This document shows, piece by piece, positions 1 to 64,000 of a DNA stretch of 64,000 nucleotides. Under the pieces are notes generated by a model that was not told the origin of the DNA, made no database searches, and was given only the letters and a program-made list of their open reading frames with translations. A program made the position numbers and the translations under genes. Each line of letters begins with the position of its first letter. Position 1 is the first letter of the stretch. The stretch lies in assembly GCA_030390025.1 (NCBI GenBank), contig CM059438.1, positions 8,184,001-8,248,000 on the forward strand, in the 5' to 3' direction. The stretch is from Squalus acanthias (lineage: Eukaryota).

Positions 1-159
1 TTCCTGTATTTGTTAATTTTAGCAAAAAAAAGTAGATGCTGAAATCTTTATACTCAGGTCAATTTTGCTAAAATGACCATGTTATCAGGATAATGCCATA
101 CAGCACAGCAGAACACACCAAGTGTACAGGGACATGTTGATACATTGCGTTGTATTACA

Positions 160-480
160 TCGAATTTACAGCACAGAAACAGGCCATTCATCCCAACTGG
201 TCCGTGCCGGTGTTTATGCTCCACACGAGCCTCCTCCCGCCCCTCTTCATCTCACCCTATCTGCATAACCATCTATTCCTTGCTCCCTCATGTGTTTACC
301 TAGCTTCCTTTTAAATGCATCTATGCTACTCGCCTCAGCTACTCCCTGTGGTAGCAGGGCTCCACATTCTCACCACTCTCCGGGTAAAGAAGTTTCTCCT
401 GAATTCCCTACTGGATGTATTGGTGACCATCTTGTATTTATGGCCCTCCAGCTTTGGACTGCCCCCACAAGTGGAAAGCT
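160..480 (-). mobile_element. CR1-like LINE 3' fragment (decayed)
   Basis: Reverse strand resembles the CR1 3' end seen elsewhere in the window (aagaagtttctcctgaattcc, aggccattca..ccaac). Confidence 0.6.
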
Positions 481-1543
481 CTTCTCTAGTCTACCCATGC
501 AGAGCAACCTGTTGGTTTCCAGAAGGTGTGAGGCGCAGTGAGTGATGCAACACGGCACGTCCTGCTTTGTAATTAAGAGCCTTATGTTTAATTGAACCAT
601 CACGTTGCTCAGAGCAGACAGACTCGTTTCACCTCAATCGCTGTGGAGAGCTCCCACCACTGGCTTAACGCGCATTAGTTTATCAGCGTGTATTTGGGCA
701 AAGGCCACTGCTGGCTGGAGACTTGTACTTAGGGAGGTGCCAGGGCCTTGGTAATGTTAAGAGGCAAAGTCCAAAGCAGGAGAAGGAAATGACTCGGGAA
801 CCGTACGGAATGGACCCAGTCAGGTGGTCCCCAGGGAGGGCTAGAACCTTTAGCCGGTGTTCGGAGGGTGACGGTGCCAACACCGTAAGGTAAATTGTCA
901 TAAATTGAGGTTTTTAAAAAAAATATATACTGAGATTTTCCGGCTTCTACCTTGTATAAACGCACAGGGCCGAGACACAGACTATGTCAAACAGTTCCAT
1001 AATGAGAGGCATTTCTCCAGGCTGCAGAGAATCATTTGGTTTTGCTTTGCACAAAGAGCTGATATTATTACACAGTAGTTGTCTGTATTTGTAACAAAGC
1101 ACACACACACAACAGCAAAAAAGACTCCCTCATTGAGAATGCTCCGGAATAACTATTAAAGCATAGTGCAGCTCAGCCTACTCTCATTTCGAGCTCTGAG
1201 ATGGCCCAGCCATGGCGGTAACTAAGCGAGGAGAGTGGATGTTAAAAAAGAGATTCTTTGTTGGAAGCACTGGATATCTCCACCACATAATCAGCAGCTG
1301 CAGTCTCAGGGCATAACATAAATCCAAAGTTCAAGGCACTTGGAAATGGCAGTGGGCTGATGCATTACTCTGATTAACAAAGGAATAATGACTATCCAGC
1401 AATCCCTGCTGGAAAATGTGTGGTTGAGGAGGGGCGGGGGGTGGGGTGGGGAGAGGGGCGTGCAGGGGGGAGCAATTGGGTTAGGCTTATCGGTGATGCA
1501 GTCTATGGTCAAATAGTCTGCCAATACACACTGTCTAGACACA

Positions 1544-1753
1544 AGTCAGAAGTCGCACAACACCAGGTTATAGTCCAATAGTTTTATTTGAAATCACAAG
1601 CTTTCGGAGCTGCTGCCCCTTCGTCAGGTGAAGTGAGGGGCAGCAGCAGCTCCGAAAGCTTGTGATTTCAAATAAAACTGTTGGACTATAACCTGGTGTT
1701 GTGCGACTTCTCACTTTTGTCCACCCCAGTCCAACACCGGCATCTCCGCAGCA
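1544..1753. mobile_element. Penelope-like fold-back mini-element with hammerhead ribozyme; 12-bp TSD TGTCTAGACACA
   Basis: Inverted arms (agaagtcgcacaacaccaggttatagtcca / tggactataacctggtgttgtgcgacttct); TSD at 1532-1543 and 1754-1765; same family at 35822 and 62004. Confidence 0.8.
1594..1631 (-). ncRNA. Minimal type I hammerhead ribozyme
   Basis: Minus strand: ucac CUGACGA A GGGGC agca GCUCC GAAA GC UU guga. Core CUGANGA/GAAA, stem II, stem I ucac/guga, palindromic AAGCUU in place of stem III. Confidence 0.75.
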
Positions 1754-2395
1754 TGTCTAGACACAGAAAGGGCAGCACTTGTGATGTTCAAACTCCAGCT
1801 GCACTGAACACCTTCAGCAGCGGAGGCAGGGGAGAGCTGCATGTGCCCTGTCATCGCTAATGTTGACAAAGAAAATAGGATCTATCACTAAGAACGAACT
1901 AATCAGCTATGAAACCAGCCCTGCTTTTGCTCCCCTATTCTCTGCCCTGTACGTGCCATCGACGAATAATGGTCTCCATTTTGAGAACAAAGCAACTCCA
2001 TACAGAACTAAGTAATCGTACGTTAGATTTATGTGGAGAGACTAGAGAAGCTGTCTGTCCCACTCCCACTCTGACATCTCAGTCCTCGGTCTCCTACACT
2101 GTTCCAATGAAGCTCAACGGAAGCACGAGGAACAGCAGCTCATCTTTCGATTAGGCACTTTACAGCCTTCCGGATTCATCATCGAGTTCACCAGTTTCAG
2201 ACCATAACCACAGCTCCCATTTTTTCGGATAGCGGGTGTTGATAGTGATTCTGCTGTTGCCATTTACAGCTCCTCTAGACCCATCTAGTAAGTTTCTTTA
2301 CTTGTCCCATTATCATCTCCTTTTGCTTTGCACCATCATCCCTTTAGCCATTTAATCTCTCCTGCCTTCCACCCTATGATAGAACTACCCTTCTC

Positions 2396-2800
2396 AGCTG
2401 TGGCTAAGTGGTCACGCTCTCACCTCTGGGTCAGAAGCTGGTGGGTTCAAGTCCCACTCCAGAAATTTGAGTAGAAAAATCTAGGCTGACACTCCAGTGC
2501 AGTACTGAAGGAGTCTTGTGCCGTCTTTCGGATGAGACGTTAAACCGAGGCCCCGTCTGCTCTCGCAGGTGGCCGTAAAAGATCCCACGGCACTATTGCG
2601 AAGGAGAGCAGGGGAGTTATCCCCGGTGTCCTGGCCAATATTTATCCCTCAACCAACATCACTAAAACAGATTATCTGGTGATTATCACATTGCTGTTTG
2701 TGGGAGCTTGCTGTGCGCAAATTGGCTGCTGCGTTTCCTACATTACAACAATGACTACACTCCAAAAATACTTCATTGACTGTAAAGCGCTTTGAGACGT
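2396..2800 (+). mobile_element. SacSINE1/DeuSINE-like tRNA-derived SINE
   Basis: A box tggctaagtgg, B box ggttcaagtcc, Deu-like body (taaaagatccc..ggcacta, ggtgtcctggccaa), L2-like tail; many copies in window. Confidence 0.85.
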
Positions 2801-2848
2801 CCCTGCCTCTGTACTTGCTTAAAACCTGCTACATCGGTAACATTTTCT

Positions 2849-2885
2849 AGTTCTGATGAAAGGCCATCGACCCGAAACGTTAACT
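2849..2885 (+). ncRNA. Minimal type I hammerhead ribozyme (second family)
   Basis: aguu CUGAUGA aaggccaucgaccc GAAA CG UU aacu; stem I aguu/aacu; palindromic AACGUU; stem II imperfect. Confidence 0.65.
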
Positions 2886-4141
2886 GTGTTTCTCTCTCTC
2901 CACAGATGCTGCCTGACCTGCTGAGCATTGCCAGCATTTTCTGTTATATTGCATTTGTGTAGCACCGTTAACACAGTAAACATCCCAAGGAGCTTAACAA
3001 GCAAGAAGGAACAGTGGTAGGAGAGTTAGGGGAGGTGACCGAGGACCTTTGAAGCTGGGGAGAGGGGTTAGTGAGGCGGAGGGGGTTAGGGAGAGAGTTC
3101 CAGAGTTTGGGGCCAAGGTAGAGGAATGGGAGAGATTTACAAAAAAAAAAATATGAATGGCAGAAATTCTGAAATAAAAACAGAAAATGCTGGAAATACC
3201 CAGGAGATCAGTCAGCACCTGTACGGTTTAATGGCAGGTTAATGATTCACTCTGCCTTTGATCACGACCTGCATCGCCAAGGTTTTCTACTCTATACAGG
3301 TAAATAGCAGGTTGGTAAATAATCACTTCTTTCCAGCGTTTTGATGGGTAGCAAGGGTGACATGTCGATTCAGCCACAAAAGGCCAGTAATGATTTCTCC
3401 AGCGCAATCAGCAGCAGCTGAAAATATCTTCTCCTGTGGAGATAAAATGATGAAAGTGGGTCAGTGCTGGGAACTAGATACAGGGCGAGTTGTCTGTATA
3501 TTAAATGGAAGTTTGGTATCCAGAGCTCCTGTCTCAGCCAGAGTGTAAAAACCCGTTTGTTGTGACGGCAGATGGATCAATTTTTTTTGCACCTCCACGC
3601 AAAGGAACTGTGCTTTAGCATCTGCAGTGACACAGCCTTAATTAGCACAGACTTAGCCTGTGGCATCGTGGCTCAGTATCTGAGGGGAACCGATCAAGCT
3701 GCGATACAGGGCAACATCCAGGCCAGAGCAGCTCTTCCAGGTATACTTTACCCGTGACAGCAAAGCTCAGACGATCTATCAGCCTCACCTGAACTCCCAA
3801 GATGTGTTATTGAGTCCTTGAACAGTCAGTTCGGCTCAATTGGTAGCACTTATGCCCAAGAACTCAGAAGGTTATGGGTTCAAACCCTGCTCCAATGCAA
3901 GATCTAAACCGGCCCTCCAATACAACCACAACAGCTTGCATTTATATAGCCCCTTTAACATAGTAAAACGTCCCAAGGCTATTCACGGGAGCGTTATCAG
4001 ACAAAATTTGACACCAAGTACTGAGGGAGTGCTGCATAGTCAGACATGGCATCCTTTGAATGAAATACTAAACTTGAAAGCCTATTGAGGCGGACATTGA
4101 ACACCCATGATACAATTTGAAAAGAATGGGGAGTTCTCCTT

Positions 4142-5733
4142 GGGGGAGAAATTCGTGTGGTTTGCGCCACACGTTAGCGCCACGAGATGGCGCTAAAATG
4201 CCGTTGAGAGCTTTAACGCCACCTGATGCCGGTTCCAGCACCGCACGCCATATCGGTGTTGCCGGTAGCGCTGCCGCTGAACGCGATCGCCAGGTACCTC
4301 GCCATCACTGGAGACTGTGACGTCAGTGAGTGTGCAACGCTCACTTGACGCCCGATCTCCCAACTGCGTTACAGCCAATGAACTTGCCGGCTGGAGAAAA
4401 CAGTGACAGCTTCAGGTGGCATGCAGCAGCAGGAAGCCGGCTCCAGTGATGCTATTTAAAGGGATCATCACCAATCACTCAGACCGGACAGGTTTTTGAA
4501 GTTTAAGTGGCTGTGTGCTACTTCCTGCGACTGGAAGCGTTTTCTTTATTCATTTCAAGGTTCTTTGGTATCAGGGAGTGTTGCGGCAAGTACAAAACTC
4601 CATAATTATTTCTGAAAAGTTCCAACCTACAACACTTGCTAAAAGTCATGGGGGCTGTACTGGCAGTGGGCCTCACCCTCCAGGATCTACGGTGGAGGGA
4701 GCGGAGGCAGCGAGACAATCGGCCTTCCGGATGGGCTGTCCGTGACCAGTTCATCAGACTCTGATTTGCATGAATGAAACCCCAGATCCCCGTAGCTCAC
4801 CACATCTCCATCATACAATCCCTGTCTCACGCCATATCACAGCGTTCTCCTGGGCGCAAAGGTGAAATGAGAGAGACCACAAAATATTCCAAACACAATT
4901 AATAATTTTATCTATAAACATATCACACATATCACATGAATTCTAATAACTAGTAACCCTTGTGCCTGCCATAGTTGAATAGCTGTCATTGTGTGCAAGG
5001 TGTGAGTTGTGGGTGTGAGTGTTGCTAGGCAGAGATTGTTGGTGGGTGAGTGCTGGGGGTGTGGTGCATTGAGCAGTGTGTGAAGCTTGTGGTACAGATG
5101 GTGGTATGTAGCATTTGTTGAAGCCTTCACTCACCCTGACCACCCATGTGATCTTGTTAAACTTCTTCCCGCACTGTGTGTGGGTCCTGGGGACCACAGT
5201 GCTGCCCGTGACGTGGTGTGCCACCTCCCTCCACATAGTCTGGTAGACTTGTGGCGAGGGCTTCCTGCCAGTTGATGGGTACAGGACCGCCTGCCTTCTC
5301 TCCACCGCTAAAACCAATGCCTCAAAAGCTTCATCCAAAAACCTCCGGGCTCTCTCCCTGGGGAGGCGATCTGCCATCGGGATTTGTAAATAAGTGCTCC
5401 TTCTCCTTGTCCTTCTTCTTATGGTTGTTGAGGCAGCTGCACACCCAACAACGCTGATAATGAGGTGCTGCAGCATCAATTAACCTCCCCTTTAAGCAGT
5501 GAAAAAACCCTGTGGTAATCATTAATTGCGTTTAGACTGCCCCCGATATTGGTCCATCTTCTCAGTGTAACGCCAATGAACTTGAGCTTTTAGACTAGAA
5601 TCATGACTGCAATCATTTTAATGAGGAGTGAGGACGAATTTTGCATGCAGCCTAGACGATTTTCAACTGGAGCTACTTAACCATTTTTAGTCTAAACACC
5701 GCCCATTTCTTGGCTATAACAAATTTCTAGCCC
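4142..5733. mobile_element. PIF/Harbinger internal-deletion derivative inserted in a SINE
   Basis: Terminal inverted repeats (TIRs) GGGGGAGAAATT / AATTTCTAGCCC; subterminal TTAGCGCC motifs; transposase 5' stub MGAVLAVG at 4628 (+); Myb exon 1 on minus; flanks are the two halves of a DeuSINE. Confidence 0.85.
5135..5377 (-). pseudogene. Harbinger Myb/SANT-like protein exon 1 (rest deleted)
   Basis: MADRLPRERARRFLDEAFEALVLAVERRQAVLYP...WREVA...RTHTQCGKKFN...VVR followed by a GTGAGT donor; homologous to 36411-36647. Confidence 0.8.
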
Positions 5734-5847
5734 AAGTATCTTGGCCTCAGTTGACACCAAAAACAGATTAACTGGTCACTTATCTCATTGCTGTTTACAG
5801 GATCTTGTTGTATGCAAAATGGCTGCTATGCTGTCTACAGAACATAC

Positions 5848-6260
5848 AGTTGTTCTCCTTAGAGCAGAGAAGGTTAAGAGGAGATTTGATAGAGGTGTTC
5901 AAAATCATGAATAGTTTTTATAGAGTAAATAAGGAGAAACTGTTTCCAGTGGCAGAAGATTCGGTAGCCAGAGGGCACAGATTTAAGGTGATTGGCAAAA
6001 GAACCAGAAGGCAGATGAAACATTTTTTTATGCAGCGAGTCATTGTGATATGGAATGTGTTGTCTGAAAGGGCGGTGGAACACAACTCAATAGTGACTTT
6101 CAGAAGGGAATTGGATAAATACTTGAAGGGAAAAAAATTACAGGGCTATGGGGAAAGAGCAGGGGAGTGCGATTCATTGGATAGCTCTACCAAGAGCCGG
6201 CACAGGCACGATGGGCCGAATGGCCTCTTTCTGTGCTGTAAGATTCTATGAGTCTATGAT
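5848..6260 (+). mobile_element. CR1 LINE 3' fragment
   Basis: [19 protein letters not shown]...RGHRFK...FFMQRV..WN.L; ATTCTATG-type tail. Confidence 0.9.
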
Positions 6261-7097
6261 AACGATAGTCCCTGCACTTCAAAGTAATTTTCACTTCAAA
6301 GTAGCTCTTTGTACGTGAAACTCTTTACAATTCGAGAGGTTTCTGAGAGGCACCATAAGGCATTATGTAAAAGCAAATGTTTCTTTCTTGAAATCCACCA
6401 GCGTGAGATATTAAATGAGGAATGAATGGCAGGATACATCAAGCACGGCACCTTCAAACCATATACTAGAGATCAGTAGGTCCAAGGAATACGTTGATTT
6501 TCGAATGACTGATAGACACTTAAAAGGAAAAACAAAGTCCTGAAAGAAAAGGAAGAAAAACACCCCCCCCAATAATCTCTGGTGAGAATAATTCCTTGGA
6601 ATATGGCACCATCTTAAAAGGCGGAAGTGATTCTTTGAAGGTAAATCAAAGCATGGAAGATTTCTGATTTAAGTGTGCAGCTATGAGGATTTTACTTTGA
6701 AAAAAATTGCAATTCTGCTTTCAACAAGTTTAATTTAGTTGCCTCTGAATTCACTTACATAGCTGTAGGAATACAATCTGGCTGTGTTGAATTTTGTACA
6801 ACAAGCTCCTGGTCAATGAAATTCATATCCGGAACAGCCTTCCAGCCACTGCTGGCAATAGATGGAAATTAACTTTTATGAGTACAATAAATCGTTATGT
6901 ATAATACACACTTGTTTTTTCCTAAAAATATAGGAGGGTGTATTATGCACTGATAATCTAAAATGGAGGTGGCGTGCCAGTGACAGTGAAACCAGCCTTT
7001 ACTAACACTGAACGCAGTGCCGCAGTAAATCTACAAGAAGAAGTGCAAAGGAACAGTGGAGGCGTGACAGTAAAAAACTCAGAACCGATTAAGAGGG

Positions 7098-7780
7098 ATT
7101 AGAAGAATGAGAGGGGATCTTATTGAAACATATAAGATTCTGAAGGGGCTTGACAGGGTAGATGCAGAGAGGATTTTCCCCTCGTGGGGGAATCTAGAAC
7201 TAGGGGACATAGTTTCAGTTTAAGGGGTCGCCCATTTAAAACGGAGATGAGGAGGAATTTCTTCTCTCAGAGGGTCGTGAATCTTTGGAATTCTCTTCCC
7301 CAGAGAGCTGTGGAGGCTGGGTCATTGAATATATTCAAGGCGGAGATAGACAGATTTATGAAAGGTAAGGGAGTCAAGGGTTATGGGGAGCGGGCAGAGA
7401 AGTGGTGTTGAGGCCAAGATCAGATCAGCCATGATCTGATTGAATGGCGGAGCAGGCTCGAGGGGCCAAATGACCTACTCCTGCTCCTACGTCTTATGTT
7501 CTTATGTAAGGTAATTAGCAAAAGAACCAGAGGGGAGATTAGCAGAATTTATTTTACGCAACGAGTTGTTATGGTCTGGAATGCTCTGCCTGAAAGGGCG
7601 GTGGAAGCAGATTCAATCGTGACTTTCAAAAGAGAATTGGATATATACTTGATGGAGAAAAAATTTGCAGAGCTATGGGGAACTTTCAGGGGTGTGGGAC
7701 TAATTGGACAGCTTTTTCAAGAGCCAGCACAGGCACAAAGGGCCAAAAGGCTTCCTTCTGTGCTCTATGATTCTATAATT
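7098..7780 (+). mobile_element. Two adjacent CR1 LINE 3' fragments
   Basis: RRMRGDLIETYKI...RGHS...RRNFFSQRVVNLWNSLP with (TTCTTATG)n tail to ~7507; second fragment FTQRVVMVWNALP with tail ~7765-7780. Confidence 0.9.
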
Positions 7781-7821
7781 CTCACATCAGGTTTGCTGAT
7801 TAGAGCATACTAGTCAGTGAA

Positions 7822-8558
7822 GTTTTTTTTAAATATTTGTTCCTGGGATGTGGGCGTCGCTGGCAAAGCCAGCATTTATTGCCCATCTCTAATTGCCCTT
7901 CAGAAGGTGGTGGTGAGCCGTCTTCTTGAACCGCTGCAGTCCGTGTGGTGAAGGTACTCCCACAGTGCTGTTAGGGAGGGAGTTCCAGGATTTTGACCCA
8001 GCAACGATGAAGGAACGACGATATATTTCCAAGTCAGGATGGTGTGTGACTTGGAGGGGAACTTGGAGGTGGTGGTGTTCCCATGCACCTGCTACCCTTG
8101 TCCTTCTAGGTGGAAAAGGTCATGGATTTGGGAGGTGCTGTCAAAGAAACCTTGGCGTGTTGCTGCAGTGCATCTTGTAGATGGTACGCACTGCAGCCAC
8201 AGTACGCCGGTGGTGCAGAGAGTGAATATTTAAGGTGGTGGATGGGGTGCCAATCAAGCGGGTTGCTTTGTCCCGGATGATGTCAAGCTTCTTGAGTGTT
8301 GTTGGAGCTGCACTCATCCAGGCAAGTATTCCATCAGACTCCTGACTTGTACCTTGTAGATGGTGGAAAGGCTTTGGGGAGTCAGGAGGTGAGACACTCG
8401 CCACAGAATACCCAGCCTCTGACCTGCTCTTGTTGCCACAGTATTTATGTGGCTGGTCCAGTTAAGTTTCTGGTCAATGGTGACCCACAGGATGTTGATG
8501 TTGAATGTCATGGGGCAGTGGTTAGACTCTCACTTGATGGAGATAGTCATTGCCTGGC
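7822..8558 (-). mobile_element. 3' fragment of the single-ORF CR1-like LINE family
   Basis: Highly similar to 11810-12575 (DQKLNWTSHINTVATRAGQRLGIL; same 3' UTR and polyA). Confidence 0.9.
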
Positions 8559-8609
8559 AAAGTGATTTATTAAACAGTAAGTTGATAAGTAAACAATAGA
8601 AAGAAAAAT

Positions 8610-9082
8610 AAAGAAAGACTTGCATTTATATAGCGCCTTTCATGACCTCACGACATCCCAAAGCGCTTTACATCCAATGAGGTACTTTTGAACTGCAGTT
8701 ACTGTTGTAATGTAGGAAATGCGGCAGCTAATTTATGCACAGCAAGGTCCCACAAAACAGCAATGAAATAATGACCAGATAATCTAATTTTTTTTAGTGA
8801 TGTTGATTGAGGGATAAATATTGGTCAGGGCACCGAGGAGAACTTCCCTGCCATTCTTTGAAATAGTGCCGTGAGATCTTTTATGTCCACCTGAGAGGAC
8901 AGATGGGCCTCGGTTTAACGTCTCATCCGAAAGACGGCCCCTCTGACAGTGCAGCGCTCCCTCAGCACTGCACAGGGAGTGTCAGCCGAGATTTTTGTGC
9001 TCAAGTCCCTGAAGTGGGGCTTAGAACCCATGGACCTTCTGACTCAGGTGGGAGTGCGACCCACTGAGCCACGGCTGACACC
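8610..9082 (-). mobile_element. SacSINE1/DeuSINE-like SINE, full length
   Basis: Reverse complement of the SINE consensus, including tRNA head and (CTTT)n tail. Confidence 0.85.
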
Positions 9083-9334
9083 TCGTAGCATTGACACACT
9101 GTAGAGTTACAGTGGTTACAGACTTCATGATCCATCCTTTAAATGATAGAGAAATAACAGTCATGTCTGCTCTGCTAAACTGCAATGCAAACAGGACTGG
9201 ACCTGAGGTCCCTGAATATTAATCTTTACGTGGTGATTTGTGTGGTCCATCCAAAAATTCTCTCTCTAGTTGCTGTCTGCTGGTTGGTTATCAAATACTT
9301 TTCAAAAATATCCGCTCAGATAATTCAGTCAACA

Positions 9335-9532
9335 AACAACAACAACTTGCATTCATACAGCGCCTTTAATGCAGTAAAACGTCCCAAGGAGCAATTATCA
9401 CGCAAAATTTGATTCCGAGCCACATAAGGAGAAATTAGGACAGTTGCCCAAAAGCTTTGTCAAAGAGGTAGGTTTTAAGGAGCATCTTAAAGGAGGAGAG
9501 AGAGGTGGAGAAGTTTAGGGAGGGAATTCCAG
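9335..9532 (-). mobile_element. L2 LINE 3' fragment
   Basis: (AAC)n tail followed by the reverse complement of the L2 3' end seen at 62757-63444. Confidence 0.8.
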
Positions 9533-10243
9533 AACAAGGAGCAATCACAAGAGAACCAACCAATCCAATCAGTTTTCAAATGTGTTGGATTGTCTTGATT
9601 GTGTACAAACCTCACTATATATATAGCTCAACATTATAAAGATATATAAACCATTCAGCAAAACAGAGCTAAAATTACCCATAAACTTATTCATGATGCA
9701 AAATAGATAATTCTGTGCAACCATCTTGTTCTCCACCTTCCCGCCTCGGTAGTCCCCATTCTCATGGCTGTGGGGTTTGACTTGTGCTCCCTTCCCAATT
9801 TGCAGACTTACAACTTTCTTGCTGATTACGCTCAGGCCTCTGCCCATGCATGACAGAGTGCTGGCCAAGAATTTGGCCTCAAGCCTTTATATTTTTAAAA
9901 TGTAACATATTTGCAGTAAATGTCACTGCACAGTGCATGAAATAAACAGAAAAAATGATTTTCTTTACAAAAAAATACAAATGAGATTTGTTAGTCATTG
10001 GAAATGCAAGTCAGATGCAGGAGTTATGTTTCCACTTTCTGAATCGAGTCAGAAGCAAAAGATTGGTAGTGATAACCTCACGCTCCTGTGAGCAATTTCT
10101 AAATCACAGTGGGTGACTGACAGTTATTTGCAGAAGATCCTAAAAAGCAAAAGAAAAACTTCTGGTAACTACAGCAACCATCCACCTTCTCCTGTAAAAA
10201 AAAACAGCGTTTATTTATACTTGGTCTCCTGTTGAAGGTTCAT

Positions 10244-11778
10244 GGGGGAAATTTTTGGTAGCTTAGTGCTTCTCGTTAGCGCCAGCAGATGGCGGTAATG
10301 GGACGCTGATGCAGTAGCGCCGGGGCGAGGCGAATCCAGCGCCGCAAGGCAAATCCGCCCCCCCCCCACCCCCGTTGTGCTGCCGGTACAAAGTACCGCC
10401 GGGGACTTCAACGCCAGGCAGATCGTGACATCAGTGAGCGTGCAACGCTCACTGGCCGCCCGATCTGGAAAATTGATTGTCGCCACTTAGCTTAGCGACT
10501 CGACCAGACAACGACAGAGAGAGTTGGCGTGCAGCTCCAGGAAGCCGGCTCCAGCGACGTTATTTAAAGGCATCAGCATTAATCACTCCGGCTGTCAGGG
10601 CAGGTTAGTTTCAGTGGTTTCTTGTCAGTTTCACCTACTCAAACAGTTCCTATGAGTAATTTCAAGCTTCCTTTGTATCACCAGTCTTCTGGCAACTACA
10701 AAGTGGCTACATTCATTGTTCAAAGATTCAAACTGCTACACTTGGCAACATTAATGGGGGCTGTACTGGCACGCCACCTCGCCCTCCATGATCTACGGCA
10801 GAGGGAGCGTAGGCAGCGAGAAATATGAGAACATGTGCGCAGAGGGATGAGGAGGGACATCAGGGCTCTCACCAGGAGGCCTTACTCTCCGAGGGTATTC
10901 CGACAGCACTTCTCCTACCTTCAATGAAGCGAGGAGCAGCGTATTATATGGCTCCGCATCACCAAGGTGGTGGTCACAGAACTCTGCCACCTCCTCCAAA
11001 CAGACCTCCAGCCTCACACCAGGATGACTTAAACCCCAGATCCCTTTTGCTCACCACATACCCATCATACCATCCCTGTGTCATGCCATATCACAACGTC
11101 CTCCTGGGCACAAAGGTGAAATGAGAGAGACCACAAAATATTGCAAACTCCATTAATAAATTTATGCATAAACATATCACACATATCACATTCATTCTAA
11201 TAACTAGTGACTCTTGTGCCTGCCATAGTTGAATAGCTGTCATTGTGTGCAAGGCGTGAGATGTGGGTGTGAGTGTTGGTAGGTAGAGATTGTTGGTGTG
11301 TGAGTGCTGGGGGTGTGGTGCTTTGGGCAGTGTGTGAAGCTTGTGGTACAGATGGTGGTATGTAGCATTTGTTGAAGCATTCAATCACCCTGACCACCCG
11401 ACTGAGGTGGATCTGCCATGAGCACACCTGCGTCAGTCCTCCGGCTCCTTCTCCTTGTTGTGCTTCTCCTTGCTGAGGCAGCTGCACAGCCAGCAATGCT
11501 GAGAATGAGGTGCTGCAGTATCAATGAACCTCCCCTTTAAGTACTGAGAAAAGCCTGTGGCAATGATTAATTCCAATTAGACTGAACCCGATATTGATCC
11601 ACCCTTTAAGTGTAACGCCAATGAGCTAGGCCTTTAAGACTTGAATTAGCGCTCCAATCATTTCTTTGAGCAGTGAGAATGAATTTTGCATGCAGTCTAA
11701 AGCATTAGCGCCTGGTGCTAATTCTCAAACTTTTCTAATGATGCCGCCCATTCCTGGGCTATAATGAATTTCTAGCCC
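10244..11778. mobile_element. PIF/Harbinger internal-deletion derivative (same family as 4142-5733)
   Basis: Ends GGGGGAAATTT / AATTTCTAGCCC; transposase stub from 10754 (MGAVLARH...RRPYSPRVFRQHFSYL...VVTELCHLLQTDLQP, with stops); 11040-11400 nearly identical to 4780-5145. Confidence 0.85.
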
Positions 11779-14515
11779 TACTTATTGTCCCAGAATAGGT
11801 TTCCTTGTGTTTTTTTTTTATATTCGTTCCTGGGATGTGGGCATCGCTGGCAAAGCCAGCATTTATTGTCCATCCCTAATTGCCCTTGAGAAGGTGGTGA
11901 GCCGCCTTCTTGAACCGCTGCAGTCCGTGTGGCGAAGGTACTCCCACAGTGCTGTTAGGGAGAGAGTTCCAGGATTTTGACCCAGCGACGATGAAGGAAC
12001 GGTGATATGTTTCCAAGTCAGGGTGGTGTGTAACTTGGAGGGGAACTTGCAGGCGATGCTGTTCCCATGCGCCTGCTGCCCTTGTCCTTCTAGGTGGTAG
12101 AGGTCGTGGGTTTGGGAGGTGCTGTTGAAGAAGCCTTGGCGAGTTGCTGCAGTGCATCTTGTAGATGGTACACACTGCAGCCACGGTGCACCAGTAGTGC
12201 AGGGAGTGAATGTTTAAGGTGGTAGATGGCATGCCAATCAAGCGGGCTGCTTTGTCCTGGATGGTGTCGAGCTTCTTGAGTGTTGTTGGAGCTGCACTCA
12301 TCCAGGCAAGTGGAGAGTATTCCATCACACTCCTGACTTGTGCCTTGTAGATGATGGAAAGGCTTTGGGGAGTCAGGAGGTGAGACACTTGCCGCAGAAT
12401 ACCCAGCCTCTGACCGGCTCTTGTAGCCACAATATTTATGTGGCTGGTCCAGTTAAGTTTCTGGTGAATGGTGACCCCCAGGATGTTGATGGTGGGGGAT
12501 TCGACGATGGTAATGCCGCTGAATATCAAGGGGCAGTAGTTAGACGCTCACTTGTTGGAGATAGTCATTGCCTGGCACTTGTGTGGCGCAAATGGCACTG
12601 AACACTGTGCAATCATCAGCGAACATCCCCATTTCTGACCTTATGATGGAGGTAAGGTCATTGATGAAGCAGCTGAAGATGGTTGGGCCTAGGACTCTGC
12701 CCTGAGGAACTCCTGCAGCGATGTCCTGGGGCTGAGATGATTGACCTCCAACAACCACAACCATCTTCCTTTTTGCTCGGTATGACTCCAGCCAGTGGAG
12801 AGTTTTCCCCCCGATTCCCATTGACTTCAGTTTTACTAGAGCTCCTTGATGCCACAATCGGTCAAATGTTGCCTTGATGTCAAGGACAGTCACTCTCACC
12901 TCACCTCTGGAATTCAGCTCCTTTGTCCATGTTTGGACCAAGGCTGTAATGAGGTCTGGAGCCGAGTGGTCCTGACGGATCCCAAACTGAGCATCGGCAA
13001 GCAGGTTATTGGTGAGTAAGTGCCAGTTGATAGCACTGTCGACGACACCTTCCATCACTTTGCTGATGATTGAGAGTAGACTGATGGGGTGGTAATTGGC
13101 CGGATTGGATTTGTCCTGCTTTTTGTGGACAGGACATACCTGGGCAGTTTTCCACATTGTCGGATAGATGCCAGTGATGTAGCTGTACTGGAACAGCTTG
13201 GCTAGAGGCGCAGCTAGTTCTGGAGCACAAGTCTTCAGCACGACAGCCTGGATGTTGTCAGGGCCCACAGCCTTTGCTGTATCCAGTGCGCTCAGCTGTT
13301 TCTTGATCTCACATGGAGTGAATTGAATTGGCTGAAGACTGGCTTCTGTGATGGTGGGAACCTCAGGAGGAGGCCGATATGGATCATCCACTTGGCAGTT
13401 CGGGCTGAAGATGGTTGCAAATGCTTCAGTCTTGTCTTTTGCACTCGTGTGCTGGGCTCCACCATCATTGAGGATGGGGATATTCCTGGAGCCTCCTCCT
13501 CCCGTTAGTTGTTTAATGGTCCACCACCATTCATGACTCGATGTGGCAGGACTGCAGAGCTTTGATCTGATCCGTTGATTGTGGGATCGCTTAGCTCTGT
13601 CTATAGCATGCTGCTTCCGCTGATTAGCATGCATGTAGTCCTGTGTTGCAGCTTCCCCAGGTTGGCACTGCATTTTTAGGTACGCCTGGTGCTGCTCTTG
13701 GCATGCTCTTCTACACTCTTTATTGAACCAGGGTTGGTCTCCTGGCTTGATGGTAATGCTAGAGTGAAGGATATGCCGGGCCATGAGGTTACAGATTGTG
13801 GTGGAATACAATTCTGCTGCTGCTGATGGCTCACAGCGCCTCATGGATGCCCAGTTTTGAGCTGCTAGATCTGTTCTGAATCTGTCCCATTTAGCACGGT
13901 GGTCATGCCACAGAACACAATGGAGGGTGTCCTCAGTGTGAAGACGAGATTTTGTCTCCACAAGGATTGTGTGGTGGTCACTGCTACCAATGCTGTTGTG
14001 GACAGATGTATCTGTGACAGGTAGATTGGTGAGGACGAGGTCAAATAGGTTTTTCCCTCGTGTTGGTTCTCTCACCACCTGTCGCAGGCCCAGACTGGCA
14101 GTTATGTCCTTCAGGACTCGGCCAGCTCGGTCAGTAGTGGTGCTACTGAGCCACTCTTGCTGATGGACATTGAAGTTCCCCACCCAGAGTACATTCTGTG
14201 CCCTTGCTACCCTCAGTGCATCTTCCAAGTGGTGTTCAACATGGAGGAGTATTGATTCATCAGCTGAGGGAGGGCAGTAGGTGGTAATCAGCAGGAGGTT
14301 TCCTTGCCCGTGCTTGACATGAAGCCATGAGACTTCATGGGGTCCAGAGTCAATGTTGAGGACTCCCAGGGCCATTCCTTCCCGACTGTATACCATGGTG
14401 CCGCCACCTCTGGCGGGTCTGTCCTGCTGGTGGGACAGGACATACCCAGGGATGGTGATGGAGGAATCTGGGGCATTGGCTGAAACATATGATTCTGTGA
14501 GTATGACTATGGCAT

Positions 14516-14874
14516 GAGGGACTTGAGCACATAAAGCTAGGCTGACACTCCAGTGCAGTGCTGAGGAAGTGCTGCACTGTTGGAGGTGCCGTCTTTCGGA
14601 TGAGACGTTAAACCGAGGCCCCGTCTGCTCTCTCAGTTGGACGTAAAAGATCCCATGGCACTATTTCGAAGAAGAGTAAGGGAGTTATCCCCGGTGTCCT
14701 GGCCAATATTTATCCCTCAACCAATATAACAAAAACAGATTATCTGGTCATTATCACATTGCTGTTTGTGGGAGCTTGCTGTGCGCAAATTGGCTGCCGC
14801 GTTTCCCACATTACAACAGTGACTCCACTTCAAAAAGTACTTCATTGACTGTAAAGTGCTTTGAGACGTCCGGT
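14516..14874 (+). mobile_element. SacSINE1/DeuSINE-like SINE (5' truncated) inserted in the LINE
   Basis: Matches SINE body; flanked by TATG on both sides. Confidence 0.85.
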
Positions 14875-14934
14875 GTAAAGATTGGAGTATGTCAGGCTGT
14901 TGCCTGACTCAATGTGGGACAGCTCTCCCAATTT

Positions 14935-15188
14935 TAAGAACATAAGAACATAAGAAGGCCCTTCGAGCCTGCTCCGCCATTCAATGAGATCATGGCTGAT
15001 CTTCTGCCTCAACTCCATTCACCGGCCCCATCGCCATATCCCTTGATGCCCTTACTAGTCAGAAATCTATCGACTTCTGTTTTGAATATACCCAATGACT
15101 GAGCCTCCACAGCCCTCTGGGGTAGAGAATTCCAAAGATTCACCACCCTCTGTGTGAAGAAATTTCTTCTCATCTCTGTCCTGAATGG
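14935..15188 (-). mobile_element. CR1 3' fragment inserted in the LINE; TSD CAATTT
   Basis: RRNFFTQRVVNLWNSLPQRAVEA; CAATTT at 14929-14934 and 15189-15194. Confidence 0.9.
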
Positions 15189-15871
15189 CAATTTCGGCAC
15201 AAGTCCCCAGATGTTAGTGAGGAGGACTTTGCAGGGTCAACTGGGCTCGGTTTGCCATTGCCGAAGCCGGTGCCAAGTTCGAGGTCGATGGCGGGTGGTC
15301 GGTCTGGTTTTATTCTTATTATTGTTTTTCGGAGCGGTTGTGTACAACTGAGCTGGGCCATTTCAGAGGGCAGTTTAGATTGCTGTGGGTCTGGAGTCAG
15401 ATGTAGGCCAGACCGGGTAAGGACGGCAGATTTCCTTCCCTGTAGGATATTAGAGAACCAGATGGGTTTTTACAACAATCCGATAGTTTCATGGTCACCA
15501 TTACTGATACTAGCTTTTTATTCCAGATTTTATTTAATTAACTGAATTTAAATTCTCCAGCTGCCGTGGTGGGATTTAAACTTATGTCTCCGGATCATTA
15601 GTCCAGGCATCTGGATTATTAGTCCAGTAGCATAACCACTATGCTACCGGTCCCATCAAGCCTAATGTCAGCCATGTGGCTGCAACCAAGCTGGAAATTT
15701 ATAATTTAGAAAACAGCTTTATCTTTGGATATATTATGTATATTATTAATTGTGGTTACAGGAGAGTTGTTGGGAAAGATAATATGCGTATGGTTTTTCG
15801 TGTCAGCATTTTCGCAGGTTTGGTTGTGAAAGCTATAAATAACATAGATGTGTGTTTGGATACTAAATGTC

Positions 15872-16305
15872 AGTGGTTAAGCAGCGCTTCGATTTCAAAA
15901 TTCTCATCCTTGTTTTCAAATCCCTCCATGGCCTCGCCCCTCCCTATCTCTGTAATCTCCTTCAGCCCCACAACCCTCCGAGATATCTGCGCTGCTCTAA
16001 TTCTGCCCTCTTGAGCATCCCTGATTATAATCGCTCAACCATTGGTGGCCGTGCCTTCTATTGCCTAGGCCCTAAGCTCTGGAATTCCCTCCCTAAACCT
16101 CTCCTCCTCTCTACCTCTCCTTCCTCCTTTAAGACGTTCCTTAAAACCTACCTCTTTGACCAAGCTTTTGGTCACCTGCCCTAATTTATCCTTATGTGGA
16201 TCGGTGTCAAATTTTTTGTCTTAAAATACTCCTGTGCAGCGCCTTAGGACGTTTTACTACGTTAAAGACGCTATATAAATACAAGTTGTTGTTGTTGTTG
16301 TTGTT
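15872..16305 (+). mobile_element. L2 LINE 3' fragment
   Basis: FKILILVFKSLHGLAPPYL...GGRAF...PKLWNSLP...FKTFLKTYLF; (TTG)n tail. Confidence 0.9.
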
Positions 16306-16421
16306 GATTACCTGGTGCATACAGTAACTATGTGTACATTACAGCCCTTTAAGAGTGGACTTGACAAGTTCCTGTGGGGAAGGACATTGGGGCATGTGGA
16401 GAAGGTTCTTGTGATATTTAA

Positions 16422-16978
16422 GCAACTAGAATACTGCGTGCAGTTCTGATCACCACATTACAGGAAGGATGTGATTGCTCTAGAGAGGGTGCAGAGGAGA
16501 TTTACGAGGATGTTGCCTGGGCTGGGGAATTTTAGCTATGAGGAAAGATTGGATAGGCTGGGGTTGTTTTCTTTGGAACAGAGGGGGCTGAGGGGAGACC
16601 TAATTGAGGTGTATAAAATTATGAGGGGCCGAGATAGAGTGGGTAGGAAGGACCTATTTCCCTTAGCAGAAGGGTTAATAACCAGGGGGCACAGATTTAA
16701 AGTAATTGGTCAGAGGTTGAGAGGGGAGTCGAGCAGAAATTTTTTCACCCAGAGGGTAGTGGGGGTCTGGAACTCACTGCCTGAAAGGGTGGTAGAGGCA
16801 GAGACCCTCATCGCATTTAAAAAGTACTTGGATATGCGCTTGAAGTGCCGTAACCTACAGCGCTACGGACTAAGTGCTGGAAAGTGGGATTAGGGTGGAT
16901 AGCTCTTTGTTGGCCGGCACGGACAAGATGGGCCGAATGGCCTCCTTCTGTTCTGTAAATTTCTATGATTCTATGATA
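16422..16978 (+). mobile_element. CR1 LINE 3' fragment
   Basis: LERVQRRFTRMLPGL..SYEERL..LGLFSLE..RGDLIEVYKI; ATTCTATG tail. Confidence 0.9.
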
Positions 16979-18151
16979 ACAAGAGTAACTATGTTATTCT
17001 AGAGCTTGCTTGATTACCTTAAGGAGTTAAGGAGAAATTTCCCACAGCTTTTCTTGAAATTGGCAACAGGTTTTCTTTCCTCTGTGATTGACAGCTCTTG
17101 CCTCCTCCGGAACTTGGCATTATGAGTGGTTGAGGAGGGCAGTGCACAAGGTGGGGATCCTGGACATTGGTGGGTCTGATGGTCTTTTACTAGCCCTTCT
17201 TTTCATATTTCTGGGTTTTAATAGGGAAGACCTTTGCTGCATGAAGTAAGATCGGTGGTGGGGGGGGGGGGGGGTCGAACCTGAACTGGCAATTTGATCA
17301 TTGCACGATCGGTTCAATCTAAAAGACCACATACTTTTATGTAAGGTTACACACTAGCTCCTATTTTTTTTGATTTGGGACCAATTGGACAGTTCTTTCA
17401 AAGAGCCGGCACTGAGGAGATTGGCCTTTTTTGCATAAAAGCAAAATATAAATTAAAAAGTTGTTTTGTGGGAATCAGCTTAATGGATGGTCTGCTGATT
17501 TAATGTTTCTTTTTTTAAAAGTGATATTCTGATATGTCAACTCTCCCCTAATTCTCTCACTTGTTCCTGTACACACCCCCACCTGCCCCGCCCCACCCCC
17601 CATTTCTAGGTGATGGCTCAGCCAGGGGTACGGCTCAGTACTGGAAACTCTTCAGTATCTCGCCCAAATGGCCAAGCTTTATTTGTGGCCATAAACATTG
17701 GAAATCTAATCAACCATGGAGCCGGGTCTGATCATTTTCTCGCCCAGTATCCACAGACATGTACCTCCCCAGTAGGGGGGCCGTTGGACAGCGATCGGGA
17801 ACGTTGATTTTACCATTAAAAGTCAACGACATTGTGGCCAATTGAAACCCACCAACCCATTGCCACACTGCAAAAAAAAAAAAAATTCCGCACAAACCAG
17901 TGATCAAACCTGTGAACTTCCTGGTCTGAATCACTCCGATACAGGTATCGCCTTATAAGAGCGTCAGTCATTCAGTCACATTTTCTTTAGATGCGACTAG
18001 GCCATCTGAACTTTGAACTTTGCTTTCACCCACCACATACTTAAGTAAAAAAAAAAACGAATTGCGAAGAATTCAACGGCAAGCAAAGCTTGGCTTCGTC
18101 AGGTCAAACCCCCCCCACCCCCACCCAAGATATATATAATCAGAAAACGTG

Positions 18152-18806
18152 GGCCTAAGAATTGGATCGCGCCCGAATGAGGGCAGCGTTTTACAGGCGT
18201 AAAATGTGCGCCTAAGCGTCCAATATGGCGGGCGGTGTGCGCGCGCTCATCCCGCACCGGAAGTGAGCTGCCCGCCCTAACGAGGCTGATGGCAGGTCTA
18301 AGTAAAGTTGTTCCGCTGCCCTCATTACTGGTGAGCTGCGGGCACCAGTTGCGGCCTCTGAAGCAGCCCGCCTGTCCCGGGAGGCGACGAGATCGGCCGG
18401 TTCAGATGCCAGCCGAGGTCCTCAGGAGAGTCCCGGGGGAGGCAATCGGGAGGCGGGAGGCGGGGGGTGGGGGTGGGCGCGCGTTAGCGGCCCACAGATT
18501 TATTGTGGGCCCAGGAGTGCTCCTGCTCCTCCCGGCCCTACAGGAAGGTAATTAAAAAAAGATCAAACTTGCCTTCAGCACCTTTAAGGACCCCTGGTTT
18601 AGCTGCCAAGCGCCTGAAGAAAGGGACCACAGCATGCACAGCGCACGGCCTGTATCAGGTGCAAGGCCTGGATGCCTACGATGAGGGCGGACCAATGTGG
18701 GGGGGACAGCTCACTTCCAGCACGTGCACACCGCCCGACATAATGGACGCTTAGGCACCCGCTTTACGCCTGTAAAATGCGCACAGCACGGTCGAATTTC
18801 TAGGCC
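18152..18806. mobile_element. Harbinger-type MITE, 3-bp TSD GTG
   Basis: TIRs GGCCTAAGAATT / AATTTCTAGGCC; GTG on both flanks; subterminal IR ttttacaggcgtaaa / tttacgcctgtaaaa. Confidence 0.8.
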
Positions 18807-19923
18807 GTGAAGTTTAAACAGCACGACAGCTTTGGAAGGAGCAAGTGTACGTTAATACAAATATAAATGTCAAATCACTTTCTTAGCTCTCTTCACAAAG
18901 TATAATGCTGAAAGGAATTGATGTGCACCATGAGCTGAACCCTCAGCACCTCTTCCACCACGGAGATTCATTCAGCCATCTGTCCGTGACTGAAGGCGCA
19001 CTCTACGTCACAAATGAAGTGCTCCCTCCATCAAGCAGAGAAGACGGTTGTGTTCACACTGGAACTGTAGCATACCGATGTTGACATTGCCGAGTTTTTT
19101 TGGGTTGAACCCATTTTGGGAATCCATCTTTCGCGGTTTAATCCTAAAATCAGACTGCTTATTGCTAAAGTAACAGCTACAGTACCCAGCCCCATGCTCT
19201 GTTGGTGTTCCATCTAATTGCCACTGACATTCTCCTCAACCCGAATAAGATCTATAATAATTACTGCACAATCCTTAGACATTTAACAGCATCAATTACT
19301 ATTCAAATCATGACATTATCTCCAAAGTGTAGCGATCAATACTGGTCTAACTGACTGGGAAGTTCACGCTGATTTATTTTATTCACAAACACGTGTGTCT
19401 GTTTTCAAGAACAGTTGTCATCCTTTTCCACTTACGCTTGCAAATGTGAAGTAACTGTGGCAAACGTCCCCGGTGACATGCTGGATTGTGCCTCATGCAT
19501 CTTCCCGCTACACAGACAGCCTACACCTTCAGGGCATATTGCCTTCTTTCTTCTACCCAGGTTAGACAATCAACGCATGCGGTGTGGAACATGTGGACGG
19601 CATAATTATGGCAGGCAGCAGCTGGATTCCAAACAAGCTAGCTGCTTACAGCAAGTTGTCATCGCTAAGTACCTGCATCAACTTGCACGTGGACATGGGA
19701 GCCCCATCCCAGTGCGGCCAACACTCTTCTCACTCCACTTGTCCATCTGTTCCAATGTGTAGCAGCCCAAAGCACCTCAATCCTCATGACAACATGTGCT
19801 ACCATCTAAGCTAACCAGGCTGTACTAACGCCTGTCCTGGTTTCTTTCTAGCAAAGGCACACAGAGCAGGTAACCAAACCAGCGTGTAAAAATACTGGAG
19901 GTCATGCAAACCACCTAAGGAGT

Positions 19924-20129
19924 ACAATTACTGCAGGGTAGACAATCTACCCAGGGAGCACAATTACCAGAGGGCACGAGGACTATTTAGGTCATACAAT
20001 TACTGCAGGGTAGCCAGTCGTCCTGAGCATACAATTATTGCAGGGCAAGCAATTCAACCAGGGAATGGAATGACAGCAGTAAAATCTCGTCCGAACGTTC
20101 TTGAGGAGAGGCAGATAATTACTGCAGGA
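19924..20129. repeat. Degenerate ~36-bp minisatellite
   Basis: Core ACAATTACTGCAGGG (variants) at 19924, 19960, 19996, 20031 and 20115. Confidence 0.65.
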
Positions 20130-20429
20130 GATACATTTAACGCAAGGCATATAATAGTGTATGTCCCTCATACTCGAGGATGATGATGCCAACAAAAGAG
20201 GTTCATGGTAGATGGGTGCGTTAATGACTGTACAGACCAATACACGACAGACATTGTCTACCACTAACTCTCACATAACCCCTTCCTGGGAGGGTTCTCC
20301 TGTTAATCATTCGGACTCTTGCGTCTTGCCCCCACACTGGTACAGCATTGTAGCTCAAAGCCCTTCACTCCTTCTCTCACTTCAGCACGCTAATTGTCGT
20401 CTGTCAATGGCCAGGGTTTCCAATGGGTC

Positions 20430-21530
20430 AATGACCATGTTGCACTGCTTCAAGTGAATCCTCAGTGTGACCTTGTAATGCCCTTGTTGTCCACCCTGCT
20501 TTCTTCTGTCATCCACATTTCTTCATAAAGCACCTGCTTCAATAACCGTACATCATCCATCCTAACAACATGTCCAGCCCATCGGAGTTGAGCACTGATT
20601 ATCACAGCCTCAAGCTGCTGCTATCAGCACATTCCAGTACTTCGTTGTTACTGACTTAATGTCAGTGTTCTGTCACCTAATACAAAGTAAGACGCAAAGG
20701 TGACTTTGGAGAAACCCATCCAGCTGTTGAGTGTATTTTCTACAGAATGTCCATGTTAGGACAACCGCCTTATAATCCTTCAGTTTAGTGGCAACTTGAC
20801 ACTGCGTTGATTTCAAACACGCTTGAACAGTTTACCAATGGTCACATTTGTTCTCTGTATGCGAGCCATCACTTCCCTATTGATCTTTACATCAGCAGAT
20901 AGTGCACTTTCAAGATGGGTGAGCTCCTTGATTGCACTCAATTCAGATTCGTCAATAGTGATCGATGGTCTAACATGTGGCTTCCCAGGAGCTGGCTGAT
21001 ACATTACTTCAGTCTTATTCAGTGTAATAGTAAGCCCGTAGCTACTAGTGGAAGCTGCAAATCTATCCATCATCAGCTGATGGTCCACTTTGGAATGTGC
21101 CATAAGGGCGCAGTCACCAGCATGCAGAAGTTCTTGTATAACTTGTTTGGAGACTTTAGTCGATGCTCGCAACCTTGCTAGATCGCACAATTTCACCGGT
21201 GTGTGGATTTGTATCCCAACTGCTGCCTGAAGATCCTGAGTTGCACCATCCAACATGGCCGCATGTAAAGTGCGAATAAAACAGGGTCCAATACACATCC
21301 TTGCTTCGCAGCATTTGAAACAGGGAACGGTTCAGACAGAGTACTGTCTATGCATACACATCCCATCATGGAGTTGTTTGGAAGCAACAAGAACTTCTCT
21401 GGGCAACCGAATTTTCTCATATGCGTTGAAAGTTTTGGCCAAGTCAACAAATGCCATATATAGGGTTTGATTGTGCTCCCTGCTCTTCTATTGAATTTGA
21501 TGAGCAATGGCGATCATGTCCGTGTAGTAT
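20430..21530 (-). mobile_element. RTE-clade LINE reverse transcriptase remnant
   Basis: KFGCPEKF, KQGCVLDP.LF, ELLHAGDCAL, YGLTITLNKTEVMYQPAPG, QLRWAGHVVRM in shifting frames. Confidence 0.85.
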
Positions 21531-21746
21531 ATCACTCTTCAAAACATTTTTTCCCCAGTGAACAGGGCGTACAACTCCTGACAGTGATTGTCCTCCTATG
21601 TATGCATGAGGCATGAGTTGGGGGTCTCTGGTACACTGACTGATACTGCATTTGACCGATACTCCACTTGCTCATTCATTCCATCCATTTTCTCTACTGT
21701 TCATCAACCTTGGATACCTTGGTTCATTCGACAACATACATTATCT

Positions 21747-22160
21747 ACAGCTGTGGCTCAGTGGGTAGCACTTTCACCTCTGAGTCAGAAGGTTGTGGGT
21801 TCTAAGTCCCACTCGAGGGACTTGACCACAAAAATCTAGGCTGACACTCCAGTGCAGTGCTGAGGGAGTGCTGAACGGTTGAAGGTGCCATCTTTCGGAT
21901 GAGATGTTAAACTGAGACCCTGTCTGCTCTCTCAAGTGGGTGTAAAAGATCCCATGACATATTTATCCCTCAATCAACATAACAAAAAACAGATTATCTG
22001 GTCATTATCACTTCGCTGTTTGTGGGAGCTTGCTGTGCGCAAATTGGCTGCTGCCTTTACTACATTCTGACAGTGACTACACACCAAATAGTACTTCATT
22101 GGCTTAAAGAGCTTTGAGGCGTCCGGTGGTCGTGAAAGGCGGTATATAAATGCAACTCTT
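21747..22160 (+). mobile_element. SacSINE1/DeuSINE-like SINE
   Basis: tRNA head, body with internal deletion, L2-like tail. Confidence 0.85.
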
Positions 22161-22699
22161 TTTTTTGATTTCCAAGCAGACAAACAGTACTGTGCTCTAG
22201 GTGGCTCTCATTCAGGGTATACAAGTACTGCCATACAATGTGGAACTTATGGATCTTGCAATTATAGCATACCAAACATCTCTTTCATCCAGACCACGCA
22301 ATTATAGCCAGTCATCCTCATGGTGTATGTATCAGAATTGAGCTTGATACTGTAATGGACGCATGCATGGTCTTACATTAAGACCTCACAACGTATTCTG
22401 CTGAAAAGTTCTATCCAAAACATTATTGCTGGAGCTCTTCTATTTCTTGTTTCTTTCAGTTTCTAGTTCCCTGTATCTCAGTGAACCAACTCCAAGCTCC
22501 TCATCCTTGATTTGAAATCCCTTTAAGGTCTCACCCCACATCTGCTGTAGCAAAAGTGGCATTGTGCTTTGAAAAAAGTCGTCACCAATGCAGTGTCACG
22601 GAGTGTTAGAGCCCTAATGCTCAGTACCACAGATCATGTTCCAATCCACTCCATTCCTGAGCTGAACCACGTTCAACAGGGAGGTGTGAAGCTGAAGAT

Positions 22700-23165
22700 G
22701 TTTTTAATTCATTCTCGAGATATGGGCATCGCTAGCAAACCCTATTGCTCATCCCTAGTGGCTCTTCAGAAGGTGGTGGTGAGCCACCTTCTTGAACCGC
22801 TGCAGTCCGTGTAGTGAAGGTACTCCCACAGTGCTGTTAGGGAGGGAGTTCCAGGATTTTGGCCCAGCAACGATGAAGGAACATAGATATATGTCCAAGT
22901 CAGGATGGTGTGTGACTTGGAGGTGGTGGTGCTTCCATGCTCCTGTTGCCCTTGTCATTTTAGACGGTAGAGGTCGCGGGTTTGGGAGGTGCTGCCGAAG
23001 AAGCCTTGGCGAGTTGCTGCAGTGCATCTTGTAGATGGTACACACTGCAGCCACGGTGTGCCGGTGGTGGAGGGAGTGAATGTTTAAGGTGGTGGATGGG
23101 GTGCCGATCAAGCGGGCTGCTTTGTCCTGGATGGTGTTGAGCTTCTTGATTTGTTGTTGGAGCTG
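22700..23165 (-). mobile_element. 3' fragment of the single-ORF CR1-like LINE family
   Basis: KKLNTIQDKAARLIG...GLQRFKKVAHHHLLK; same 3' UTR as 11820-11880. Confidence 0.9.
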
Positions 23166-24934
23166 TAGCATCTCCCCGTAGATGGCAGGAAAATCCGATG
23201 GAGAAATTCATGCTTGCGCAGTCTTGGCACCTCATAGTGGACCGACTGCAGTGGGTTTTGGCAGTGCCCTGGAAACAGGTCATGTTTCCACTTTCTCAGC
23301 TGTAGAGCTATTAGGCCAGGGGATGAAGAAACAGCAGGGGATACAATTATCAACAAAAAAGTGGGGGGGGGGGGGAACTGGAAAAATCCAAAAGAAATGG
23401 AAAAAGTTAGTCAGAACAGGCAACCTCTTAGTAGACGTATACTTACCAGTGTTAGATACAAACTTATTAATTACTCCTCACAGACTGCTGTTCTTTGTAA
23501 TATTTCTGTTAATTCACTTCAGACATAAAAATGTGACAGGATATGTGGTAAGTGTAGCATGCTTGGGAGGAAAAAGGTGACTTTGGACCAATGGTTCCCA
23601 AAGCTCTCCACCACTGGGCTTTTTCTCGTGTCATGTCTGGACTAACTGAGAGCGATTGGTTGCTATGATTAGGCAACAACTCCATTATCATTCTATCATG
23701 CGACTACCAGGATGGTAGAAGACGAGCTAGATGGACCTTGGGCTTTTGCCGTCTAGCATTTCCTATGTTCCTAAATAATAATACCATACGTTCATTTTCT
23801 AGTGGCACGTTACTCCAACCCACCAGCCTCATAACTATTTCTTCTGCCTGGACGCCCATAGGTTTAACTTCCTGTGTGTGTTATTTTCAGTGCACTGGTT
23901 AATGCATTTCCATCAAATTCGTCTTTGCGCTATTTTAACGCAACCATTAACCCATTTATTTTAAACAGCTTAACAACTGCGTCAAGATAGCACAAACAGG
24001 AATTTGCCATGTGCATGTTGACCAGTGCATTAGAAGTAGCACACGTTGGAAATTAAAGCCTGCGGTGTACTTGCAAATTTTAGATGTTGGCATGGGGTGA
24101 CCAAGCTTGTAGGACTGAAACTTTAACTTAGCATTAGGTTCGAAAGTTGCAGAAGCAGCTTAATACTCAATGCCATCTGTAAAATGAAAGTGTCTATTGT
24201 AACACTATAAAAAAAGGAGTTTGTCATATAAAATACAGACCACCACTAAACTTTATCGTCCTGGAGCTGAAAAGTACACCTCTGCCCTGCCTGATGTCAT
24301 TCCAAAATGAAGAGGCTGTAAAATTTGTGATAGCCTGATTCATGATAGTGTCACATGTTTCACTGTAGGCTCCTGACAGGATTTGTTGTATGACATGCCT
24401 ATCTATTGAATTTTCAAGGAATTGGAAATGGTTCATAGATTCTTTTAATAGTTTTTTCTGTCCGAAACCAAAGTTGTGGTTTCTTGAAGCTAAAACCAAG
24501 ACCGTATTGTTCTTGAATGTGTTCTATCAGGTAGCTTAACGAAGAGTGCAAAATCTCATTGGTAATTTGCTTCAGTCATACCAATCCAAGTATCTTGAAA
24601 TCATAGGGTCACATAGCACAGACTGAGGCCATTCAGCCCATCATGCCTGCTCAAGTTCTTTGAGAGAAGGAGGAAGGAAGGAAGGAAGGAAGCAGGAAGA
24701 AGGAAAGAAAGTGAGCATGGCCCAGTTTCTTAAGTCTTCCCTTCCTCCCACAACCTTTTAAAATCCACACTTGAAATCACCTAACCAGTGCTTCTCAATT
24801 TACTTCATCGCTCCTAACCCTCTTGTGCTCTGTGCTTTGGGGCTTGATGCTTCACTTGGGCTTCTCAATATAAAAATTTCAATTCAAATTAAACTTGTGA
24901 GCATTTTCTTCTAAGAGCTACCGGGCATCTGATA

Positions 24935-25940
24935 GCAACAACAACAACTTGCATTGATACAGCACCTTTAACGTAGTAAAAAGAAGTCCCAGGGTGCTTC
25001 ACAGAAGTGTTATCAGACAAAAAATTTGACACCGAGCCACATAAAGTGATATTAGGACAGGTGACGAAAAGCATGCTCAAAGAGGTAGGTTTTAAGGAGA
25101 GAGAGAGAGAGGTAGCGAGGCAGAGAGGTTTAGGGAGGGAATCCCAGAGCTTAGGGCCCAGGCAGCTGAAGGCACAGCCGCCAATGGTGGAGCGATTAAA
25201 ATCGGGGATGCGCAAGAGGCCAGAATTGGAGGTGTGCAGAGATCTCGGAGGGTTGCAGGGTTGAAGAAGGTCACAGAGATAGGGAGGAGCGAGGCCATGG
25301 AGGGATATGAACACAACGATTAGAATTTTAAAATCGAGGCTTTGCCGGACCGTGAGCCAATGTAGGTCAGTGAGCACAGGGGTGATGTGTGAACGGGACT
25401 TAGTGCGAGTTAGGATGCGGGCAGCGGAGTTTTGGATGAGCTCAAGTTTACGGAGGGCGGAAGGTGGCTAGGAGAGCATTGGAATAGTAAAGTCTGGAGG
25501 TAACAAAGGCATGGCTGAGGGTTTCAGCAGCAAATAAGCTGAGGCGGGGTAGAGACAGGCAATATTACAGAGGTGGAAGTAGGCAGTCTTGGGTGATGGA
25601 GCGGATATGGGGGTCTGAAGCTTAACTCAGGTTCAAATAGGACACTGAGATTTCGAACAGTCTGGTTCAGCCTCAGACAGTGGCTGGGGCGAGGGATGGC
25701 GTCGGTGGCTAGGGAACAGAGTCTGTGGTGGGGACCGAATGGCTTCAGTCATCCCAATATTTAACTGGAGGAAATTTCTGCTCATCCAGGGCACGCAGCG
25801 TGACACAGCAGAGGCAGCGGAGGAGTTGAGTGAGGTGGTGCTGAGGTAGAGCTGGGTATAGTCAGCGGACATGTGGAATCTGAAGTTTTGCTGTCAGATG
25901 ATGTAGCCGAGAGGCAGCGCGTAGATGAGAAATAGAAGCA
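24935..25940 (-). mobile_element. L2 LINE 3' fragment (~1 kb)
   Basis: ADYTQLYLS, WMSRNFLQLN, LTDLHWL, FKIL..LHGLAPPYL; (AAC)n tail. Confidence 0.9.
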
Positions 25941-26413
25941 CAGAATTAACTGTGAGAAGAAACTGCATCTAAATCATTTCAGTGACTGAATCCACCAGCT
26001 CTCAGCATAAAGAAGGTTAGAAACCTCTGGGGGAACAGTCTTTGGACATCATATGATTGGTATGGTTTAATTTCATCTGCCTTGCACCATAGCTAACCAC
26101 TCACTGTTCTCATAATGTCACTCAGTCTTACCCTTTACAGAGCAATCACCTTCACATTTTTAAGTTTTATTACTTCTCAGTAAGGCAATCACTCAGTGCC
26201 AGCACTGCTGCAGGCCAGGAACAGAAATTGCTATTTAATATTTAGTATATTAGTGTCTCAGGGTGTCTACCTAATGCTAACAATTTCTCTATTGAATTTC
26301 TTTAGTAGCCTAAAGCCTGATGTAGGAATTCACAATTTGCAGCCAGGTTGGTCCCTGTTAAAAGGGGACTGAAATCTGTTTTCATTGATGTGTAGCATAA
26401 TAACTATCTCGCC

Positions 26414-26800
26414 AGGTGTCAGCCGTGGCTCAGTGGGTAGCACTCTCACCTCTGACCTGGAAGGTTGTGTGCTTTGAGCACAAAATCTAGGCTGACACTC
26501 CAGTGCACTGTCGGAGGTGCCGTCATTCAAACGAGACATTAAACCGAGGCCTTGTCAGCTCTCTCAAGTGGACGTAAAAGATCCCACGGCACTATTTCAA
26601 AGAAGAGCAGGGGAGTTCTCCCTGGTGTCCTGGGGCCAATATTTATCCCTCAACCAACATCACTAAAAAAAAAACAGATTATCTGGTCATTATCACATTG
26701 CTGTTTGTGGGAGCTTGCTGTGCGCAAATTGGCTGCCACATTTCCTACATTACAACAGTGACTCCACTTCATTGGCTGTAAAGTGCTTTGGGACATCCTG
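26414..26800 (+). mobile_element. SacSINE1/DeuSINE-like SINE
   Basis: Head ggtgtcagccgtggctcagtgggtagc and conserved body. Confidence 0.85.
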
Positions 26801-26984
26801 ATTCTCCTGGCTGTTGATGCCAACAAATGCACTTGAATGGCAATAACATGAGACTGCACCATCCCAGACAGCAAGATCAGTGATGGCAGTGAAAGGGATT
26901 GACCTGGACGGTGAAGTCTAGGTTCGTTTAAATTAGAGAACATGCTGAATCTTTCTTTATCTCAGGCAGTTGCCTATTGGATGT

Positions 26985-28165
26985 TAAGCACATGCCCCCT
27001 TAAAGGGGCACAACCAATATAAACTGGAACTTAACAAAAAAATTAAAAGGAAACTTAACAAATTAAATTGAAATACTGTTCCTTGTGGTGGTGATGCACT
27101 CCAGTGCCCACCGGTCGCGGAAGGCCTCAAGCGCGCCGGTGGACACTGCGTGCTCCATCTCCTGTAAGAATAAGCCATTTGCTGTAAATATTGCTGTAAC
27201 ATGACCAAAACTGAAAAAAAAAACTTGACCACATTTTGATATACCAGCATGCTCCGGGAAGTTGAGAGGTTCCTGTGAGAACTTTTATACGAAAACCGTT
27301 GACAGATAAAGACGACCTTGGGCAGGAACAGAACTTTACTAAATGAACTGTTACGGCTGTAAGCTGTGAAAGACTGCCAGCTGCCTTTTACCAAGATAAG
27401 GAAAGCATGCTTTGAGAGTCCTGCGGGAACAGACTATTGAACTGTGGAAACATCTTCAGACTTTGGAATGTAACCTTGAAGGCCCATGGATGCCTAACGG
27501 ACTAGTGATAAGAGGGTCTGAGAAACAATTCATGACCATTATGCCGTATAGTTAGGGACACGTGCGCAGTGGGACAGTTGCCAAATTTTGGGGTATAAAA
27601 GGTGCTGTTTCAAGACACTCACTGCTGCAGCTGGGCGACTTGGTCAGTTGCCAGAAATCAGACGTCTCGTCACTGCCGGATTGACCACTCACTGGTGTTA
27701 GTACGCATGTGGTGTTTTGCTTGAGCTTAAAGCAAAGGGATAGCTCTGTGTATGCTGAGGTATAATAATTGGAAACTATTGTACGCTACATAACTGTCGG
27801 ATGCTTGCTTGTAATCTCCTGCTGATTTTTAAGTAAAAGAAGTTTTTCGCAGATTCGTTGGGTTTTGTGTTGTCTGTTCGACGGGTCTGAACTTTGGAAA
27901 CTGTTGGACGGGGTGAGGGGCGATTTCCGCACGTCTTACACTCCAGGGACACCCGGGCGCGAACGTAGCCGTGGAAGAGAGGCAGGCACTTGGGCCGAAT
28001 GACTCGCCTCGATCGCCCGCTGCCTGGACCTGTTGATAGGACTTGCCCGCTTCACCCCCTGCACCAGGGAGACCAAAGATCAGGAGCGTGGGACTGAAGT
28101 GCAACCAAAAATAGAGGAGCAGCCCCTTCAAGTAATGGAAGAGGGGCTGCAACCTCTCACAGAGA
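26985..28165 (-). mobile_element. Tx1/L1-like LINE 3' remnant, split by a solo LTR
   Basis: Minus strand joins across the LTR: ERLQPLFHYLKGLLLYFWLHFSPTLLIFG...CLPLFHGYVRARVSL|EMEHAVSTGALEAFRDRWA; then a T-rich 3' UTR. Confidence 0.7.
27163..27940 (+). mobile_element. Solo LTR (778 bp), 4-bp TSD CTCC
   Basis: Termini TGTAAGA...TCTTACA; CTCC at 27159-27162 and 27941-27944; TATAAAA at 27594; AGTAAA at 27832. Confidence 0.85.
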
Positions 28166-28842
28166 ACATGCTGTAACTGGTTTGGATAATGATTCGCAAA
28201 GCTGCAACACAATCCCAAAGTCCAATGGGCTTTTTTTTTTATAAATCGACTCTAGCTTTGCACTCTTTGTTTAGCAGGTCACTAAGCATTTGATTGTGTT
28301 GCAGCTGTACAGGAAGAAGGGTTCCTGTATGTTGTTATGTGTAACAAAATCATTAACCCAAACAGATTACTTATTTTGTTACACATAAATGCTATTAGAT
28401 GCTAACGGGGGTGGGGGGGTGTTACATCTTTGTAAGATAGAGTGCATTATTTCTCAGTAAAACCTGCTGTACTGTCAGTTATACCCTGCTCTAGTATCAT
28501 AGGGCTATATTTTCATTTGTTTGCTAATGTTAGCAGAAAGTTACAAGGTAGAGCAAAGTTCCCCATTGTATATTTTTTTCCTTTTTCACTAAAATTAGCA
28601 TTGGAAAATAAAATCAATTAAGTAAAACAGTAAGATTTGCATTCGCAATATAATATTTGTCTTGCAGATGCGCTGCTCACTCTGGCATGATTGGTTTGAG
28701 TAGCGCAACCTGCACTACTCAACTCATTCACTGCCACTCTGTTCACAGAGTACAGACAAACAGCACTGCTGTAGTCATGACACCATCCTGTTGCTTTCTT
28801 AAACCAGGAGCTGGTGCCACATGGAGGCATTAGCACTGAACA

Positions 28843-29758
28843 GGCCGGAGTTTGCATTCAGCGGCGAACTCTTGCCCACAGACACTCTGTGGGATTTTGC
28901 ACTGGAACTTGCCGTGATTAGCGAACCATTCCGGCGCTGCACCCTCTACAGAGGATCTGAGACCTGTGCGAACAGAGCAAGCAACTGTGCATCTCCTTAA
29001 CCAGTCAGATTGAAGAATTCTTAACGTGACGCGCAAAGTCTGAACCATGAAGCGTCAATTAGAATAGTGAGTTCAATGTCAAATCAGATGCAGAAAGCAA
29101 AATAAAGAGGGAAAGAAAGATGAGATTAAGAGTGCATATTGCTGTACTTACATGATAGATGCACACTAAACTCACCAAAAAAAGTTAGGGCTTGTCCATT
29201 CCAGTGTAAGTACATTTTTAATGGTGTGATAAGTGTTAATTACTGCCAAACAACCTCTCTGGCACTGAAAATTAACTTTTACAAGTGTGGAGTCTCATTC
29301 CTTCAGATAAAAGAGACGGAAAGAAAAAGTTAAAAAAGGATTTAACTTTTTAAAAACTCTCCAACAATGATTAAAATCTGAAGGAATGAGACTCCACACT
29401 TGTAAAAGTTAATTTTCAGTGCCAGAGAGGTTGTTTGGCAGTAATTAACACTTATCACACCATTAAAAATGTACTTACACTGGAATGGACAAGCCCTAAC
29501 TTTTTTTGGTGAGTTTAGTGTGCATCTATCACGTAAGTACAGCAACTTCACGTTGTTCCAGGTGTTACAATGTCGAGTCTCTCAGCGAGATACTGTTATA
29601 ACGCAACTTCCGGAGGAACAGGGCAACTCGGACAGCAACTTCCTGATTTACACGTTTAACTGCGCATGTGCGATCGTCGGAAGTTGCTGTCCGATTTACG
29701 CTTCAATAACAGTGAGCGCCGATAGCCTCACCGTTATTTTTACTGCAAAATCCAAGCC
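28843..29758. mobile_element. Harbinger-like non-autonomous element containing an inverted duplication
   Basis: Ends GGCCGGAGTTTGCA / TGCAAAATCCAAGCC; reverse-orientation homologue at 44310-45090. Confidence 0.75.
29139..29545. repeat. 170-bp near-perfect inverted repeat, 67-bp spacer
   Basis: Arms 29139-29308 and 29376-29545; ORF-track peptides on opposite strands are identical except H/R. Confidence 0.95.
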
Positions 29759-30083
29759 AATGTGTTAAGCAGTAAGGCCTTTATTAACCAGGCAGACAGT
29801 CTCGAGTTTCAGTTTCTGGGCTGTCTGTGACTGCATCACTACCACACTTGACTGAATTGGAAAGCATTCCACCTCAGGGGAAAGAAAGCCAACTGAGAGT
29901 CTAGCCCACTCACATGAATCATATCTCTTGCAGCACTTTCAGAGTACACAATAACAGCAATCACAGAGAGGTCTAGACTCAAATTATTTAGTCATCCTGA
30001 CTGGAGAGGGGAGAGAGAGTAAGCTTGGAATGAGAGAATTAAATTCTGGAGAAAAATAAAACAAAATAGATGTTCCTATATGT

Positions 30084-30202
30084 ACGGACTGCAGCGGTTC
30101 ATGAAGGCGGCTCACCACCACCTTCTCAAGGGCAATTAGGGATGGGCAATAAATGTTGGCCTTGCCAGCGTCGTCCGCAACCCAGGAACGAATAAAAATA
30201 AA
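30084..30202 (+). mobile_element. Extreme 3' end of the single-ORF CR1-like LINE family
   Basis: ggactgcagcggttc..aaggcggctcaccaccaccttctcaagggcaattagggatgggc...gaataaaaa. Confidence 0.85.
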
Positions 30203-30610
30203 TGTTTTTTGTTGTAGACTAGTCGCCCTTTATAAAACTTTACAGCATCTTTGAGTGCCAATGTTTGTTGCTTTGCAAGACGTTAATAAAATTTAGCACT
30301 CAGATACCAGCAGTGAAATGCAGCACGCTATAATAACATGATCACAGCAAGATACCTGCGACATGAACTAGATCTCAGTGAAATGATTTAGAAACATATT
30401 TTCTACTGCTGTTTCAATCTGGTTTTGCCGTGTTATCGGTGGAATGAATAGAATAGATTAGAACTAAAATGAAACGGTGCATCGCCCATCTTCCAGCAGG
30501 ACACTTATACACTCACTGATTGGGCAATAAGGAGCAAAATTGTGACTTGGTAAAAAAGTACACTGTCAAGAATATGCTCCAACCAGGACTGCAAGTGTTC
30601 CAAATTAAGT

Positions 30611-31383
30611 GGACTGAACTTTATCACACTAAAACAGGTGGGTTGGGTTTGGGTCAGATGTTAACATTTTTAAAAACTGAACCCCGACCCCAACCCGCCC
30701 CCAACCCGCCCACTTCCGAGTTTTACAGAGTCCGGACAAGGGGCGGGCAGCCAACCCGCTCCCTGGAGGCGTGTTAGCAATTTAAATATTTTAATGAGGC
30801 CGACAGCCTCTGATTTACCCTGCTTTGCTGGTTTTACAGTGGCAGCCGGGTTTCCCAGTCTTCGGGAAACCCGACAGCTGAAGTGAGGTGAGGACAGCTT
30901 CTGGACGGGGAACCTGTCAAGGACTGAAGACGCACTCTATGGCGTTAAAACTCCACAGTATGCGGGGAAACCCACACTTCTGAGTTTCCGCACCCCCACC
31001 CCCCCACAGCCACCCCGCCCCACACCACCTACGTAACCCGCCCCTGTTAATATCCAGGCCAGTAAGATGAGGGAGGCTGGTGGTAAAATCATTTCAAGAG
31101 TGGTTGAAGGCAAGTATTTATACCATGTGTCATTAACTATTAAACTACCTACGGTCAAATTAATTAAAAAGCAAGAAGGGAGAGGAGAGACCGGGTCTGG
31201 GGAGGCCCAAGGACTTCTTGCGGGGCCCAGGGGAGCGTTCCTGCGCCTCCTGTGCCTGTTCTGAAGCGAGTTAAGATGGTGGGGGTCCGGGAATGCGTCT
31301 GGAACGTGGCGCGACCCCTCCCCCACCATCTTAACTCCCCGCCCGCACCATTCCCGTTGGGCGGGCAGGGTTACAATAGACCC
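30611..31383. mobile_element. Harbinger-like MITE(s), GC-rich, decayed
   Basis: Shares internal sequence (gaaccccgaccc, taatgaggcc, taaaactccacag) with 53406-53926; right end aatatccaggcc at 31060; a second remnant runs to ~31383. Confidence 0.55.
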
Positions 31384-31441
31384 TGAGGAAACGAATAAAG
31401 TAAACCTGAGCCGCTGAAGCAATATGCAACAAGACATACAT

Positions 31442-31775
31442 AACAACAACAACAACTTGTATTTATATAGCGCCTTTAACGTAGTAAAACGTCCCAAGGT
31501 GCTTCACTGGAGTATTATAAGGCAAAAAATTTGACACCGAGCCACATAAGGAGAAATTAGGGCAGGTGACCAAAAGCTTGGTCAAAGAGGTAGGATTTAA
31601 GGAGCGTCTTAAAGGAGGATAGAGAGGTAGCGAGGCGGAGAGGTTTAGGCAGGGAATTCCAGAGCTTGGGGCCTAGGCAACAGAAGGCACGGCCACCAAT
31701 GGTTGAGCGATTATAATCAGGGATGCTCAAGAGGGCAGAATTGGAGGAGCGCAGATATCTCGGGGGTTGTGGCAG
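31442..31775 (-). mobile_element. L2 LINE 3' fragment
   Basis: RYLRSSNSALLSIP...PKLWNSLP...FKTLLK; (AAC)n tail. Confidence 0.9.
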
Positions 31776-32721
31776 GGGAAGTACAGAATGCTGTATACAT
31801 TGACTGTTGGGCCATATCAGCATCAGATCTCCTTCATCATGGCCTTATTTAATAATATATTGCATTACAATCACTGTCCTAGATGTTATAAGACTTGCTG
31901 ATGACATTAGTCTATGTGGCTTGTAACCTGCCACAACGCTATAATGGGATCCAAACATACTAAATAAGTTAAATAGTGTCCAATTGATGCGCGGCCTACA
32001 TCAACAAAGCGAATCAAGTAGTTGGACGCAACTCAAGTGGCATTCAATTGTAAGGCAAAAGATATTTTAATCCTTTGTAACTTATGCATGAAGCCTCATT
32101 TGGAATAAGTAGGAAAAGTTTTTCGCTCACATGTATGAGTGTCGCAGGGGCAGGGGGTGGCACAAAAAATCGGGCACCAAATCGGGAGTCAGAAACGCAC
32201 CAAGAGTGTGCTGTGTAATATGTTCCGACCGGGCAGTGCTGGGGGTGCAGCAGGCTAGTGATGTTGGAGTCCACAAGTCTCATTAGACCTTCAAAGAACA
32301 TGGTAATGACGACAGGGCTCTCTCTCCCTCTCCCCTCCGTCCAGTTCTCTGTGGCTCGCTCCGCCACAGATGCTCTGCCCACGAGAAGCGAGTTCCTATT
32401 CACCTTAAAGGTGTTAATTTTGTGAGTGATTGTGAACTTTGCTGGGGTTTTTGTTCGTTGCATTTTCTTTTGGTTTGCTGTTGTTCACTTTATTTAGGTG
32501 CACTATTTTGCATTTTGATTTTGCTTTTTATCAACCAGCGTTCAAGGAGTTTTCATCGTGATTTGCAGCAGTCCCAACAGGTGGGATGAACCAGGGGAGT
32601 TCCAAAGGAATGTTCAGAACTAGGTTTGGCCGTACTCAAGGCATGGTATTCTCCAAGTTGGGATTGTTGGCCTTGAGGTTCCATCTTGTCATACAGTCAG
32701 GAGATGGAAGTGTCTGCACAT

Positions 32722-33872
32722 CAGGTTTCAGCCTTGCTTGTGAGTCAGAAGGTTGAGAGTTCAAGCCCCACTGCAGAGACGTCAGCACATACTCTAGGCT
32801 GACACTGAGGGAATGGTATACTGTTGGAGAAATAGCTGTTAGATTCGAAGATGGGGTTTTAATTCTTAGAACAGAGACTGACAACACGCAGCCGGGATCA
32901 GCTGGCAGAAATGCCAGCGAGGTCGAATAACAAGCACCAAAAGACAAATAGAAGTGATAAGGGAATCGTAAAATGCAAAACAACACAGGGTGGTTGGATA
33001 ATAGACAAAATGGAGCCGAAAAGTCATAAAATGTCCTTAAAGCAACATAACAAAACATTCCTCAGGAAGGTAAGAGGGAGGCCTCGTCAGCCATGCAGAA
33101 AGGGACGGCGAGGGATGCCTTCCCGCTTCACAATTGGACAATAGGATGGGGGATCAAATGATTGACACCAGGTAATCACCAGCCCACCGAAATAATTATA
33201 AATATAGACGACCGAGAGAGGAAATCAGGCAGTTAGGGGCGAAGGCTTCCCCGCGGTGGCTAACGGCCTAACACCTCCAACAGCTCGAGAGATGACCCAA
33301 CGGAAGTGACCACTGCAGCAGACTGCAGGAATCCACCCAATCCGTGACCACCGTACTGCCTCCCCATCTGTCCGGTCGTGGCATTCCACTTCGGGAGTCA
33401 TAGATCGCTCTCTACTGTTACGGGTTGTTTGTCTATTATACTTAGCTTAAACCACATGTAATATCTGATTATGCTTTAAAACTGTAGCTCTTTCATAAAA
33501 AGCCTTACAACTCCGAAGACCCTTTGGGTAATCTGTGTGCGACCTGTGATCCTAATCTTACAGGAGAGAGTGTATTTCAGATGAAACATGAAACCAAGGC
33601 CCCATCTTTCCTCTCAGGTGGAAGTAAAAGATCCCATGGCATTATTGAAAAAGAGATGGGGTGTTCTCCTGGTGTCCTGGCCAACATTCAACCAACAAAC
33701 AGATTATCTGGTCATTTAGTTCACTGCAGTTTGTGGGACCTTGCTGTGCACAAATTGGCTGCTGTGTTTCCCTACAATACAAAAGTGCCTACACTTCAAA
33801 ACGTTGACTGTAAAGCACTTTGGGATGTCCTGAGGTCATGAAACACACGACACAAATGCAAGTTCTTTCTTT
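32722..33872 (+). mobile_element. Old DeuSINE-like SINE split by a solo LTR
   Basis: SINE 5' half 32722-32830; 3' half 33563-33872. Confidence 0.75.
32837..33562 (+). mobile_element. Probable solo LTR (~726 bp)
   Basis: Termini TGTTAGATT...AATCTTACA; TATAAAT at ~33198; CATAAA at ~33494; TSD irregular (GGAGA repeated, with 6 extra nt on the left). Confidence 0.65.
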
Positions 33873-34524
33873 CTATCAGCCTGGATGTCAGTAAGTGACT
33901 GTGCATTATGGAGCTGGGTTGTTTTGTTTTATAATGACTCCAGTTGTGAGTGTAGTCTTCAGTTGTGCATTACATCTTGAATGTGCGCTCGACTGAAGTG
34001 CACACATGCAGGAAATGCAATGAAAGAGCTGCATGGTTGTATGAGGTCTTGATGGCGGCAAGCAGTAAATGTCAAACACATTGCCAGGCAACACTGAGGT
34101 ATGCAATCGCAGGCAGGTGCACAGTACTGTTCGGTAGTCTTTTCCTCTTCTGCATTTGTTCTCTGGTGCTGCAGGTGTGACACAGCTTTGATCTGGTTAG
34201 CACCAGCTGCCAGGGATGGTGCCTGTCCTCCTCTGGATGCTGTCCTCCTCTCACTCACCTCATGCAGCTCCACATGCGTTTGGCCATGCATCCAACAGAA
34301 GGTTGAGTGCCGTACTGTTCCATCATTTGCCCACAAGATCTGTTTTCTAGTTCCCTATTGGGTTTTCTTCCACTTCAATTATATTTAGTATTTCTCCACC
34401 CCGCCCCCCCCCCACCACCCCCCCCCCCTTCTCGGTTAATTTTGAAGCTTGATAAAGGCTGAAACAATATTTGTCCCCATAGGAAGCCATAGTCAAGTGC
34501 ACACCTGCCTATACTTTGTAATAA

Positions 34525-34745
34525 CAACAGAAAACGCTGGGAAAAACTCAGCAGGCCAGGCAGCATCCATGGAGAGAGAAACAGAGTTAACGTTTCAGGT
34601 CGAAGACCTTTCATCAGAACTAGAAAAAAGCAGGAAATGAAATAGATTTAAAGCAAGGATAAAGCTGGGAAAAGGGGGCGGGGATGAAAGAACAAAAGGA
34701 GAGATTAAGAGACATTGAGAGACATTAAGAGATAATCAAAGCAAG
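34525..34745 (-). mobile_element. Penelope-like 3' terminal fragment
   Basis: Reverse complement matches 2805-2945 and ~2330-2395. Confidence 0.8.
34585..34621 (-). ncRNA. Minimal type I hammerhead ribozyme
   Basis: aguu CUGAUGA A AGGUC uuc GACCU GAAA CG UU aacu; perfect stems I and II. Confidence 0.8.
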
Positions 34746-35024
34746 AGGAGGTGTTAATGTGACAGGTTGCGGTTAAATGAAGTGTGAAATGCGCTGGCAG
34801 AATGAAGGACAGCTGCCAGCTTCTGGGAGGGGAAAAAAAAGGGGGGGCCCAAACAAAAGGGTGGATGAAAAAATAAAATATAATATGCCTTTACTTTGTA
34901 CCTGCTTCCCAGATTTTCTACATCCCCATTAGGCTGGCTCCTTGGATCAAAGCTGAAATGAATAATGATTCGAATGACCCGAGAGCTGGAATCGGAAGGC
35001 AATCAGCTTTGTTACAGCCCCGCA

Positions 35025-35494
35025 GCGAGCCCCGTACACCCAGCACCCCTGTGCTCGCTAACCTACATTTGTTCCCGGTCCAGCAATGCCGCGATTTTCA
35101 AATTCTCATCCTTGTTATCAAATCCCTCTGTGGCCTCGCCCCTCCCTATCTCTGTAACCTCCTTCAGCCCTACAACCCTCCGAGATATCTGCGCTCCTCC
35201 AATTCTGGCCTCTTACGCATCCCTGATTTTTTTCGCTCCACCATTGGCGGCCGTGTCTTCAGCTATATAGACTCTAAGCTCTGGAATTCCCTCCCTAAAC
35301 CTCTCCGCCTCTCTACCTCTCTTTCCTCCTTTAAGACGCTCCTTAAAACCTACCTCTTTGACCAGGCTTTTGGTCATCTGCCCTAATATCTCCTTACGTG
35401 GCTCAGTGTCAAATTTTGTCTGATTACGCTCCTGTGAAGCGCCTTGGGATGTTTTACTACGGTAAAGGCGCGATATAAATGCAAGTTGTTGTTG
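35025..35494 (+). mobile_element. L2 LINE 3' fragment
   Basis: TPVLANLH...GLAPPYL...LWNSLP; (TTG)n tail. Confidence 0.9.
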
Positions 35495-35821
35495 CAGCGC
35501 ACTAGCCTAAACCGCACCAGCAACGATAAAAGAACATAGGCCCAGAAATTCCGTTCGCAGGCCTCCCGCGGGCGGAGGGCTGCGATCTAGAAAAATCTTC
35601 TATGTATCTAGACATCTATGGAGGGCTCCCGGGAGGCGCAGAGTTCCGTTGCTGGGCCTCTCCAAGCTGCCGGTGCGCAGGGCCCACGTATCCCAGAGGC
35701 ACAGGCGGCTCGCAGCGTCCCTGGGATCACGAGGGCCATGGGGAGCCAATCACAGAAGGGAATCTCCCTTCATACACTTGACAGGAAGACCTGTCAAATA
35801 TATGACAGGTCTTCCTGTCAG

Positions 35822-35950
35822 CGCTGCTCCTTCACCTGACGAAGGAGCAGTGCTCCGAAAGCTTGTGATTTCAAATAAAGCTGTTGGACTATAACCTGGT
35901 GTTGTGCGACTTCTCACTTTTGTCCACCCCAGTCCAACATCTCCGCATCA
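35822..35950 (+). mobile_element. Penelope-like hammerhead mini-element; TSD TCAAATATATGA
   Basis: Same family as 1544 and 62004, with only a short inverted 5' arm. Confidence 0.8.
35832..35868 (+). ncRNA. Minimal type I hammerhead ribozyme
   Basis: ucac CUGACGA A GGAGC agu GCUCC GAAA GC UU guga. Confidence 0.8.
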
Positions 35951-36410
35951 TCAAATATATGAATAGAGATCACCCCCAAAACATAGTAAAACTTAAAATA
36001 AATTTTTAAAAAACATCACATTTTTAAAATGACTTTAAATTACAATAAATTAAGGTAGAAATTAGGTCGCGCCCCATTTGGGGCGCAAATATCGTCCGGA
36101 CGCAAATATTAGCGCCTGGCGCTAATTATCGGCACTGACAGGAAACTTCACTTTTACCGCCCCGGGAGGTGAGTGGAGCGCTAAAGCAGGCGCTGCACAC
36201 CTGTCTTAAGGCGCAAAGGCCAAGGAGTGAGGCGCTAACTCAGCGCGCGAGCGCAGCGCAGCTGCTGCCAGTTAGCGAGGGAACACAGACACACTGGCGC
36301 CGGACACTTCTTAAAGCGGGGGGGGGCCACTTGCTCCCCAGCCACACCCTGCTCATTGCAGCCTTGAATCTCAGCCTGGAGAGACCTGTGAATCCATTTT
36401 GCTGCCAAGC

Positions 36411-38263
36411 ATGGAGAGGGTGAGAGAACGCGCTCATCGCTTCACCGAGCGGGCCTTGGATGCTCTGGTTGGCGCAGTGGAGCGCAGACGATGTATGCTG
36501 TTCCCTGAGAGTGGCAGGAGGCCTTTGCCACGCGAGTTCAGAAGAGTGTGGAGGGAGGTGGCTCAGAGCGTCTCCTCCAGGAGCATGGTGCCCAGGACCC
36601 ATACTCAATGCCGCAAAAAGTTCAACGACCTCACTCGGGTCGTCAGGGTGAGTGGCTTTTACTCAATACCTCTCCATCCCTCCATCTCAACCTCACTCTA
36701 TGGCCAGAGGGTCTTAAAACCCCAATGCACAACACTCATCCAACACCTATGGCCCTTTCATCAAACACACACACACATTCCACACTTTGCATACAGTAAG
36801 GGCTATTCACCTATGGGAGGCACATCAGGCAAGACCATGGCTGTATATTGTAAGGGCTATTCACCTATGGGAGGCACATCAGGCAAGACCATGGCTGTAT
36901 ATTGTAAGGGCTATTCACCTATGGGAGGCACATCAGGCAAGACCATGGCTGTATATTTACTCAGATGCTGTCCTTTTTCTTACAGGCCAAGCTGGCGCAT
37001 AATCGGAGACAGCAGCAACGGACAGGTGGAGGGCGGCCTCAGCTGCAACCCCTCAGCGATCTGGAGGAGCGCGTCCACAGGATTGTGGCAAGCCGGTTGA
37101 TCGGTCCCGTTGTGAACAGCAATGGTAAGGTCATCACCTTTTTGTCCTCTGTCCTTCCACTTGTCCCTCACAACACCAGCCTTTGACACTTTCAATCCAA
37201 CTTGCTAACTCGCTGCACTTATTCCTCCCTTACTGCCACCCTGTCCTCACGCTAAAGCCACTCTTGTACCTCCCTGCTTTCAGATGGTGATTCACCAGCT
37301 GAGGAGACGGGCCCTGAAGCTGCCACTGGGAGTGATGCTGCAGCTGAGGAGGAAGAGGAAGCCAGAGCATCAGTGCCACCCTCTCCCGAGAAAGCCCATG
37401 CCCACACTGGGAACACGCCTTCCCCAGAGGGGAGCAGGGGGGAAGGGGCTGATGATGGTGAAGCTCCAGGACCCAGCGGGCTGCAGCAACGCCATGGGGG
37501 GGGTAGGGAAGAACGGGGGCCTTCTCCCCAGAGGGAGAGTATGCCAGACACTCCTACTGCAATGGACGCAGAGGAGGAGCGGCTGATTGCAGAAATGAAC
37601 ACCCAGGCGGTGGGCATGCACACTGAGCTCATGGGTGCAGTGGGAAGGGTGCCCGAATGCATTGAGTCACTGGCAAGGAGTGTGGAGCACTTCGCTGTAG
37701 CACAGGCGGATGCCACACTAACGCTTAGTGCTGCAATTCAGTCACTGGCTGCCGTGATCCCACCTCTGACTGCTCTCATACAGACTCAGATGGAGGCCAC
37801 GCGAGCACAGACTGCTGCCAACCTCGATGGTTCGTGCACATGTCCCCGGGGCTGTCACCGCGCCGCAGCAGGCCAGCAATCTGTTCTCCGGCAGATTGCT
37901 CCGGATGCTGAAGTGCTGCCCCGTGGGAGTGCCAGTGTGTCGGGCGAGCAGGGAGTTGCTGTCCTCTCGCACGATGACAGCATTCCTGCTGCCAACACTG
38001 TCACTTCTCCACTGCACTTGCCACCGCCTGTAGGACAGACTGCTGCCGCCCATGCAGAGTTGGTGCAGTCTGCAGCCGGGCCCTCCAGGCCCAGAAGTGG
38101 TCGAGGCCGTCCTTCAGGGGCATCTGCAGTGTCAGGGTCTGACGAGCAGCAGCCTTCCACCAGCCTTGCTGCAGCCTCTGAGGTCCCATTACGGAGGAGC
38201 AGTAGGGTTAGAAGGGGGGAAGTGCGCAAGGGAAGGAGATCACCCTCGAAGGGCAAAAAGTAG
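36411..38263 (+). CDS. Harbinger Myb/SANT-like DNA-binding protein, 3 exons (36411-36647, 36986-37124, 37284-38263), ~451 aa
   Basis: RFTERALDALVGAVE...WREVA...RTHTQCRKKFNDL; GT-AG introns in phases 0 and 1 with pyrimidine tracts join into one open frame ending in a basic NLS-like tail (RKGRRSPSKGKK). Confidence 0.88.
36796..36957 (+). repeat. Perfect 3 x 54-bp tandem repeat in Myb intron 1
   Basis: Unit gtaagggctattcacctatgggaggcacatcaggcaagaccatggctgtatatt. Confidence 0.95.
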
Positions 38264-38557
38264 GAGGTGTGACAAAATGCTGGTCATTTTTTTATTAAAG
38301 GCCGAGGTTCATGGTCCAACTTTTGTTTAGTGTTTTGGACATTATCTCCAGGTTGTGAGAACCAGTTATGTTATTGACTGTTTTTTTGTGTTTATTTCTA
38401 TGAGTTTGTCATGAGGAATTGACACACACAGAGTTTGTAAAATAAATAAGTTTCTGTATTCAAAATATACATGGCTGGTGGTTGGAATTATTGGTGCCTT
38501 GGCCGGCTTAGGGGTTGCGTGCTGGGTTGATTAATGTTTGTAGCAATGGCAGGGGCC

Positions 38558-39718
38558 CTAGAAGCGGCTTGCTATTAGTCGTTGACGGACGGCCCTTGCA
38601 GTTTGACCATTGTGGGCCGCCCTCCCGCCTTGGTGCTGCTGATGATCATTGTCCTCGTCCTCTTCCTCCTCTTCCTCCTCCTCCTCTGGTGGTGCTACAA
38701 GGCCTGGTGGCATTGGCTGGGTCCTGAGGATTGCCATGTTGTGCAACATGCAGCACACGACTACGAAGTTCGAAACTTGCTCAGGCGAGTACTGCAGGGC
38801 TCCTCCGGAATGGTCCAGACAGCGGAACCGTTGTTTCAGCACGCCGATTGTGCGCTCAATAATGTTCCTGGTTGCTTGATGGCTTTCATTGTACCGCAGC
38901 TCAGCAGGGGTGTTTGGCGTACGGAGCGGTGTCATCAGCCAGGTGCTCAATGCGTACCCCTTGTCCCCGAGAAGCCAACCAACTGGCTGATGCGGTGCCT
39001 CAAAAACTTCTGCCACAGTAGTCTGGCGCAGGATGAAAGCATCGTGGCAGCTGCCCGGATAGTGGGCATTGACAGCGAGTATCACCTGTCTGTGGTCACA
39101 GACCAACTGGACATTCAAGGAATGGAACCCCTTTCTGTTCCTGAATTCCTCTGCATTCTCTCGCGGAGCACGCAAAGCCACATGCGTGCAGTCAATGGCG
39201 CCCTGCACCATGGGGAAGCCCGCTACCCTCGCAAAGCCCAGAGCACGGTCACGCTGCTTGTCTGGGGTCATAGGGAAAGAGATGAACTCTCGTCTCCTTC
39301 TGAAGAGGGCATTGGTGACCTGCCGGATGCAGCGATGCACCGCGAACTGGGAGATATTGGCGAGGTCCCCAACAGCAGCTTGGAATGAGCCAGTGGCGTA
39401 GAAGTTCAAAGCCACTGTGACCTTCACTGCCACCGACAGAGCCGTCCTGGACCTCAGCTGAGGCTGCAGATCTGGCTGCAGCAGGTGGCAGAGCTCAGTG
39501 ACCACCTCCTTGCTGAATCGCAGCCTTCGCAAACACAGCTCCTCGGACATATGGATGTAGGAGAGCTGTTCACGATATACCCTGGGAGGGTAAGCTCTCC
39601 TGTACATGCGCCTGATGGCCCTCCTCCGTCTGGCCATCATTGCCACTCTCTGTCTGCGTCTCTGTATCCTCCGATTCAGCTGGAGCAGGACGACGCCCCC
39701 AATCAGTGCAGCCCCCAT
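38558..39718 (-). CDS. Harbinger (HARBI1-like, DDE_Tnp_4) transposase, 386 aa
   Basis: Uninterrupted ORF from MGAAL: HTH region, [69 protein letters not shown]. Confidence 0.95.
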   Translation of the reverse strand: MGAALIGGVVLLQLNRRIQRRRQRVAMMARRRRAIRRMYRRAYPPRVYREQLSYIHMSEELCLRRLRFSKEVVTELCHLLQPDLQPQLRSRTALSVAVKVTVALNFYATGSFQAAVGDLANISQFAVHRCIRQVTNALFRRRREFISFPMTPDKQRDRALGFARVAGFPMVQGAIDCTHVALRAPRENAEEFRNRKGFHSLNVQLVCDHRQVILAVNAHYPGSCHDAFILRQTTVAEVFEAPHQPVGWLLGDKGYALSTWLMTPLRTPNTPAELRYNESHQATRNIIERTIGVLKQRFRCLDHSGGALQYSPEQVSNFVVVCCMLHNMAILRTQPMPPGLVAPPEEEEEEEEEDEDNDHQQHQGGRAAHNGQTARAVRQRLIASRF

Positions 39719-39912
39719 ATTCTCTTTGCCAGAAAAGTAATGAGGTACAGCAACTAAAGTAGCAACAAAGTTAGGATGAATAGGCAAAACTACCTCACAA
39801 AGCGTTGAGTCAATGTAGAAGTCTCTCTCTCTCTCTCTCCGAATCTCTCTCTCTCTCTCAGAACGAGTGGTGCATAAATGTCGACCACAGAAAAAGACAG
39901 GAAGAGGCCCCC

Positions 39913-39921
39913 TTTAAATAG
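39913..39921 (-). promoter_or_regulatory. Putative TATA box of transposase gene
   Basis: CTATTTAAAGGG on minus; the same motif lies upstream of the transposase stubs at ~4452 and ~10561. Confidence 0.55.
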
Positions 39922-40859
39922 CGCCCCCCCCAGCCCCACACCGATTGATAGCGTTCCAGTCTTCCGGTCGTTGGAAGCGCCAGGCGGTAAGGCAGGGGGC
40001 GCCACTCAATTTCCGCTCCGGGGCGCCCCAAGGGCGTTGCACCATGGAATGACGTCATAATCTGCGCGCGCAGGTGGTCGCAGCGGTAAGTTTTAGCGCC
40101 GCCGCACAATCTCAAGTTAAGTTCTCGAGCGGCGCAAACATCGCTGCGCCCGGGCGTTAGCGGCTTAACGCCCCATTAGCGCCCTCTTAAGGCGCTAACG
40201 GGAGGCGCAACCAAGTGAATTTTTACCCCTAAGTATTTTAAACAAAAATTTTATTTTTGAAAAAAAAATTAAAGTTTTTAACGGGGCTAAAAATAAACTT
40301 ACCTTTCTTTGAAGTATTTTTAAATGATAAATCAGTGGAAATTTTTTTTTTTTAACTTTTTTCAACTCTTATCCTGGTAAAAGCAGGCCTTACACCTGCT
40401 TTTACCAGGCGCAAGAATTGTAAGTGTTTTCTGCGGGCGGATGGTCTCCAAAAAACGGAACTCTCCACCCGCAGAGGCCCTGCTCCCGGGCAGGTGGAGG
40501 ATCTGTCAAGAGCTTTCTTGACAGATCGTAAATGCCGGTTTCCAGCGCATGCGCAGTGCATGCCTAAAACCGGCATTTCCGTTGGCCCTACGGGTGAGTA
40601 CACAGCGCGTACCCACCCGTAGGGAACAGAATTTCGACCTCATAAGAAACAGGAGCAGGAGTCGGTCTTATGGCCCCTCGAGCCTGCTCCGTCATTCAAT
40701 AAGATCTTCGACCTCAACTCCACTTTCCCGCCTGATCCCCTTATCGCTTGATTTCCCTAATGTGTGTTGTTTTGACCACCAATCTTCAAAATGACGTTCG
40801 TGCATCAGACTGGGATCAAAAAAGAGTGATCAGGATGATCTCACAACTTAAAATACTAA

Positions 40860-41539
40860 AGGGGAAAAATTGGGTCGCACCCACTTTGCTACTTTTAGCG
40901 CCCCGAAAAAGTTAGCGCCCCCGGTGCCCAAAATTCACCAGTAGTGCCCCGAGAGAGAGCTGGGACGCGACTGGAAGCGCCGCCTCCCTCTTGGGGGGCT
41001 GCGAGTGAATATCGCGGAGCTACGTGCCGCAGCGCCATGCTCTGCAGCACGTCGCGCCGCGGTACTGCAGGCCTTCCACCCCTTATTAAAGGGGAGCGGC
41101 CTAGCGCAGCGCGACCTGGGGCCCAGCTGGGCCACCAGGGATCGGAGTGCTGGCAAAAGAGCCTGGCACTCAAGAGAAGTGCCAGGCTCACGGAGCGCAG
41201 CCGGCACTCCGCAGGCGGTTGGGGGGGGGGGTGGCGGGGGGCTGCACAGAAGGCCGGGGCCAGCAACAAAAATGGCCTCCCAGCACCTTCCCTTTAATTT
41301 GCGCTGCCCCGGCTGCAGGTAGGCCCCCTGACTCTGTCGGACATAGCGTCTGGTGGTAAGTCAGGGGTCGCTACTGAAGATCGCAGCCGGGGCGCGAGTG
41401 GGGCGCTAACGGTTACCGCTGCCGCTAACCTCCCGCTGAATTTCACGGGAGGTGTTAGCGGCGCCGCGCCCAGGCGCTAGTTGCTTTGCGCCCCCTTAGG
41501 GCGCTAATGGGAGGCGCAAATCAAACGAATTTTTCCCCC
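40860..41539. mobile_element. Harbinger MITE related to the autonomous element
   Basis: TIRs AGGGGAAAAATT / AATTTTTCCCCC; right subterminal ggcgctaa.gggaggcgcaa shared with 40191-40210; flanks TAA/TAC. Confidence 0.85.
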
Positions 41540-43994
41540 TACATCTAGACAGGCTGAGAGAAGTGAACTTGTTCTCATTATAGGAAAGAGCAGGAAGATG
41601 AACCAGTTCATTAAAATTAGGAAAGTTTAGATAATGCAGATATAAGCTTGTTATGTAAACCTATAACTATTTTCACAGGACTAAAAAGGCATCAGGTCGA
41701 ATTACCAGACCTCAAAGCCCGGAGATTAAAATTTAAATTGATTATGCGAATAGGCAACTATCAAGAATAATTAGACTCTCTGATTTTGAGGCTCTATTTC
41801 TCCTGAACTTTGGTTGAAATATTTGTGTGAAATCAGCTGAAGTAAATCAGTGCTTTATCAGGTCAAAAGTAAAACAGAACGTTAGTTATCAGAAAATGGC
41901 GGGTTTAATTGGGAAATAATGGCAAATAAAAGGCATAGTGCACTTAGCTGGACAGTGAGTGATGAACTGAATCAATGAGCTGGAATCTATTTTTATTGAA
42001 AAGTGGGTGCATGCTGACTGCTATAACTCATCCTGCTATATACGGCAAGGAAAGACTTTCTATCTTTTAATTTTTTTCGGCTTTAAGTCGATGATTGTGT
42101 GTCAGGGTTTTTATTGGGCATAACCAAATTTGGAATTTATCTCTCATAATAATTATCAGGTTTAATCAGGTGAAACCTTAAAATCAGAAAGTTTAAAAAG
42201 TAACTACTGTATGGAACATGAGAGGGACAATTTTCCAGACCTTTGCCTCGGGGGAACGGCCATTCTCCAACGCAAAGGTCAGGAAAGAAGGGAGCAGAGA
42301 ATCGTTACACCACGTCTCTGATTCCTGTACGTCGCCCTGGGAATTCCAGGACTCCCCAGGGAGGGGTAAACAGGGTAGACCTGGGCCTTCGCCTACAATA
42401 GCTACAGGGCCAATGATGTCATGTAGGTGAGGTGGGAGAAAGCGCCCTCCGCCCTCCAACTTCAGATTCCTCTCCTCTCTTTGGTTAGGCACCTGTTTTG
42501 AGGGTCCCCCCCCCCCCCTCAGTTGACAGCTTTAGGCCTTGTGCTGGTGAACCCTCAGATCAGGAGATCCAAGGGAGCCTAGCAACAAAGCTCAATTACC
42601 CCCCCGCCTCCCAGTGCCCCCTCCGCCCCCCCGCACCCCCCCCCCCACCCCCCACTGCCTCGCAGGCCAAGGTTCTCCAACAGCAACCATAAGACTCCAA
42701 GGCTGTCGGTGAGACCCAGGGGTCTCAGGCCTGCAGATGCGTTCCAGTTTCCTGCCCTGCTTTCCAGCGCCAAGCCGGAGCAACGGATGGACATGCTGGG
42801 GATGTTCCTGCGTATGGCAATGACCTCATATATGAAATTTCAGTGCCACTGGGCATCTACAGGCAGGGCACCTCGGTACATTAGTCCTGTCCAGTGCCCT
42901 GTCAGGGCTCTGGGGGAATGCAGAGAAATCAGCCATAATGGCACCAGCCCTGTTCAAGGACCTCCCCTGCACTCCCAATCAATATACAGAGAAGGCAATT
43001 CCTCTCTGCCCTCTAGCCTCCAATAATTCTCTCCTCATTGCAACCTCTCTCCATTTTGCTACAGTCAGTGTTCCTCTGAACTTGTTGCTTCGAAGCTCCC
43101 ATTCTTCCTCGTCGTATCCCCACTGGTTGGAAGTGAGGACTCATTCCACTGTCTCCTACTTCAATACATTCTTTCCTATTCCCTCAAAAAATGTTCCTGA
43201 CCTCCTCAGATTTTTGTTCCTCCTACAATCTGCAGACTTTAAAATAAAAGCATGGAGACACCTGATCCCGACTTCCTGATCCACCTCTTCTACTCTTTCA
43301 TTCTCCTTTTCACCTTTGGTGATGTCATTGCCCTCTCATGTTGGTTTCTCAATGAAAGTGTCATCATCTGGGGATTGCAGTCAGCCAGAGCAGAATAACG
43401 CAGGTTATGTTAGATTGATATTATACGAGAATTCATTCAATTGTGTTGAGGTCAGATAGAAATTTCACAACCTTCTCTCTGCCCGTGGAGGTTCTACCTG
43501 TGTTAGTTCACTTCAAATAAGCCGATTAAATAAGTCAAAGGATCTCCACAGCCACACAGATAGTGGGCTCCATGGGGCAAATGGACTTTTCTCCCTTCGT
43601 ATGTTTCTGTGCTCGTAGCAACAGTCACAAGTGGGAGAAGCAGCATGGTTAGTTTCCTTTATTAATTTCCATGCTAAAACAGACCATTCAAACATTGATT
43701 TCATCCTGTAGTTGCTTCAACCTGCTGCTGTGTAACAGTGTGGTTAATTGCATCAATATCAACACTCAAGAGGCCTACCTAAACACCATAGATTTCCACT
43801 CTGCTTCCAGCAGCAATGGCTCAGTGCAGATAGCAAACAATCACGAGCTATAACATTGCTTGAGCCAACCATTTAGATTCAACAGTTACACATGACTACA
43901 AAAAGTGCAGACCAGGATGTGGTGCTGGATATGTAAACCCTGTTAACGTGTAAAACCTTCACGTCCAGTCTTAATTACAGATCCTTGAATAAAT

Positions 43995-44265
43995 TGGCCT
44001 TGGAGAGGGGTGCAGAGGAGATTTACTCGTTTGACACCAGGGTTGAGGGACTTCAGTTATGTGGAGAGACTGGAGAAGCTGGGATTGTTCTCCTTAGAGC
44101 AGAGAAGGTTAAGGGGAGATTTAAGATGGTGTTCAAAATTATGAGGGTTTTTTGATAGAGTAGATAGGGAGACACTTTATCCACTGGCAGGAAGGTCGGT
44201 AAGCAGACTTAAGATAATTGGCAAAGTGGGGAGATGCAAATCTTTTTTATACACAGCAAGTTATT
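43995..44265 (+). mobile_element. CR1 LINE fragment
   Basis: [39 protein letters not shown]. Confidence 0.85.
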
Positions 44266-44309
44266 ACAAGATATTGCAAAGAGTTAGGCTGCAAAGTAAA
44301 GAACACATT

Positions 44310-45090
44310 GGCCCAGATTTTGCGGTAAAAATAATGGTGAGGCTATCAGCGCTCACCATTATTAAAGTGTAAATCGGACAGCAATTTCCAGCGACCGCAC
44401 ATTCGCAGTTAAACGCGGAAATCGGGAAGTTGCTGTCCGAGTTGCTCCCCCAGAAGCTTCGCTATAACAGTATCTCGTCGAGAGACTCACGTTGAAACAC
44501 GTGGAACGGCGTGAAGTTGCTCCACTTACCAGATATATGCAAACTAAACTCACCAAAAAATGTCAAGGCTTGTCCATTCCAGTCTAACTAAATTTTTAAC
44601 GACATGATAGGTCTTAATTACTGCTAACCAACCTCTCTGGCACTGAAAATTAACTTTTACAAGTGTGGAGTCTCATTCCTTCAGATTTTAATTATTGTTG
44701 GAGATTTAAATTGTTTTAATTTATATAAAACTTTTTAAAAAACTTTTTACTTTCTGTCTCTTTTCTTTCTCTTAATCTCATCTTTCTTTACCTCTCTTCA
44801 TTACGCTTTCTGTACCTGATTTGACATTGAATTAAATATTCTAACTGACACTTCCTGGTTCAGACTCTGCACGCCTCAGTAAGAATTCTTCAATCTGATT
44901 GGTTAAGGAGATACACAATTGCTTGCCCTGTTCACACAAGTCCCAGATCCCCTGTAGAGGGCGATGTGCCGAAATGGCTCTCACATTGCAGCAAGTTCCA
45001 GTGCAAAATCCCGTAGAGAGTCCGTGGGCAAGAGTAAGTGTAATGAATGGCTGGCGCTGCTGGTTTCCTGCTGACTGCAAAATCCGGCCC
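44310..45090. mobile_element. Harbinger-like non-autonomous element (family of 28843-29758)
   Basis: Ends GGCCCAGATTTTGC / GCAAAATCCGGCCC; colinear in reverse with the 28843 copy. Confidence 0.75.
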
Positions 45091-45221
45091 ATATAGAAAC
45101 ATAGAAACTAGGAGCAGGAGTAGGCCATTCGGCCCGTCGAGCCTGCTCCACCATTCAATACGATCATGGCTGATCATCCAAATCCAGTACCCTGTCCCTG
45201 CTTTCTCACACAGAATCCCCA

Positions 45222-45537
45222 CATCGAGCCTGCACCTATCCCACCCTATCCCCGTAACCCCACGTATTTAATTCCCCCTAACATATCCCATCCTATCCCC
45301 ATAACCCCACATATTTAATCCCCCCCTAACACTAAGGGTCAATTTTATCATAGCCAAATCAACCTAACCCGCACATTTTTGGACTGTGGGAGGAAACCGG
45401 AGCACCCGGAGGAAACCCACGCAGACACGGGGAGAATGTGCAAACTCCACACAGACAGTCACCCGAGGTCGGATTCGAACCCGGGTCCTCTGGCGCTGTG
45501 AGGCACCAGTGCTAACCACTATGCCACCGTGTTGCCC
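45222..45537 (-). mobile_element. HE1-like V-SINE
   Basis: Head gggcaacacggtggcatagtggttagcac, B box ggttcgaatcc, V domain tgtgtggagtttgcacattctccccgtgtctgcgtgggtttcctccgggtgctccggtttcctcccaca; internal ~47-bp duplication. Confidence 0.85.
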
Positions 45538-45952
45538 TATATATATATAAATGAATTGCTTTGACTGTAAAAATTATACTCCATAACTCTTATACACTTA
45601 AAGAAAGGGAAGAAGATGTTGGAAGAAAGTCTTGGGAAGAGTACATTTTGGTCTTCTTTGTATAGATAGTTTAAATCGTCGCGTTAATTGCCATCATGGG
45701 GATCATTGTGCGACGCCACGTTTCCTGCCTGGGCCATTACACGGATATCAAGTATAGGCAAGGTCCCATGTGCCCAAAGCGGCTCCATTGCAAACAGCGT
45801 ACTCTACAGCTCGAGACTGGCCTTCCTGTTCGTGAGATCTTGCCGTGCGCAAATATTCCTGCCTTATCTGCCTATAACTGCACTTCAAATAAAATAATTT
45901 ATCGACTGTGAAGTGCTTTCCATGAGGATGTGAAAGGAGCTAGATGCATATA

Positions 45953-46797
45953 GGGGACGATTTTGTCAATGGGGGTGCGTTGGAGGCGGGACTGCTGCTT
46001 GTCAGGTTTTAGTCCCACCTCCATCGACTTGTGGCCAACCCACGCTATTTTCCCTTGATTGACTTTGTTAAGCCCGCCCAGCGGGCTTAGCAGGCCAATT
46101 AAGGGGAAGCCAGTTACAGAGAACGTCAGCGTATGACGTTTCATCTGTCAAAAATTTTTGACAGATGAATTGTCATCGTTTGACAGCTCTGTGAAGCTGT
46201 CAAACACTGACATTCTCTGTTGTTTGATGAGTCCTTGTATTCAAGACTCATCAAACCTCTTTCTTTAGCAGAAATTAGATGGTTGTTGCATCGGAGAATG
46301 CAGCAGCCATCTGTCATCTCTGCCGGTGAGATGCGAGAGTCTCCGCATCCCCAACGGTTGAAGCCTGCAGGAAGAAACAAAGGTAAGTAAACATTTTCTA
46401 TCACTTCCCACTCACCTCACACACTTACCTCTCCACACTCGCACCCATCACTTACCTTTCACAGTGCACTTTTGGACCCCGCAGACCCCCGCAGACCCAC
46501 TGCTCGCCTCGGTGACCCTGGCGGGGTTTCCCAACGTCGGGAAGCCCGCGCCTCTGCTGGAAAAATGGGGATAATCCTCTTAGCTGCCTGTTAACTACCT
46601 GTTAACAGGCAGTTAAGTGGCTGTAATCCCCTTCCCGCCTCCAGGAGATGGGACCCGGCGCGGGTCGGCTACCCGCCTCCTGCGAAGATGGCACGGAGGC
46701 GGGTTGGGGGCGGGATGGGTACCCGCCCCAGAATCTGCCATTTTTCCGGCAGTCCCGCCTCCAAACCCGCCTCCCCAGGGCTGGCAAGATCGCGCCC
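45953..46797. mobile_element. Harbinger-like MITE
   Basis: Ends GGGGACGATTTTGTCA / TGGCAAGATCGCGCCC; GC-rich subtermini; internal palindrome 46142-46167. Confidence 0.65.
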
Positions 46798-46800
46798 TTT

Positions 46801-47072
46801 GAATCATAGAATGATACTGCACAGAAGGAGGCCATTCAGGCCCATCTTGCCTGTGCTGGCTCTTTAGTAGAGCTATCCAATTAGTCCCACTCATCTGCTC
46901 TTTCCCCATAGCCCTGTAATTTTTTTCCCTTCAAGTATTTATCCAATTTCCTTTTGAAAGTTACAATTGAATCTGTTTCTGTTACCCTTTCAGGCAGTGC
47001 GTTCCAGATCACAACAACTCGCTGAGTAAAAAAATGTTTCCCTCATGTCGCCTCCAGTTCTTTTGCCAATCA
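46801..47072 (-). mobile_element. CR1 LINE 3' fragment
   Basis: Reverse complement of the 5990-6260 type end. Confidence 0.85.
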
Positions 47073-49189
47073 CGCGAGTTCTTTCTCCTCAAGAAATTTA
47101 CGGCAAGGCTATTATTTTTTTTTTAAAGTGCTCCCCATAGATGTTCCTTCCCCTTTAAGAGGGTCAGGTGGAACATGTACTGTGAATTTAAATTATAGAA
47201 ATAGGCCAGCATTAGTCCGTCTGAAGAGCCTGCAGCATAAAGATAGATTTTACAAATTCGTGCTGCGACGAGAGTGCCTTTTGGGAATTCAGAGATAGAG
47301 GTTAGGGTGTCCCGCAGGATTTTGTGCCCATTCGCTTTAATAGTTGAGACAATCCGATGGGGCGCACAGACCCCTGAGCCCAAATTCCTGACGTGCACTT
47401 CTGGTGAGTGAAAAAAAAACATAGAACCATAGAAGAAACATAGAAAAATAGGAGCAGGAGTAGGCCATTCGGCCCTTCGAGCCTGCTCCGCCATTCAATA
47501 TGATCATAGCTGATCCTCTATCTCAACACCATATTCCCGCTCTCTCCCCCATACCCCTTGAAACTACCCCATTGAGTGTGGCAAATGGTAAAGAATGAGA
47601 AATCAGAGTGAGCGCTGCAAAACTGCACTTGGAAGAAACAGGCCTCCATTAATAGCCAGTAGGGAACATGTTTGCCTTCATTAAAAAATGTTACATTCCT
47701 AATAGCAGCGCAGACATGTGTACACTTCAGCAAAGTATCATCGGTAAATATGACAAATGGGTAGGAGGGCATGTGTGACTGAATTAATAGCAATCTCTTG
47801 TGAGATGTGTTTTTTTCTCCCACTTTGCGCTGCTGATCAGTGATTTAACTTCAGCGTGTTGGCGTAGCTTACTGATGACCTGTCTCTTTAAATGAATGTA
47901 GCTGGCTGTCGTTAGGACGCAACAGGACCAGTGAGTGTAACGGGGAGCAAGAGCCGAGCTGTTGCCAGGTGCTTCAGTCGAGGATCAACGACATGTTGTA
48001 GAACAGATTCTCTCAAGTCACGGGGGGTGGGGGGGAGAAATTCATCTTAATGAAAAATGGGAGAATCCCCCCCCCCCCCACTTTTCTTCATAGTTATCGA
48101 CAGGGATAAGAGGCTTTAGTTACTAGGAAAGATCAGAGAAACTGGGGCTCCTTTCATTATAACAAAGAAGGTTAACAGGAGATCTGATAGAGGTGTTCAA
48201 AGTTATGAAGAGGTTTGAGGTAAATAGTCGGCGAGTGAGTACTTAGAGGGCATGAGTTTAAGAAGCTTACCAAAAGAATAAAGGGGGCGGTTAGGAGGAT
48301 TTTGTTTTATGCAGGGGGTTGTTTGGATATGGAATGCCCTGCCAGAAACAATGGTGGAAGCAGAATCCAGAACCACTTTAAAAAAGGGGAGTGGAATATT
48401 TGAAACAATATTTGAAAATGCCCCTCCAACCCCCCTCAGGGGATCGAAACCAGTCCGGGAGATGACACGGACCGTGCGTTACCTATGAAGCCACTTACCT
48501 TCTGTATGATGTGATCTCTGCCCCAGTCAAGAACCGGTCCAGCTCCCTCTTGAAGGCCCGCAGAGAATGTCAGCACTCACCGCACCAGCCAGCCAGCAAT
48601 GTATTCCAAAGACTCACTACTCTCTGGGAAGTATCCAGTCTATTCCTACTCTTACATAGTTTTAAACATGTCCCCTGGTCGTCCCCAATCTGCTAAACTG
48701 GAATAATCTATCAAAATCTACCTGTGACAGTATTCCTGACAAATTATAGTCGCTTTCCGTCCATGAGGGATGCATTGTCTCCATAGATGCATCCAGGGAC
48801 ACAGCTATTGAACCAATAGATTCAGTAAGCCAGAAATGGTAAAGGATGGTTTGCCGCCTCTGTCACTGCTGCAAGGGATGTTAGAAAAACGAATATATCG
48901 CAAATGGTGTCTTAAGCAAAGAGGCAGGAATTTGAAAAATGACGGGATATTTCGGATAGACACATGCCCATGGGTGATCCCACCAAGGGACGGAGAGATG
49001 CTGTTCATGCAGAAGATGAGAGTGCTGTGTTTATAGTCACTGGCATTGGAAGGGCATGATCAATCAATGCCTGGCCCAACACTCCAAATGCTTTCCATCA
49101 GTCATAGTGTCACGCAGCATCTGCTTATTGAACCAAAAAGCAGTGCGCCGTAGTCCAATCCTCAAGACCAATTTGAGGCCGGCAATTTG

Positions 49190-49650
49190 AGTGTCAGCGT
49201 GGCTCAGTGGGTAGCACTCTCTCTCTCTCTCTCTCGCTTCTGGAATCAGAAGGTTAGTGGGTTCAAGTCCCACTCCAGCAACTTGAGCACATAAATCCAG
49301 GCTGACACTCCAGTGCGGTGCTGAGGGAGCGCTGCACTGTCGGAGGTGCCGTCTTTCGGATGAGACGTTAAACCGAGGTCCCCGTCTGCCCTCTCAGGTG
49401 AACGTAAAAGATCCCATGGCACTATTTCGAAGAAGAGCAGGGGAGTTCAACCCAACGTCCTGGCCAATATTTATCCCTCAATCAACATCACTAAAAAAAA
49501 CAGGTTATCTGGTCATTATCACATTGCTGCTTGAGCGACCTTGTTATGCACCAATTACAGCATTGACTACACTTCAAAAGTAATTCATTGGCTGTAAAGC
49601 ATTTTGGGACGTCCTGAGGGTAAAAATAATGAAAGGCAAGTCTTTCTTTT
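49190..49650 (+). mobile_element. SacSINE1/DeuSINE-like SINE with (CT)n expansion in the tRNA head
   Basis: Consensus head, body and tail; (CT)n at 49218-49235. Confidence 0.85.
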
Positions 49651-51288
49651 CCCCTTTCTTTATAATTCTAAGTCACTTGCAGCAATGTGCCTAGGAGTGG
49701 GCACGATGACATGAGCAAAGCAATATGAAGACAGTAGCTACATGCCTTCCACTGCACTAGAAAAATGAAATAAATAACGCATGGAAGGCATGTAAATATA
49801 ACGTTACTTTGATCGATAGACTGCCTTATTTCACAGATGTACCATATGCTTTAGAGAGACAAAACAATGCAGAATATGCCGTGCATCAAAGGGAAGGCAC
49901 ATCATGCAAGATATGTTGGCGGACTTTGGTGGAGGATGGTCTCTGCCTGCCATCCTTTAAAAAGCTCGCCTGTAAAATTGTGCTGTCAGTAAAGCACAGT
50001 AACAAACGTGACGCTCGGACGGGTTCAGCTGCAGTGATGCAAAGCTCGGGCCTTTTTATTCTCCATCATTAAGTAGCTGCTTATTCTGCAGACAAGTGCT
50101 GATGTTCCTGTCAGGCAAAGTTAGTGTCAGTCAGCTTTTACTGAAACACAGGCTGGCACAGGTGAAACCTGTCATCCTACAGAACTGCGCAGATAATTCT
50201 CCCCGTCGAATGAACACCATAGAGATAGGAAATGAGCACCAGTGTACGCGATCAGTATTCTTTTCTGTTGGAAGTTTTTTTTTAAATCATGTCACTTCTG
50301 CTTTCCATTTGTACTGAATGCCAAGATGGCAAATCAGGATAGGGTCATTTACATAAAGAGAACAGTGCCCATGCTTCTCTTGGCGATTCCTGAACATGCA
50401 CCCTGTGTGTGGCGGGTGGCGGGGGGGGCAGGGGGGGAAATATTGGGATGGATGGACCATTCCAGCCCAAGATTCAGAATTTCCAAAAATGTATTTTCAA
50501 AAGCCTTTTGTCTGCCATTTCTTTTTCCATTTTGACAAACTTGAATATTTAGGGCTCAAAATATGGGATCCTAACCCAATAAAAATCATTACAAATTACA
50601 TATTTCACAATAACAAGGCTAGCATTTCAAAGATATCATCTGGATTTTAAAACATGTGGCAAGATGACTCTTTAGAAGTTTTTCTGAGGAAACCATTTGG
50701 AGAGAAAACCTGATAAGGGTGTTTTTACTTCATAATAAAGGGCTCAGACTGCGAGACAAAGTGGATGATCAGAACAGGAGTCGAGCAAAAATTCTAGGAA
50801 TTTTTTTGGCGGGGGGGTGCAGGGTGTGGGATGGAGTAATAAAAACAACAACAACCAAACGAGCAATGTACCATCGTGGTGATAATAAAGCCGTGTGTGG
50901 TCACATACAGTGACGGGCCCCAACTCAATTTACACCCTTGCATTGTTTGTTTGTAAACAAAAGAACTTTGCCGAGCAATCTTCTAGTAAAGGCACGGGCT
51001 GGTCAGGCCGAGCGGCCTGGTTCTGTATATTCTACGTAATTCTATGTAAAGTTGTTCTTGTTGTAGTAAAGTGCCCCTTTGTGTGAGGCAGACTTCAACG
51101 CATTGTGCGGACACTGGAAGGCTTAGGCCGGGAAGCCACTCCCACTCCGCTGCCGTGACTTCGCTGGAAGGGCGAGTGCAACCGGGACTCCCACCACACA
51201 TTCCCCAACCATGATGGCGGCAGAACGGGGAGCAGCTCCCGAGGGAATTCCCGGTTTAAATAGTAAGCTATTTTAACACACGGTCATT

Positions 51289-51761
51289 AAAGAAAGAACG
51301 ACTTGCATTTATACAGCGCCTTTCACGACCACCGGACGTCTCAAAGTGCTTTACAGCCAATGAAGTACTTTTTGAAGGGTAGTCACTGTTGTAATGTGGG
51401 AAACGCAGCAGCCAATTTGCGCACAGCAAGCTCCCACAATCAGCAATGTGATAATGACCAGATAATGTTTTTTTTTATGTTAGTTGAGGGATAAATATTG
51501 GCCCCAGGACACCAGGGATAATGCCCCTGCTCTTCTTCGAAAGAGTGCCATGGGATCTTTTACATCCAACTGAGAGAGTAGACGGGGCCTCGGTTTAACA
51601 TCTCATCTGAAAGATGGCACCCCCGACAGTGCAGCGCTCCCTCAGCACTGCACTGGGAGTGTCAGCCTAGCTTTATGTACTCAAGTCTCTGGAGTGGGAC
51701 TTGAACCCACAACCATTCTGACTCAGAGGCAAGAGGGCTGCCCACTGAGCCACAACTGACA
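51289..51761 (-). mobile_element. SacSINE1/DeuSINE-like SINE, full length
   Basis: Reverse complement of consensus. Confidence 0.85.
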
Positions 51762-52425
51762 TTAGCCCATTGATATTACACAGCTAACCGCTGTTAAATA
51801 GCACACTAGGGACTCTTATATGAATGTGACAAAAGGAAATTAAAACCCTAGGAAACTGCTGGAAGTTTAATCACCATTGAACTACCAAGTCATTGCTAAC
51901 GAATGTTTAACAAGGTGCAAACTAAATCACAAAGTTATTGCACCTAAATCCATATTGGCAATAATTTCTCTCTTTTGTTCTGCCCTTACATGACCACAAA
52001 AAAGAACAATTTCTATTCCTTTGTATCACAAAATAAACTGTAATACAGTCCTGTGTACAAGAATCAGAATTCTCAAAGATCCAATCTCTGCGGCAGCAGA
52101 AGACAAATGCCTCGACTTCCATATTTTTAAACACAGCTTCTGAGGAGAAAACTATCTGGGAAATTAAACCTGAACAATAGAGAAATCGTGGGATGGAATT
52201 TGAATACCAGACCACAGAAGGAACTTGACCACTGCTGCCCTATTTCACTCCACAAAAGATTTAATCGAGTTAGACAACCTCAGAGCAACAAAAAAAACAC
52301 CAAACAGGCATTGCCGTAAACTAACGTAACATTAAAGAAAGAAAGGCTTGTGCAATTCTGCAAATCTTGAACCAATATAAATATGTCATCAAAAGATGGA
52401 TTCTATTTCCAAACTGTTCAACATA

Positions 52426-52813
52426 GGGAACGGTAGCATAGCGGTTATGTTACTGGACTAGTAATCCAGTAGGGCTGGACTAATGATCTGGCTTTGAACA
52501 TGAGTTCAAATCCCACCAGGGCAGTTGGTGGAATTTGAATTCAGTTAATTAAATAAATCTGGAATAAAAAGCTAGTGTCAGTAACGGTGACCACGAAACT
52601 ATCGGATTGTTCACTAATGTCCTTTAGGGAAAGAAATCTGCTGTCCTTACCTGGTCTGGCTGAAATGTGATTCCAGACCCACAGCAATGTGCTTGATTCT
52701 TAACTGCCCTCTGAAATGGCTGAGCAAGCCAATCAGTTGTCCCACTACAAAGAACAGTGGTTTAAGAAGGTGGCTCACCACCACCATCCCATGAACGAAT
52801 AAGTTAAAAAAAA
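52426..52813 (+). mobile_element. tRNA-headed SINE sharing both ends with the LINE at 11810-15654
   Basis: A box TAGCATAGCGG, B box GTTCAAATCC; 52426-52740 matches 15654-15340 (minus); 52755-52802 matches the LINE ORF end and 3' UTR. Confidence 0.85.
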
Positions 52814-53405
52814 CTCTGAGAATGTTAACCTGTGCCCCATCACTGTGGTATTAGCTCTGTGATATTAGTGTACTAGCTCTCAACACATTTGTATGCAATC
52901 CCTTTGGTCACTATTTGACCAGAAGATTAAACCCTTTTATTCTTAAGGTATTGGTTAAAATAGCGCAGAAAGGAATTGCATAAGAATGCACATAAAGGTT
53001 GTTGCGCTATTATTCACTGCGCGTAATTTCAAGGTCAAAGATCTTACAGAAACTAGGTGCAAGCCAGTCTCTGTGAATGGAAAACCTACTGAACAAACGG
53101 CTATTGCTAACAAAGAACTTCCAAATCCATCAAAAACAAAATCAGATCCAAGGATTCATTAATTCTCTCCACAATTACACTGTCAAGTTACTTTTATCAA
53201 TATCTAATGAAACAATGAAACCAGGAAGCTTGTGATTTTGTTTGTAATTAATCAACTGAGCAGTTTATGAAATAGCCCTAGCATTGCTACCCTTTCTGAA
53301 ACCTACCTAGGCAGATTAGATCAGTTGATCCAACAAAGATTGCCTGTTATAACTGATGTTTAACACTGAAATTAAGCATAAGTTGGAAGTGATGGAAAAA
53401 TCTTT

Positions 53406-53926
53406 GGCCGGAATTTTCAGGGGCAAGAGCAGGTGGGTTGGAGGCGTGGGGGGGGGAAGTGAAAGTTGAAAAAATGTGAACCCCGACCCCAGCCCGCCCA
53501 CTTTCACCTTTCACTCAGGTGGGGCGGAGGGGCGGGTTGGCAATTTGAATATTATAATGAGGCCTGAAGCCTCTACTTTAACCTGCTGTGCAGGTTTTAC
53601 TGCAGGCGGCCGGGGATCCCGGGGCTCGGGATTCCCGGTGGCTGCAACGAGGCGGCCTCAGCCTCGGAGAGCAATCCTTGCGGGCCGGGAGGAGCAAGAG
53701 TGCTTCATCCCAGCCCCCCGAGCTCCCCCACCATCAGCCTGAATCTCCTCGGGCCCAGGGTCAGAGCCCCTGGGACCTGAATCCCCGGGATCGGACCCGG
53801 CACACTGTGGAATTAAAACTCCACAGCGGGCCAGGAAACCCGACCTTCCGGGTTTCCCGCCGTCTCCCGGGTCCCACCCCACCCCCTCCCCGCACCATGC
53901 GGGGTGGACCCGGTAAAATCCAGCCC
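53406..53926. mobile_element. Harbinger-like MITE, TSD TTT
   Basis: Ends GGCCGGAATTTT / AAAATCCAGCCC; TTT on both flanks. Confidence 0.7.
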
Positions 53927-54760
53927 TTTGTCCTTGTAATGAATAAGATTTCCACCTCACCACACTGAAATGGATCTAATCAAAGCCACAAAACACATCC
54001 TCTGTGACTGTGACCATGGTGTATTTTCCCCTTGGCCCTTCTCGATCTCTCTGCAGCCTTTGACACGATCTACTACACCATCCTCCTCCAATGGCTCTCC
54101 TCCATTTTCCCGCAGAGCGAGATACCCTCCCCTTGGTTTCACTCCTACCTATCCAATTGTAGCCAGAGAAACTCCAGCAATGGCTTCTCTTCCCGCTCTC
54201 ACATTGTACCTCTGGGGACACGAAAGATCTGTCCTTGGCCCCCTCTTCTTCCTCATCTGGATGCTACCTGCTTGTCTGACGTCCAATCCTGGATAAGCCA
54301 CCATTTCTTCCAGTTAAATGTTGAGAAGACCGAACATACAGGGCTGGATTTTGATGTGCAGGAGCGCATGGGTTTGGGAGTGGGTGGGGCGGGGTTAAAA
54401 CCGGCAAAATTGACAGCACGTTTGGAAGCCGGCGCCAACACTGCAGCAGGGGAGCAACGCCCCTCGGGAGAGGCGGGTTGCCAAAAACATACGTTAATCG
54501 TTCAATTCGAGCGATACTGATACTGTGCCCCGGGCTTCCTGGAACTCACCAGTGAAAGCAAGGCGAGTGCACAGCAGCAATTGAGGGGGCTGAAGCAATC
54601 GCAGGGAAATAAGCCAATAAATACTCAATACTCACAGCTGCTTTCTTACCTGCTTGTGGGAAAGGGTTTGCTCACAGTACTTTTGGTGAGAGGTTTCTTC
54701 TACACTTTGGAGGTGTCCTCTACACTTTGGAGGTGTGGCGGTCTGATCTATCAGATCAGG

Positions 54761-55500
54761 ATGGGTGCTGCTTATGCTGCCTTAGATTGGACCTCAGATG
54801 AGGACCAAGATGACAGCCTGCTGGCCACAGACCTGTAGCTCCACAGGAGGGAGGGGAGCAGCAGAGAGGTGCAGCTCACAGGAGGCCATACCCGGCACAC
54901 AGGGTCTACAGGCAGAGGATAAGCTTCCTCGACATGTCTGAACACCAGTGTCTCAGGAGGCTCAGGGTGTCTTGTCAAGTGGTGGCAGACATTTGCAACC
55001 TGCTGGAACAAGACCTGATCCCAGCTGGACTTGGTGGCCATGGTTTACCAGTGGTTGTCAAAGTCACCACCGCCCTCAACCTTTTTGCCTCTGGATCGTT
55101 CCAGGGCTCTGCCGGAGACATTTGCAGGATCTCCCAATCAGCGGCACACAAATGCATAAGACAGGTGACTGATGGCTTGTTTGCCAGGGCCGCCAATGAT
55201 GTCAACTTTGCCTGCGACGACGCCAGACAGAATGAACGGGTGCTTGGGCTTGTGGCTCTGGCTGGCTTCCCACAGGTGCAGGGCATCATCTACTGCACAC
55301 ATGTGGCAATTAAAGCACCCATAGATCACCCAGGAGTGTACGTCAACCGCAAGGGCTTCCACTCCATCAAATGTGCAGCTGGTGTGCAAGCACAAAAAGA
55401 TCTTTGTGCAGGTGCGCGCAAGATTCCCAGGCAGCTGCCATGATGCTTTCATCCTGCGGCAGTCCACCCTCCCAAACGTCTTCACACCTGGAAGCAGGGT
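54761..55500 (+). pseudogene. Harbinger transposase pseudogene
   Basis: MSEHQCLRRLR...VKVTTALNLFASGSFQ...AGFPQVQGIIYCTH (catalytic D>Y), NRKGFHSI then frameshift, [13 protein letters not shown], then truncated. Confidence 0.88.
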
Positions 55501-57316
55501 GCTTCTACGTGGTGCAACCCCTGTGACTTGAGCAGAGGTTGAGGCAGGCTGCTCACATCCCTGCTCTGACTGTTGAGATGCTCTTGGTCGACGTCCTTTG
55601 GGTTTTTGAACCCGTGGGGGCCCCGCCAAAGACTGCTCCACCTATACCTGTGCAGGGGCAGACTTGGCCATTCGGACATGAGGCGGCATGTGGGGTACTG
55701 ACTGCAGGGGGTGGAGGGAGGGGAGGAATGGGTGAGAAGTGAAAGCTTGACTCTGCTTTGAGCAGAGTCCCCACTTCCGTGTCCCCTTTCACCATCATCC
55801 CTCTCATGGCCCAGCCGCACTTCCCTGCTACCACTGAGCTGGAGAACACGTTGCTGCAGATCAGTGGGGCGCTGCAAGGTCAAGGCTAGGGTATCGTTCA
55901 TCCTATTTAAGGTGGCATCCAGAGTGTGCGAGCGATTGTTGAAGGCCTGCAGGCACTCGTTCGATTGCCGCGTTTGATGCTCCCTGCAGTTGGCCACTCT
56001 ATCCATGGAAAAAGACATCATCCCAATGGCCTGCAACAGCTTCCCACTCATGCTTGAGGTGCACTCCTCCAATCTCTCTGCTATCGTGGACAGTGTGCTT
56101 GGAACGCCTGCCAGTACATCGCACATTCTCTGCTGCTGCTCAATAATTATCCTCTTCAACGACAGCTCCTAGGATACAGCATCTGCGTCCAGCTGAGCAG
56201 AGCTTGGAGAGGCCGTCGCCCTCCGACGCGGACTCTCCACTGCTGTCCCTGACTCCACCATCTGCTCTTGCTCACTTGTGAAAGTGTGAGTCACCAGGTG
56301 AAAACCCAACTATCTCTGTAACAGGTCCCACCGAAGTGCAATTAACTGAGCTGGTGCATGGTCTGCATGAGTCCTGTGACGGGGCACCCTCAGAGGGATT
56401 GGGCTCCTCTGAGGAGTCGGCGGCGGCGGTGGCAACCTCAGCCAACTCCTGCTGGACGCGTGAAGGCCCTCTGGGAGATAAAAGACATGAATGAGTACTG
56501 TCAAGGTAAGAATTTTGGAAGTTATCATTATGATCATATTTCACTCGCTGTTGACATCAAGTCAACATGACTGAGTGTTGTATGCCATGTGGCTGTCTGA
56601 TATTGAATTCTGTCACCAGGTAGCTGGGAGGCCCCATCTCCCCATCACTAACGGCCAGGTTCGCAGAGACTCAGCTGATCTCCAGTGCCTCCTCCTCTGC
56701 AGCTGGTAATTGCCAAATGGCTGGAGGGCCATCTCCGGTTCTCCGCCTCTCCCTGGTGTTCCCTGCTCTCTTCTCCTGCAAGGAGGGAAAATAGAGACTT
56801 ATGAGTGAGAGGAATGGAATGTGTTCACCCGATGGATGGAGAGCATTTGGTGATGGTGACTATGAGGGAGAGGCATGACATTGCGTAAGGATCAGGGTGG
56901 AGTGTCAGTGGGAGATGGATTGATGGGGATATGAGGAAGTACATAGTCAGAGCGGGATGGGTGCCCCTGCAAAGTAAGTTGGTGTGAGGAGTGATGTGCT
57001 GCAGTAGGCTTGAGAAGGCAGAGTGAGGTGGGGTTGGGATGATACGCACATCTGGATGTAGGTGAATGTGCCTCTGTACTCACCTTTCCTGGCCTGGTTA
57101 GGTCATTAAACCGCTTCCTGCATTGGATCCAGAAGCATGGTACTACGCTCCTGCAACTGACCTCTTCTGCCACCTCCAACCATGCCTTCTTGGTTTTCCC
57201 AGCAGGCTCCCGTTGGTAGGGAAGAGTAACTCCCTCCGGGTCCTCACAGCCCCCAGCAGCACATCCAGGAAGGCGTCCGTGAAGCAGGGTGCAGCCTTTG
57301 AATGTCTGGTCTCCAT
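55500..57316 (-). pseudogene. Harbinger Myb/SANT-like gene pseudogene (3 exons)
   Basis: METRHSKAAPCFTDAFLDVLLGAV / WLEVAEEV..QCRKRFNDLTRPGK|GTGAGT (57084); exon 2 EKRAGNTRERRRTG; exon 3 coiled-coil plus GPPR..PKGR..PASTSA..RRS tail; frameshifts present. Confidence 0.8.
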
Positions 57317-57769
57317 TTCTGAACTTCCTCCTCTCTTCTTCCCAACTCCAACTTGTAAGTTTTGATTACACCATTTAAGTACTGGAGTTGAGATCACGTC
57401 ATATGGGTTCACCCACGTCCGCTGCCACTGATGGGACGGGAAACACGGAAATAAAATGCTAATGAACTGGCTGCATTAAAAAGCCACTGACAGACGCACT
57501 TAACATATTTCCGGGTTTCCCACGCGCTATCGAGCCCCCCCACCACCCCCCCCCTCGCTCCCTGCGTGTCTGCACATTAAAATCCAACCCGTTGTCTTCG
57601 ATTCTCCACCACAAACTCCGCACTCTCGCCACGGTTTCCATCTCGCTCGCCGGCTATTGTCTCAGGTTGAAGCTGACTGTTTGCAACCTCGGTGTCCTAC
57701 TTGACCACAAGCTGAGCTTCCAACCCCCTATCCTCTCCATCAAAAAACACCGCCTACTTCCACCTTATA

Positions 57770-58156
57770 TAAACATATAAAATTCTGACAGGTCTGGACA
57801 AACTAGATGCAGGAAGAATGTTCCCGATGGTCGGAGAGTCCAGAACCAGGGGTCATAATCTAAGGATAAGGGGTAAGCCATTTAGGACAGAAATGAGGAA
57901 GAATTTCTTCACCCAGAGAGTGGTGAACCTGTGGAATTCTCTACCACAGAAGGTAGTTGAGGCCAAGTCATTAAATATATTCAAGAATGAGTTAGATATA
58001 TTTCTTAAAGCTAAAGGTATCAAGGGATATGGGGAGAAGGCAGGTACAGGGTACTGAGTTTGGATGATCAGCCATGATCTCATCGAATGGCGGAGCAGGC
58101 TCGAGGGGCCGAATGGCCTACTCCTGCTCCTATCTTCTATGTTTCTATGTTTCTAT
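57770..58156 (+). mobile_element. CR1 LINE 3' fragment
   Basis: MFPMVGESRTRGHNLRIRG..MRKNFFTQRVVNLWNSLP; (TTCTATGT)n tail. Confidence 0.9.
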
Positions 58157-59412
58157 AATAATTGCCCATCTCCACCCCGCCTCAGCCCATCTGCTGTTGA
58201 AACACTCACCAACGCTTTTGTCACCTCAAGGCTCAGCTATTCTAATGCTCTCCGAGCCGGCATCCCATCCTCAGCCCTCCATAAACCTCGGTTCATCCAA
58301 AACTCTGCTGCCTGTATCCTAACCCACACTGTCCCATACTCATCTCTCCTGTGCTCACTGGCCTACATTGGCTCCCGTTCCCCCTAACGCCTCAAAGTTA
58401 AAATTCTCATCCTCATGTTGAAATCCCACCCTGGCCTCACCCCCTCCCTATCTCTGTAACCTCCAGCCCTACAACCCTCCAAGAAATTTGCGCTCCTCCA
58501 TCTCTGGCCTCTGACGCCTCCCCCACTCCCTTCACCCCCACCACTGGCAGCTCTGCCTTCAGCCACCTCGGCCTCAAACACTGGAATTCTCTCCCTAGAC
58601 ATTTCCACTTCGCTCCTTTAAGACTTTCCTTAAAACCTACTCTTTTGACCAAGCATTTAGTAGCTCCTCCTAATGTCTCCTTCCTTGTCTTGGTGTCAGT
58701 TTTTGTCTGATTAGGCTGCTGTGAAGCGCCTTGAGACGTTTTCCTTTGTTAAAGGCACTGTAAGTTCTTGTTGAATAACTGTTGAAACTGTGGTTTGAGC
58801 TGGTGCCGGTAGCACTCTGGATTTAACAAATATGATAAATATCCCCTCGTGAAAGATCTATATACCTCTACAGTGAGCCTATCGTCACCCTGGGATTCAG
58901 AAAACACAAGTCATTAAACGCCTCCAAACATCGGCACAATTAGCAGACCTATTCAAAAGGTGATTGATTGGATTTTTTAATCATAGTAATCACAACAGAA
59001 TGCAGAAAAAATATCCATCGTCTGAAGTATGATGATCTACACTGAGCTCCGAACCCATAATCCAAGTTTAGCATTCAAATTGACTGTTGCTGGTTTCAGT
59101 TAATTGACCTCATTAACACTGCTGTGCGATTCCATTTGGAAAACAAATAACTGTGCACCCTCTTGTCTCTCTCAATCTGCCATCATCAATTATACAAATG
59201 GAAGGAACGACGGCAATCACGGACAGGCAAAAAGACCCACTTGTCCATCCAGCCTGTCCCACACAACTGTGATGCATTGTGCATCACAATCTATACACCC
59301 TCCTCCCCACCCGAAAACCATGTGATCTTGTGCATTACATTCTTATCTCAGAATGGGATTTCACATTCAGGACAGTCAGTAGCCTGATTGTCCAGGCCAT
59401 GTATCTTCACTC

Positions 59413-59706
59413 ATAAGAATATAAGAACATAAGAAATAGGAGCAGGAGGAGGCCATTCGGCCCTTCGAGCCTGCTCCGCCATTCAATAAGATCATGGCTG
59501 ATCTTCTACCTCAACTCCACCTTCCCGCACTATCCCCATATCCCTTGATTCCCTTAATCTCCAAAAATCTATCGATCTCTGTCTTGAATATGCTCAACGA
59601 CTGAGCATCCACAGCCCTCTGGGGTAGAGAATTCCAAAGATTCACCACCCTCTGAGTGAAGAAATTTCTCTTCATCTCAGTCCTAAATGGCCGACCCCTT
59701 ATTCTC
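59413..59706 (-). mobile_element. CR1 LINE 3' fragment
   Basis: RIRGRPFRTEMKRNFFTQRVVNLWNSLP; (CATAAGAA)n on plus. Confidence 0.9.
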
Positions 59707-59920
59707 AAAGGCAGCAAGCCCTCCACACACTAATTTTACCAAGGACCACTATGAATACCTCGAACATTGCACGAGGCACCTTGTATCGGTGGTATAGCAA
59801 CCAACAGAGAGAACATCCACAGGTACATAGCAACGGGTGATTGGTACATGGATTCAATAGAAGTGGGGGAGGGGAGAAAGGATTTTGAAATACACGAAGT
59901 AGGCACATTTCGAATCTTTG

Positions 59921-60172
59921 GAATCCGGCCTCGGGTGACTGCCTGTGTGGAGTTTGCACATTCTCCCCGTGTCTGCGTGGGTTTCCTCCGGGTGCTCCGG
60001 TTTCCTCCCACAGTCCAAAGATGTGCGGGTTAGGTTGATTTGGCTATGATAAATTGACCCTTAGTGTTAGGGGGGATTAAATACGTGGGGTTACGGGGAT
60101 CGAGTGGGATATGTGTCGGTGCAGGCTCAATGGGCCGAAATGGCCTCTATCTGCACTGTGGTGATTCTGTGA
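59921..60172 (+). mobile_element. HE1-like V-SINE, 5' truncated
   Basis: V domain and CR1-like tail; matches 45222-45480. Confidence 0.85.
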
Positions 60173-60256
60173 TATCAAACTGGAAAGTAATGACAATGCT
60201 TCACTAGCAAAGGAACAAAACAAAACCCACACTATATAAAAAAAACTAAATCAACA

Positions 60257-61908
60257 GCTCCACTCTCAGGAGGTCTAAAAATCTATAAAAATTAAATCGA
60301 TAACAGTAGCCAGCGACCTCAGCAGACTGGCAACATATTATAGAATAGCAGTAAGGGGCAAAGTATCCATATATTCTTCCGAGCCTCCATCAGCTCCATT
60401 TACCAGCCTTGTATGCTTTTCTGTGGCCATTATCAGTGTGGTGCAGGATAGCAGAAAATGAGCAATGCACTCTTTAAAGGTTTTCTTCTCTTCCCTTACT
60501 GATTTTGAAAGATCCCCATCAGTGAATGATTTCTCCCATTGTCACCTTAGGCATGATAGACAGCTGTCAGCACCTTTTGCTGCACTCTATAAAGAAATTA
60601 CATTCAAATAGGTCACCCAGCAATAAGAACAGGCGCGTTACCACAAGACCGACAGGTTGTCGCAGTCGGATTTTTTTTTTTTTCAACCATGAAAAGAAGC
60701 TCCCCAGAAAAGGAAATTGGAAATAAATAAAATCAAATTCTGTTCTACAAACCTCAACAAGAGCAATTTTCCAAATCAGAAACCAAGTTCAAATCCTCCT
60801 TTAAAGTTTCAATTCCACCCATCTGACCCAGTTTAAATATACAAGGGTCAACAAAGCTTCTGCTCCACCAGCTGAAGATTATCCCTCTGCGGATGCCCCT
60901 CAACAATTGCCTACTTAAAATTCAGCAATCTTTAAGGCTATACTCATACTCATCAACATTAGTCAAATTTTGCCCTTAATTAGCCTTAAAGTGTAAACTT
61001 TCTTCTAATTCAATCCAACCTTTTGTTTGCACTCTCTGCTACCATAACCAATGTCACTAAAAAAAAAACACACAGATTATCTGGTCATTAGCACATTGCT
61101 GTTTGTGGGAGCTTGCTGTGCACAAATTAGCTGCCACGTTTCCTACATTCCAACAGTGACTACGCTTCAAAAAGTACTTCATTGGCTGTAAAGCGCTTTG
61201 GGACATCCTGAGGTCATGAAAGGCGCTACAGAAATGCAAGTCTTTCTTTCTGATAATCATCGCGAATCTTCCAAGCATTAATAATGGGTTTCTTTTACAC
61301 TTCGACCTTCGTATCAATCATTTAATTGAACTACCGCCCACGAGATCACCACACACTCTTCTGTATCAGGTATTGGACAACTACTTTTTGAGGACGGCCA
61401 GATTCTTCGGTATTAGCCAAAGGCCCGAGTAGGAATCTCAACTGCTGTCCCGCTCAGGTCACCCAGCAAACAATTAATAATTTCTACTGTAACAGGCGGA
61501 CTAAGATAACCAAGAAAATCGCCTCAGCAATCCAGCAAATGTTAAAGGAACAAAGTAGGTACAGATAGATAAAAGGAACAGAGACATATCTCAGAGACAT
61601 TCGAAAACTACAAATAACATCAGCAAAAGAAAGAAATGCACAACTAATTAAACTGATGGTAATAACTAATTAGAATTGTAACTATGTTATCCAACACCTT
61701 ACACGTTTTCTACAGCATTTTAACATATTGCACAACTACCATTGACTTGCCATACAAGGCTGGTAAATGGAGCTGATGGAGGCTCTAAAGAACATATGGA
61801 TACTTTGCCCCTTACTGCTATTGTATAATATGTTCTCAGTCTGCTGAGGCTGCTGGCTACTGTTATCGATTTAATTTTATAGATATTTGGGCCGTCTGAG
61901 AGTGGAGC
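60257..61908. repeat. Pair of ~160-bp diverged inverted repeats ~1.3 kb apart
   Basis: 60257-60415 is the reverse complement of 61751-61908, with scattered mismatches. Confidence 0.85.
61056..61250 (+). mobile_element. DeuSINE-like SINE 3' half
   Basis: cagattatctggtcatt...gtaaagcgctttgggacatcc...gcaagtctttctttc. Confidence 0.85.
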
Positions 61909-62003
61909 AAAACAGGTAAACGGTATTTCACACAAGGACACGGTAAACAGCACAAAGTTCATTATATTATTTGAGGGAACGAAATCAACCTTCAATGGAT
62001 GAA

Positions 62004-62226
62004 AATGAGAAGTCGCACAACACCAGGTTATAGTCCAACAGTTTTATTTAAAATTACGAGCTTTCGGAGCGCTGCTCCTTCGTCAGGTAGAGGTGCCTCT
62101 ACCTGACGAAGGGGCAGCAGCTCCGAAAGCTCATAATTTTAAATAAAGCTGTTGGACTATAACCTGGTGTTGTGCGACTTCTCATTTTTGTCCACCCCAG
62201 TCCAACACCGGCATCTCCGCATCATG
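62004..62226. mobile_element. Penelope-like fold-back mini-element with two back-to-back hammerhead cores; 13-bp TSD TTCAATGGATGAA
   Basis: ~92-bp arms centred on 62094-62095; CTGACGA..GAAAGCTC on both strands (62055-62089 minus; 62100-62135 plus); TSD at 61991-62003 and 62227-62239. Confidence 0.85.
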
Positions 62227-62756
62227 TTCAATGGATGAAGTTAGGAGAAAAACAACAGACATGCAGGAGGCATCTTGTGACTGGCATGACCATTGACTTG
62301 CCTTCCACCATTTCTACAAGGGTGGTGCTATTTCAAGATGGCAATGCACTAAGCAAATGGTATGATCAATTTTTTTCACTGCAGAAACAAAATATGCATC
62401 TTGTGATGCTGGTTTTGAAGTGAACTGCAAATCGCACCACTTTAAGAGAAGAATCAAGTCAATAGCCTGCTACAACCCTTTACGGCCCCTGCAAAACACA
62501 GGGCATCAGTTGGGAATGAGATAGGTTAGTTTGCGTGGAACGTACTGCTTTTAGTAGAAGAGACCATGCCATCTATCTTGGTACCATTCCCTGCCGCGGA
62601 ATCAGGATAATGCCACACGTGGCCTGTAATATGTACTTGCAGTCTGCTGAGACCCACCCACAATCATAATCTTCTTCTGCTAGTCAGCAATGACATATCT
62701 ACATATATATATTGGAATTTCACCATTAACAGTACTATATTAAGGTTAGAATTCCC

Positions 62757-63444
62757 TTGCCTATTTCCACCTCCGTAACATCGCCCGTCTCCGCCCTTGC
62801 CTCAGCTCATCCGCTGCTGAAACCCTCATCCATGCCTTTGTTACCTCTGGACTTGACTATTCCAACGCACTCCTGGCTGGCCTCCTACATTCTACCCTAC
62901 ATAAACTTGAGGTCATCCAAAATTCGGCTGCCCGTGTCCTAACTCGCACCAAGTCCCGTTCGCCCATCACCCCAGTGCTCGCTGACCTACATTGGCTCCC
63001 GGTTAAGCAGCGCCTCGATTTCAAAATTCTCATCCTTGTTTTCAAATCCCTCCATGGCCTCGCCCCTTCCTATCTCTGTAATCTCCTTCAGCCCCACAAC
63101 CCCCCCCCCACCGCCCCCACCCTGAGATATCTGCGCTCCTCTAATTCTGCCCTCTTGAGCATCCCTGATTATAATCGCTCAACCATTGGTGGCCGTGCCT
63201 TCTGTTGCCTAGGCCCCAAGCTCTGGAATTCCCTCCCTAAACCTCTCCGCTTCACTACCTCTCTTTCCTCCTTTAAGACGCTCCTTAAAACCTACCTCTT
63301 TGACCAAGCTTTTAGTCACCTGCCCTAATTTATCCTTATGTGGCTCGCTGTCAAATTTTTTTATTGTCTTAAAATACTCCTGTGAAGCGGCTTGGGACGT
63401 TTTACTACGTTAAAGGCGCTATATAAATACAAGTTGTTGTTGTT
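62757..63444 (+). mobile_element. L2 LINE 3' fragment
   Basis: LIHAFVTSGLDYSNALLAG, IQNSAARVL, LADLHWLPV..RLDFKIL; (TTG)n tail. Confidence 0.92.
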
Positions 63445-63579
63445 GAGTCAGGAGATGGAAGCAAAGATTGAAGATCAAGGGCAGAAGCAAGAAAGTCACA
63501 TGGTGCCTGAATTTAGCCTCCCTTATAAATATATGGGGAAAAGAAACCCTGTATGACCCGTGATATTTGTAAAGTCAAT

Positions 63580-64000
63580 GGGGGAGAAATTCAGTCTCGC
63601 CCTGTTTGGAGGCGGTAACTTTTGAAAGCTGGGAAGCTGATCGCCAGGCGCTAATGAATCCGAGCTTTTAAAAAATTGGTTTTTAGCGCGCCAGGAGGCA
63701 AGTGGAAGTGCTAAATCAAGCGCTCCACTTCCTTCCTGGAGCGCTAAAGGACGCAGGCGGGGCGGTAGTGGTGCAGCGCTGCACAATGGGCCGTGCAGTG
63801 CTGCCGCGTTCCGAGGCTCCTTCGTTATCGCTGCAGGCTCTGCATTGGGACCAGTTAGCTGGTCCCCGATGGCATCCGCGATCCGGCTCGATCAGCCCCT
63901 TGCACTCCAGCAGAGTGCCGGGCCGATCGATCGCGGCCCAGGAGAAGTAAAAAAAAAAATTGAACAAAATCATTTCAGAAATGTAGGTACTTACCTCGGC
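63580..64000. mobile_element. Left end of another Harbinger element (runs off window)
   Basis: GGGGGAGAAATT terminus; GGCGCTAA/GAGCGCTAA motifs like 36054-36240. Confidence 0.7.

Follow-up and report, generated by a model that had tools for sequence, protein, structure and literature searches.

A tRNA-headed Zenon LINE of sharks and rays that avoids T-runs is a candidate protein-coding transcript of RNA polymerase III

The window analysed here, a whole stretch of Squalus acanthias DNA of 64,000 nucleotides, carries on its minus strand a complete copy of a Zenon LINE, now dead (Table 1). The initial annotation had read this strand as running without a break, once two later insertions are removed, from a tRNA-like head (15654) to the endonuclease motif KVLLTNIWGL (15230), and we found the same continuity. 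The two pieces that it had recognised do interrupt the element, the CR1 at about 14936-15188, where the target shows a short duplication, and the SINE at about 14515-14884. As it also stated, there is no ORF1, and the B box (15572-15581) is degenerate in this copy while it is intact in a sister SINE, which lies at 52426. We find a leader of about 430 nt followed by a single endonuclease-RT frame. Compared segment by segment with a consensus of 21 family copies, the window copy showed 86-95% identity. An 88-nt deletion near 12592 breaks its RT region, small deletions are also found in its leader, and a 7-nt deletion damages the candidate hairpin at 15332..15366.

Table 1. Positions of the Zenon LINE copy, its parts and its sister SINE in the window
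Feature	Position	Strand	Remark
Whole Zenon LINE copy, dead	11810..15654	-	about 3.3 kb without insertions
tRNA-derived head	15570..15654	-	5′ end of the family
A box	15636..15646	-	TAGCATAGTGG
B box	15572..15581	-	degenerate in window copy
Body common to LINE and sister SINE	15367..15569	-	
Candidate anticodon-like hairpin and in-frame complement	15332..15366	-	weak IRES-like lead
Arg/His-rich leader, open in endonuclease frame	15234..15331	-	in frame in 46/55 copies
APE endonuclease start (CKVLLTNIWGL)	15189..15233	-	motif KVLLTNIWGL at 15230
Later insertion, CR1 3′ fragment	~14936..15188	-	short target duplication
Later insertion, fragment of another SINE	~14515..14884	+	opposite orientation
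Remaining APE-RT frame	11876..14514	-	Pfam Exo_endo_phos_2, RVT_1
AATAAA	11862..11867	-	about 45 nt before tail
A tail	11810..11819	-	
Sister SINE, head and body joined to LINE 3′ end	52426..52810	+	

Three further 5′-truncated 3′ fragments of the Zenon LINE were found in the window (7822-8559 and 22701-23165 on the minus strand, 30084-30202 on the plus strand). Just upstream of the head lie 3′ fragments of an L2 (15870-16300) and of a CR1 (16426-16900), both on the plus strand, which we used as queries for the L2 and CR1 control families. A second abundant SINE family is represented by the insertion at 14515-14884 and at eight similar places (e.g. 51330-51690, 2467-2802 and 8652-9010), and it may bear a likeness to the V-domain.

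Judged by sequence, the family is the elasmobranch Zenon catalogued by Stuart et al. 2026 (PMC13343379), whose entries include SquAca_Zenon-1, -2 and -3 as well as the Zenon-1 elements of CarCar, RhiTyp, ScyCan and HypSab. The first 400 nt of SquAca_Zenon-1, compared by eye, match the 5′ end of our consensus almost letter for letter, and its length is 3,314 nt against 3,305. By eye, the published shark and ray consensuses all have the head at their start (7/7) and an A box (7/7), and six of the seven have a full B box; we saw no run of four T (T4) in the first 400 nt of any of the seven. The corresponding 400 nt of two hagfish Zenons and one coelacanth Zenon, also inspected by eye, have no head and do contain T4 runs. 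The main text of PMC13343379 contains no mention of "tRNA", "polymerase III" or "promoter", and the head, the avoidance of T-runs and the missing AUG are undescribed there. No report of a LINE that RNA polymerase III (Pol III) transcribes or that is headed by a tRNA was found in a search of largely open-access literature, and the SINE-type anatomy at both ends of Zenon has apparently gone unremarked before. Several shark and ray gene models (P0002, P0058, P0072, P0087, P0104 and P0107, among them an aldo-keto reductase and an anoctamin-7-like gene) include Zenon-derived protein segments, which are probably annotation artefacts or cases of exonisation.

In principle the head and the reading frame could be neighbours by chance, a SINE having landed here beside a truncated LINE, given how densely repeats are nested in the window. 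A query spanning the head and the endonuclease gave 7,452 first-look candidates in the 3.7-Gb S. acanthias genome; among the best 40 scored, all 39 non-self matches spanned the junction, and 32 of the 39 reached the RT. Together with its presence in the seven published consensuses, in contigs from the runs of three other organisms (which bridge from the body to the leader or to the endonuclease), and with the linkage of head and ORF variants described below, this shows that the junction is not peculiar to the window and refutes chance adjacency, to which we attach a negligible probability.

Since these 39 matches had been chosen through the junction itself, two further samples were drawn. In the endonuclease-anchored one (29 of 40 non-self matches), eight of the 29 loci have their start no further than 25 nt from that of the head, the remainder being truncated. 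In the RT-anchored one (the best 40 of 86 matches to a foreign protein query), four copies begin at element positions 1-4 and no copy begins at 5-239, the other 36 having been cut back to 240-1749. Neither sample revealed an alternative shared 5′ region, and the 300 nt upstream of 50 full-length copies have nothing in common at the junction, apart from one duplicated pair of loci. The genome-wide survey proposed by the initial annotation thus bears out that full-length copies start with the head, which is where the 5′ end of the RNA falls. The duplicated pair, L021 and L027, consists of full-length copies with 98% identical flanks and is either a segmental duplication or an assembly duplicate. 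Target-site duplications at both exact ends were not evident for most full-length copies, and a C directly precedes the head in 12 of 31 full-length copies (among L011-L199), a small sample.

From 21 near-complete copies we derived a majority consensus of 3,305 nt, which holds one open frame of 973 codons, with the APE and RT catalytic motifs TNIWG, LTES, GDFN, SDH, QGSVLGP and FADD. Head site 21 is linked both with ORF site 2060 (20,1,2,15; P=1e-7) and with tail site 3298 (16,2,2,9; P=2e-4). Such co-segregation of head, ORF and tail variants indicates that whole 3.3-kb RNAs were copied, and that the three parts are mobilised as one unit. The synonymous to nonsynonymous ratio of ORF variants was 42:34 for those shared by at least 10% of copies and 495:1533 for singletons (P=2e-8). 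Shared variants being enriched in synonymous changes, the masters needed the protein, which is under purifying selection in them.

The head itself is a weak match to a tRNA. It scores 23.7 bits against the Rfam tRNA model, below the gathering score of 29, ARAGORN found no tRNA in it, and a duplicated segment lies between its two boxes. The family B box is GTTCAAATCC, and 42 of 50 copies have C at the site that is degenerate in the window copy. None of the folds of head, body and leader surpassed those of shuffled sequences (z -0.4 to -1.5). These properties bear on a model in which the element is co-transcribed with host Pol II units and its tRNA-like head, acting as a processing signal and not as a promoter, is cut at its 5′ end in an RNase P-like manner, comparable to the release of R2 by a ribozyme. 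Such processing would account for the sharp 5′ end, the absence of 5′ transductions and the need for cap-independent translation. We nevertheless consider it improbable, given that the fold of the head does not surpass those of shuffles (z -0.86), that its boxes are separated by the duplication and its tRNA score is below threshold, and that T-run avoidance is not predicted by it.

The native segments of the window copy contain no run of four or more T on the sense strand, against 17 runs of four or more A (tail included), as had been noticed in the initial annotation; the 254-nt CR1 insert lacks T4 too. The family consensus likewise has no T4 in 3,305 nt. The comparison with co-resident LINEs that had been proposed shows no such avoidance, with 15 T4 runs in 3,451 nt of the CR1 consensus and seven in 2,449 nt of L2. 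Individual Zenon copies have 29 scattered T4 runs in a total of 251 kb, compared with 177 in 33 kb of CR1 copies. While the zero itself stands, taken alone it is a weaker signal than the initial annotation implied: it is unexpected under a mononucleotide shuffle (P=0.014) and non-significant when the shuffles preserve codons (P=0.11) or dinucleotides (P=0.18). The depletion of TTT, together with the contrast to the control LINEs, is a stronger signal than the T4 count. There were five T3 runs against 11.4 expected under codon-preserving shuffles (P=0.004), a depletion that is weak under dinucleotide shuffles (P=0.08). Moreover, the use of T at synonymous third codon positions drops with the length of the run that it would create (0.42, 0.29, 0.12 and 0/2; P=6e-4), and it is flat in the co-resident CR1 (P=0.38) and L2 (P=0.72). 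Avoidance of T-runs is therefore real and specific to Zenon among the LINEs tested (CR1 and L2).

Several other comparisons of composition were made. C4 runs are also under-represented in Zenon (dinucleotide null, P=0.01), and shark Zenon is T-poor overall (19.7%) and Phe-poor, for which there may be other causes. Among changes to T, those that create T4 amount to 0/24 of the lineage-shared ones and 12/681 of singletons, counts too few to give the test any power. Distant relatives from metagenomes have T4 in 80/80 cases, and an A/B pair in 0/80 in the upstream DNA available; they are imperfect controls, with 22-42% amino acid identity, a T-richer composition and, in many, little upstream DNA. 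When such a distant relative was used to search the shark's own genome, the best 40 of 86 matches all belonged to the headed Zenon family, with no head-less Zenon among them.

The same results can be read in terms of a LINE transcribed by Pol II whose 5′ UTR comes from a SINE. In this reading the captured head provides a Pol II start or has one within it, the A and B boxes are kept through shared ancestry or exchange with an abundant SINE, and the poverty in T is compositional. That T4=0 falls inside both the codon and the dinucleotide nulls agrees with this. However, it leaves unexplained the graded avoidance of TTT that CR1 and L2 of the same genome lack, as well as the sharp fall of the element's 5′ end at the head, and the linkage of head and ORF variants speaks against free exchange with SINEs. 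We regard it as unlikely, yet as the most serious competitor to Pol III transcription.

The 3′ end is compatible with Pol II equally, AATAAA and an A tail being its standard end. AATAAA was found about 45 nt upstream in 69 of 76 distinct Zenon 3′ ends, and all Zenons are described as A-tailed (PMC13343379). A run of four or more T occurs at the tail junction in 23/76 of these ends compared with 20/264 flank windows, and immediately before a run of five or more A in 15/71 tails compared with 80/2,560 other A runs. As candidate Pol III terminators, by analogy with T+ SINEs, these tail T-runs are suggestive. They could also be neutral, since the lengths of the T-run and the A-run show a weak trade-off (rho -0.27, P=0.06), and T-runs are reported to lengthen after insertion, which holds for 24% even within a subfamily of T-minus SINEs (PMC8466645).

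In line with what the initial annotation had noticed about in-frame ATGs in the window copy, no AUG before the endonuclease is conserved across the family, and past the leader the frame reaches its first Met at residue 285. The first 440 nt of the element contain nine AUGs. One of them, at element position 303, has a good context and lies in the endonuclease frame, which would suit a Pol II mRNA; in most copies it is followed by two stops, a few copies lacking one or both, and seven AUGs precede it, so read-through from it is not favoured. Another, at 358, has become ATA in 22 copies out of about 60, a change linked to one subfamily, which also weighs against a conventional Pol II start. For the same reason we discarded a −1 frameshift out of the short frame that opens with the AUG at 358, and no slippery heptamer was seen. 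In what we call subfamily A (e.g. L019 and L178), this frame is about 50 codons long and overlaps the start of the endonuclease out of phase with it, and in subfamily B ATA replaces the AUG. Counts for coding selection in the leader (2:3 vs 24:56, P=0.64) are too small to have any power.

Near the end of the SINE-like body, a hairpin carries a 7-nt anticodon-like loop, and an in-frame GCTA about 25 nt downstream is able to pair with it. Between GCTA and the endonuclease the distance is divisible by three in 46 of 55 copies (two of the exceptions being mis-anchored) and, by eye, in four of five published Zenon-1 heads. The length changes fall within 3- and 6-nt repeats, which tells against an IRES-like reading. 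We consider this hairpin and GCTA a weak lead towards an IRES-like element. The model is the type 6 IRES of viruses (PMC3894237, PMC12221177), and a factorless IRES for LINEs has been raised in the literature as a possibility only (PMC3894237). In the type 6 dicistrovirus IGR IRES, as described in PMC12221177, a hairpin with a 7-nt loop pairs with an in-frame codon before a non-AUG frame, and the candidate may be arranged likewise. It differs in that the loop-GCTA pairing has only 3-4 bp, 14 of 57 copies differ at the first loop U and show no compensatory change, and neither PKII/PKIII nor SLIV/SLV was identified in the helix list. Element positions 200-350 fold no better than shuffles (z -0.43), and Rfam gave no IRES match in the window copy, which is damaged.

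The sister SINE (Table 1) corresponds to element positions 1-327 at 84% identity and 3204-3240 at 86%, has no T4 inside it, and its joint between head-body and LINE 3′ end was also found in contigs of other runs. The shared body may resemble that of SacSINE1 and the Deu domain. Because non-elasmobranch Zenons have no head, the simpler order of events is that a Zenon captured the head of a SINE; by this comparison, an ORF1-less Zenon of an elasmobranch ancestor probably acquired it.

Taken together, transcription by Pol III as a protein-coding LINE is the best explanation of shark Zenon, and we hold it to be probable on the strength of the head, the 5′ ends and the T-run pattern. TFIIIC and Pol III would start at the head, the polymerase could read through the full 3.3 kb because no T4 is present, and a T-run at the tail or immediately behind it would bring termination. 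AATAAA may allow the Pol III RNA to be polyadenylated, as happens in T+ SINEs. Translation of the uncapped RNA would begin internally, with a non-AUG codon where the SINE-like body ends, and the resulting protein would reverse-transcribe its own RNA and that of tail-sharing sister SINEs.

By the usual division, LINEs are transcribed by Pol II, and SINEs yield Pol III transcripts that do not code for protein (PMC5786205). If the Pol III reading is true, an abundant shark and ray LINE with a SINE promoter, avoidance of terminators and no start codon would blur this division, and would offer an example from nature of a Pol III RNA that is both long and translated. Should the larger possibility also hold, which we think unlikely, Zenon would amount to a naturally occurring Pol III gene that encodes a protein, and would give the conserved SINE body a functional origin. 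Two open questions, how translation starts in ORF1-less LINEs and what purpose conserved SINE bodies serve, become testable with a small reporter.

The window family and the published elasmobranch Zenons both lack ORF1, encode APE and RT and end in an A tail, with no difference at the family level in what is published. Hagfish, coelacanth and lepidopteran Zenons, the coelacanth one being CR1-5_LCh, are ORF1-less members of the CR1 group with an A tail that spawn short bipartite derivatives, and shark Zenon is alike. The lepidopteran deletion derivative Persaeus is described as lacking a Pol III promoter (PMC6740152), whereas shark Zenon is headed; that other Zenons and this derivative do without such a promoter is a point for Pol II transcription.

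On the SINE side, SacSINE1 and the Deu-domain SINEs of cartilaginous fishes have a tRNA head and a LINE-derived tail, which is the layout of the sister SINE, but their published partners are L2-2_CM or CR1-4_DR-like and not a LINE that shares the head (PMC5499810, PMC3747384). Like tRNA-derived SINEs (SINE2), Zenon has at its 5′ end a tRNA-related head with A and B boxes, even though its Rfam score is below gathering; SINE2 elements are short and non-coding, whereas shark Zenon has 3.3 kb and an ORF under purifying selection. The T+ SINEs B2, Dip, Ves and Can, whose Pol III transcripts are reported to be polyadenylated (PMC8466645, PMC9599045), combine an A/B-box tRNA head, AATAAA, a variable T-run and an A tail. 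This resembles the layout of shark Zenon, in which a T-run stands before the tail in some copies, with the difference that T+ SINEs are short and non-coding, while the shark element extends over 3.3 kb and encodes its own APE-RT.
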